In this document: one piece after another, positions 1 to 37,129 of the stretch
How the letters are laid out: every line of letters starts with the position of its first letter
How positions within the stretch are numbered: the stretch's first letter is position 1
Virus record (IMG/VR): IMGVR_UViG_3300003965_000001
Location: 1-37,129 of that record
Source: a virus
Taxonomy: Duplodnaviria; Caudoviricetes
Strand: one strand, 5' to 3'
Length of the DNA: 37,129 nt
Notes under the pieces: generated by a model
What the model saw: the letters and a program-made list of their open reading frames with translations, nothing else
The model's database searches: none
What the model was told of the DNA's origin: nothing
Program-made: the position numbers and the translations under genes

Positions 1-159
<159 letters not shown>

Positions 160-163
<4 letters not shown>

Positions 164-480
164 GCCGGCAGGACCTTGGCCCAGGGCTCGCCTTCGCACC
201 GGACGGTGAAGAGGATGCCGGCGGCGGCGCAATCCAGGGTGCCGAGGGGATCCAGGACCGTCTCCCTCTTCGGCCCGCTGGCGAGCTCGCCGAGGCCCGT
301 CTTCGTGCCCCAGCGGCGCACCACCATGGCGCGGCGCAGCGTCACCTGGTCGCCGGCGGCGGCATAGGCGCCCACCACCACCCAGCCCCGGGGCAGCACC
401 AGAATCCGCACGTCCTGGGGCAGCTCCACCGCGTCAGGGGCCGGCCCCTGGCCGACATCGGTCGTCGTGTCCATCATCAT
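160..480 (-). CDS. Small phage beta-rich protein (DUF6948-like)
   Basis: Motifs RGWVVVG, VTLRRAMVVRRWG, GLGELASGP; SD AAGGAG upstream. Confidence 0.75.
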
Positions 481-505
481 GTCTCCTTGGTTGGGAATGA
501 CCGGC

Positions 506-718
506 TCAGCCGGCCGCCTCGGCGCGGGCGATCGCCGCGCGGAGCTCGTTGGTGCCGTCGCAGATCAGCGCCAGGCGGTCGATTTCGGTGAGGACCTTGC
601 GGGCGGCGCCGACCAGCTCGCCATGCGCGATCGCGAAGGGCGTCGATCCCGGCGCCGGCGCCGCCGGCGTGGTCGGGGCTGCGGGCTTGGCGGCCCGCTT
701 GGGCGTGGACTTCTTCAT
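506..718 (-). CDS. Hypothetical phage protein
   Basis: SD AAAGGA; ATGA coupling to upstream gene. Confidence 0.7.
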   Translation of the reverse strand: MKKSTPKRAAKPAAPTTPAAPAPGSTPFAIAHGELVGAARKVLTEIDRLALICDGTNELRAAIARAEAAG

Positions 719-1077
719 GCGGAGATCCTTTCGGCTTGAATGGGGCGCGGCCGCAGCAAGCGCTGCTCCTTGTGACGTGCCGCGTGGCGGGCGACGCGGA
801 TGGCGGCCATGCCCGTGACCTCAGGGCTTAGGCGGGCATAGCCGGCGGGCGTGAACCGCCAGACGCGCAGCGGCGTCAGCGGGTGCGGCCACGGCCTGGT
901 GGGGTGCGGGCGCGGATGCCGGGGCACGTCCTGTCCGACCAGCAGCCCCTCGGCCTCGAGGCCGGCGAGGGTGCGCGATTGCACCCCGGCCGGACGCAGC
1001 GCCGGCCGCGTGGTGGTGGCGCCCGCCTCAGCCAGGCGGTGCAGGCAGGCCCATTGCGAGAGGGTTAGGCGGGGCAT
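715..1077 (-). CDS. Putative winged-helix protein, paralog of 1295..1597
   Basis: LTLSQWACLHRLAEAG...TLAGLEAEGLL...WRFTPAG pattern; coupled operon. Confidence 0.65.
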   Translation of the reverse strand: MPRLTLSQWACLHRLAEAGATTTRPALRPAGVQSRTLAGLEAEGLLVGQDVPRHPRPHPTRPWPHPLTPLRVWRFTPAGYARLSPEVTGMAAIRVARHAARHKEQRLLRPRPIQAERISA

Positions 1078-1298
1078 GCGCGTCCCTCCCGCAGCACCAC
1101 CAGGCGGCGCCCCACCACGCGCGCGTCCTCGCGCGCGCTGGCCACCACCAGCTCCTGCGCGCGCTCCGTCGTCTCGGCCGGCACCAGCACGGGGCGATAA
1201 CGATGGTCGCGCATCAGCAGGTCGCGCAGGTCGCGCGCCAGCGTCGTCTTGCCGCTGCCCTGGGGGCCGCCGACGACGATCGTGAGATCCTCGCTCAT
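1065..1298 (-). CDS. 77-aa P-loop mini-protein
   Basis: MSEDLTIVVGGPQGSGKTTLARDL Walker A; ATG at 1298 overlaps the upstream stop. Confidence 0.75.
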   Translation of the reverse strand: MSEDLTIVVGGPQGSGKTTLARDLRDLLMRDHRYRPVLVPAETTERAQELVVASAREDARVVGRRLVVLREGRACPA

Positions 1299-1597
1299 GC
1301 CGGCGCCTTCCCCTCGGCGATGTGGATCGCCGCCTGGGTCAGGCGATAGCGGCGCTCGATGCGGTTGCGGCCGAGGCGGACATCCTCCCCGATCAGGAGG
1401 GCCATCTTGACGAGCGCTTCCAGCGTGCCGGTGTGGACGCGCCGCGGCGCCGCGAGCGTGATGGCGATCGGCGCCTTGCCCTGCGCGGCCGCCAGGTCCT
1501 TGCCGGCTTCCACCAGGCGCCGCAGCGCCGAGGCTTGGTAAAGCGTCAGGCTCTGGCCACTGGCGCGGCCGCCCAGCTCCTCGAAAGCGGCGCTCAT
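1295..1597 (-). CDS. Putative winged-helix protein, paralog of 715..1077
   Basis: LTLYQASALRRLVEAG...TLEALVKMALL...YRLTQAA; ATGA coupling at both ends. Confidence 0.7.
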   Translation of the reverse strand: MSAAFEELGGRASGQSLTLYQASALRRLVEAGKDLAAAQGKAPIAITLAAPRRVHTGTLEALVKMALLIGEDVRLGRNRIERRYRLTQAAIHIAEGKAPA

Positions 1598-1875
1598 GAG
1601 CCGGCGTCCGGCTTGGGAACGCCGGCTTCCACGCTGGCCAGCTCCGGCGGCGTCGCCTGGCGCACCTGGACTTCAACGATCAGTGCCCAGGGATGGCCGC
1701 GCGGTTCCATCGTGGCTGCGGCCTTGATGACGCCGCCGGGGCGCGTGACCAGGTTGTCGACCGCCCCTGCGATGTCCTGGCCGATGCCGGTCAGGACCTT
1801 GGTCACCCCATCGCCCGCGGAACTGGCGGCCGTGACGCTGCGGACCCAAGGCCCGTCGATTGGCGCCCGCTTCAT
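1594..1875 (-). CDS. Hypothetical phage protein (MKRAPIDGPW...)
   Basis: C-terminal part of track ORF 1594..2553; ATGA coupling at 1872-1875; GGAGG upstream. Confidence 0.65.
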   Translation of the reverse strand: MKRAPIDGPWVRSVTAASSAGDGVTKVLTGIGQDIAGAVDNLVTRPGGVIKAAATMEPRGHPWALIVEVQVRQATPPELASVEAGVPKPDAGS

Positions 1876-2393
1876 GCCGAGGCCTCCGGCGCGCCGGCTG
1901 CATCGGCCTCCGGCAGGTCCCAGGGGATGCGGACCAGCAGCGCGTCGCCGGCGACGCGCCATTCCGCCGGCCGGCGCGGTGCCTCGAATCCGCCGAGCCG
2001 CTCGCCGGGATCCAACATCGCCACGAGGACCGACTGCTGCCGGCCCATGAAGCGCAGCGCGCGGCCGCCGCCGGCGGAGCTGAACCGCAGCCAATCCTTC
2101 GCGGCACCGGTCCGGCCGACCGCCATGACGAGCGGCGTGCCGCGGTCCCAACGGAAGCGGGCGGTCACCGAGACGGACAGCGACAGCCAGAGCCGGATCA
2201 TGCCGTGCTTGCCGACCTGGCCGAGCCGCAGCGCGCAATCGCTGCGCGCCATGGAACGGATGGTGTCCTGGGGCACGTCGTCCCACTCGCCGTCGGGTGG
2301 GGCGAAGATCGCGGCCTTCGCGCCCTTGCCGAGCGCCGTGAGGTCCACGGTCGGGCCGGTCGCCGGGCCGCTGATTTCCTGCCGCGCCCTCAT
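1872..2393 (-). CDS. Hypothetical phage protein (MRARQEISG...)
   Basis: ATGA coupling at 2390-2393; protein-like composition. Confidence 0.65.
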   Translation of the reverse strand: MRARQEISGPATGPTVDLTALGKGAKAAIFAPPDGEWDDVPQDTIRSMARSDCALRLGQVGKHGMIRLWLSLSVSVTARFRWDRGTPLVMAVGRTGAAKDWLRFSSAGGGRALRFMGRQQSVLVAMLDPGERLGGFEAPRRPAEWRVAGDALLVRIPWDLPEADAAGAPEASA

Positions 2394-2611
2394 GCCGCAC
2401 CGCCCGACAGCAGCCGCAGGTGGCGCGTGGCGGTGACGGCGGTCTCCGGCGTAAGGGGCGGCGGGGCGTGCTCCATCGTGCGAACCTGGTCGGCGGCTTC
2501 GTCGAGCTGCGCCTCGAGGATCTGGCACGCGGTCGGGTCCAGCCGGACCCCACCCTGGTCGCGCCACTGCCCGGCCAGGCCGGCCAGGGATTTCAAGTTC
2601 TCACTGATCAT
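2390..2611 (-). CDS. First gene of leftward early operon, hypothetical (MISENLKS...)
   Basis: GGAGG upstream of ATG 2611; lies just downstream of the predicted leftward promoter. Confidence 0.65.
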   Translation of the reverse strand: MISENLKSLAGLAGQWRDQGGVRLDPTACQILEAQLDEAADQVRTMEHAPPPLTPETAVTATRHLRLLSGGAA

Positions 2612-2642
2612 CGCCCGCCCCACCTCCAATAGGGGCGGGCAG

Positions 2643-2696
2643 ACGCTAACTCACACCATGTTAGTTATGCAAGCGAATAACCTCACAGTATGTGAG
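2643..2696 (-). promoter_or_regulatory. Leftward early promoter (-35 TTGCAT 2672-2667, -10 TAGCGT 2648-2643) with two operators (2650-2664, 2682-2696)
   Basis: CTCACA-cca-TGTTAG and the perfect inverted repeat CTCACA-gta-TGTGAG in an AT-rich gap. Confidence 0.7.
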
Positions 2697-2697
2697 T

Positions 2698-3081
2698 TTA
2701 TCGTGTGAGTTTCTCCCCTCGCTCACTGTCGAGCGGCTCCCGCCGATCGGCTTCGGCCTTGAGTTCCTCATAAGCGGATTGCAGGGCATCGCGCTTCGCA
2801 TAAGGAAATGCGGCCATGTCACCAAGAAAAATATAGTTTAGATCGACCTCAAGATAGGGCAGGGCCAGAAGGAGGGATGGAATAGATGGATAATTCCGAC
2901 CCTTACCCCACTGTGTAATTTGACTGGATGAGGCGCCAATCTGGCGCTGAAGGTCAGCCTGCGTCATGCCGGCAACCTTGAGGGCGGCCTTTATTCGCAA
3001 CCCTGTCTCTTTGGTGTCTGCCAGAGCCAATAGCCGCCGGCCAGCGCGCGCCTTGTCCATGGGTATGATGATCGCGCTCAT
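2698..3081 (-). CDS. CI-like XRE-family HTH repressor, short, no peptidase domain
   Basis: RIKAALKVAGMTQADLQRQIGASSSQITQWGKGRNYPS HTH; VDLNYIFLG; position at the divergence point; lower GC. Confidence 0.88.
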   Translation of the reverse strand: MSAIIIPMDKARAGRRLLALADTKETGLRIKAALKVAGMTQADLQRQIGASSSQITQWGKGRNYPSIPSLLLALPYLEVDLNYIFLGDMAAFPYAKRDALQSAYEELKAEADRREPLDSERGEKLTR

Positions 3082-3113
3082 ATGGCCTTAGCACCCCCTC
3101 CTCATTTCTAAGC

Positions 3114-3143
3114 TTGACATACTCACATGATGTTAGGAAGACT
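3114..3143 (+). promoter_or_regulatory. Rightward early promoter (-35 TTGACA 3114-3119) with operator CTCACA-tga-TGTTAG (3122-3136) in the spacer
   Basis: Consensus -35 plus a third copy of the operator motif. Confidence 0.75.
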
Positions 3144-3150
3144 CGAAGCC

Positions 3151-3399
3151 ATGGTTGCAAACCCGTCCGCGTCGCGTAACGAAGAGGTTGCAGGGGCGTT
3201 CGCCCTGGACGCCGTCCTGCGCCATGCCTTGCGGGCGGAAATCGCCGCGATGCTGCGCGGCGACCCACTGCCCGTGCGGGAGGGGGCCACAGCCAACCAG
3301 GTCGTGACCGAGGTCCGGGCGCGGGCGACCGAAGCCGCCGCTAGTGGCGGCGGTGCACCGGCTCCGCCTGCACGCCTTCTGCCAGAAGGTGAAGCATGA
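3151..3399 (+). CDS. Hypothetical protein, first gene of rightward operon
   Basis: ATG 3151 just downstream of the promoter (track start 3127 lies inside the operator); helical protein-like sequence. Confidence 0.55.
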   Translation: MVANPSASRNEEVAGAFALDAVLRHALRAEIAAMLRGDPLPVREGATANQVVTEVRARATEAAASGGGAPAPPARLLPEGEA

Positions 3400-3568
3400 T
3401 CCCGGCGGCCTCCGGCATGCGGGTCGTGCCCATCGGCGCCGCCCTGATCGCCGCCGCCATCTCTTCCCGGGTGACCCCGTGGCGGTCGGCGACGGCCGCA
3501 AGTGCCGGCGCCAGCGCGCGCACCAGTTCGTCCACGATGACCAGCATCCGCTGTTCCGGATCGGGCAT
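3341..3568 (-). CDS. Antisense-embedded 75-aa helical protein (MPDPEQRMLVIVDELV...)
   Basis: Strong SD AAGGAGG 8 nt before the ATG; GC-rich third positions; amphipathic helices. Confidence 0.7.
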   Translation of the reverse strand: MPDPEQRMLVIVDELVRALAPALAAVADRHGVTREEMAAAIRAAPMGTTRMPEAAGIMLHLLAEGVQAEPVHRRH

Positions 3569-3602
3569 GGCGGCCGCCTCCTTCGCGGCAGAGGGAGGCT
3601 GA
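3396..3602 (+). CDS. Ala/Ser-rich bridging ORF antisense to 3341..3568
   Basis: ATGA overlap with the upstream gene; stop 3 nt before the next ATG; shadow-like composition. Confidence 0.35.
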   Translation: MIPAASGMRVVPIGAALIAAAISSRVTPWRSATAASAGASARTSSSTMTSIRCSGSGMAAASFAAEGG

Positions 3603-3605
3603 CAG

Positions 3606-3920
3606 ATGGTGGTCGAGTCCCCCCAGGACGGAACCTGCCTTCTGTCGGCCGCTGAGCTCGTGCATCTGCTCGGCGGGCCCGCCGAGGTGGGGCATGCCTG
3701 CGGAATCAGCGCGACGGCCGTGTCCATGTGGTACTCGCGCGGTCGCAGCTATCTGCCCGCAGCTCACCACGCGGCGCTCTGGCGCCTGGCGCAGGCCAAG
3801 AAGGTGAACTGGACGCCACCCGGCTACGAGGGCGTTCGGTTGGTGCCGGCCTCTCATCCTCAGGATGATCACGGCATAGAGATAATCGCGCGATGCTTGC
3901 ATACGGGCGAAGCCGCATGA
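3606..3920 (+). CDS. Cro-like HTH regulator
   Basis: ELVHLLGGPAEVGHACGISATAVSMW...YLPAAH pattern; SD GGAGG. Confidence 0.75.
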   Translation: MVVESPQDGTCLLSAAELVHLLGGPAEVGHACGISATAVSMWYSRGRSYLPAAHHAALWRLAQAKKVNWTPPGYEGVRLVPASHPQDDHGIEIIARCLHTGEAA

Positions 3921-4171
3921 GCCCCGCTTACTCCTCGAAAGGGGGCGGCAGGCGCAGCTCCTCGGCCACCCGATCGAGCTTCGAGTTCAGCAGTGCCTCG
4001 CGGGGCGACGCCGCCAGCATCGCGCGCTCGCTCTCCAGCAGGCCTCGCGCCTCGATCGGTGTCAGTCGCCCCGCTGTGAGCATGGCGCGGAACATCCGCG
4101 CCACCGCCTCGGCCATCCACGCTTCCGGTCCGCCCATCCCCTCGTCCCTATCCGTTGCGGGTGGGGTATGA
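3917..4171 (+). CDS. Ser/Arg-rich bridging ORF antisense to 3928..4137
   Basis: ATGA overlaps at both ends (3917-3920 and 4168-4171). Confidence 0.35.
   Translation: MSPAYSSKGGGRRSSSATRSSFEFSSASRGDAASIARSLSSRPRASIGVSRPAVSMARNIRATASAIHASGPPIPSSLSVAGGV
3928..4137 (-). CDS. Antisense-embedded 69-aa helical protein (MGGPEAWMAEAVARMF...)
   Basis: GAGG upstream of ATG 4137; protein-like composition. Confidence 0.6.
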   Translation of the reverse strand: MGGPEAWMAEAVARMFRAMLTAGRLTPIEARGLLESERAMLAASPREALLNSKLDRVAEELRLPPPFEE

Positions 4172-4467
4172 AACAGGACACACGGCCCTGGACGCAACAG
4201 GAGTGCCAGGCGCTGCTCGACCGCCTGCGCGAGGGCGAGGCCTATCCGCGCGTCGCCAGCGCGCTCGGCCGCACCGAGGAGGAATGCCGGACACAGGCAG
4301 ACGCGCTGCGGCAGCTCGGGTGGAGCGCGGCCGGCGCGACCCGTCGCATGCACGCCCCGCCCCAGTCGCGACGATGCCTGCGGTGTCGCGACCCCTTCGC
4401 CCCGAAAGCCCGCTTCAACTTCCTCTGCGCGGGCTGCGGCGCCGTCGCCGCGAGCGTGACCGCATGA
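4168..4467 (+). CDS. GcrA/Myb-like HTH with C-terminal Zn finger
   Basis: WTQQECQALL...RVASALGRT; CLRC...CAGC. Confidence 0.75.
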   Translation: MKQDTRPWTQQECQALLDRLREGEAYPRVASALGRTEEECRTQADALRQLGWSAAGATRRMHAPPQSRRCLRCRDPFAPKARFNFLCAGCGAVAASVTA

Positions 4468-4805
4468 TCCGCGCCGGCCAGCTTGCGCGCCAGGTGGTGG
4501 TGCGGCCGGTGCGGCTGACCACGGGCGAGAGTGTCAGCCTGGCGCTGGCCGTGACGTTCGACCGCAATGGCGCGGTGATAGGTGTCTCGGCCTCCACGCC
4601 CCCGGCCCCGCTGTGCGGAGCGGCCGAGACCGCCGGCGGCCTGCTGGTGCAGGCGATCGGGGACAAGCTGCGGCGCCGGCCGGATCTCGGCCTGGCCGAG
4701 CTGCACCGCCGCGCCGAGGTCGCGCTGGCCCTAATCGAGCAGCTGCAGGACATCGAGGCAGCGCATGGCGGCCAGGCCGTGGCGCTGCTGCGAGATGCCG
4801 CATGA
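4464..4805 (+). CDS. Hypothetical phage protein (MIRAGQLARQ...)
   Basis: ATGA coupling at 4464-4467. Confidence 0.65.
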   Translation: MIRAGQLARQVVVRPVRLTTGESVSLALAVTFDRNGAVIGVSASTPPAPLCGAAETAGGLLVQAIGDKLRRRPDLGLAELHRRAEVALALIEQLQDIEAAHGGQAVALLRDAA

Positions 4806-4975
4806 TCGCGTGCTCTGATCGCCCCAGCCCCGGCGCACGGGCCGGCTTCTCCCGGCGTCTCGGCCTCGCCCCGCCCCCGATGGAGGGGAGCGAACAGACG
4901 CGGCATGCGGCGCGTCTGCCTGCCCTGCTGACGGGGAGGGAGGGCGGAAAGCGAGTGTTTTCAACGGTGTCGCAG

Positions 4976-5180
4976 CCGTCATGGTCCGTCACGGGGCGCG
5001 TGACGGCTGAAACCCAGCTTTCTCTAGGGCTTCCGCGCGCGTCACGGCCGTCATGGCCTCAGGGGGTCACGCATGCGCGCGATCGCGCGCGCGCGGCCAG
5101 CCATGACAGTTATGACAGGAAGATATGTATATCTAGATCAGAGGCTTGGCCGTCATGCGGGGCGTCGCAAGCCGTGACGC
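4976..5180. repeat. Cluster of ~10 CCGTCAYGG-like 9-mers in both orientations around an AT-rich near-palindrome; candidate replication origin
   Basis: Copies at 4976, 4986, 4998(-), 5039, 5048, 5064, 5101(-), 5110(-), 5149, 5172(-); AGATATGTATATCT at 5121-5134. Confidence 0.55.
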
Positions 5181-5211
5181 CTGTGTGCCCGTTGCGGGGG
5201 GCGTTGCGGGC

Positions 5212-5706
5212 ATGGCGCTGACGGCTGCGGAGCGCATGCGCGCAACCCGGGCTCGGCGGCGGGCGCTCCGCGAGGCGGAGGCGGCGGCTGTCCGGGCCGA
5301 GGAAGGGCAGAAGCAGGCGGCGCTGCTGCCGCTGGCCGAGCTGGTGGAGCGGCATCCGGAGCTGCCGAGCGCGGCGGCGCGAGGGCGGCACCGCGCCTAT
5401 CTCCAGGTGCTGGAGACGCGGTTCCCGGCGCCGCTCGGGCGGCTGGCGGGGATCTACACCTCCGACGTGGTGCAGCTCGCCCGCGACCTCGGCTGCACCA
5501 GGCTCGAGGCGCTGCGCGAGGTGGTGGCGGCGGCGAAGGCCTCGCTGCCCTACTGGCACCAGGCGCAGCCGACCGCGATCAACCTGTCCGGAACGCCGGT
5601 GGCGCCGGTCATCGTGCAGGTGTCGGGCGATGTCGCGGGGCAGCTCGGGCTGACGGGCGACCCTGAGCAGGAGGATCAACGGGTTATCGAGGGCAAGGCG
5701 GCATGA
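5212..5706 (+). CDS. Putative terminase small subunit-like protein
   Basis: C-terminal AAKASLPYWHQAQPTAINL...VIEG resembles the TerS-type AAxxxAPYxHP motif; assignment tentative. Confidence 0.5.
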   Translation: MALTAAERMRATRARRRALREAEAAAVRAEEGQKQAALLPLAELVERHPELPSAAARGRHRAYLQVLETRFPAPLGRLAGIYTSDVVQLARDLGCTRLEALREVVAAAKASLPYWHQAQPTAINLSGTPVAPVIVQVSGDVAGQLGLTGDPEQEDQRVIEGKAA

Positions 5707-5977
5707 GTTGGACGCGCCGAAGTTGGACGACCACGCCGAAGGTGGCGGATATCCTGGCCTTCGGCGCCGCTCGGCCACTGATCACGGATCAGCCGGCGGC
5801 GTGGCGCCGAGGGGGGGCCAACGATCGCCGGACCCCCCCGCCCCCTTGGCCCCCCGGCACCCCCGACGCGCCGCGCGCCCCTCTGTCCGCCCGTCCGCAC
5901 GGGTCCCGTGAAACCCTGCGGAAAAAGGGCGCGTCCGCGAAACCCGGGCCACGCGACCCCGGGGCCGGGGGACGGGG

Positions 5978-7018
5978 ATGATCGAAATCGGCGAAATCGT
6001 CCGGATGCTCGGCGCCCGCGCGGACCAGCTGGCGCGCGAGCTGCTGCCTGGCGGGCGGCGCGAAGGCCGGGAATGGGTGTGCGGCGACCTCTCCGGCAGC
6101 CGCGGCCGGGGGGTGTCGGTCTGCATCGCGGGCGCGAAGGCGGGTGTCTGGGGCGAATTCGCGGCCGGCCGGGGTGGGGACATGCTCGACCTGGTCGCGC
6201 TGACCCGCTGCGGCGGGAACAAGGCCGAGGCGCTGAAATGGGCGCGGGGGTGGTTGGGGCTCGGCGCGATCTCGGCGTCGGGCAGGGAGCGGCGTCCGCC
6301 GCCGCCACCCCCGCGGGACGTGGCGCGCGAGCGCCAGGAGGCCGAGCAGCGGCGGCAGAAGGGGCGGGGGCTGTGGGCGGCCGGCGTGCCGATCCTCGGC
6401 ACGCCGGCGGAGATCTACCTGGCCGGGCGCGGCATCAGCCTCGAGGCGCTGGGGCGGGCGCCGAACGTGCTGCGGTTCAACGCGCGCACCTGGTGCAGCG
6501 AGCGCGGCGGCGAGCAGCCGGCGATGCTGGCGTTGATCCAGGACGGTGGCGTCACCATCGGCGCGCACCGGACCTATCTGGCGCCGGACGGCCGCGGCAA
6601 GGCGCGCATCAAGGCCGCGAAGAAGGTGCTGGGCGCGCACAAGGGCGGGCTGATCCCGCTGTGGCGCGGCGCGTCCGACAAGCCGTTGAAGGAAGCGCCG
6701 GAGGGCGACGTGGTCGCCATCTGCGAGGGCATCGAGGACGGGCTGACGATCGCGCTGCACTGCCCGGAATGGCGTGTCGTGGCCTGCGTCAGCATCGGGA
6801 ACATGGGCGAGCTGGCGCTGCCGGAGGCGATCCGCGAGGTGCGCCTGTGCTTCGACCGCGACGGGGAGAATCCGGCCTGCGCCGTGGCGCGCGAGCGTGC
6901 GGTGCGGCGCTACCAGGCCGAGGGGCGGCAGGTCTTCGAGGTCCGGCCGCCCGAGGGGTTCAAGGATTTCAACGAGTGGCATCAGGCCGAATTGCGCGGC
7001 CGGGGGAGGGCTGCATGA
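5978..7018 (+). CDS. Phage DNA primase (N-terminal primase domain + TOPRIM)
   Basis: GGDMLDLV, GAHRTYL, ICEGIEDGL, CFDRD, KDFNE motifs. Confidence 0.9.
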   Translation: MIEIGEIVRMLGARADQLARELLPGGRREGREWVCGDLSGSRGRGVSVCIAGAKAGVWGEFAAGRGGDMLDLVALTRCGGNKAEALKWARGWLGLGAISASGRERRPPPPPPRDVARERQEAEQRRQKGRGLWAAGVPILGTPAEIYLAGRGISLEALGRAPNVLRFNARTWCSERGGEQPAMLALIQDGGVTIGAHRTYLAPDGRGKARIKAAKKVLGAHKGGLIPLWRGASDKPLKEAPEGDVVAICEGIEDGLTIALHCPEWRVVACVSIGNMGELALPEAIREVRLCFDRDGENPACAVARERAVRRYQAEGRQVFEVRPPEGFKDFNEWHQAELRGRGRAA

Positions 7019-7209
7019 GCGTCGCCGATCTGAAGCGCCTGGTGGCGCGGACACCGTCGCGACGGTCTTCATGGGCGTGGCGCTCGGCATCGTACTCGAG
7101 GCGCGTATCGGCCGTGCATGGCGCGCGCGACAGCCTGCCGCATCTGTTCGAGCAGATGCGGCAGATCGTCGAGGTCTATGCCTCGCCGCAGGCGCAGGGC
7201 TCGGCGTGA
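7015..7209 (+). CDS. Small hypothetical protein
   Basis: ATGA and GTGA coupling at the two ends. Confidence 0.45.
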   Translation: MSVADLKRLVARTPSRRSSWAWRSASYSRRVSAVHGARDSLPHLFEQMRQIVEVYASPQAQGSA

Positions 7210-7511
7210 CGAACGACCGCGCAGCCGCGCCGCGGAGCCGGCACACGATGGATGAATGGGACGCCTATGACCGGCTGCCGTCGATTATCCGCGCGGCACT
7301 TCAGGAGTCGGTCGTGGACTGGTGCTCGGCGTGGATGTTCGCGGAGTTCAGGCGGTTCGCTAGGAGCTTCCCGCGCGAGCAGGCCATCGAACGGACGCTA
7401 ACGGTGCTGGATGTCGGTGAGGCGAACGAGATGGCCCGCTTCGCCAGGAAGTCCGAGATCGCCTTGCATCTCAACGCTGGCGTCAGCATCCAGCGATACG
7501 GCGCCTGTTAA
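7206..7511 (+). CDS. Hypothetical protein (DUF6525-like)
   Basis: MDEWDAYDRLPSIIRAALQESVVDW motif; coupled GTG start. Confidence 0.6.
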   Translation: MTNDRAAAPRSRHTMDEWDAYDRLPSIIRAALQESVVDWCSAWMFAEFRRFARSFPREQAIERTLTVLDVGEANEMARFARKSEIALHLNAGVSIQRYGAC

Positions 7512-9412
7512 TGGCCGACCAAGGCCAGCCCCCGCCGTCGAACAAGGTCACCTCGCTCCGCTCCCGGATGCGGGAGGCGCCGGAGGCGCGGAAGCGCGAG
7601 GAGCATCTGCCGGAGGATTGCCCGGTGACGGCGCTCGGCGTGCAGGGCGATCTCTGCTGGTACATCGATGGTGTCGGGCAGCTGGTGCCGATCCCGCGCA
7701 AGGGGCACTCGAAGCTGGCGATCCACGGGCTGTTCTCGCCGCACACCCATTATTGCCAGAACGCCCGGCCGGAATGGGCGAAGACCATCAAGGTGAAGAC
7801 GGACGATCAGGGCCATGAGCGCGAAGTCGTGGTCGATTTCCGGCCCGACGTGGTGGCGCGGGACCTGATGGCGGCTTGCGGGAAGCTCGGCCCCTTCAAT
7901 CCGGTCGGGCGGGTGCGCGGGCGCGGCGTGTGGCGCGGCGAAGATGATGACCTGGTGCGCCATGACGGCGTCGCCATCCACATCGGGAACCAGTCGCTCA
8001 AGGCGGGCCGGCACGGCGGCTATGTCTATCCGCGCGGCCCGGAGCGGCCGGCGCCGGCAAAGGAAGAGCAGCCCGCCGGCGCCGAGGGGCCGGCGGCGCG
8101 CGTGCTGCTGGATCTCGGTTGCTGGGCATGGGCGCGGCCGGGGCTCGACCAGCAGCTGCTGCTCGGCTGGATCTGCGCGAGCTTCTACGCCGGCGCGCTC
8201 GACTGGCGGCCGCATGGCTGGATCAACGGGCCGCGCGCCGCCGGCAAGTCCACGCTGTTCCGCTACATCTCGCGCCTGCTGCATGAGCCGGCGGGCTGCA
8301 TCGTCACCGGCGACAGCACGGCCGCCGGCGTGCGGACGGTGCTCGGCGACGACGCGCTGGCGGTGATGTTCGACGACGCCGAGGCCGGCGAGACGCCGGA
8401 GCGGGTGCGCAACCTGGTGGTGCTGATGCGCTCGGCCAGCTCCGGCGCGCTGGTGCTGCGCGGGACGCAGGACCACGGCAGCGCCAGCTTCACGGTGCGC
8501 TTCACCGGGCTGGTGAATTCGATCCTCCGGCCGCCCCTGACCTCGCAGGACCTGTCGCGGCTGCTGCTGCTGCACCTGCTGCCGCTGGCCGACGATGCGC
8601 GCGAGCCGACCATGGGGCGGTCGCATCTCGAGCTGCTGGGCAAGCAGCTGTTCCGGCGCATGCTCGATAACTGGCCGCGCTTCCTGGCCGAGCTGCCGCG
8701 CTGGAAATCCTCGTTGAAGAAGGCCGGCCTGCAAGGCCGCGCGCCGGAGCAGTTCGGCATCATCCTCGCGGCGCAGGACGTGGCGCTGCATGACGTGCCG
8801 GCGCATGACGACAACATCGCCGAGCTGGCGGAGAAGGTCGCCGAGGGCACCGCCAGCGACCGCGCCGAAGAGATGTCGGAGTGGGAGCGCTGCCTGGAGC
8901 GCATCACGTCCAGCATCGTGCCGGCCTTCAGCGGCGGCCAGCAGCGGACGCTGGGCACGCTGATCGCCATGGTGGCGTTGCAGCCGAGCTGGCGCGATCC
9001 CGAGAACGGCCAGATGTCGGAATGGCCGGCCGGCGAGCGCGAGAACGCGGCGCGGGCGCTGGCGAGCTACGGGCTGCGCGTGGTGCTGGAAAAGCAGGGG
9101 CTGCACCCGATCCGGCGCTGGCGGCGGCCGGAGGACGCGGCGCGCGAGCCCGCCACGGGCGGCGACGGCCGGGCGCTGGGGTGGCTGGCCGTGGCGAACG
9201 GGCACACCGCGCTGAACAACGCGGTGTTCAAGGGCAGCCACTACGCGGCGGCGTCGGGGACCTCGGGCGGCTGGAAAGCCGCGCTCGAGACGGCGCCAGG
9301 CGTGGAGAAGGGCAAGGAGATGCGGTTCGGCGGGCCGGCTAGCCGGTGCGTGCTGGTGCCGCTCGACCTGGTGCTGGATGGCGGGAACAGCTTGGGGGAG
9401 GCGGTGGAGTGA
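7511..9412 (+). CDS. P-loop NTPase, probable replicative helicase
   Basis: Walker A GPRAAGKST, Walker B VMFDDAE, QDLSR arginine-finger-like motif; next to primase. Confidence 0.8.
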   Translation: MADQGQPPPSNKVTSLRSRMREAPEARKREEHLPEDCPVTALGVQGDLCWYIDGVGQLVPIPRKGHSKLAIHGLFSPHTHYCQNARPEWAKTIKVKTDDQGHEREVVVDFRPDVVARDLMAACGKLGPFNPVGRVRGRGVWRGEDDDLVRHDGVAIHIGNQSLKAGRHGGYVYPRGPERPAPAKEEQPAGAEGPAARVLLDLGCWAWARPGLDQQLLLGWICASFYAGALDWRPHGWINGPRAAGKSTLFRYISRLLHEPAGCIVTGDSTAAGVRTVLGDDALAVMFDDAEAGETPERVRNLVVLMRSASSGALVLRGTQDHGSASFTVRFTGLVNSILRPPLTSQDLSRLLLLHLLPLADDAREPTMGRSHLELLGKQLFRRMLDNWPRFLAELPRWKSSLKKAGLQGRAPEQFGIILAAQDVALHDVPAHDDNIAELAEKVAEGTASDRAEEMSEWERCLERITSSIVPAFSGGQQRTLGTLIAMVALQPSWRDPENGQMSEWPAGERENAARALASYGLRVVLEKQGLHPIRRWRRPEDAAREPATGGDGRALGWLAVANGHTALNNAVFKGSHYAAASGTSGGWKAALETAPGVEKGKEMRFGGPASRCVLVPLDLVLDGGNSLGEAVE

Positions 9413-9732
9413 GGCGCGCACGGAAGGCCTGGAATGGCGGGAGTGTCGAAGCGGCGATGGCCGCCGCGACGGAGCGCGCCGAGCGCGCCATCGCGGCGGA
9501 CTGTCCGCGATGCCCGACATGCGAAGGCGCAGGGCTGCTGCCTGGTCCCGTCGTTTGCGCGACGTGCGGCGCCGCGGGCTATCTGGTCCCGGAAGGCAGC
9601 ATGCCGGCGCCGCCGGCTTGCGAGCATGCGTTCGAGGGGTGGCGCGAGTTCGAGGACGGCAACGGCGGCGAGCGGATGTCCAAGCACTGCGGCCTCGGCG
9701 CGATGGCCCATACGCTGAGCCTCGGCATATGA
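9409..9732 (+). CDS. Cys-rich Zn-finger-like hypothetical protein
   Basis: CPTCEGAG...CATCGAAG; GTGA coupling. Confidence 0.6.
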   Translation: MRRARKAWNGGSVEAAMAAATERAERAIAADCPRCPTCEGAGLLPGPVVCATCGAAGYLVPEGSMPAPPACEHAFEGWREFEDGNGGERMSKHCGLGAMAHTLSLGI

Positions 9733-9959
9733 CCGACGACCTGACCCGGGTGGATGTGTTCCGCCTGCTGCGCGAGGCGTGCGCGGCCGCGGGCGGGCAG
9801 AAGGCATGGGCCGAGCAGCATGGCATCTCGGCCAGCTACGTGAACGACGTGATCAATTCGCGCCGCGACCCGGGCGACAGCATCCTTCGAGGCCTCGGCT
9901 TGGTGCGGGTGACGGTCTATCGCCGGGTGAAATCCGGCAATCGACGGATTGCGGCGTGA
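9729..9959 (+). CDS. Small XRE/Cro-type HTH protein
   Basis: GGQKAWAEQHGISASYVNDVINSRRDPG. Confidence 0.8.
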   Translation: MTDDLTRVDVFRLLREACAAAGGQKAWAEQHGISASYVNDVINSRRDPGDSILRGLGLVRVTVYRRVKSGNRRIAA

Positions 9960-10219
9960 TGCAGTTATACCGTCCTAGCAACGGAACCGAAGGCGAGGCC
10001 TTCATCAGCCGCTGGTGCGACAACTGCATGCGAGAAGGCGATGAACTTGCGCCCTGCCACATCCTGACGGCCACCCTGATCTTCCCGGTGACGGCCCCTG
10101 AGTATGCCTCCCAATGGGTGCGGACGCCCGCCGGACCGCGCTGCACCGCCTTCGCGCCACGGGACGGCCAGGAGCAGGGCGCGATGTTCGACGATCGGCA
10201 ATTGGAGATCTTCGCATGA
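9959..10219 (+). CDS. Cys-containing phage protein
   Basis: YRPSNGTEGEAFISRWCDNC...C...CTAF; coupled. Confidence 0.7.
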   Translation: MQLYRPSNGTEGEAFISRWCDNCMREGDELAPCHILTATLIFPVTAPEYASQWVRTPAGPRCTAFAPRDGQEQGAMFDDRQLEIFA

Positions 10220-10488
10220 GCAATTTTTCAGGCCATCCGCCGACCATCGGGGAAATCCGGTCCGGGCGCAGCCAGAGCGCCAGCGACTGGACACCGCGCG
10301 ACGTGCTTATCCGCGTCCTGCGCGACCTCGATCAAGGCCGCATCGCGCCGGAGGTGCTGCTTGTCGCCTGGGCCGATCCATCGAAGGACGGCACCCGCCG
10401 CACCGACTGGTATGTGTCCAGCCCGGACGTGCTGGTCACCGCCGGCCTGGTGCATCGCGTCAGCGCGCATGTGGTGACTGACGCATGA
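10216..10488 (+). CDS. Hypothetical phage protein (MSNFSGHPPTIGEIRS...)
   Basis: ATGA coupling at both ends. Confidence 0.7.
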   Translation: MSNFSGHPPTIGEIRSGRSQSASDWTPRDVLIRVLRDLDQGRIAPEVLLVAWADPSKDGTRRTDWYVSSPDVLVTAGLVHRVSAHVVTDA

Positions 10489-11930
10489 GCGAGACCCGCC
10501 CCGTCCTCTCCGCGCCCGGACCCGTCGCGCAGGCCTTCGTGGACAGCGACGCGCCGATCGCCGCGCTGATGGGGCCGGAGGGCTCGGGCAAGACCACCTC
10601 CGGCATCCTGAAGGGCCTCACCACGTCCTTCCTCTGGCCGCGCACCTTCCCTGGCGTCACGCGCTTCAAGCTGGTGCTCATCCGCCGGCTGCTGAAGGAT
10701 CTCGAGGCGACGACGCAGGCGAGCTGGTTGGAGTGGTTCCCGAAGACCTCCGGCACCTGGCGCGGCGGCAAGGGCGAGCCGGCGGTGCATGAGATCATCG
10801 TGCCGCATCCGCGCGGCGGCGTGGTGGAGTTCGTCGCGGAATTCATCGCCACCGGCGACCTGCGCGTCGAAGAGGCGATGCGCGGCAAGGAATTCTCCTG
10901 CGCCTATGTGGACGAGGTGGACCTCTCGCCGGAGGACATCCTCACCTGGACCTATGGCCGCGCCGGCCGCTACCCGAAGGAAACCCTGGCCAAGAATCCG
11001 AAAAGAGTGTGGGGCACGTTGAATGCTCCGCAGGACGGCAATTGGGTGATCACCGACTTCATCGACGATCCGAAGCCGGGCCATGTGCTGTTCCGGCAAC
11101 CCTCCGGCCTCTCGCCGGCCGCGGAGAACCTGCGCGTGCTGGGGCCGGACTGGTATCAGAAGCTCGCCGCCACCCTGCCGGCCTTCGAGCGCAAGCGCCG
11201 CATCGAGAACATCCCGGGCCTGAGCCGCGGCCTCGAGGCGGTGTATCCGGAGTTCAACCCGGATCTTCACATCGCCGCGGCGCCGCTCAATCCCATGCCC
11301 GGACGTAAGATCGTCGTCGGCGCCGATGCCGGCGGCACGCCGGGCGCCGGCTTCTGGCAGCAGCAGGCAGACGGGCAATGGCGCTGCCTGGCGGAGCTGT
11401 CCACCCACGCGAAGGAGCACGGCAGCATCACGGGGCCGCGGCGCTTCGGGGAGACGCTGGCGCAGCTCGCCGCCGAGTTGTTCCGTGGCTTCGAGATAGA
11501 CGGCCTGGCCGATCCCTCAGCCGATTGGGGCGCCGACACCGCCGCCGGCGAAGAGGACTGGATCGAGATCGTCAGCCGCATCTCTGGCATCGTCTTCCGT
11601 CCGGCGCCCACGAACAAGCCGCAGGCACGGCTCGAAGCGCTGCGCCTGCCGATGACGCGGCTGATCGACGGGCGCGCCCCCGGCCTGCTGATCGACCCGC
11701 GCTGCAAGCTGACGATCCGCGCCCTGTCGCGCGATTACCAGTGGACGGTGACCGCGGGGCGGCGCGGCGAGAAGCCGCTCAAGAATTGGGCGTCCCACCT
11801 GATCGAATCGCACCAATACGCGCTGCTCCACGGTGGCGCCTATCACGAGGTGATGGCGCGCCAGGTCGTGCGGCGCGCCGGCACGCGGGCCGTGCAGGCC
11901 AACACCAGCTTCAACCCCTATGCGGCGTGA
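10485..11930 (+). CDS. terL: Terminase large subunit
   Basis: Walker A GPEGSGKT, Walker B AYVDEVD, coupling motif TLN, nuclease VGADAG, C-terminal SHLIESHQY; upstream of portal. Confidence 0.9.
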   Translation: MSETRPVLSAPGPVAQAFVDSDAPIAALMGPEGSGKTTSGILKGLTTSFLWPRTFPGVTRFKLVLIRRLLKDLEATTQASWLEWFPKTSGTWRGGKGEPAVHEIIVPHPRGGVVEFVAEFIATGDLRVEEAMRGKEFSCAYVDEVDLSPEDILTWTYGRAGRYPKETLAKNPKRVWGTLNAPQDGNWVITDFIDDPKPGHVLFRQPSGLSPAAENLRVLGPDWYQKLAATLPAFERKRRIENIPGLSRGLEAVYPEFNPDLHIAAAPLNPMPGRKIVVGADAGGTPGAGFWQQQADGQWRCLAELSTHAKEHGSITGPRRFGETLAQLAAELFRGFEIDGLADPSADWGADTAAGEEDWIEIVSRISGIVFRPAPTNKPQARLEALRLPMTRLIDGRAPGLLIDPRCKLTIRALSRDYQWTVTAGRRGEKPLKNWASHLIESHQYALLHGGAYHEVMARQVVRRAGTRAVQANTSFNPYAA

Positions 11931-11936
11931 GGATCC

Positions 11937-12257
11937 ATGAGCGACCAGCAGCCCGACAACCAGCAGCCGCCCGCCACGCCGCCGTCAGCAGCGCCGGCTT
12001 CGGCCCAGGCGGAGGCCGAGGTGGTGATCCGCTACGGCGGCGAGCCCGATGCCGAGCGCATCCCCGTCACCGTCCACCTGGCGCCGCGCCACCACGCCTA
12101 CCTGGTGCAGCGCGCGGCGATGCACGGGGAGACGCCGGAAAAGCACCTCGAAACCATCCTGCGGAACTTCCGCAGCTACTACGACGATCAGCGCCCCGAG
12201 CTGACGGCCGCCGAGCCGCAGCGGAATGGCGGCGCGGTGACGCGGAGGCTGCCCTGA
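11937..12257 (+). CDS. Hypothetical protein
   Basis: SD GAGGA; coupled to next gene. Confidence 0.7.
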   Translation: MSDQQPDNQQPPATPPSAAPASAQAEAEVVIRYGGEPDAERIPVTVHLAPRHHAYLVQRAAMHGETPEKHLETILRNFRSYYDDQRPELTAAEPQRNGGAVTRRLP

Positions 12258-12502
12258 TGCCGGACGGCCTGTTCAGCGTTCCCAAGCCATCCGGTCCGTC
12301 CCCTGCGATGGTAGCGGCGCAGGAGACGCAGGCGCGTCTCGCCCAGGCCGAGGAGGACCGCCTCAAGACCCAGCAGCTCGCCGAGGAGGCGACGCGGCGC
12401 GCCGCGGCCGGCCGCACCGCCGGGCGCAGCCTGCTGATGGCCGACGACATCGGCATCACGGATGACGAGCGCGCCCCGCTCCAGAAAAAGACGGGGGGAT
12501 AG
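12257..12502 (+). CDS. Small pre-portal virion protein (T7 gp6.7/7.3-like position)
   Basis: MPDGLFSVPKPSGPSP...GRSLL...KKTGG pattern; TGATG coupling. Confidence 0.7.
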   Translation: MPDGLFSVPKPSGPSPAMVAAQETQARLAQAEEDRLKTQQLAEEATRRAAAGRTAGRSLLMADDIGITDDERAPLQKKTGG

Positions 12503-12505
12503 CCC

Positions 12506-14149
12506 GTGCCGGCGATGGAGATCGAGGCGCTGATCAAGCGCTATGAGCGGGCGGACGCGAAGCGCACCGCCTTCGCCACCCTCATGCGCGACTGCTACGC
12601 CTACGCCATGCCGGAGCGCGACGCCTGGTCTTCCTACGGCTACGGCGCGGACCGCAACGTCATGATCTTCGACAGCACCGCCATGGTGGCGGTGCCGCGC
12701 TTCGCCAACCGGTTGCAGCAGGCGCTGTTCCCGCCGCAGCAGCGATGGTCGCAGCTTGACCTGCCTTCGGAGAAGGCGGACGGGTCCCCCGGGGCGCAGA
12801 GCGAGCAGCAGGCATTGCAGGCCGCGACGGAGCTGATGTTCCGCCATGTCCATACCTCGAATTTCGACGCGGCGATCGCCGAATGGGGGCAGGATTTGGC
12901 GGCTGGTGTCGGGTGCCTGCTGATCGAAAACGGCCGCTTCGGCCAGCGCCGGCCGCGCGGCCCGCTGTTGCGCTTCCAGGCCGTGCCGGCCGCGCTGATT
13001 GCCTTCGACGAAGGGCCTTGGGGCACCGTCGAGGGCGTCTTCTTCGCCCAGAAGGTGAAGGCCCGCCTGGTGGAGCGCACCTATCCGGACGCGAAGAACC
13101 TGCCGCGCGAGCTGCAAGCGAAGATCCGCGACACGCCGGATGAGGATGTGGAGCTGCTGCAATGCACCACCTATGACGCGGCCGACGATATCTGGCGATT
13201 CGAGGTGCTGGTGAAGGCCGAGAGGCACCGCATCGTCGAGCGGCGCTATCGGACCAGCCCGTGGGTGATCACGCGCTGGACCAAGGCGCCGGGCGAAATC
13301 CACGGGCGCGGGCCGCTGACGCAGGCGCTGCCCGATATCCGCACCGTCAACAAGCTGATGGAGCTGGCGCTGCGATCGGGCGCGATCGCCGTGTCGGGCG
13401 TGTGGACGGCGGTGGATGATGGCGTGCTGAACACCGACACCATCCGCATCGCCCCCGGCGTGGTGATCCCGGTGGCCAGTAACGCCACGGGCGGGCGCGG
13501 GCCGAGCCTGCGCGGGCTCGAGATGCCGGGCAATTTCGCGCTCAACGAGGCCATGCAGGACAAGATGAAGACCAGCATCCGCCAGATGCTGTTCGACGAT
13601 CCGCTGCCACCGGAGGTGCAGGCCGGGCTGACCGCCACGGAAGTCATCGAGCGCGTGCGCCGCTTCCAGGCCGACACCGGGGCGTTCGGGAGACTCCAGG
13701 CCGATGCGGTGACGCCGATCGTGCTCCGCTGCGTGGACATCCTGGACGAGGCCGGCGAGTTCGCCGAGCCGCGCTTCAAGGGGCTCATGGATGCCTTGCA
13801 GGACGAGGCGATCCGGATCACCGCCACCAGCCCGCTGGCGCAGGCGCAGGACCGCGCCGACGTGCAGGCGGTGCTGATGCTGGTGCAGGGGCTGACGCAG
13901 ATGGGCGAGGTCGGCATGCGACTGCTGCGCACCGCCATCTCGCTGGACCGCGCCGGGCCCTACATCGCCGGCCGGTCCGGCGTGCCGCAGGCGCTGATCC
14001 CGACGCGCGAGGAGCTGGCGCAGCAGGATCAGCAGGCGGGCCAGGCGGCGCAGCAGGAGCAGATGCTGGCGAGCCCCGTCGTGGCGCAGCTCGCCGGCGC
14101 GCTGGGCAACGCCGCCCTTCGTGGCGGACCGAAGGAGCAGGCAGCATGA
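12506..14149 (+). CDS. Portal (head-to-tail connector)
   Basis: IFDSTA, RWTKAPGEIHGRGP...ALPDIRTVN, TATEV motifs of the T7 gp8-like family (start could be ATG 12515). Confidence 0.93.
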   Translation: MPAMEIEALIKRYERADAKRTAFATLMRDCYAYAMPERDAWSSYGYGADRNVMIFDSTAMVAVPRFANRLQQALFPPQQRWSQLDLPSEKADGSPGAQSEQQALQAATELMFRHVHTSNFDAAIAEWGQDLAAGVGCLLIENGRFGQRRPRGPLLRFQAVPAALIAFDEGPWGTVEGVFFAQKVKARLVERTYPDAKNLPRELQAKIRDTPDEDVELLQCTTYDAADDIWRFEVLVKAERHRIVERRYRTSPWVITRWTKAPGEIHGRGPLTQALPDIRTVNKLMELALRSGAIAVSGVWTAVDDGVLNTDTIRIAPGVVIPVASNATGGRGPSLRGLEMPGNFALNEAMQDKMKTSIRQMLFDDPLPPEVQAGLTATEVIERVRRFQADTGAFGRLQADAVTPIVLRCVDILDEAGEFAEPRFKGLMDALQDEAIRITATSPLAQAQDRADVQAVLMLVQGLTQMGEVGMRLLRTAISLDRAGPYIAGRSGVPQALIPTREELAQQDQQAGQAAQQEQMLASPVVAQLAGALGNAALRGGPKEQAA

Positions 14150-14424
14150 GCGACTTTCTCGGGGGCGAGATGCAGACCGCGCTGCGCGAGATCAGCGACG
14201 CCCAGCAGCGGCAGCGCCAGGCCAGGCAGCACGCCCTGGTGGCGGCGCTCGGCCATCCGGCGGGGCGCGCCTGGCTGGATGCCATGCTGGCCGAGGAATA
14301 CCGCCGCCCATCCTACATGATCGGCGACAGCTTCGACGCCGTCGCCTACCGCCAGGGCCGCGTCGCTGTGCTGCGCGAGCTGGCGGAGGATCTGCATCGC
14401 GCCACCCAGCCGACGGGAGCCTGA
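14146..14424 (+). CDS. Bbp19-like small protein
   Basis: HPAGRAWL...AYRQGRVAVL between portal and scaffold. Confidence 0.75.
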   Translation: MSDFLGGEMQTALREISDAQQRQRQARQHALVAALGHPAGRAWLDAMLAEEYRRPSYMIGDSFDAVAYRQGRVAVLRELAEDLHRATQPTGA

Positions 14425-14427
14425 CCC

Positions 14428-15309
14428 ATGCTGCACTTCCGACATCGCTTCCGGCTGGCGCGCGCGCCTGAGGACAATGCCGGCGGCGGCGGAGGCGGCA
14501 CGGCCGCCGGCGGCGACGCGGCTGCCACCGTTGCCGCGGACGAGCCCAGCCTGTTCGACGCCGCCGCGGGCGGCGAGGGCGGGACGACGCCGGAAGGCAA
14601 GCCGGCGAGGCCCGACTACATCCCCGAGCAGTTCTGGGACAAGGAGAAGGGCCAGCCTCTCATCGAGCAGATGGGCAAGTCCTGGTCCGACCTGCGCACC
14701 AAGGTGGCGCGTGGCGAAGGGAAGATCCCCGACAAGCCCGAGGGCTACACCCTGCCCGTCCTCGATGGCGTTCCCGCCGACCTGGTGAAGTCCGACGATC
14801 CGCTCTGGCAGGCGGTGCGCGGCGAGGCGCACAAGGCAGGCGTCACCGACAGCCAGTTGCAGGCCGTCGCCAAGCCCTATCTGGACGCGCTGGCGAAGCA
14901 CAGGGGCGCGGCGCCGGCCGACGCGGCTGCGGCGCTCGAGGCGCGCAAGGCGGCGCTGACCGAGGAGCTGCACAAGCTCGGCCCGAACGGCAAGCAGATG
15001 GTGAACGACATCGGCGGCTGGATTGCCGGCATGCAGGCGCGCGGCGTCTTCACCGAGGGTCAGGCGAAGGCCTTGAAGGCGCTCGGCACGGCGGACGGCA
15101 TCCTCGCCTTGGCGAAAATCCGCGAGGCGATGGGCGCGCCCAGCATCCCCACCGACGCCATGGCGGCCGACAGCATGACCGAGGCCGACGCCCGGAAGAT
15201 GCTGCGCGACGGTCACGCCACGAAGGACCAGGCGAAGGTGGAGAAGGCGACGGCGGCGCTGCGCGACCTCGAGCGGCGCGGGGTGCTCGGAAAAAATCGC
15301 GCCGCGTGA
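14428..15309 (+). CDS. Capsid scaffolding protein
   Basis: RPDYIPEQFWD, PDKPEGYTL motifs; position before capsid. Confidence 0.85.
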   Translation: MLHFRHRFRLARAPEDNAGGGGGGTAAGGDAAATVAADEPSLFDAAAGGEGGTTPEGKPARPDYIPEQFWDKEKGQPLIEQMGKSWSDLRTKVARGEGKIPDKPEGYTLPVLDGVPADLVKSDDPLWQAVRGEAHKAGVTDSQLQAVAKPYLDALAKHRGAAPADAAAALEARKAALTEELHKLGPNGKQMVNDIGGWIAGMQARGVFTEGQAKALKALGTADGILALAKIREAMGAPSIPTDAMAADSMTEADARKMLRDGHATKDQAKVEKATAALRDLERRGVLGKNRAA

Positions 15310-15385
15310 TTTTTTCCTGGCCAAGCCCGGAGAGCCCGACATTCTGACCGTGCCGCAGTAGCGGCGTTTTCTCCCGGTTGATTCG

Positions 15386-15575
15386 ACTGCGGGTGGGGTC
15401 CGCCCCACCCGCATCTCTTCCGGAAGACACGCCGCGCTCCGGCGACGTGGGGGACAGGCCCCAGGAAAGGCGCCCGGCCTGACGGGCGAAGCGGACGACC
15501 CGCGCCAGGGCCTATCCCGTCAGAGGGACCCCAGCAGCGTGGCCTATCGGACTGCGAATCGCGCCACCGCGTGTT
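15386..15575 (+). promoter_or_regulatory. Structured leader upstream of the major capsid gene
   Basis: 284-nt non-coding gap containing several complementary segments. Confidence 0.45.
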
Positions 15576-15593
15576 TCGGAGACCTGGGCCACC

Positions 15594-16421
15594 ATGAGCA
15601 TTGGCCTGCCTTCCATCGTCCAGATCGACTATGACGCCCGCGTCAAGGGCGCCTATCAGTCCATGGGCCTGCTGCGCGGCCATGTCCGCGTCAAGACGGG
15701 CATCACCGCAAGCAGCACCAAGTTCCGCCGCGCCGTGCGCGGCATGGCCAGGCCGCGCATCCCGCAGACCGACCTGGTGCCGATGGGCCAGACCTATGCG
15801 GAAGCGACGGCCACGCTGACCGGCTGGCAGGCCAGCGACTACACCGACAAGCTGGACGCGGTTCTCAACAACATCGAGGAGCGCCAGGTCCTCGCCGAGA
15901 ACATCGGCGGCGCCTGCGCCCGGCGCCATGACCAGATGATCATCGACGCGCTGGACGCGGCCAACGGCTCCGCCACCATCGTGCATGGTTCGGTCGGCAT
16001 GACGTTCGCAAAGGTCACGGCAGCCAAGCGCTTCATGGACCGCCGCAGCGTGCCGTTCGGCAAGCGGAAGCTCGCCGTCTCGGCGGAAGGCTACGACAAC
16101 CTCCTGAACGAGGCGAAGTTCACCTCCGGCGACTACGTCGAGAAGAAGGCCATCCAGGACGGCAAGCTGCCGCCGATCCTCGGCTTCGACGTGATCATGA
16201 TGCCGGACATGGACGAGGGCGGCCTGCCGAAGGCCAGCACCACGCGGACGAACTTCGCGTGGGATTCCGATGCCGTCGGCATCGCCTTCGGCATCGAGAC
16301 GGACCTCGAGGTCACCTACATCGCCGAGAAGATGTCCTGGCTGTCCGCCCAGGCCTTCCTCGGAGGCGCGGTCGCGATCGATGCCCTCGGCATTATCGAG
16401 ATCGAGACGACGGAGAGCTGA
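15594..16421 (+). CDS. Major capsid protein
   Basis: 275 aa after scaffold; ARRHDQMIIDAL, ILGFDVIM, GAVAIDALGIIEI. Confidence 0.9.
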   Translation: MSIGLPSIVQIDYDARVKGAYQSMGLLRGHVRVKTGITASSTKFRRAVRGMARPRIPQTDLVPMGQTYAEATATLTGWQASDYTDKLDAVLNNIEERQVLAENIGGACARRHDQMIIDALDAANGSATIVHGSVGMTFAKVTAAKRFMDRRSVPFGKRKLAVSAEGYDNLLNEAKFTSGDYVEKKAIQDGKLPPILGFDVIMMPDMDEGGLPKASTTRTNFAWDSDAVGIAFGIETDLEVTYIAEKMSWLSAQAFLGGAVAIDALGIIEIETTES

Positions 16422-16424
16422 ACC

Positions 16425-16712
16425 ATGCCCTTCATCCTCGCGAACTTCCAGCCGATCGGCGGCCAGTCCAAGGCCGGCAGCGCGCCGCAGCGCTTCAGCT
16501 ACAAGACGGAGGACGCCCAGACCACGGTCGATGGCGCGGGCTACTTCAACGCGGTGCGCGACAGCCTCTTCGTCGGCGACATCATCGACGTCGTCGTCGT
16601 GAATAGCAGCAACGTGGTGCAGACCTACGGGCCGCACATCGTGATGACGAAGTCCGCCACCGCCGTGGATGTGTCGAACGTCACCACTGGCACCGTCACG
16701 AACAGCGACTGA
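16425..16712 (+). CDS. Capsid decoration/cement protein
   Basis: FSYKTEDAQTTVDGAGYFN...VGDII; directly after capsid. Confidence 0.7.
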   Translation: MPFILANFQPIGGQSKAGSAPQRFSYKTEDAQTTVDGAGYFNAVRDSLFVGDIIDVVVVNSSNVVQTYGPHIVMTKSATAVDVSNVTTGTVTNSD

Positions 16713-16718
16713 GGCAGC

Positions 16719-16747
16719 GGCGCCGGCGGCGACGCGCCGCCGGCGCC
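16719..16747 (+). terminator. Perfect 13-bp GC hairpin after the capsid/decoration genes (terminator-like or RNA-stabilising; no U-tract)
   Basis: GGCGCCGGCGGCG-acg-CGCCGCCGGCGCC. Confidence 0.5.
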
Positions 16748-16762
16748 TGTGCGGAGGCAGGC

Positions 16763-17086
16763 ATGGGCAAGATCTCGGCCGACGTGCCGGACAGCGCCGT
16801 CGGCGTCCTGGCGGGCAGCTTCACGGCGACGGGCCAGAGCGCCGGCATCCTCGCCGGACGCGGGCTGAACCTCACCCTGTCCGGCACCTTCGTGGCCACC
16901 GTCACCGTCCAGCGGAGCTTCGATGGCGGCACGACCTGGCATGCTGTCTTCACGCCGGACGGGCTGGTGGCGCGGCAGTTCACCGGCCCGGTGAGCCTGT
17001 CGCTGTGGGAGCCCGAGGAAGGCGTGCTCTATCGGCTCGACTGTGCCTGGACGAGCGGCGAAGCCGTCTATCGGTTGAGCCGCTGA
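16763..17086 (+). CDS. All-beta virion protein, putative head spike base
   Basis: LSGTFVATVTVQRSFDGGTTW; SD GGAGG. Confidence 0.65.
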   Translation: MGKISADVPDSAVGVLAGSFTATGQSAGILAGRGLNLTLSGTFVATVTVQRSFDGGTTWHAVFTPDGLVARQFTGPVSLSLWEPEEGVLYRLDCAWTSGEAVYRLSR

Positions 17087-18375
17087 TGATCATTTCCCCG
17101 GTCAGCGGCCTGTTCGGCAGCGCGGGCGCGCTCGGCCTGTTCGGTGAGCGGAACGGGCTCGATCGCCCGATGATCCGCAGCCAGGCGCCGCTGCTGCGCG
17201 GCACCGGCAGCACCGCGGCGAACTACACCTTCCACGTCACCTGGGCGCTGGAATGCGAGTTCGACCTCGTCCGGCTGGTCTATCACAACAACACGGCCTC
17301 GCCCTGGACCGTGAACAACGCGGCCGTCGCGCCGAGCGCAAAATACAACAACGGCTTCGATCCGGTGACCGCGGCGGATGCGCCGGTGAGTTGGACGGCC
17401 CTGACGTTCGGCGCGGCGGGCGCGGATGGCCTCGCACCGTCGCCCTCGGGCGCGGCGACGCAGCTCGACATCCCGGCGAGCCCCAGCACCGCCCGCAACG
17501 TCTTCGCCTTCACCGATTGGTTGCGACTGTCCTCCCTGCCGCGCGCCGATGTCGGCGATGGCCGGCCGCTGCTGATGACGCGCACTTACGGCATCAATGC
17601 CGGGCTGCGCGCCTTCCCGTCGAATGCCGCCTGGCCGACGGAGAATGAGGGGCGCATCCTCCGCGCCTTCTACAAATCGGGCGGCAACTACACCACGAGC
17701 GGCTTCACCACGCCGACAGCGGATGACAGCTTCACCACGCCCTGCGGCATCCAATACTACGGTCGCCTGCGCGGGGCGACGGTCCTGTCCGTCGGCGACA
17801 GCCTGACCCAAGGCACGGCCGACGCCGACCGTAACCCGTATTCCTGGGGCCACTACGCGACGGCCCGCCTCAGCACGCGAGACCGCCCGGTGTCCTTCGT
17901 GAATGGTGGCTGGCACGGCCAGACCTCAGCGAGCTACCTGGAGAACGCGCGAACCCATCTCGAGGTTTTCCGGGCCGATATCCTGACGATGCCGACCTGG
18001 TCGCCGAACGACACCCGCACCCAGGCGGCTGCCGACATCGCCTGGCAGAACATCATGGAGGTCGCCGCCTACGCCCTCTCCAGGGGGTGCGTGCCGATCC
18101 TGGCCACGGCGATTCCCTACGGCCTCAACCTTGCGGACGACAACCTCCGCAAGGGCATGAACAACCGAGCGCGGGCCATGGCCGGTGCGGGCGCGATGCT
18201 GGTGGCGGACCTGGACGCGGCCGTGACGAATGGCGGCTCGCCCGCCGCCGTGCCGCCCGGATTGCTGGCCAGCGGTGCGCATCTCACCCCCGCCGGATAT
18301 CGGCAGTGCGGCGTCGGAGCCGCGCCGGTGATCGGGCGGGCGCTGAATGCCCTCGGGCTGCGCGTGCCGGGCTAG
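17086..18375 (+). CDS. Virion-associated SGNH/GDSL hydrolase (putative head fibre esterase)
   Basis: VGDSLT, NGGWHG, SPND, GAHL blocks; TGATG coupling at 17084-17088. Confidence 0.8.
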   Translation: MIISPVSGLFGSAGALGLFGERNGLDRPMIRSQAPLLRGTGSTAANYTFHVTWALECEFDLVRLVYHNNTASPWTVNNAAVAPSAKYNNGFDPVTAADAPVSWTALTFGAAGADGLAPSPSGAATQLDIPASPSTARNVFAFTDWLRLSSLPRADVGDGRPLLMTRTYGINAGLRAFPSNAAWPTENEGRILRAFYKSGGNYTTSGFTTPTADDSFTTPCGIQYYGRLRGATVLSVGDSLTQGTADADRNPYSWGHYATARLSTRDRPVSFVNGGWHGQTSASYLENARTHLEVFRADILTMPTWSPNDTRTQAAADIAWQNIMEVAAYALSRGCVPILATAIPYGLNLADDNLRKGMNNRARAMAGAGAMLVADLDAAVTNGGSPAAVPPGLLASGAHLTPAGYRQCGVGAAPVIGRALNALGLRVPG

Positions 18376-18378
18376 AGC

Positions 18379-18672
18379 ATGAATCCGGACTTGGCGCTGA
18401 TCCTCAAGCACCTCGGCGCCGCGGCGGCAGGCCGGGTGCTGCTGCTGCTGACGGTGCCGCGCGGCCCCGTCTCCCTCGTCAGCGTGCTGCGCGTCCTGGT
18501 GTGGGAAGTGCCGCTCATCGCGGCCTTCGCCTTCGTCGGGCATTTCAGCGGCCGCGCGGCCGACATGTCCGAGCCCACCACGATCGTCATGACCGCGCTG
18601 ATCGCGCATTTCGGCGCGCGCGGCGTGGATGCGGTGGCGCGCCGCTTCCTGCCGGAGCGACCCTCCCCATGA
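18379..18672 (+). CDS. Putative holin
   Basis: 97 aa with 2-3 hydrophobic segments; C-terminal AHFGARGVDAVARRF resembles lambda-S-type holins. Confidence 0.6.
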   Translation: MNPDLALILKHLGAAAAGRVLLLLTVPRGPVSLVSVLRVLVWEVPLIAAFAFVGHFSGRAADMSEPTTIVMTALIAHFGARGVDAVARRFLPERPSP

Positions 18673-19298
18673 GCACGGCGGAAATCGACCTCGCCTCGGG
18701 GGCGCTCAGGCTGATCGGCGAACTCTCCGTCACCGGCCTCGACGAAGGCACGGACCTGGCGGAGACCGTCAACCGCGTCATGCCGGCGACGGTGCGCGCC
18801 TGCCTCACGGCCCATCCCTGGCGGCACACTCTGCGCAAGGTGCAGCTCGCCCGGCTCACCACGCCGCCGCTGAACGAATGGACCTATGCGCACGCCCTGC
18901 CGGCCGAGAAGCTACAGGTCCGCGCGATGTTCCCCTCCGGCAGCCCTCGCGCCACGCCGCTGCGCGAGTATGAGATCTTCGACAACCGGGCCTACAGCCA
19001 TGCGCTCGACCTCTGGTGCGACTACCAGGTGGAGACGCCGCCCGGCGCCTGGCCGCCCTATCTCTATGCGCTGATCCGCGCCGCGCTTGCGAGCGACTTT
19101 GCCGTCGCGGTCGGCACGAGCACCACGCTGGCCGAGATGTGGCACCGCCGGGCCTTCGGCACGCCCAGCGAGAACCTCAAGGGCGGGCTGATGGGGCAGG
19201 CCACGCGGCTGGACAGCCAGCAGCAGCCGCCCCAGCAGGTCACCGATGAGCCACTGATGGCGGCCCGCTTCGGCGGTTATCCAGGCCGGCGCTGGTAG
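18669..19298 (+). CDS. Tail tubular protein A (adaptor)
   Basis: ALRLIGE...CLTAHPW...YAHALP; ATGA coupling. Confidence 0.85.
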   Translation: MSTAEIDLASGALRLIGELSVTGLDEGTDLAETVNRVMPATVRACLTAHPWRHTLRKVQLARLTTPPLNEWTYAHALPAEKLQVRAMFPSGSPRATPLREYEIFDNRAYSHALDLWCDYQVETPPGAWPPYLYALIRAALASDFAVAVGTSTTLAEMWHRRAFGTPSENLKGGLMGQATRLDSQQQPPQQVTDEPLMAARFGGYPGRRW

Positions 19299-19300
19299 CC

Positions 19301-21013
19301 ATGCGCATCGCGCGCGCCGCGCAAACCAGCTTCACTGCCGGCGAACTCGGCCCCGAGCTGCTGGGGCGCGTCAACGTCACCTGGTACTACTCCGGTGCCC
19401 AGCTCATGCGGAACGTGCTGACGCGGCCGCAGGGCAGCGTCGTCCGCCGTCCCGGCATGCAGCATGTCTATCAGTTCGCCGGCAGCACGGGCCTCGCCGG
19501 CGTGCGCTGCATCCCCTTCGCCTTCAACACCGAGCAGACCTATTGCATCGTGCTCACGGCCGGCCGGATGGACGTGATCCGCTCGGATGGCCTGCATCTC
19601 GCGACAGTCACAGGCTGTCCGTGGAACGACCAGCACGCCTATCAGATGAACCGCGCGCAGAGCGCAGACACGCTGCTGCTGTTCCACGCCAGCATGCCAC
19701 CGCAGAAGGTGACCCGTGGCGTCAGCGAGAGCAGCTGGACCGTCGCCGCCGTCGCCTGGACCAACATCCCGCAGGTCGATTTCGGCGCCGGCAACGAAGC
19801 CATCATGAGCGTAACCCGCGGCTGGCCTGAATGCGGCACCTTCCACCAGGGGCGCCTGTGGATCGGCGGCTTCGCGAGTAAGCCCGCGACCTTCGTCGCC
19901 AGCAAGGTCGGCGACTTCTTCAACTTGGACAAGGGCACGGCACTCGACGACGAAGCGATCGTCGCGACGATCGACACCGACCAGGTGAACGCCATCCACC
20001 AGATGGTGTCGGCGCGCGGCCTTCAGATCCTCACCTCCGGCGCCGAGCATGTGGTGACGGGCGATCCGATCACGCCGAAGACGGTCGGACGCGAGGAGCA
20101 GACGCGGCGCGGCATCCAGCGCTGGACGCCGACCTGCGAAGTGGATGGGGCCACCCTGTTCATCCAGCAGCAGGGCGCGGCGCTGCGCCAGTTCCTCTTC
20201 GTGGATGCCGAGCAGGCCTGGCGGTCCGACATCGCCAGCCTTCTGGCGCCGCATCTGATCAAGGTCCCGATCGACATGGCGGCCCGCAAGACGGCGCGGC
20301 AGGACGATGCGGACCGCGTGCTGCTGGTGAACAGCGACTTCACCGTGACGGTGCTGACCACGCTCCGCGCCCAGGAGGTCGCTGCCTTCACGCGATGGGA
20401 AACCGATGGCGCCATCCGCAGCGTCTGCGCCCTGCTGTCCGGCGAGGTGTTCTTCGCCGTGGTGCGGGACGGCACCTTGCGCATCGAGGCCTGGGATAGC
20501 GCGGCGCTGCTGGACGCCAGCCGGCGCCAGGCGAGCGGCACGCCCTTCACCATCGTCACCGGCCTCGGCCATCTCGATGGCCTCGAAGTCGGGATGATCG
20601 CGGATGGGGCCTATCTTGGCACCGCCACCGTCAGCGGCACCACGCTGACCCTGCCGCGTGCCGCGCTGGACGCCGAGGTCGGCCTGGTGTGGGGGCCGCG
20701 CATCGAGACGCTGCCGATCGAGCCGCGCGACCAGTCGGGCAACCTGATCGGCCGCAAGTCGCGCGTGGCGCGGGTGACCGCGCGCGTGCGCGACAGCGGC
20801 AACTTCACCATCGAAGGGCAGCCCCTGGTGCTGCGTGGCGTCGGCACGGCGCCAAACGCGCCGCTGGACACGCCGCCGCGGCGCTTCACCGGCGACGCCT
20901 TCCTCAACGGGCTGCTGGGCTGGAAATACCAGCATGTGCTGGTGATCGAACAGCCGGTGCCGCAGCCGCTCGAGATCCTCGCGCTGGCCTATGAGATGAG
21001 GCTCGCCGACTGA
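19301..21013 (+). CDS. Tail tubular protein B (nozzle)
   Basis: QTSFTAGELGP, GSVVRRPG, GWPECGTFHQGRL. Confidence 0.9.
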   Translation: MRIARAAQTSFTAGELGPELLGRVNVTWYYSGAQLMRNVLTRPQGSVVRRPGMQHVYQFAGSTGLAGVRCIPFAFNTEQTYCIVLTAGRMDVIRSDGLHLATVTGCPWNDQHAYQMNRAQSADTLLLFHASMPPQKVTRGVSESSWTVAAVAWTNIPQVDFGAGNEAIMSVTRGWPECGTFHQGRLWIGGFASKPATFVASKVGDFFNLDKGTALDDEAIVATIDTDQVNAIHQMVSARGLQILTSGAEHVVTGDPITPKTVGREEQTRRGIQRWTPTCEVDGATLFIQQQGAALRQFLFVDAEQAWRSDIASLLAPHLIKVPIDMAARKTARQDDADRVLLVNSDFTVTVLTTLRAQEVAAFTRWETDGAIRSVCALLSGEVFFAVVRDGTLRIEAWDSAALLDASRRQASGTPFTIVTGLGHLDGLEVGMIADGAYLGTATVSGTTLTLPRAALDAEVGLVWGPRIETLPIEPRDQSGNLIGRKSRVARVTARVRDSGNFTIEGQPLVLRGVGTAPNAPLDTPPRRFTGDAFLNGLLGWKYQHVLVIEQPVPQPLEILALAYEMRLAD

Positions 21014-21435
21014 TGCTGACCTTGCGCGCCGCGCGAACCGCCGATGTGGATGGCTTCGCGCTCGATGCCCGCCAGGCCGCGGTGATGCCGCAATGGTGGA
21101 TGGCGCTGAACGACGCCATGCTGGCCGGGACCGCCATGACGGTGCTGCGGGGCGATCGCGTGCTGGCCTTCGGCGGCCTGGCCACCATCTGGCCCGGCCG
21201 CGCCTGCGCCTGGTGCTTCCTTTCGGCCGACATCCCGATCGCCGCCTGGGTGCCGGCGACGCGCCTCGCGCGAGCGGTGCTGGACGCCAGCGGCATCGCG
21301 CGCATCGAGGCGGACATCCGCGACGACTTCCCGCCCGCGGCGCGATGGGCGCGGATGCTGGGCTTCTGCGACGAAGGGCCGATGCCGGCCTATTGGCAGG
21401 GCGCGACCTATCGCCGCTTCGCGAGGATCGCATGA
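21013..21435 (+). CDS. GNAT-fold internal virion protein A-like
   Basis: RWARMLGFCDEG; T7 gp13-like position. Confidence 0.7.
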   Translation: MLTLRAARTADVDGFALDARQAAVMPQWWMALNDAMLAGTAMTVLRGDRVLAFGGLATIWPGRACAWCFLSADIPIAAWVPATRLARAVLDASGIARIEADIRDDFPPAARWARMLGFCDEGPMPAYWQGATYRRFARIA

Positions 21436-21971
21436 GCGAGAGCCCGTGGTTCCGCCGTCCGATCATCTGCCGTGAGCCGATCAGCGCCAGCGTGGCAGCC
21501 ATCAGCTCCGCTGTGGCGACCGCTGCGCCGGCGCTGACCGCCATCAGCACCATCGCCGGCACCGCCCTTCAGGTCGTCGGCGCACAGCGCCAGGCCTCGG
21601 CCATGCAGAGCCAGGCGGCTGCGGCCGAGTTCAACGCCCGCCAGGAGTTGATCCGCGGCCAGCAGCAGAGCAGCCAGTTGCGCGAAAGTTTGCTGCGCAC
21701 CCTCGCTTCGCAGCGCAGCCGCTATGCGGCGTCCGGCCTGGCGATCGACCAAGGCACGCCAGCCCAGCTCCAGGACCTCACGGCCGAGCAGGCAGAGCGC
21801 GAGCTGGCGATCGCCGGCAGCAACGCGACCATCCGGTCCGAGCAGCAGCGGATGCAGGCCAGCCTGTTGGAGGACGGCGCCGACTGGACCAGCACCGCCG
21901 GCTATGTGCGGGGCGGTGTCAACCTGTTCGAGGCCTACGACCGCTATTCGCAGCGGAGGCCCGGCACATGA
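21432..21971 (+). CDS. Small ejection protein (T7 gp14-like)
   Basis: Hydrophobic Ala-rich N-terminus, Gln-rich coil, AASGL; ATGA coupling. Confidence 0.75.
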   Translation: MSESPWFRRPIICREPISASVAAISSAVATAAPALTAISTIAGTALQVVGAQRQASAMQSQAAAAEFNARQELIRGQQQSSQLRESLLRTLASQRSRYAASGLAIDQGTPAQLQDLTAEQAERELAIAGSNATIRSEQQRMQASLLEDGADWTSTAGYVRGGVNLFEAYDRYSQRRPGT

Positions 21972-24900
21972 GCGGATCCCGCGGCCGCCCCGCCGCGCCG
22001 GAATTCGCGCCGCGCGTGCTGGCCGAGCTGGCGCCTGCCGGCGGCGGCGCCGCCATGGTGGCGGGGCAGCAGATCGAAAGCATCGGCGAGCGCATCTCGC
22101 GCCTCGGGCAGATCGGCCAGCACCGGCTCGACCAGGCGGCCGAAGAGGAGGCCCAGCAGGCCGGGGCCGCGGCGGGCGAGCAGGAGCCCGGCACGGTGAT
22201 GGAAGGCGGCGGCGGGCTCTATCGCCGCGCCTACAACCGCGCCGCCATCGAGGCGGGCGGCCGTCGCCTCGAAATCACGGCGCGCCAGGAATTCGAGCGC
22301 ATGGCGCGCGAGCATGCGGCCGATCCGGACGCCTTCCAGCGATCCGCCATCGCCTGGCGCGATGGCGTGCTGGCGCAGATGCCGGAGGCGTTCCGCGTGC
22401 GCGTTGCGCCGACCCTGGACGCGATGGCCGCGCCCTTCCTGCGCATCGCGCGAACCCAGCAGGATCAGCACGTCGCCGACGAGCGCGGCGCCAGCTTCGT
22501 CGCGGCCCTGCCGCTGCGCCTGGCCGCTATCGAGCGGGCCGGCCTGCGCATCGCGACCGATCCGGCGGCGCGCACCGAAGCCGATCGCGAGCAGGCCGGG
22601 CTGCGCGGCGAGCTGGTCGCCCTTGGCCCGCGCACCGCCTTCAGCTTCGAGGGCCAGCACTATCCGGCCGATTCGACCCGCGCCGGCCGCTACAACCTCG
22701 AGCAGATGGCCGAGATCCGGCGGCGGTCGCAGGACATCGAGGCGGTCGCCCTCGCCCGCGGCGCCTTCCGCACCGGGCCGCAGACCCTCGCCGCCGTCGA
22801 GGCCTTCGAGCGCCGCGCCGAGGCCGGCGAAGTGGCGGGGCTGCGGCCCGACCAGGCGCGCAGCGTTGCCGATGCGCTGCGCCGGGACCTGGCGCAGGCC
22901 CGGGCCGCGCAGACGGAAGGGCAGCGCGAGGCGCGCGCGGCCCTGGCGCCGCGCGTGGATGCCGATCGGGCGGCGATCGCCGAGAGCGGCGCGCCGGTGG
23001 GCAACATCCTGGACAGCGAGCTGTCCGCCGCCGGCTACGACGTGCCGCAGTATCGGGCGCAGGAGCGCGCGCGGATGCTGGGCTGGCAGGCGCGCCAGGA
23101 CCTCGCCGGCGTGGACACACCGGCCCGCGCCCAGGAGATCGCCGATCGCTTCGCGCCGGGCAGCGCGCTGTTCCTGGCGGACCCCGAGGCCGCGCGCCAG
23201 GTGCTGCTATTCGCGCGGGAGCGCGGCGCGAGCATCCGCGCCGCCTCGCTTCAGGACACGATCCGCGACCGCGCGGCGGAGCTGACCGCCGGTGCCGGTG
23301 CGGCCGTGCGCCATGCTGCCGCGGTGCCGCAGGAATGGCGGCCGATCATCGCCGAGGCGGCGCGCCAGCATGGGGTGCAGGAGTTCTTCGGTCAGGCTCT
23401 TCTTGGTCGCGAGAGTGAGGGCCGGGCTGACGCCGTGAGCCCAGCCGGCGCCCAGGGACCGGCGCAGATCATGCCGGACACCGCGGCCAATCCCGGCTTC
23501 GGCATGGTGCCGCTGCCCCGGGACGCGATCCGCGACCCCGCCCGAGCCATCCCCTGGGCACTGGAATACTACAGCCGGCTTCGCGCCCATTTCGGCGGCA
23601 GCGATGAGTTGGCGCTGATGGCCTACAATTGGGGCCATCGAAATGTCACGCGCTGGATCGAAGGCGGCCGCACCGGGCCGGTCCCGGCCGAGACGCGCGC
23701 CTATGTCGCCGCGCTGCTGCCCGCCGCCGGCGGCGACCCCGCCCGGTCCGGTGCGACGCTGCCCCCCATCGTCTCGCCCGAGGAGGCGATCGCCGCCGGG
23801 CAGACGCCGGAATGGGCGGCGCGGGCCTCGGCCGAGGCGGCCGAGGCCGCGCGCATCGCGGCGCTGCGCCAGGCCGCGCTGACCGCTACGCCCGAGCAGC
23901 GCCGCGACATCGAGGCGGAACTGGCGGTGGTGGGGGAGCGCGCCGCCGAGAATGCCCGCGCGGCTGCCGCGTGGCGCGAGGTGCTCGCCGACCGCGAACG
24001 CGGCATGCGCGAGGACCCCGCCGGCTACGTCACGGCGACCAGTCCCATCCTGCATCAGCTCGAGCAGCGCGTGATCCAGGGCGACGCGACCGCGCTGTCC
24101 CCGCTGCTGGACGCAGTGCGGCAGGAACAGGCCCGCCAGGGTGTGCCCGAGGCTGCGCAGCGCCCGATCAGCGTCGGCCTGGCGCAAGGTTTGGTGCAAT
24201 CCCTCATGGCCCTGCCGACCGATGCGGAGCGCCTGCCGGCGCTGCGCCAGATGCTCGGCCAGGTGCGGATGGACCAGCAGGGCGATGTCCTGGCGGCCCT
24301 GCGCATGTCGCGCTTGCCGGAACCCGTGGCGATCGCTGCTGCCGTCGCGCCGCGCCTCGGCGAGGCCGCGGCCAGCCGCCTGCTGACCGAGCTGACGACG
24401 GATGTCGGCAAGCTCGGCCTCACGCCGGAACTGACCCGCACCGTGCGGGAGAACACCGCCAGCCTGATGGATGACAGCGACCGCGTCGGCGGCCTGCGCG
24501 CGCGGCAATACCAGGCGACGGGGAATGCCGATTTCCTCGAACGCGCCGCGCAAGGCGCCGTGCGGCTGCGCCATGTCGTCTCGGTCCGCGCGGCCGCCAG
24601 CCAGGACGCCAGCGGCAGCGTGGTGCGCGGGGCCTATGAGGACCTGTACGGCAGCCATGTCGCCATGGACCGGCGCGGCGTGCTCGCCCTGGTGCCGCGC
24701 GGGGTGGATCAGGCAGCGCTGGCACGGGGGCTCGAAGTGCTGCGCGACCGCGAGGCGAACCGCCTGGCGCCGGGCGACAGCGCGGCGGCGCGCGGCATCC
24801 GGACCGATTTCAGCCGGGGCCGGTGGATGGATATCGGCGACGGCCAGTTCGCCTATTTCCCGCAGGGCAGCCCCATCTGGCATGTGCGGCCGGACGGCTC

Positions 24901-25108
24901 GCCCATGGTGGCGACCACGGGCGACGCGCTCGGCCTGGCGCTGGGCAACCCGTCGATCGGCGCGCCGGAGCCGGCGGCCGAGCTGCGCCAGGGGCCGCTC
25001 GCCGTCCCGCCCGAAGAACAGCGTCGCCGGATGGATGAGCGCCTCGGCATCCCGCTGACGCCGCCAGGCGGCGCGCCCGTGCGCCGCGTGCCGGAGCCGC
25101 GGCCGTGA
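21968..25108 (+). CDS. Internal virion (ejection) protein with SLT lytic transglycosylase domain
   Basis: RESEG...SPAGAQGPAQIMPDTA...ALMAYNWG...ETRAYV (~23330-23720; catalytic Glu codon at 23411). Confidence 0.88.
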   Translation: MSGSRGRPAAPEFAPRVLAELAPAGGGAAMVAGQQIESIGERISRLGQIGQHRLDQAAEEEAQQAGAAAGEQEPGTVMEGGGGLYRRAYNRAAIEAGGRRLEITARQEFERMAREHAADPDAFQRSAIAWRDGVLAQMPEAFRVRVAPTLDAMAAPFLRIARTQQDQHVADERGASFVAALPLRLAAIERAGLRIATDPAARTEADREQAGLRGELVALGPRTAFSFEGQHYPADSTRAGRYNLEQMAEIRRRSQDIEAVALARGAFRTGPQTLAAVEAFERRAEAGEVAGLRPDQARSVADALRRDLAQARAAQTEGQREARAALAPRVDADRAAIAESGAPVGNILDSELSAAGYDVPQYRAQERARMLGWQARQDLAGVDTPARAQEIADRFAPGSALFLADPEAARQVLLFARERGASIRAASLQDTIRDRAAELTAGAGAAVRHAAAVPQEWRPIIAEAARQHGVQEFFGQALLGRESEGRADAVSPAGAQGPAQIMPDTAANPGFGMVPLPRDAIRDPARAIPWALEYYSRLRAHFGGSDELALMAYNWGHRNVTRWIEGGRTGPVPAETRAYVAALLPAAGGDPARSGATLPPIVSPEEAIAAGQTPEWAARASAEAAEAARIAALRQAALTATPEQRRDIEAELAVVGERAAENARAAAAWREVLADRERGMREDPAGYVTATSPILHQLEQRVIQGDATALSPLLDAVRQEQARQGVPEAAQRPISVGLAQGLVQSLMALPTDAERLPALRQMLGQVRMDQQGDVLAALRMSRLPEPVAIAAAVAPRLGEAAASRLLTELTTDVGKLGLTPELTRTVRENTASLMDDSDRVGGLRARQYQATGNADFLERAAQGAVRLRHVVSVRAAASQDASGSVVRGAYEDLYGSHVAMDRRGVLALVPRGVDQAALARGLEVLRDREANRLAPGDSAAARGIRTDFSRGRWMDIGDGQFAYFPQGSPIWHVRPDGSPMVATTGDALGLALGNPSIGAPEPAAELRQGPLAVPPEEQRRRMDERLGIPLTPPGGAPVRRVPEPRP

Positions 25109-27603
25109 GCGCCATCGACTTCCTCGGCGCCCCGGCGGGCCTACAGGTGCCGTCCGACTATCGCGACCTGTTCGCCCGCTACGAGACGCCGTGGGGCGAG
25201 TTCCTCGGCGCCTCGGCGCGGGAGGGCTGGTGGGCCACCGTTGCCGGCCAGGGCGAAGCCGGCGGCCGCATCAACCGGGCCGAGATCACCGCACCGGCCG
25301 ACGACCTGGCGCCGCTCGCCGAGCCGGATTGGCGCGCCAGCCCTGAGTTCCGCCAGGGCATTCCCTTCCGACCAGGCATGACGCGCGCCGAGGCGCGGAC
25401 GCGGGCGGAGATCTTCGACGAGACCGCGGAGCGGCATCGGCTGATGGCGGGCCGCACCGGCCTCATGGCGACCGTCGCCGGCTTCGGCGCCGGCGTCGTG
25501 GGCAGCCTGCCGACCCCCGAGAACTTCATCCCCTTCGCCGGCCCTGCCTTGCGCGTGGCGCAGGCACAGCGCGTCTCGGCCCGCCTGGCGGCGATCGCCG
25601 CACGGGCGGAAGCCGCGACGGCCGGCGGCATCCTGGCGCGCGCCGGCGTCGGCGCCGCCATGGGCGCCACCGATGGATTGCTCGGCAGCGCCATCGCCAT
25701 GCCCTTCACGGTGCCGAGCCGCGAGAGTTTCGGCGACGACGTGACCTGGACGGACATCGTGCTGGACCTGGCCATGGGTGCCGCCGCCGGCGGCGTGCTG
25801 GGCGGCGCCTTCGGTGCGGCCTTCGGGCGCAACCGCGCCCGGGATGCCCGTGCCGGCACGCAGGACGCCGCTGGCGCCCCGGAGCGGGCAGCGCCGGGCG
25901 ATCCGACCATCCCCGAGCAGGATGCCGCCCTGCGCGCCCTGGCGGCCTCCGCGGTGCAGGTCGCAGACGGCGGCGAGGTGGACCTCTCGCTGCTGCCCCC
26001 GCAGGTCCGGGACATGGTCAGCGGACTGCGCGCCGAGAACCGCCGCCTGGCCGCGCAGGTGCTGCCGACCGCCGGCGAGGGCGCCAGCGTCTCGGAGCGC
26101 GCGGCCGCGCGGGCGGGCGGCCCGACCCAGCCCGCCGCGCCGGACGGCACGGGCCGGGCGGTAACGCCCGCCGGAACCGAGATCGAATTCCGCTGGGAAG
26201 TGGTGGAGGCGGATGATCTGGTGCCAAGCCACACGCTGCCCGACTTCGCTGAGAACTCGCGCTTCCCGCAGGAACTGCAACCGCGCGATCGCGGCAGCGA
26301 GGAGCGCCAGGCGCAGGTGCTGGACATCGCCGCGCGCCTTCGCCCCGAAGAGGTCGAAGCCTCGCCGCTGACCACGACGGGGGCGCCGATCGTCGGACCG
26401 GACGGCCTGGTGGAGAGCGGCAACGGCCGGACGCTGGCGATCCTCGCCGCCTATCGCCGCCAGCTCGCAACCGCTCAGGCCTATCGCGCCATGCTGGTGC
26501 GGGCCGGATTCGCGGCGGCCGAGATGCGCGAGCCGGTGCTGATCCGCCGTCGCACCACGGAGATGGACGCCGCCGGCCGGCGCCGTCTGGCGGAGGAGAG
26601 CAACGCCCGCCAGACCGATGCGCTGACCCCGGCCGAACAGGCGCGCACCGATGCGCGCGGCCTCGGCGCCGAGCAGCTGCGCCTGCTGCGCGGGCAGGAC
26701 CTGGCCTCGGCCGAGAACGGCGATTTCGTGCGTGCCTTCCTCGGCCGCCTACCCGGCACCGAGGCGCGGGACTTCTCGGCCGACGGCGCGTTGACGCCGG
26801 ATGGCGAGGCGCGGCTGCGCCGCGCGCTGGCGGCCCGGGCCTACCAGGACCCGACCCTGATCGCCCGCCTGACGCAGAGCCGCGACGGCGCGGCCGAGGC
26901 GCTGGGGCGCGCGCTGCTGGACGTGGCGCCGGCGCTGGCCCGGCTGCGCACCGCCGCGGAGGCGGGCGAGGTGCGCCCCGCGCTGCTGGCAATCGACGCC
27001 CTGGTGCGGGCGGTGCAGCGCATCCAGGCGGCGCGGGATGCGGGGCGGCCGCTGCGCAGTGTCTTCGACCAGCTCGACCTGTTCGGCGACGACGCCAGCC
27101 CGGCCGAGCGCGCCTTCCTGGACCTGCTGCTGCGCCATCCCGTGCGCCAGGACATCGGCGGCCTCGGCCGCGAGACGATCGCCGCCCGGCTTGCCGCCTA
27201 TGCACGCGCCGCGCTCGAGGCGCCGCAGCAGCCCGACGCCTTCGGCCTGCCGCCGCCGCATCTCGGCGACGTGCTGCGCGCGGCGTTTCGCGAGGCCGGG
27301 CTCGACGCGCCGCCGGCGTTGCGCGCGCTCGAGGCCGACGCCTTCCGTCCGCCGTCGGAGGAAGCGCCGCCGCCACCGCTGCCGGAAGCGCCGTCGGGCG
27401 ATCCCGTCGCCAGGGCGGCGGCGGACCTTGGAATGGACGCGGACGCCACCATCGCCGCGGCCGAGTTCGATCGACTGGCCGAGGCCGGCGGTCTGCCGCC
27501 CGAGCTGGTGGCCGATTTGCGCGATGCCGACGACCTGGTGGCCAAGACCGAGAAGGCGGAAGCGGTGTGGGCGGAAGCCGCCGCCTGCGCCGTGAGGGGC
27601 TGA
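25105..27603 (+). CDS. Internal virion protein with DdrB-like ParB domain
   Basis: Gly/Ala hydrophobic N-terminus; VVEADDLVPSH...ELQPRDR...GAPIVGPDGLVESGNGR...PVLIR. Confidence 0.8.
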   Translation: MSAIDFLGAPAGLQVPSDYRDLFARYETPWGEFLGASAREGWWATVAGQGEAGGRINRAEITAPADDLAPLAEPDWRASPEFRQGIPFRPGMTRAEARTRAEIFDETAERHRLMAGRTGLMATVAGFGAGVVGSLPTPENFIPFAGPALRVAQAQRVSARLAAIAARAEAATAGGILARAGVGAAMGATDGLLGSAIAMPFTVPSRESFGDDVTWTDIVLDLAMGAAAGGVLGGAFGAAFGRNRARDARAGTQDAAGAPERAAPGDPTIPEQDAALRALAASAVQVADGGEVDLSLLPPQVRDMVSGLRAENRRLAAQVLPTAGEGASVSERAAARAGGPTQPAAPDGTGRAVTPAGTEIEFRWEVVEADDLVPSHTLPDFAENSRFPQELQPRDRGSEERQAQVLDIAARLRPEEVEASPLTTTGAPIVGPDGLVESGNGRTLAILAAYRRQLATAQAYRAMLVRAGFAAAEMREPVLIRRRTTEMDAAGRRRLAEESNARQTDALTPAEQARTDARGLGAEQLRLLRGQDLASAENGDFVRAFLGRLPGTEARDFSADGALTPDGEARLRRALAARAYQDPTLIARLTQSRDGAAEALGRALLDVAPALARLRTAAEAGEVRPALLAIDALVRAVQRIQAARDAGRPLRSVFDQLDLFGDDASPAERAFLDLLLRHPVRQDIGGLGRETIAARLAAYARAALEAPQQPDAFGLPPPHLGDVLRAAFREAGLDAPPALRALEADAFRPPSEEAPPPPLPEAPSGDPVARAAADLGMDADATIAAAEFDRLAEAGGLPPELVADLRDADDLVAKTEKAEAVWAEAAACAVRG

Positions 27604-27606
27604 TCC

Positions 27607-30600
27607 ATGGCCGTCACGCCCGCCTGCGTCGCTGCCGTCGTGGACGCCTCCGGCGGCCGCATGAACGACGCCGAGGCCACCGACCTGATCCGCTACATGG
27701 AGACGCTGCGCAAGGCCGAGGAGGCACGCGGCAATCTGGATGGACTGGCCGATCGGGTGATGGCGCTGGCACGCCAGGATGCCGAGCGGGCGCAGATCGC
27801 CGCGGCGATCGCCAGGAAGCACGCGGCGCTGTCCGCCGTCGCCTATGCCCGCGCGCTCGAGCATCTGCGCGGCCTGGTGGCGGAGGGCCTGACCTATCGC
27901 AAGGCGGTGCTGGCGCTGCTGGAAGGCACGGTGCGCGACGCGGAACGCGGCCGCGCCAGCGTCGCCGCCACCTCGCTCGCCTATTTCGATCGCTACATGC
28001 AGGCGTGGAACCTGGCCATCGCCCGCGATCCGGAGCTGGCGAAGCGCATGCGCGATCCGGACTTTGGCCGCGCTGTCGTCATCGAGATGCGCGAGCTGCG
28101 CGACGGCGGAAAGCCCGGCCGCAGTGGCGACCCCAAGGCGCTCGAGTTGGCGCAGATCTACACGCAGGCCAGCGAGCTGGCGCGGGTGGACCTCAACCGC
28201 CACGGCGCCACGATCGGCAAGCTGGACGGGTGGAGCCCGCAAGGTCACGACGGCCAGCGGGTGATCCGCGTCGCGCAGCATGAATGGATTGACTTCATCC
28301 TGCCGCGTCTCGATCGCGAGCGGACCTTCGGCACGATGGATGACGAGCTGGTGCGCCAGGCGCTGCGCGACATCTATGACGAGATCACCCTCGGCACGTC
28401 GCGGAACACGCTGATCCCCGAGAACCCCGGGAAGGTCAGACCGGCCAACCTGGCCAATACCCTCGGCCAGTCCCGCACGCTGCACTTCCGCGATGCCGAG
28501 GCATGGCACGGCTATGCCGAGAGATTCGGCAGCGACATCCACGCGGCCATGCTCGGCCATCTCAACAAGGCCGCGAAGGCCGCGGCGCAGATGCAGGTGC
28601 TGGGGCCGAACCCGGGCGCCACCTTGCAGCGCCTTCGCCTCGCCCTGGTGGAGATGGCGCGGACCGACAAGAAGCTGACGCAAGTGCAGCGCGCCGAGCA
28701 GATCAGCAGCCTGCGCGGCGGCACGCTGATGAACCGGGCGATCGACAGCAGCTGGGCCGAGGTGTCCGGCATGAACGCCGCGCCCGGGAACATCCGGATG
28801 GCGCAGATCGGCACGACGCTCCGCGCCTGGCAGATGCTGGCGCGCCTCGGCGGCGCCGTCGTCACCTCCATCACCGACATCCCGCAGCGCTCCCTAGCGA
28901 TGACGATGCAGGGCCAGCCCATGTTGCAGGCCTGGCGGCAGAACTTCGCCGACACCTTCAGCCCCGGGAAGATGAAGTCGCGCAAGTTCCGCGAGATGGC
29001 GGCCGTGATGCATGCCGGCGTCGAAGGCTCGCGCGGGCAGATCATCGCGGCCGGCATCGCCGAGGACGCGCCCATGGGCAAGGTCCACAAGCTGACGGCC
29101 GCCTTCTTCCGCATCCAGGGGCTGACCGCCTGGCAGGACTGGCGCAAGGCGCAGGCGAGCTGGGGCCTGGCGCGATGGATGGGCTTCAACGCCGATCGCC
29201 CGCTGGACGGCATCAACGCGCGCTATCGCGCGATCCTCCGCCAGCATGGAATCGGCGCCGAGGATTGGGAGCTGATCCGATCCGTGGCGCGCGAGGTGGA
29301 GGGCGACCGCTACGTCACGCCCGACCGCATCGCCGACATCCCGCTTGCGAAGTTCGCCGGCCTGGCGAAGCCGGCGCTCGAGGCGCTGGACAAGGGGCTG
29401 GCCGAGCGCACCGCGAAGCGCGCCGCGGCCGACGCCCGCGAGGCGCAATGGGTGAAGGGCCGAACCGACAAGCTGGCGGAGACGGTCCAGCGGGGCATCG
29501 CCGGCCTTCAACGGATCAACCAGCAGGCCGAGGGCGGCCGCGACCGGCGCGTCGCCGAGCTGGTGGAGAGGCTCGGCGAATTGCAGGCACGCCTGTCCGA
29601 CCTGGCCGAATTCCAGGACGCGATCGCCGAGGGGCGGGTATGGGACCCGCCGGCGGCGCCGGCCGAATCGGCCCCCGCGGCGGCCGGCTTCGACCCCGAC
29701 ATCGCCGCCTGGCGCGCCGGTGCGGAGCTGCCTGCCGATGTCGCCGCGGCCGAAGCGCGGGCAGCCGAGCTGGCAAAGACGCCGACCAGCGAGATCCGCA
29801 CGCCGGAGCGGCTGGACCTGCAACGCCAGGCGGCCCGAGCCGTGCTGGCCGAGCGCGTTGCGCAAATTGGCGGCGCGGTCGCGGCGGAGCGCCGGGCCGT
29901 GATCGTCATGGGCCCGCCGGCCGCCGGCAAATCGACCGTCGCCGATCCCATCGCCGTGCGCCTCAAGGCCGTGGTGGTGGACAGCGACGATATGAAGGCC
30001 CGCCTGCCGAAGTTCGAAGGCGGCGTCGGCGCCGGGCGGGTGCATGAGGAAAGCGCCGTCATGGCCGAGACGATGCGGCAGGACCTGTCCGGCGCCGGCG
30101 TCAACATGGTGCTGCCGATCGTCGGCAGCGGACAGGAGCGCGTGGCCACCCTGATCGCGGAGTTGAAGGCCAGCGGCTACCGCGTCGACCTGGTGCTGAA
30201 CGACCTGCCGCTGGAAGACGCGGCGCGGCGGAACATGGCGCGGTTCCGTCGCACCGGGCGCCTGGTGCCGATGTCCTACTTGATGAGCATTGGCGACAGC
30301 CCGCGCGCCAACTATATGTCGCTCAGAGCAAAGGCGGATGGACATGCCGAATACTCCAACGCCGTCCCCCGAGGAGCCCCGCCTCTATACCGCGGAGGAA
30401 CTTCAGACCTTCTTGGGGCGGACGCCACCTCCCCCGGCGGAGGACCTGGCGGCGATCAAGGGGCTCGCCCCGGACGATCAGACGCTCGAGCTGATGATCC
30501 GGGGGCTGCGCCGCGGCCGGGAGCCGAAGGCGAAGGCGGCCGAGTAGGGCCGCGCAGCAGCAACACCGCCCGGTCCGGCGAGGCCGCCACGGGCGGCGCC

Positions 30601-31641
30601 GGCCGCGTCTTCTCGCCACGCTCCGAACGCTACCTGGACACCGGTAACCCTGCGATGCGCGCGGCGCGGGCCGAGGGCGAGCTGCGCTCACGGACGGACG
30701 CGCTGCGCAGGACGATCGGCAGCATCAACCGCGCGGCCGGCCAGGCCGAGAAGACGCGTCTCTCCGCCTTCCTGTCCTGGTGGAATGAACGCCAGGTTGA
30801 GCTCGACGACTTCGCCCGCCGCATGGATGAGCGGGCGGCCGCGCGAGCCGAGTGGCAGAAGGCCGACGATGCCGCCTGGCAGCCCCGCGCCGACGCAGCC
30901 CTGGCCGATGCGCGCCGCGACCTCGAGGTGAAGCTGCGCCGCTTCTTCGCGGATGAGATGCGGTTCGCCTACATCGAAACGGATGCCACCAGCCGGCGCC
31001 TTGCCTTGCAGGGGACGCAAGGCGGAACCGTGGTCGGCGAGATCATGCGCACGCTGGCGCAGTTCAAAGGCTGGCCGATCGCTTTCACACAGCGGACGCT
31101 CGGCCGCGCCATCTACGGACAGCCCAACCGCACCGCGATGGACCGCCTGCTGACCGGCGCGAATGTCGGCAGCGTGGTCGCCACCATGATGTTCGCCGGC
31201 TACCTCACCCTGACGCTGAAGGACCTGCTGCGGGGCTACGGCCCGCGCGATCCGACCGAGCGCCAGACCCTGCTGGCGGCCCTGGTGCAGGGCGGCGGCG
31301 CGGGAATTTTCGGGGACTTCCTCTTCGGCCAGGCCAACCGCTTCGGCGGCAGCTTCGCGGCGACGGTGGCCGGGCCTTTGGTCGGCGGCGTCGGGGAGGA
31401 TTTGCAAAAGCTCTACCTGATGGCGCGGGAGGGCGATGTGAAAAGCGGCCGCGCCCTCGGCATCCTGTTGCAGAACACGCCCTTCCTGAACCTCTGGTAT
31501 CTCCGGCCGGTGCTCGACTTCCTGGTGCTCAACGCCCTGCGCGAGCACCTCTCGCCCGGCCACCTCTCCAAGCTCGATCGCGACCGCAGGCGCGACTTCG
31601 GCCAGGAGCGCGTGTTGCCGCGCTCCGCCTTCGACTTCTGA
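27607..31641 (+). CDS. Large internal virion (ejection) protein with inserted zeta-toxin-like P-loop kinase
   Basis: Ejection-protein motifs (SRTLHFRD, GEIMRTLAQFKGWP, GGGAGIFGDFL, PFLNLWY) flank VIVMGPPAAGKST...VDSDDMK...HEES...RFRRTGRLVP. Confidence 0.85.
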   Translation: MAVTPACVAAVVDASGGRMNDAEATDLIRYMETLRKAEEARGNLDGLADRVMALARQDAERAQIAAAIARKHAALSAVAYARALEHLRGLVAEGLTYRKAVLALLEGTVRDAERGRASVAATSLAYFDRYMQAWNLAIARDPELAKRMRDPDFGRAVVIEMRELRDGGKPGRSGDPKALELAQIYTQASELARVDLNRHGATIGKLDGWSPQGHDGQRVIRVAQHEWIDFILPRLDRERTFGTMDDELVRQALRDIYDEITLGTSRNTLIPENPGKVRPANLANTLGQSRTLHFRDAEAWHGYAERFGSDIHAAMLGHLNKAAKAAAQMQVLGPNPGATLQRLRLALVEMARTDKKLTQVQRAEQISSLRGGTLMNRAIDSSWAEVSGMNAAPGNIRMAQIGTTLRAWQMLARLGGAVVTSITDIPQRSLAMTMQGQPMLQAWRQNFADTFSPGKMKSRKFREMAAVMHAGVEGSRGQIIAAGIAEDAPMGKVHKLTAAFFRIQGLTAWQDWRKAQASWGLARWMGFNADRPLDGINARYRAILRQHGIGAEDWELIRSVAREVEGDRYVTPDRIADIPLAKFAGLAKPALEALDKGLAERTAKRAAADAREAQWVKGRTDKLAETVQRGIAGLQRINQQAEGGRDRRVAELVERLGELQARLSDLAEFQDAIAEGRVWDPPAAPAESAPAAAGFDPDIAAWRAGAELPADVAAAEARAAELAKTPTSEIRTPERLDLQRQAARAVLAERVAQIGGAVAAERRAVIVMGPPAAGKSTVADPIAVRLKAVVVDSDDMKARLPKFEGGVGAGRVHEESAVMAETMRQDLSGAGVNMVLPIVGSGQERVATLIAELKASGYRVDLVLNDLPLEDAARRNMARFRRTGRLVPMSYLMSIGDSPRANYMSLRAKADGHAEYSNAVPRGAPPLYRGGTSDLLGADATSPGGGPGGDQGARPGRSDARADDPGAAPRPGAEGEGGRVGPRSSNTARSGEAATGGAGRVFSPRSERYLDTGNPAMRAARAEGELRSRTDALRRTIGSINRAAGQAEKTRLSAFLSWWNERQVELDDFARRMDERAAARAEWQKADDAAWQPRADAALADARRDLEVKLRRFFADEMRFAYIETDATSRRLALQGTQGGTVVGEIMRTLAQFKGWPIAFTQRTLGRAIYGQPNRTAMDRLLTGANVGSVVATMMFAGYLTLTLKDLLRGYGPRDPTERQTLLAALVQGGGAGIFGDFLFGQANRFGGSFAATVAGPLVGGVGEDLQKLYLMAREGDVKSGRALGILLQNTPFLNLWYLRPVLDFLVLNALREHLSPGHLSKLDRDRRRDFGQERVLPRSAFDF
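30338..30547 (+). CDS. Nested +1-frame small protein overprinted in the large ejection gene; candidate antitoxin (start 30338 or 30344)
   Basis: GC-rich third positions move to this frame; the host frame becomes Gly/Arg/Asp low-complexity with A/T-ending codons. Confidence 0.6.
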   Translation: MDMPNTPTPSPEEPRLYTAEELQTFLGRTPPPPAEDLAAIKGLAPDDQTLELMIRGLRRGREPKAKAAE

Positions 31642-31651
31642 GGAGCCCGGC

Positions 31652-34003
31652 ATGTCCATCGTCACGGTCCCCGAGAACGACAGGCGAGAGCTTTTCACGG
31701 CGTCAGCCAGCCAGACCGTCTTCCCGTTCGACTTCCCGATCTATGAGGCAACCCATCTCGCGGTGTGGCGGCTGCGTGATGCGGTGCAGCAGCTGCTCGT
31801 CCATGGCGCCGACTACAACGTCAGCGGCGTGGGCGAGCAGAGCGGCGGATCCATCACGCTCACCGTCGGCGCCGACGCCGGCGACGTGATCGCCATCCTT
31901 GGTGCCCAGCCCAATGCCAGAAGCACCAGCTTCACCGACGGCGGTGACCTGCCGGCGGCGGCACTGAATGCCGAATACAACCGGCTCATCATCGCCTTGC
32001 AGCAGCTGCGCACCGAGGTGCGCCGCACCATCCGGCAGCCGGAAACCGATGCGCCAGAAGGCCTGGTGCTGCCCGAGATCGCAGCCCGGGCAAACCGCGT
32101 GCTGGGTTTCGACAGTGGCGGCGCCATGGTGTTCTATGCGCTGGGCAGCGCAGGCAGCCTGACCGAAGTGATCGCCCTCGGGGGCACGACCTCGCGAAGC
32201 CTGGCCGAGCGCTTCGCCGAGCGGGTCAACGTACGCGATCACGGGGCGATCCCCGACGGCGTGACCGACAGCACCGCTGCCATCAACGCCGCCGCTGCCT
32301 ATGCCGGCAGCACCGGCCGCATCCTCTGGGTCCCCGCCGGTCAATACGCCACCACCGGCCCGGTGACGGTGCCAGGTGGCGCCCGCGGCATGATCATGGA
32401 TGGGGAGATCGTCGCGACGGGCGGCTATGCGGCGCTGACCCTCGGCGACGGCGGCACCACCAACAACCAGGGGAAGCTCTACGGCCCGCTGCGGGTGTCG
32501 CGCGCGACGCAGTCGGACTGGTCCACCGAGATCGATCGCGGCATCGTCCTGCAGAACTGTGACGCCTGCCTTATCGAGGTTGCGCGGGCCGAAGGCTTCA
32601 CCATCGGCGTGCAGACGATCGGGGATGGGCGCGGATTCGAGGACAGCACCGTGATCCTCGGCCGGATCGCCAACAACCAGATCGGCCTGGACGTGCGGAC
32701 CTTGCAGGCCGGCGGTTGGAACAACAGCGTGCGCTACATCGGCGGACATTTCGCCTGCGGCAGCAGCGTCAACATCACCCTCCCGCGCTTCGGCGTGCGC
32801 CTCTCCGCTGCCGGCGGCGCCTACCTGCTGCACAATGCGCACACCTTCGTCGGCCCTGCCTTCGAGCTGCAAAGGCAGGGCACGCCTGGCACCGTGACCG
32901 CCATCCCCTTCCTGCTGGAGGTCGATGGCCGCGGCCTGCATGCCTACGGCGTCCGCATGGAGCAGTGCTCGCCCTACGTCGCGTGGCACACCTCGGCCTT
33001 CAACGATGCCACCTATGAGGTGGAGTATGTGGGCACCTATGGGTTCACCGGCTGCGGCGTGCTCTACATCGGCGCGACGCGCGCGGGCGGATCCTCGATC
33101 GGGCGCCACCAGGCGGCCGCGGCGATCGCCGCGCCCCGCCTGATCGCGGCTGTCCCCGATGTGCGGGCCGCCGCCTATGAGGACACCACGGCCGTCGCCG
33201 GCGGGCTGGGCTTCGAGGGCTTGGCGGTGCTGTCCGGCAACCCATCGGGACCGCCCACCACGCTCAATGGCTTCTGCTTCGGCGGCCTGGCCGGCATGAC
33301 GCTCAACACCAACGATGTGACCCTGCCGACAAGCCGGGCGCTGGCCTTCGTGGTGGACTGTTCGCGATGCAAGGAATTCGTGCTGGCGGCCGAGGGCACG
33401 GAGCTGCGCCCGGTGATCATGCAATTCGACGCCAGCGAGAACGTCCTCGACGACGACTATCCGCTGCTGCTGTCGAACATGAATGTCACCTGGCCGGGCA
33501 CCAATGCGACCTGGTGGGAAGGGTCCGCCAACCTGGACGGGCTGACGGGCGGCATCGCGCTCAACCGCCACCAGCGGGTGACGCTGCATGAAAGCGCCGC
33601 CTTTGCCGTCATCGGCGTGCGCGGCAGCAGCGCCAGCGCCAAGGTGCGGGCCATGCGCCTCTACGCCGATGCGCTTCAGGCGCCGCGCGTGCTGGCCGGC
33701 GGAACCAGACTGTGGGGCACCCGGGAATGGCAGGTATGGAACGATATCACCGTCCCCTCCCTGACGGCCGGCCAGGGCGGCCCCGTGAGTGTCACCGCGC
33801 CACTCGCCCAGCAGGCGGATTCCGTCGAGGTGGCGTTCCGGAAGAACAGCGGCTTCCAGAATGGCGGGGTGCAGTATTCAGGTGTGGTGGGGGGCTCGGC
33901 CAGCAGCGGCGAGGTGATCGTGTGGTTCCAGAACTTCTCGGCCGGCACCATCAATCTCGGCGACGGCAGGCTCTTCGTGCGCGGGCGCCGGCCGCGCGCG
34001 TAG
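31652..34003 (+). CDS. Tail fibre/tailspike (gp17-like N-terminal anchor + pectate-lyase-like beta-helix)
   Basis: QTVFPFDFPIY anchor; VNVRDHGAIPDGVTDSTAAINAA; SD GAGGAG. Confidence 0.9.
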   Translation: MSIVTVPENDRRELFTASASQTVFPFDFPIYEATHLAVWRLRDAVQQLLVHGADYNVSGVGEQSGGSITLTVGADAGDVIAILGAQPNARSTSFTDGGDLPAAALNAEYNRLIIALQQLRTEVRRTIRQPETDAPEGLVLPEIAARANRVLGFDSGGAMVFYALGSAGSLTEVIALGGTTSRSLAERFAERVNVRDHGAIPDGVTDSTAAINAAAAYAGSTGRILWVPAGQYATTGPVTVPGGARGMIMDGEIVATGGYAALTLGDGGTTNNQGKLYGPLRVSRATQSDWSTEIDRGIVLQNCDACLIEVARAEGFTIGVQTIGDGRGFEDSTVILGRIANNQIGLDVRTLQAGGWNNSVRYIGGHFACGSSVNITLPRFGVRLSAAGGAYLLHNAHTFVGPAFELQRQGTPGTVTAIPFLLEVDGRGLHAYGVRMEQCSPYVAWHTSAFNDATYEVEYVGTYGFTGCGVLYIGATRAGGSSIGRHQAAAAIAAPRLIAAVPDVRAAAYEDTTAVAGGLGFEGLAVLSGNPSGPPTTLNGFCFGGLAGMTLNTNDVTLPTSRALAFVVDCSRCKEFVLAAEGTELRPVIMQFDASENVLDDDYPLLLSNMNVTWPGTNATWWEGSANLDGLTGGIALNRHQRVTLHESAAFAVIGVRGSSASAKVRAMRLYADALQAPRVLAGGTRLWGTREWQVWNDITVPSLTAGQGGPVSVTAPLAQQADSVEVAFRKNSGFQNGGVQYSGVVGGSASSGEVIVWFQNFSAGTINLGDGRLFVRGRRPRA

Positions 34004-34067
34004 GCGATCAGGAGTTGGACGGCACCGAAGTTGGATTGCGGGTTGAGATCACGGCAAACTGCCCAAC

Positions 34068-34112
34068 TTCGTAATCAGTAGGTCCCCGGTTCAAATCCGG
34101 GTGTCGGCACCA
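34068..34112 (+). other. attR core: 3' half of tRNA-Thr(CGT)
   Basis: TTCGTAA anticodon loop, T-arm CCCGG-TTCAAAT-CCGGG, TGTCGGC-A-CCA; no 5' half upstream. Confidence 0.88.
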
Positions 34113-34382
34113 GCACTTAGCGGACTTATCCACAACCGCTGCGCGCAATTGGGCATCAACGGGGCATCGGCGTCGGCGGGTCACCGCGGGGGTGTGGTGC
34201 GCGTTCTTCGCCGAACCCGGAAAAAAGGCATACGGATGCGAAGTGCTGTTAGCACGGGCGCAAGCGAGGCTGGCTGCGGCTTTCCGCCCGCTGAATGCTG
34301 CTGGAGAATCTGGTTTTTGCTACGCCTTGAAACCGACAATGGCGACCGCCGAATGGGGTCGGTGAAGTCGCCGGCGTCGGTG

Positions 34383-35055
34383 GGGCCGCACCGGGGCGGG
34401 GGCAACGCAGGACATACATCGCGCGGCGCGGCCACTGCAGGGCCATCCCCGCGTGGGCGGGGGCACCGGGCGTCTGCTCGGCGTGGCTGATCCGGCGATG
34501 GGGCCATCCCCGCGTGGGCGGGGGCACCCGCATAGGTGTTGATGAAGCTGTTCACGACGAAGGGCCATCCCCGCGTGGGCGGGGGCACCCGGCGGCGGCA
34601 GCCTCGTCGTCGGAAGATCGCGGGGCCATCTCCGCGTGGGCGGGGGCACCCGCACTGCCGGAGGAGGACGCCGCCACGGTGAAGGGCCATCCCCGCGTGG
34701 GCGGGGGCACCGAGGCCCCCCCGCAGAAGGCAACGCCGGTGGAGGGGCCATCCCCGCGTGGGCGGGGGCACCGGCACCGGGCGAAGCTGGGCATACTGCG
34801 ACTGGGGGCCATCCCCGCGTGGGCGGGGGCACCCCGAAGATCGTGATGCCGCCGGCGCTCGCGTTGGGGCCATCCCCGCGTGGGCGGGGGCACCGGGTTA
34901 CGGTAGCGTTTCCCGATGCGCTGTGCGGGGCCATCCCCGCGTGGGCGGGGGCACCCTACGGAGCAACCCGCTATCATGCGCCATTCCGGGGCCATCCCCG
35001 CGTGGGCGGGGGCACCAGAGACGCTTTCCCATTGGGGTAGCCGGGGCCGGGGCCA
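34383..35055 (-). CRISPR. Type I-E CRISPR array: 10 full 28-nt repeats (34440-35016, 61-nt period), one degenerate trailer repeat (~34383-34406), one 6-nt repeat stub (35050-35055), 11 spacers of 33 nt; no leader
   Basis: Repeat GGTGCCCCCGCCCACGCGGGGATGGCCC on the minus strand; plus-strand starts 34440, 34501, 34562, 34623 (1 SNP), 34684, 34745, 34806, 34867, 34928, 34989. Confidence 0.97.
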
Positions 35056-35813
35056 AAGGGGAAGAAGCCCTCGTCAGTGTTCGAGGCGATCCAGTCGGCG
35101 AGCGAGAGCAAACCGGCGAACCCGTGCAAGGCGGAGTCGGGCAGCGGGCTCATTCGCTCCACCGCGAGCAGGCTGCCCGGTAGCCAGGCCGCAAGCGCAG
35201 CGCAGAGGGAGCGCGCCTCCGCGACGGGGTCATAGTCCTCCGCCGGCCGCCAGAGCGGCAGGCATCGGTGCGCTTCGAGTTCAAGCGACGCTTGCGGCAG
35301 GGGCGCGCCGTGGTGGCCGAGCGCCGCCAGCAGCAACTTGCCGGCGGGAGTCGCAGGCACGAGGAAGCTCCCGCCCTCGGGGATCGAAATGCGGTGCCCG
35401 CCAGCCGGACGAAAGAGAAGCGGTCCGACCTCCGCGAGATGTCCGGCGATCGGCCCGCCTCCGCGTTCCCCTTTCGGACGCTGCTTGCGCCAGAAGCCGA
35501 GATTGGCTTTGCCGATATCGTGCAGGAAGGCCGCGCCAATCATCGCCGCCTGTTGATCGTCGGTGATCTCGGCACCGGCGAGATGAGCCAACTTCGCCCT
35601 GAGCGACGGGATCGCGATCAGTGCCGCGAAGACGGCCGCCACGTCAGCCGCGTGGTCGGTCAGTGAGAGGTAAGCTACTGGCCATGCATCAGGGGATGGG
35701 CGCTCCAATTTTCCCCAAGCGTGCGAACCGATTGGAGTAAGGTCCGCGCCAACGCCCGCCCGCTGCGGCAGTCCCGATGGTCCGTCGCGCTTGCCCCGAG
35801 TCTGCCGTCCCAT
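34974..35813 (-). pseudogene. cas3: Truncated cas3: HD nuclease domain only, frame runs into the CRISPR array
   Basis: AWGK, DHAADVA, LHDIGKA, GHL, GHHG, LADWIAS motifs; helicase absent; exact start uncertain. Confidence 0.88.
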
Positions 35814-35934
35814 GTCCGAACCGTATCAGCAGGTTGAAAGAAAACCAGCGGCGGGATGCCGACGGGTGAACAGTCTCGCTTCCATAAACGATCTCTGTTA
35901 GAAACGTTCTATGTAGGGCATCCGGACACTCAAA

Positions 35935-36417
35935 TTGAGCAACAAGCCAGGGCCAGACCGCCTCCATCTGGGCGATCCAGGCGTGGTATCGGCCGTGGTG
36001 GGCGCGTATGTCGGCGGCATGGTGCTGCGGGCCGCGCAGGCTGCCGGCGACCCGGTGAAGCAGAACCAAGCCGCGGTGGACGATCAGGCCGCGGCGAAGG
36101 TGTTCATGGCGGTAATCGCCGGGCGCGATCCCGCTTATGCGCCAATGGGATCGTGGAACGCAGGCGAGGAAGGTGGGCTGAAGTCCTGGGTGCGGCACGT
36201 GCTTCGCAAAGTCGTACACCCGGGCATGTTGGCGAAGCCCGATGGACCTTATGAGGCCGTGGCCGCCTACCTGATGGATCGCACCTATACCACGCTGGGT
36301 GAACTCCGTGACGGTGTCACGGAGGAAGAGCTCAGTGCCGCGGTTCAGGACATCGTAAAGGACGGCGTGCGCTTGGTGCTGGGCATCCCTGACCCCCTCC
36401 CCCCGCAAGACTCCTGA
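35935..36417 (+). CDS. Hypothetical helical protein
   Basis: 160-aa ORF with protein-like composition; TTG start uncertain. Confidence 0.6.
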   Translation: MSNKPGPDRLHLGDPGVVSAVVGAYVGGMVLRAAQAAGDPVKQNQAAVDDQAAAKVFMAVIAGRDPAYAPMGSWNAGEEGGLKSWVRHVLRKVVHPGMLAKPDGPYEAVAAYLMDRTYTTLGELRDGVTEEELSAAVQDIVKDGVRLVLGIPDPLPPQDS

Positions 36418-36576
36418 GGCGCTTTCGACCAGCCACGTCCGGCGGCCTTTCGGCATTGCCGAGAGTGGTTCCGCTGGGTCACGATGGTCGTGCGAGGCGT
36501 CCGCGTCGTTCGGCCAGAGCGCGGTTGGGGCGGGAGGCCGGCTGGCCTGGGCAGGTGGCAGGGTTCGGGCCGCGGC

Positions 36577-37029
36577 TTACTCGATAGGCTCCGGGAGGAC
36601 CTTGTTGCTCATCGAACGGGTGCGCCGACCGGTGGTCTTCGAGACCTCGGGAAGGCGCGTCACAGCCGCAAGCGGCGAGTGGAGAAACCGGCGGCCGGAG
36701 ACCCGCGGCTCGCTGCTGCCTTCAATGCCCTGGATCGTCTGGCCCTTCGGCACGATGACGCCGAGCATGTAGGTCAACCAGGCGCGCGCGCCCTCAAGCC
36801 CCAAGGTGTGATACTTTCCCTCCCACTTGAGCGCCGGCCAACGCAGCGTGTCCACCCCGAGAGCACGCGCTGCATGGTGCCTGATGCAGGCACGAAGTCC
36901 CTTGGCTAGACCAGGGCGCACCATCACCAGCCAGTGCAGATGCAGCTTCAAGCGATCCCCAATTCCGACCGCGCAGAAATGGCAATGAGGTTCACGGCGC
37001 TGCCGGAGCCAATGGCGCCCGGCCTCCAT
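36577..37029 (-). CDS. Possible HUH-endonuclease-like protein, perhaps degenerate
   Basis: LHLHWLV HUH-like motif and downstream WLTYML tyrosine. Confidence 0.4.
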   Translation of the reverse strand: MEAGRHWLRQRREPHCHFCAVGIGDRLKLHLHWLVMVRPGLAKGLRACIRHHAARALGVDTLRWPALKWEGKYHTLGLEGARAWLTYMLGVIVPKGQTIQGIEGSSEPRVSGRRFLHSPLAAVTRLPEVSKTTGRRTRSMSNKVLPEPIE

Positions 37030-37129
37030 GAATTGTTGTTAGCCCGGAAAATTCATGAGGCCGGCTGGACCGCGCGAGCGGCGGGCGGCTGACGCGTTGG
37101 CGGAGACGCGGTCGCGTTTGATCCCCACC

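What the first reader, a model, noticed from the sequence alone, without database searches (positions are those of the whole stretch)
29350..30930. Zeta-toxin-like kinase inserted at the tip of a predicted coiled-coil stalk in the largest ejection protein
Seen: Walker A GPPAAGKST (29911-29937), VDSDDMK, VHEES and RNMARFRRTGRLVP, which match the zeta/PezT-like kinase pattern. Long charged helices lie on both sides (LEALDKGLAERTAKR...LQARLSDLAEF and LRSRTDALRR...LADARRDLEVKL) and interrupt the ejection-protein core. Established: PezT/zeta phosphorylates UDP-GlcNAc and the related AvrRxo1 phosphorylates NAD. Inference: a virion-delivered small-molecule kinase that poisons or reprograms the infected cell, or neutralises a defence signal.
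Basis: partly seen in the sequence, partly recalled or inferred. Interest (0 to 1): 0.85.

Follow-up and report, generated by a model that had tools for sequence, protein, structure and literature searches.

The report
Injected phage kinase with hidden inhibitor
A zeta-toxin-like kinase is spliced into the middle of a phage protein that is likely injected with the DNA, and a second small gene, hidden in a shifted reading frame right behind it and conserved across many phages, encodes a peptide predicted to bind the kinase and likely to keep it switched off in the cell that builds the virion.

Summary
The kinase is real. It occupies aa 727-929 of the 1344-aa gene 27607-31641, has the zeta fold (VIA Z 18.6 to 1gvn) and keeps the catalytic residues. 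It lies in a ~300-aa insert that an 80%-identical homologue lacks. The 'stalk' models as a four-helix bundle, with the insert in its middle loop rather than at a tip. Such an ATG-started ORF follows the kinase in 54 of 60 family clusters (3.9 expected). It has a ribosome-binding site, and substitutions favour its frame. It is predicted to bind the kinase's acceptor face (ipSAE 0.77, best control 0.22). Best reading: a mobile kinase-plus-inhibitor cassette that can insert inside DNA-delivery proteins because the inhibitor gene is overprinted. Zeta's UDP-GlcNAc contacts are replaced, so the substrate is probably another nucleotide-type molecule. Zeta-like cargo in virion proteins is in print (Iyer 2017); ten searches found no paper on the overprinted partner. 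Injection, toxicity, inhibition and substrate are untested.

The parts
27607..31641 (+). 1344-aa ejection-type virion protein (phrog_684 core; phiV10/epsilon15-type; weakly T7 gp16-like by fold) carrying the cassette
   Evidence: PHROG E 4.9e-139; phiV10 and other homologues of core P0046; top Foldseek rows for P0002 are PhiM1 ejectosome (E 0.022) and T7 core (E 0.11), none at E<=0.001
27607..29346 (+). N-terminal part of the conserved core (aa 1-580)
29362..29634 (+). Helices 1-2 of the optional helical insert ('stalk'); predicted half of a four-helix bundle
   Evidence: H588-640 and H647-674 in the P0002 model; bundle matches such as 1yo7 Z 11.2, rmsd 2.5, 117 aligned
29653..30549 (+). Mobile cassette (aa ~683-981): N-terminal cap, kinase and overprinted partner gene; absent from P0002
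29785..30393 (+). Zeta-fold P-loop kinase (aa 727-929); K775, D794, R875, R879 and R885 invariant in 54 of 54
29911..29937 (+). Walker A GPPAAGKST
30326..30343 (+). Shine-Dalgarno-like stretch before ATG 30344 (duplex -7.1 kcal/mol)
30338..30547 (+). Overprinted +1-frame gene, 69 aa from ATG 30338 or 67 aa from ATG 30344; predicted kinase-binding inhibitor
30643..30921 (+). Helices 3-4 of the helical insert
   Evidence: H723-754 and H761-829 in the P0002 model
30907..31641 (+). C-terminal part of the conserved core (aa 1101-1344)

Best explanation
The insert is a mobile two-gene cassette, a zeta-fold kinase read in frame as part of an ejection-type virion protein plus a small gene overprinted in the +1 frame directly behind it, whose product is predicted to bind the kinase's substrate face and likely acts as its inhibitor. 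SHOWN: the kinase and its catalytic residues; the insert's limits; the conserved +1 ORF with ATG, ribosome-binding site and selection on its frame. PREDICTED: the partner binds the acceptor side, not the P-loop. INFERRED: late in infection one mRNA yields both the 1344-aa protein and the free partner, which keeps the kinase off in the producing cell. The carrier is packaged and unfolds through the tail. The partner is left behind or stripped, so a few unopposed kinase copies reach the new cell's cytoplasm. There they would phosphorylate a sugar hydroxyl of a nucleotide-type small molecule, dampening host metabolism or defence at entry. My odds for the substrate: NAD/ADP-ribose-type dinucleotide or signal 0.4, UDP-sugar 0.25, nucleic-acid end 0.2, other 0.15. 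Overprinting is what lets the pair sit inside a host gene: the carrier reads through the partner gene as a G/R/D/P-rich linker.
For: Gene is real: an ATG-started +1 ORF of >=45 aa begins 24-8 codons before the kinase end in 54 of 60 clusters, against 292 of 3993 control windows (3.9 expected); +2 frame 0 of 60; SD median -8.0 (n=54) vs -3.1 kcal/mol (n=292), p 1.5e-17. With the main-frame protein fixed and codons resampled: 50 of 52 observed vs 15.6 expected, and with SD 41 vs 6.9. In 29 disjoint pairs, substitution rates by main-frame codon position are 0.135/0.083/0.401 in the kinase but 0.248/0.156/0.170 in the linker; the nested protein is more conserved than the linker in 21 of 29 (p 0.024). 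It tracks the kinase: its stop is 3 nt before identity to P0002 resumes; none lies inside 19 kinase-free cores, one lies in kinase-bearing L014. Where the kinase ends its carrier, gene callers report the same ORF with the same start in 2 of 5 cases. Binding: ipSAE 0.77 (runs 0.77, 0.76, 0.85), best of 3 controls 0.22; runs share >=50% of contacts; partner pLDDT 53-79; the mark was reached by 116 of 157 solved and 2 of 215 mismatched pairs, roughly valid for own alignments. The interface (kinase residues 14-35, 61-67, 87-130, 165-169) covers the equivalents of zeta E100, T118, R120, T121 and T128 and avoids both the P-loop (43-50) and the stretch that shares DNA with the partner (186-203). Mobility: the kinase is 56% identical to that of P0079, whose core is only 28-37% identical. 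Carriers bear ddrB-ParB, LPD38, ART-PolyVal, portal, relaxase or MuF domains. AvrRxo1 has the same order: toxin, then small binding partner (PMC5491322 passage).
Against: There are no expression, virion-proteomic or activity data. The partners are very divergent (mean column identity 18%). The window's own partner does not beat shuffles against a leave-one-out family profile (88 of 200 shuffles as good; likewise L003 47 of 200, L081 36 of 200, L137 29 of 200), so 'one family' rests on position more than sequence. There is no NAT-over-NAC codon bias at the start window (87 of 160 vs 2167 of 4242). In 8 of 29 pairs the main frame was more conserved. The 60 clusters are related, not independent. 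A predicted interface cannot tell an inhibitor from an activator. The core's gp16-like identity is weak by fold (best E 0.022), and which side of the membrane the loop reaches is unknown. The acceptor-residue mapping comes from an HMM alignment, not a superposition.
Confidence: 0.62

Rival explanations
1. Classical zeta activity: the delivered kinase phosphorylates UDP-GlcNAc or a related UDP-sugar and weakens cell-wall synthesis to ease DNA entry, as Iyer et al. 2017 suggested; the partner is an epsilon-like antitoxin. This differs from the best explanation only in the substrate.
For: Zeta and PezT are the best sequence-profile and fold matches. The catalytic D67 and K46 equivalents are invariant. 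The proposal is in PMC5512222 (passage).
Against: Zeta T118 (needed for toxicity in PezT) is V in 49 of 54 and T in 1; R120 is R in 5 of 54; T121 is T in 5; T128 is T in 6; E116 is P in 54 of 54; a family-specific His-x-Glu is near-invariant. Distant relatives occur in haloarchaeal viruses, whose hosts lack peptidoglycan (recalled).
Confidence: 0.22
2. The partner is a needed subunit or chaperone. It replaces the C-terminal helices that zeta has and this kinase lacks, or steadies the domain until packaging, rather than inhibiting it.
For: The model aligns only to zeta residues 2-215 of 272. The predicted interface is large (124-131 contacts) and includes an edge strand.
Against: The kinase alone models at pLDDT 94.7. 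The interface covers the acceptor-site positions. The partner is barely conserved, which fits a co-diverging inhibitor better than a catalytic subunit.
Confidence: 0.12
3. The pair is a selfish toxin-antitoxin module that colonises tolerant loops of DNA-delivery proteins and gives the phage no benefit against defence; at most it penalises cells that lose the element.
For: Most carriers lack it (30 of 34 stalk homologues have an empty loop). It jumps between unrelated carriers, including a relaxase.
Against: Carriers are mostly of kinds delivered with DNA. The same loop also takes a PBECR1-like nuclease (P0031, E 5.8e-5, below cut-off), which points to a cargo slot.
Confidence: 0.15
4. The domain is a polynucleotide-kinase-like enzyme that heals 5'-OH ends of RNA or DNA cut by host nucleases; the partner regulates it.
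For: PNKs are the next-best folds (4gp6 Z 14.8, 4xrp Z 13.1). The lid motif resembles Pnkp1, the best single-sequence kinase hit (E 0.073).
Against: Zeta, PezT and AvrRxo1 score higher and align the N-terminal helix (from model residue 2-4); PNKs align only from residue 39-40. There is no ligase or phosphatase in the cassette.
Confidence: 0.15
5. The +1 ORF is reached by a programmed frameshift and gives the kinase an alternative C-terminus, instead of being translated on its own.
For: The ORF overlaps the kinase's last ~20 codons in most loci.
Against: ATG plus strong SD sit at a fixed position. +1 stops are dense just upstream (0.087 per codon at -30..-21). The ORF is called as a free gene where the kinase is C-terminal.
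Confidence: 0.06

Closest known systems
Epsilon/zeta (S. pyogenes, PDB 1gvn/3q8x) and PezAT (2p5t)
   Same: Fold including the N-terminal helix (Z 18.6 and 17.2); Walker A Lys and catalytic Asp; a small helical partner
   Different: UDP-GlcNAc contacts are not kept. The partner is predicted on the acceptor face, whereas epsilon blocks the ATP site and leaves the UNAG site free. The partner has no Pfam match, is encoded after and inside the toxin gene, and the toxin is an internal domain of a virion protein.
AvrRxo1-Arc1 (PDB 4z8q)
   Same: Zeta-type fold (Z 15.8); delivered kinase with a small binding partner encoded downstream
   Different: ~20% identity; delivered by type III secretion, not a virion; Arc1 is a separate gene; NAD specificity not tested here
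Phage polyvalent proteins and MuF fusions with zeta-toxin-like kinase (Iyer et al. 2017, PMC5512222)
   Same: A zeta-like kinase as cargo of proteins transferred with DNA; co-occurrence with ddrB-ParB, LPD38, ART and PBECR domains
   Different: The passages seen name conjugative polyvalent proteins and MuF fusions, not this ejection core. They propose cell-wall weakening and mention no partner gene ('overlap' occurs 0 times in the main text).
Embedded phage genes such as lambda Rz1 in Rz (recalled; also named notes)
   Same: A small same-strand gene in the +1 frame whose product works with the host gene's product
   Different: Here the nested gene belongs to a mobile cassette and overlies a linker, not a conserved domain.

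Membership tests
Zeta toxin (PF06414) fold family | Pfam score above gathering cut-off | tested here: met
   46.9 bits vs 22.3
Zeta toxin (PF06414) fold family | Zeta-type P-loop kinase fold with N-terminal helix | tested here: met
   Z 18.6, rmsd 2.9, 196 aligned, model range 2-212
Zeta toxin (PF06414) fold family | Walker A Lys and catalytic Asp (zeta K46, D67) | tested here: met
   K775 and D794 invariant in 54 of 54
Zeta/PezT UDP-GlcNAc kinases | UNAG contacts E100, T118, R120, T121, T128 | tested here: not met
   E 19, T 1, R 5, T 5 and T 6 of 54; this protein has E, V, S, G, L (residues; mapping by HMM alignment)
Zeta/PezT UDP-GlcNAc kinases | Phosphorylates UDP-GlcNAc | not testable with these tools
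   needs an assay
Epsilon/zeta TA system | Epsilon-family antitoxin that blocks the ATP site | tested here: not met
   No Pfam family for the window's partner and no Epsilon_antitox match in 54 partners; predicted interface avoids the P-loop
AvrRxo1-like NAD kinases | NAD-binding residues and 3'-NADP formation | not tested
   Only fold (Z 15.8) and profile hit (E 6e-4); no residue mapping made
Polynucleotide kinases (T4 Pnk, Pnkp1) | Closest fold is PNK | tested here: inconclusive
   Z 12.7-14.8, below zeta/PezT/AvrRxo1; N-terminal helix unaligned
Type II toxin-antitoxin pair | Adjacent small gene whose product binds the toxin | tested here: met
   Gene. Binding is predicted only (0.77 vs 0.22).
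Type II toxin-antitoxin pair | Toxicity neutralised by the partner | not testable with these tools
   needs co-expression
Podovirus gp16-like ejection protein | Gene between tail tube and tail fibre in the internal-virion block | tested here: met
   tube genes, phrog_418, SLT protein, this gene, tail fibre
Podovirus gp16-like ejection protein | Structural likeness to T7 gp16 | tested here: inconclusive
   PhiM1, T7 and E1004 core proteins fill 6 of the first 12 rows, best E 0.022
Podovirus gp16-like ejection protein | Present in virions and ejected | not testable with these tools
   homologues are annotated 'virion structural protein'

The most novel reading that the evidence does not exclude
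Phages run an internal polymorphic-toxin system. An effector enzyme and its immunity gene travel as one cassette in which the immunity gene is overprinted in the +1 frame, so the cassette can drop into a loop of any injected protein without breaking it. The 'low-complexity linkers' after cargo domains are hidden immunity genes. This kinase branch (1,494 representatives at E<=1e-30) acts on a substrate other than UDP-GlcNAc, possibly an NAD-derived or nucleotide immune signal.
Probability: 0.45. Interest if true: 0.88.

Novelty: new variant of a known kind. Interest (0 to 1): 0.76.

Why it matters
It suggests how phages can carry toxic enzymes inside injected proteins without poisoning the cell that makes them, and it shows that standard annotation misses the protective gene. 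It makes a large, unstudied kinase branch testable: the predicted inhibitor should allow cloning and purification, and a dedicated inhibitor implies real activity on an essential substrate. If the rule extends to other cargo domains, many 'linkers' in giant phage proteins need re-reading.

Tried and rejected
Assembly artefact: rejected; independent contigs match across both junctions. No joint that skips the cassette was seen, and a joint at 29747/30536 with 38 other letters was not trusted. Expression: no RNA holder listed. Conserved ATPase of the chassis: rejected; Walker motif in 3 of 78 hits, one of which is not a core homologue. Internal promoter or terminator in 29600-30700: none. NAT/NAC bias: null. 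Partner family: no Pfam hit for the window's partner, two isolated weak hits among 54, no Atlas hit. Heptad periodicity: helices 1-2 peak at 3.6-3.67, not 3.5; helices 3-4 show no clear peak. Core fold: no Foldseek match at E<=0.001; the VIA list was filled by the bundle, so the core was barely tested. P0021's 205-aa loop cargo: no Pfam hit, weak likeness to P0031's (E 0.036). Cultured phages: only distant kinase relatives at 20-31% identity, 14 records; not examined for partners. L005-L007 (another subfamily): no partner signal seen in L005 or L006; excluded from the counts. PMC10386132 passages were uninformative.
Full report
CONTEXT. The window is a single 37,129-bp contig. It holds a podovirus-type temperate phage: repressor, primase, terminase, portal, T7-type scaffold, capsid, tail tube genes, an internal-virion block and a tail fibre. 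The 3' half of a tRNA-Thr at 34066-34115 likely marks the attachment site. The finding lies in ORF 27607-31641 (P0001, 1344 aa). Its core matches phrog_684 (E 4.9e-139) and is related, through P0046, to virion proteins of phiV10, BcepC6B, VP2/VP5 and pelagiphages (126 records). 'Ejection protein' rests on gene order, these annotations and a weak fold likeness to PhiM1/T7 core proteins (best E 0.022). In T7, gp16-C is placed in the cytoplasm (PMC8954989 passages).

OBSERVATION. All quoted motifs are present. Among 78 hits, 34 carry both halves of the helical insert. In 30 of these the connecting loop is 0-52 aa. Four have 191-335 aa: P0001 and P0023 (kinase), P0031 (PBECR1-like, E 5.8e-5, below cut-off) and P0021 (unassigned). 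P0002 is 79-80% identical on both sides and lacks aa ~683-981. Its AlphaFold model (pLDDT 85.3) shows helices 588-640, 647-674, a disordered loop 689-718, then 723-754 and 761-829. Residues 587-806 match four-helix bundles. From that topology I infer that the loop lies at the core-side end of the bundle, not at a tip; I could not inspect coordinates. P0079 and L014 (Roseococcus MAG) carry the kinase at the same core site without the stalk.

THE KINASE. The model (pLDDT 94.7) is closest to zeta (Z 18.6, rmsd 2.9, 196 aligned), then PezT 17.2, AvrRxo1 15.8 and PNK 14.8. In 54 aligned members K775, D792, D794, K797, E815, P837, R875, R879 and R885 are invariant. The zeta UNAG contacts named in PMC3062530 (passages) are not kept. 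A profile finds 1,494 representatives at E<=1e-30. I scanned 30 carriers (29 of the 61 cluster representatives plus L022): 5 have ddrB-ParB, 3 LPD38, 2 ART-PolyVal, 1 a portal and 1 a Mob_Pre relaxase domain. Two others have MuF. In 58 kinase loci (my count rows) the kinase sits in the gene just upstream of a homologue of this core. The P0001 kinase is closer to that of P0079 (56%; cores 28-37%) than to that of P0023 (43%; cores 46-54%), so the module moves between carriers.

THE HIDDEN GENE. Main-frame GC3 falls from about 0.9 to 0.5 over aa ~905-980. The +1 frame there is an ORF at 30338/30344-30547. Of 137 loci plus the window, 122 hit the kinase profile. I kept 112 with a full-length match at E<1e-40, dropped 10, and reduced them to 61 clusters at 80% identity. 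A loose scan found an alternative-frame ORF in 59 of 61, of which 58 are in +1; two of those (L034, L117) look like unrelated downstream genes. The strict test gave 54 of 60 against 3.9 expected, 0 of 60 in +2, and SD energies of -8.0 vs -3.1. The +1 frame is stop-free for 50 codons in 50 of 53, against 292 of 1345 control windows. Resampling synonymous codons gives 15.6 against 50 of 52 observed, so the carrier's protein sequence explains part of the signal but not most. In 29 disjoint pairs, substitutions shift from main-frame position 3 in the kinase to position 1 in the linker, which is the partner's wobble position (chi-square p 1.5e-7). A blind scan of nine long window ORFs returned this ORF and one ordinary gene. 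None was found inside 19 kinase-free cores; the two hits in L138 and L142 were upstream genes. Standard callers report the partner as a gene in 2 of 5 look-ups where it reaches or passes the carrier's end, and 0 of 5 where it is nested. Partners are 50-105 aa (median 62), S/T-rich, then acidic, then basic. Against: sequence homology is weak. Profile tests beat shuffles for L112, L120, L014, L031, L106, L025 and L060 (0-5 of 200), marginally for L058 (12), and not for L137, L081, L003 or the window (29, 36, 47, 88 of 200). There is no NAT bias.

BINDING. The complex prediction passed: 0.77 against a best control of 0.22, partner pLDDT 53-79, runs sharing at least half their contacts. The calibration (116 of 157 solved, 2 of 215 mismatched) holds only roughly for my alignments. 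The partner lies over the acceptor side. Shared DNA could create false covariation between partner residues 1-17 and kinase residues 186-203, but those kinase residues are not in the interface. The result supports binding and does not show it. Only this one pair was modelled.

MECHANISM. I commit to a toxin-immunity cassette (0.62). Inferred steps: co-expression from the late transcript, inhibition in the producer, packaging and ejection of the carrier without the partner, and phosphorylation of a nucleotide-type metabolite in the new host. The rivals are classical UNAG activity, an activating subunit, a selfish module, PNK-like repair and frameshifting; they are weighed in their own section.

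WHAT IS KNOWN. PMC5512222 (passages) mentions zeta-like kinases in conjugative polyvalent proteins and phage MuF fusions and proposes cell-wall weakening. I did not see its online architecture files, which may list this carrier. PMC4284463 (passage) notes halovirus zeta genes of unknown role. PMC5491322 (passages) gives the AvrRxo1-Arc1 precedent. PMC5923241 was seen only as a listing with the start of its abstract. Ten searches showed no paper on an overprinted partner of a virion kinase. The library lacks most subscription papers and bioRxiv supplements, so this is not proof of absence. Earlier unchecked notes of this scan describe +1-frame genes after zeta or peptidase cargo in other phages; they are leads, not support.

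VERDICT. This is a new variant of a known kind; interest 0.76.

Noticed in passing
window 34066-34115: 3' half of a tRNA-Thr just after the tail-fibre gene (86% to annotated tRNA-Thr; not found by ARAGORN or Rfam): likely the prophage attachment site.
   Followed up: partly
window 34441-35016 and 34974-35813 (-): CRISPR array of 10 repeats with a 61-bp period, running into a truncated Cas3-HD ORF (Pfam E 4.3e-24). No spacer matches the window beyond short chance hits. It lies outside the presumed att site; the type I-E label is recalled.
   Followed up: partly
window 25105-27603: The neighbouring ejection-type gene carries a ddrB-like ParB cargo domain (aa 357-484); no nested ORF passed the scan. 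In many related loci the gene at this position carries the zeta-like kinase.
   Followed up: partly
P0031 aa ~675-866; P0021 aa ~681-886: The same loop holds other cargo: PBECR1-like in P0031 and an unassigned domain in P0021. No DNA was available to test for nested genes.
   Followed up: partly
L031:6575-6892; P0080: In L031 the kinase is fused to a Mob_Pre relaxase and the partner's core is duplicated in tandem. P0080 repeats its post-kinase linker, which suggests a duplicated hidden gene.
   Followed up: no
L152 core aa 258-563; L168 core aa ~640-887; P0038, P0044, P0069, P0074: Other helical inserts in the same core, some at a second site near aa 250: this protein family repeatedly grows helical extensions.
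   Followed up: no
window 16763-17086: A 107-aa ORF with SD and gene-like codons inside the mechanically called 16669-18375 ORF; probably a separate gene, with the GDSL-lipase gene starting later.
   Followed up: no
window 1-60: The contig begins with a run of AGCCGT repeats.
   Followed up: no

Follow-up and report, generated by a model that had tools for sequence, protein, structure and literature searches.

How can a toxin-like enzyme be built into a virion protein, and does the linker that follows it conceal a second gene? These questions are raised by the window, i.e., the entire 37,129-nt stretch of DNA analysed here. The window encodes a portal protein, a T7-type scaffold, capsid and tail proteins, an SLT-bearing internal virion protein, a ddrB-ParB protein and a tailspike, and represents a podophage or a prophage. 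Its end looks like that of a prophage, as suggested by a repressor-like gene (2698-3081), the 3' half of a tRNA gene (34066-34112) and a CRISPR array; no integrase was identified in the window. The tRNA segment, read by eye, is the 3' half of a tRNA-Thr(CGT) gene ending in CCA and lies directly after the tailspike gene, as at a prophage attachment site; neither ARAGORN nor Rfam called it. The CRISPR array (34439-35813) consists of 10 repeats with a 61-bp period and 9 spacers of 32 nt, and adjoins a minus-strand ORF for a Cas3 HD domain, the end of which runs into the array. None of the 9 spacers matched the phage part of the window. The features of the locus itself are the following.

25105-27603, + strand: upstream virion gene with a ddrB-like ParB domain (Pfam PF18763); the same gene position holds the kinase cassette in many related phages.
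27607-31641, + strand: host gene for a virion structural or putative internal virion (ejection) protein of 1344 aa, phrog_684 family (PHROG E 5e-139).
29344-30906, + strand: in-frame insert of ~520 aa (aa ~580-1100) that insert-free homologues lack, as seen on alignment with L184 and L185.
29887-30384, + strand: zeta-toxin-like P-loop kinase domain, aa ~761-926 (Pfam PF06414, 46.9 bits, cut-off 22.3).
30331-30337, + strand: Shine-Dalgarno-like AAGGCGG of the nested ORF, recognised in the sequence.
30338-30547, + strand: nested +1-frame gene for a candidate inhibitor or immunity protein of 69 aa (from ATG 30338) or 67 aa (from ATG 30344), recognised by a codon switch and by ORFs at the same site family-wide.
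30385-30600, + strand: main-frame linker rich in G, R, P and D, largely the shifted reading of the nested gene (main-frame pN/pS of 0.87 at the equivalent site in relatives).

Phage homologues of the host gene are annotated as virion structural or internal virion proteins and, from this annotation and the gene order, we infer that the host protein is ejected into the host cell. The proposal in an earlier note on this DNA that a cassette had been inserted in frame into this gene was borne out, as ~520 aa are absent from the homologous host genes: BLAST matches are split, ending at aa ~575-585 and resuming at ~1092-1103. By eye, the two ends of the insert (~29350-29650 and ~30640-30900) look charged and α-helical, and they may pair to form a stalk keeping the kinase off the virion protein. 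No DNA of close relatives of the host gene was found in viral contigs.

The kinase domain carries a Walker A lysine (K775) and the further motif residues D794, H813/E815, R875 and R879. Its predicted model (pLDDT 91.5) has zeta (3q8x/1gvn) as best fold match (E 2e-8, TM 0.77-0.79), the Foldseek ranks 1-8 being all zeta or PezT. The family is large, comprising 996 clusters at 50% identity (E < 1e-30). K775 and D794 match K46 and D67 of zeta, i.e., its Walker A lysine and catalytic aspartate, and K775, D794 and R879 do not vary in any of the 89 clusters, so that the kinase is probably active. In zeta, contacts with UNAG are made by D67, E100, T118, R120 and T128, and a T-to-V change abolishes the toxicity of PezT (PMC3062530). 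When mapped by hand, E100 aligns with E821, whereas T118, R120 and T128 align with V839, S841 and L849, respectively. Thus, the kinase resembles the zeta type yet lacks most residues expected of a UNAG kinase. Its substrate is therefore probably not UNAG, and its toxicity is uncertain.

At the end of this domain, the reading frame with the codon usage typical of the genome changes. As the earlier note had observed, the main frame fills with A/T-ending codons (GGA, CGA, CTA, ACT, TCA, CTT, GCT and GTA are all present; 32 of 68 codons over the nested ORF), whilst the +1 frame has genome-typical codons: GC3 across the nested ORF is 0.54 in the main frame vs. 0.87 in the +1 frame, and the lowest main-frame GC3 in other windows of this phage's genes is 0.76. 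In a codon model, the difference between the +1 and the main frame is +1.54 at the nested ORF, as compared to a maximum of -1.11 (mean -2.23, sd 0.46) in 938 windows of equal length elsewhere in the genes of this phage. Elsewhere, codon usage indicated that the long ORF 16669-18375 is mis-started and contains a separate gene at 16763-17086 followed by a GDSL-lipase gene from ATG 17086; a high +1 score at 16690-16880 was discarded as a product of this mis-started ORF.

An artefactual frameshift behind the nested ORF was ruled out, since the stretch was reproduced without indels in contigs from four public runs, i.e., X1 (29858-30354 and 30328-30594), X2 (30026-30491 and 30468-30771), X3 (30292-30449) and X5 (30213-30423), of which one may be the source sample and in which no single piece spans the whole insert. 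The AAGGCGG motif noted before the ORF is indeed present, but it directly adjoins ATG 30338 and its spacing suits ATG 30344 better; the 67-aa product is thus the more likely one. Likewise, the ORF was correctly placed at the end of the kinase, but it does not start beyond the domain: both ATGs are located at or in the last predicted β-strand (aa 912-917, or D911-S917 when taken more broadly). The peptide of the window has no homologue in any library searched and no Pfam match, and it does not match the profile of the other nested peptides (E 0.3); it joins the family by position only. In addition, recoding of the window locus alone yields such a +1 ORF in 64% of the trials, because the linker residues favor an ORF.

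The position of the ORF was evaluated across the kinase family. Scans yielded 293 loci, 255 of which had the domain; 165 of these were distinct and formed 89 clusters at 70% identity. After leaving out six clusters (L005, L015 and L077 with <90 bits; L158, L060 and L266 with too little DNA), 83 were tested, the window included, for a +1 ORF of at least 45 codons with an ATG start within -4 to +12 codons of the kinase's last strand. Such an ORF was found in 77 clusters, as compared to 21.0 expected after synonymous recoding with each locus's codon usage, and in 67 it was accompanied by a Shine-Dalgarno match of 4 or more (9.4 expected); such counts do not represent independent events, since the clusters share ancestry. 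The starts of 64 of the 77 ORFs fall at just two positions. None of the 83 clusters had such an ORF in the +2 frame and, at sham anchors in the same host ORFs, one was present in 369 of 4674 cases (7.9%), and with a Shine-Dalgarno match in 103 (2.2%). In the first 64 clusters, stops in the +1 frame amount to ~7% of the codons before the anchor, drop to 0-1% for 60 codons, and then return to 7%. The nested ORFs encode 52-110 aa (median 63), which agrees with the pattern of MuF-type toxin-immunity pairs, in which a small ORF (<150 aa) immediately follows the toxin domain. In two of the misses (L126 and L075), the nested ORF begins just outside the test window, whilst in a third (L073) the kinase end is frameshifted and there is no clear partner gene. 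The other three misses are L014, L074 and L182, in which the partner is not nested (see below). A second nested ORF straight after the first was found in none of the 33 clusters with enough host ORF. Thus, the start, the ribosome-binding site and the open frame of the second reading frame are retained beyond chance in the 83 clusters.

Which of the two frames is constrained was deduced from 45 close pairs in 21 clusters, which across the linker showed 193 non-synonymous and 175 synonymous changes in the +1 frame. In the linker, the host frame has a pN/pS of 0.87 and the +1 frame one of 0.31. Selection thus constrains the small gene, of which the linker of the host protein is the shifted reading; in a larger set of 69 pairs, the values are 0.90 and 0.48, respectively. 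The host frame has a pN/pS of 0.11 in the kinase and of 0.20 after the nested stop (45 pairs). In the last kinase strand, the host frame is constrained (0.07) and the +1 frame is at 2.67. The linker is enriched in G and R (0.25 vs. a background of 0.155; 123 homologues). Hence, the suspected overprinted gene proved to be tied to the kinase, the +1 ORF being kept under purifying selection in kinase homologues, and comparative sequence analysis confirmed it as a real, conserved gene that is shared by most related phage kinases. Since the window has no close relative, this selection holds for the family and not for the window's own ORF.

The layouts found in the family show how the two genes are arranged. 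Among the 77 clusters, 69 of the ORFs are fully embedded in the host gene and 8 extend past its stop codon. In other cases, the kinase is C-terminal and followed by a separate small gene, i.e., in L014, L015, L074 and L077, in mycobacteriophage Phrappuccino (gp58) and on a Burkholderia plasmid. In L014 (4610-4941), which is from a Clostridia genome, a near-perfect sigma-70 promoter (TTGACA-17-TACAAT) is located between the kinase and the separate gene. In the L182 cluster, the next gene starts at the kinase stop, and the first part of its product is homologous to the nested peptides of a sister clade; such segments were the top three outside matches among 23,729 segments (E 0.0018-0.077). By eye, the kinase in P0061, P0073 and L182 is C-terminal on an apparent portal-type protein, and the peptide homologue forms the N-terminus of the next large gene. 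The halovirus HVTV-1 has, after the zeta domain of gp115 (L295:2132-2269), an unannotated acidic +1 ORF of 40-45 codons with the same GC3 switch, whilst cyanophage PSS2 has an internal kinase without a nested ORF. In 33 of 88 other clusters, the phrog_684-family gene is insert-free and the cassette resides in its immediate upstream neighbor; the window aside, none of the loci surveyed had the cassette inside that gene. At the protein level, a kinase spotted by eye in P0130, a protein from a Roseococcus MAG, occupies the site that it has in the window, in a member of the same host family; no DNA for P0130 was found in viral contigs. The putative stalk ends are absent in P0130. As these arrangements show, the kinase and the small gene travel as one module among different large virion proteins, and the overlap is built into this module rather than created at the insertion in the window. 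Consequently, of the suggestion that an immunity cassette was kept by overprinting, the immunity-like traits stand (separate-gene layouts, an adjacent un-nested homologue and, at the protein level, possible extra copies), but the overlap is inherent to the module and the linker simply reads through the small gene.

The nested peptides share a general make-up, i.e., a start rich in S and T, an acidic middle and a basic end, and they diversify with the kinase clades, as viewed in a quick tree that serves for description only, good support being found for 5 of its 68 branches. A seed profile of 15 sequences matched 73 of 151 peptides at E < 0.001, with a shared aromatic-acidic motif; the remaining peptides fall into separate groups, and those of different clades are not alignable. 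In database searches, the profile retrieved five proteins, all kin of the input loci by sequence, and an Atlas search with a subfamily peptide gave no usable match. At E up to 0.1, the matches obtained for 66 relatives included no epsilon family. The longer nested peptides of 107-110 aa (L165:3479-3799 and L186:3479-3808) and the linker of P0158 appear internally duplicated. At the protein level, the post-kinase segment is repeated in 2 of 93 database proteins vs. 0 of 86 controls, and also in P0158 and P0159. The second post-kinase segment of P0030 matches the linker of P0019 (score 170), the kinase of which is 73% identical, and not the linker of P0004, although the latter has the nearest kinase (83% identical). 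By sequence, this second copy resembles an orphan immunity gene.

Taken at the sequence level, these data make it probable that the nested ORF encodes the cognate inhibitor, or immunity protein, of the kinase in a portable module that protects the producing cell. Late in infection, one long mRNA would be read in two frames. Translation of the host frame would yield the virion protein with the kinase, and internal initiation at the Shine-Dalgarno sequence a separate peptide of 6-7 kDa with an S/T-rich disordered start, an acidic middle and a basic helical end. This peptide would likely bind and block the kinase, perhaps at the ATP site like epsilon does, so that the producing cell survives the building of virions. 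Virions would take up and inject the kinase but leave the peptide behind, and in the next cell to be infected the kinase would act on a substrate, probably one other than UNAG. With its inhibitor encoded in a different frame, the module could enter the middle of a polyprotein in frame and still retain this inhibitor. The additional idea that lysogens in particular are protected, for which an internal promoter had been anticipated, is unsupported: the virulent, cultured haloarchaeal virus HVTV-1 (PMC4284463) has the same layout, and no sigma-70-type site was found in 29600-30800, which is a weak test in a genome with 70% GC.

The alternative that fares best is that the peptide is a true partner of the kinase but functions as a chaperone, an activator or a packaging or assembly factor instead of neutralizing toxicity. 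The linkage and selection data fit this option equally, the toxicity of the kinase is unproven with its substrate pocket being unlike that of zeta, and the first ~15 residues of the peptide overlap the strand that they could complement. However, rapid, clade-specific divergence and the orphan-like copy derived from another kinase variant suit immunity better than a folding helper, and we consider this option unlikely. Somewhat less likely still is that the peptide acts apart from the kinase, for example as a microprotein for host takeover or anti-defence, and is linked to it by co-expression in the cassette. The lack of alignable sequences between clades would be in line with such independence, but the start is fixed to one kinase strand across different hosts, GC contents and an archaeal virus, and the peptide remains adjacent to the kinase even when un-nested.

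That the +1 frame forms the end of a longer protein made by programmed frameshifting, comprising the N-terminus of the host protein, the kinase and the peptide, is very improbable. This idea derives from three database records (P0097, P0160 and P0161) in which the kinase is fused in frame to the small peptide; these fusions lack the last kinase strand and are possibly inactivated alleles, separate-gene layouts exist, and 67 of 83 clusters retain a Shine-Dalgarno sequence and ATG. When the P0097 fusion was folded as a single chain, without a control or a docking read-out, the pTM was 0.62 and the pLDDT of the C-terminal helix ~70-80. Equally improbable is that the ORF of the window is a relic in decay, or that it arose by chance from the residues of the linker, as its frequent recovery upon recoding and its want of homologues might suggest, given the intact Shine-Dalgarno sequence, start and kinase motifs, the family-typical length, and a contrast between genome-typical +1 codons and atypical main-frame codons that was unmatched in the 938 other windows.

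With the peptide as the preferred candidate inhibitor, the module can be compared with known systems. In the MuF polymorphic toxins of temperate phages, a toxin-like domain is present on a head protein, a small ORF is proposed to confer immunity, and delivery into the infected cell is proposed (PMC5576092). There, the toxin is C-terminal on a MuF protein and the small ORF comes after it, whereas here the domain is internal (aa 761-926 of 1344) in a podophage internal-virion protein of phrog_684 without MuF, and the small gene, in the +1 frame, already begins within the domain. With epsilon/zeta and PezAT, the kinase shares the fold, the Walker A lysine and the catalytic aspartate, and in both cases a small partner gene adjoins the kinase (PMC3062530, PMC3218275). 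However, it is only ~170 aa long vs. 270-290 aa in those systems, with 21% identity and most UNAG contacts replaced. In epsilon/zeta operons, the antitoxin gene comes first. Here, unlike in epsilon/zeta, the kinase is fused into a virion protein, and the partner is downstream or nested and unrelated to epsilon.

A precedent, by analogy of fold, for a zeta-type kinase acting on another substrate is AvrRxo1, which was among the fold matches of the kinase model. AvrRxo1-ORF1 has the zeta fold and has kept the ATP-binding but not the UNAG-binding residues, has another substrate, and is accompanied by a partner, ORF2 (PMC5087710); it is a type III plant effector with a separate partner gene, and its likeness to the kinase described here is one of fold. 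Zeta-like kinases are also known among the domains of polyvalent proteins, i.e., multi-domain, injected proteins of phages and conjugative elements, including fusions to MuF, and a role in cell-wall weakening was proposed (PMC5512222). The passages of that paper on this domain mention no cognate small gene for it, and the word "overlap" occurs 0 times in its main text. For haloviruses, the role of virion-borne zeta-like domains was stated to be unknown (PMC4284463). Out-of-frame internal genes with a product that binds the host-frame product are exemplified by slr0489L/S of Synechocystis, for which a toxin-antitoxin-like rescue was reported, and by Rz/Rz1 of phage lambda, both as presented in one preprint (bioRxiv 10.64898/2025.12.20.695498). 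Those are membrane or envelope proteins, whereas the module described here is an enzyme module mobile among virion proteins. Thus, virion-borne zeta-like kinases, small ORFs after MuF toxins and an out-of-frame toxin-antitoxin-like pair were already known, and no published description of the nested gene on this kinase was found in searches of the openly accessible literature.

The partner gene of the kinase is invisible to gene callers and has been missed by annotation. More tentatively, and with somewhat less than even chances in our estimate, self-immunised cassettes, in which the last strand of a kinase toxin is the start of the +1 antitoxin, may hop in frame into any injected protein, from those of bacterial podophages to that of a haloarchaeal virus, with variant-specific and orphan antitoxins leading to kin discrimination between related phages. 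If so, a large number of immunity genes would lie unannotated in the G/R-rich linkers that follow effector domains of polyvalent proteins. An inhibitory function of the peptide, if borne out, would explain how an enzyme toxin can reside inside a virion protein without poisoning the producing cell. It would also make these kinases clonable for work on their substrates, and yield a testable rule by which further hidden immunity genes could be sought after other effector domains in polyvalent proteins.
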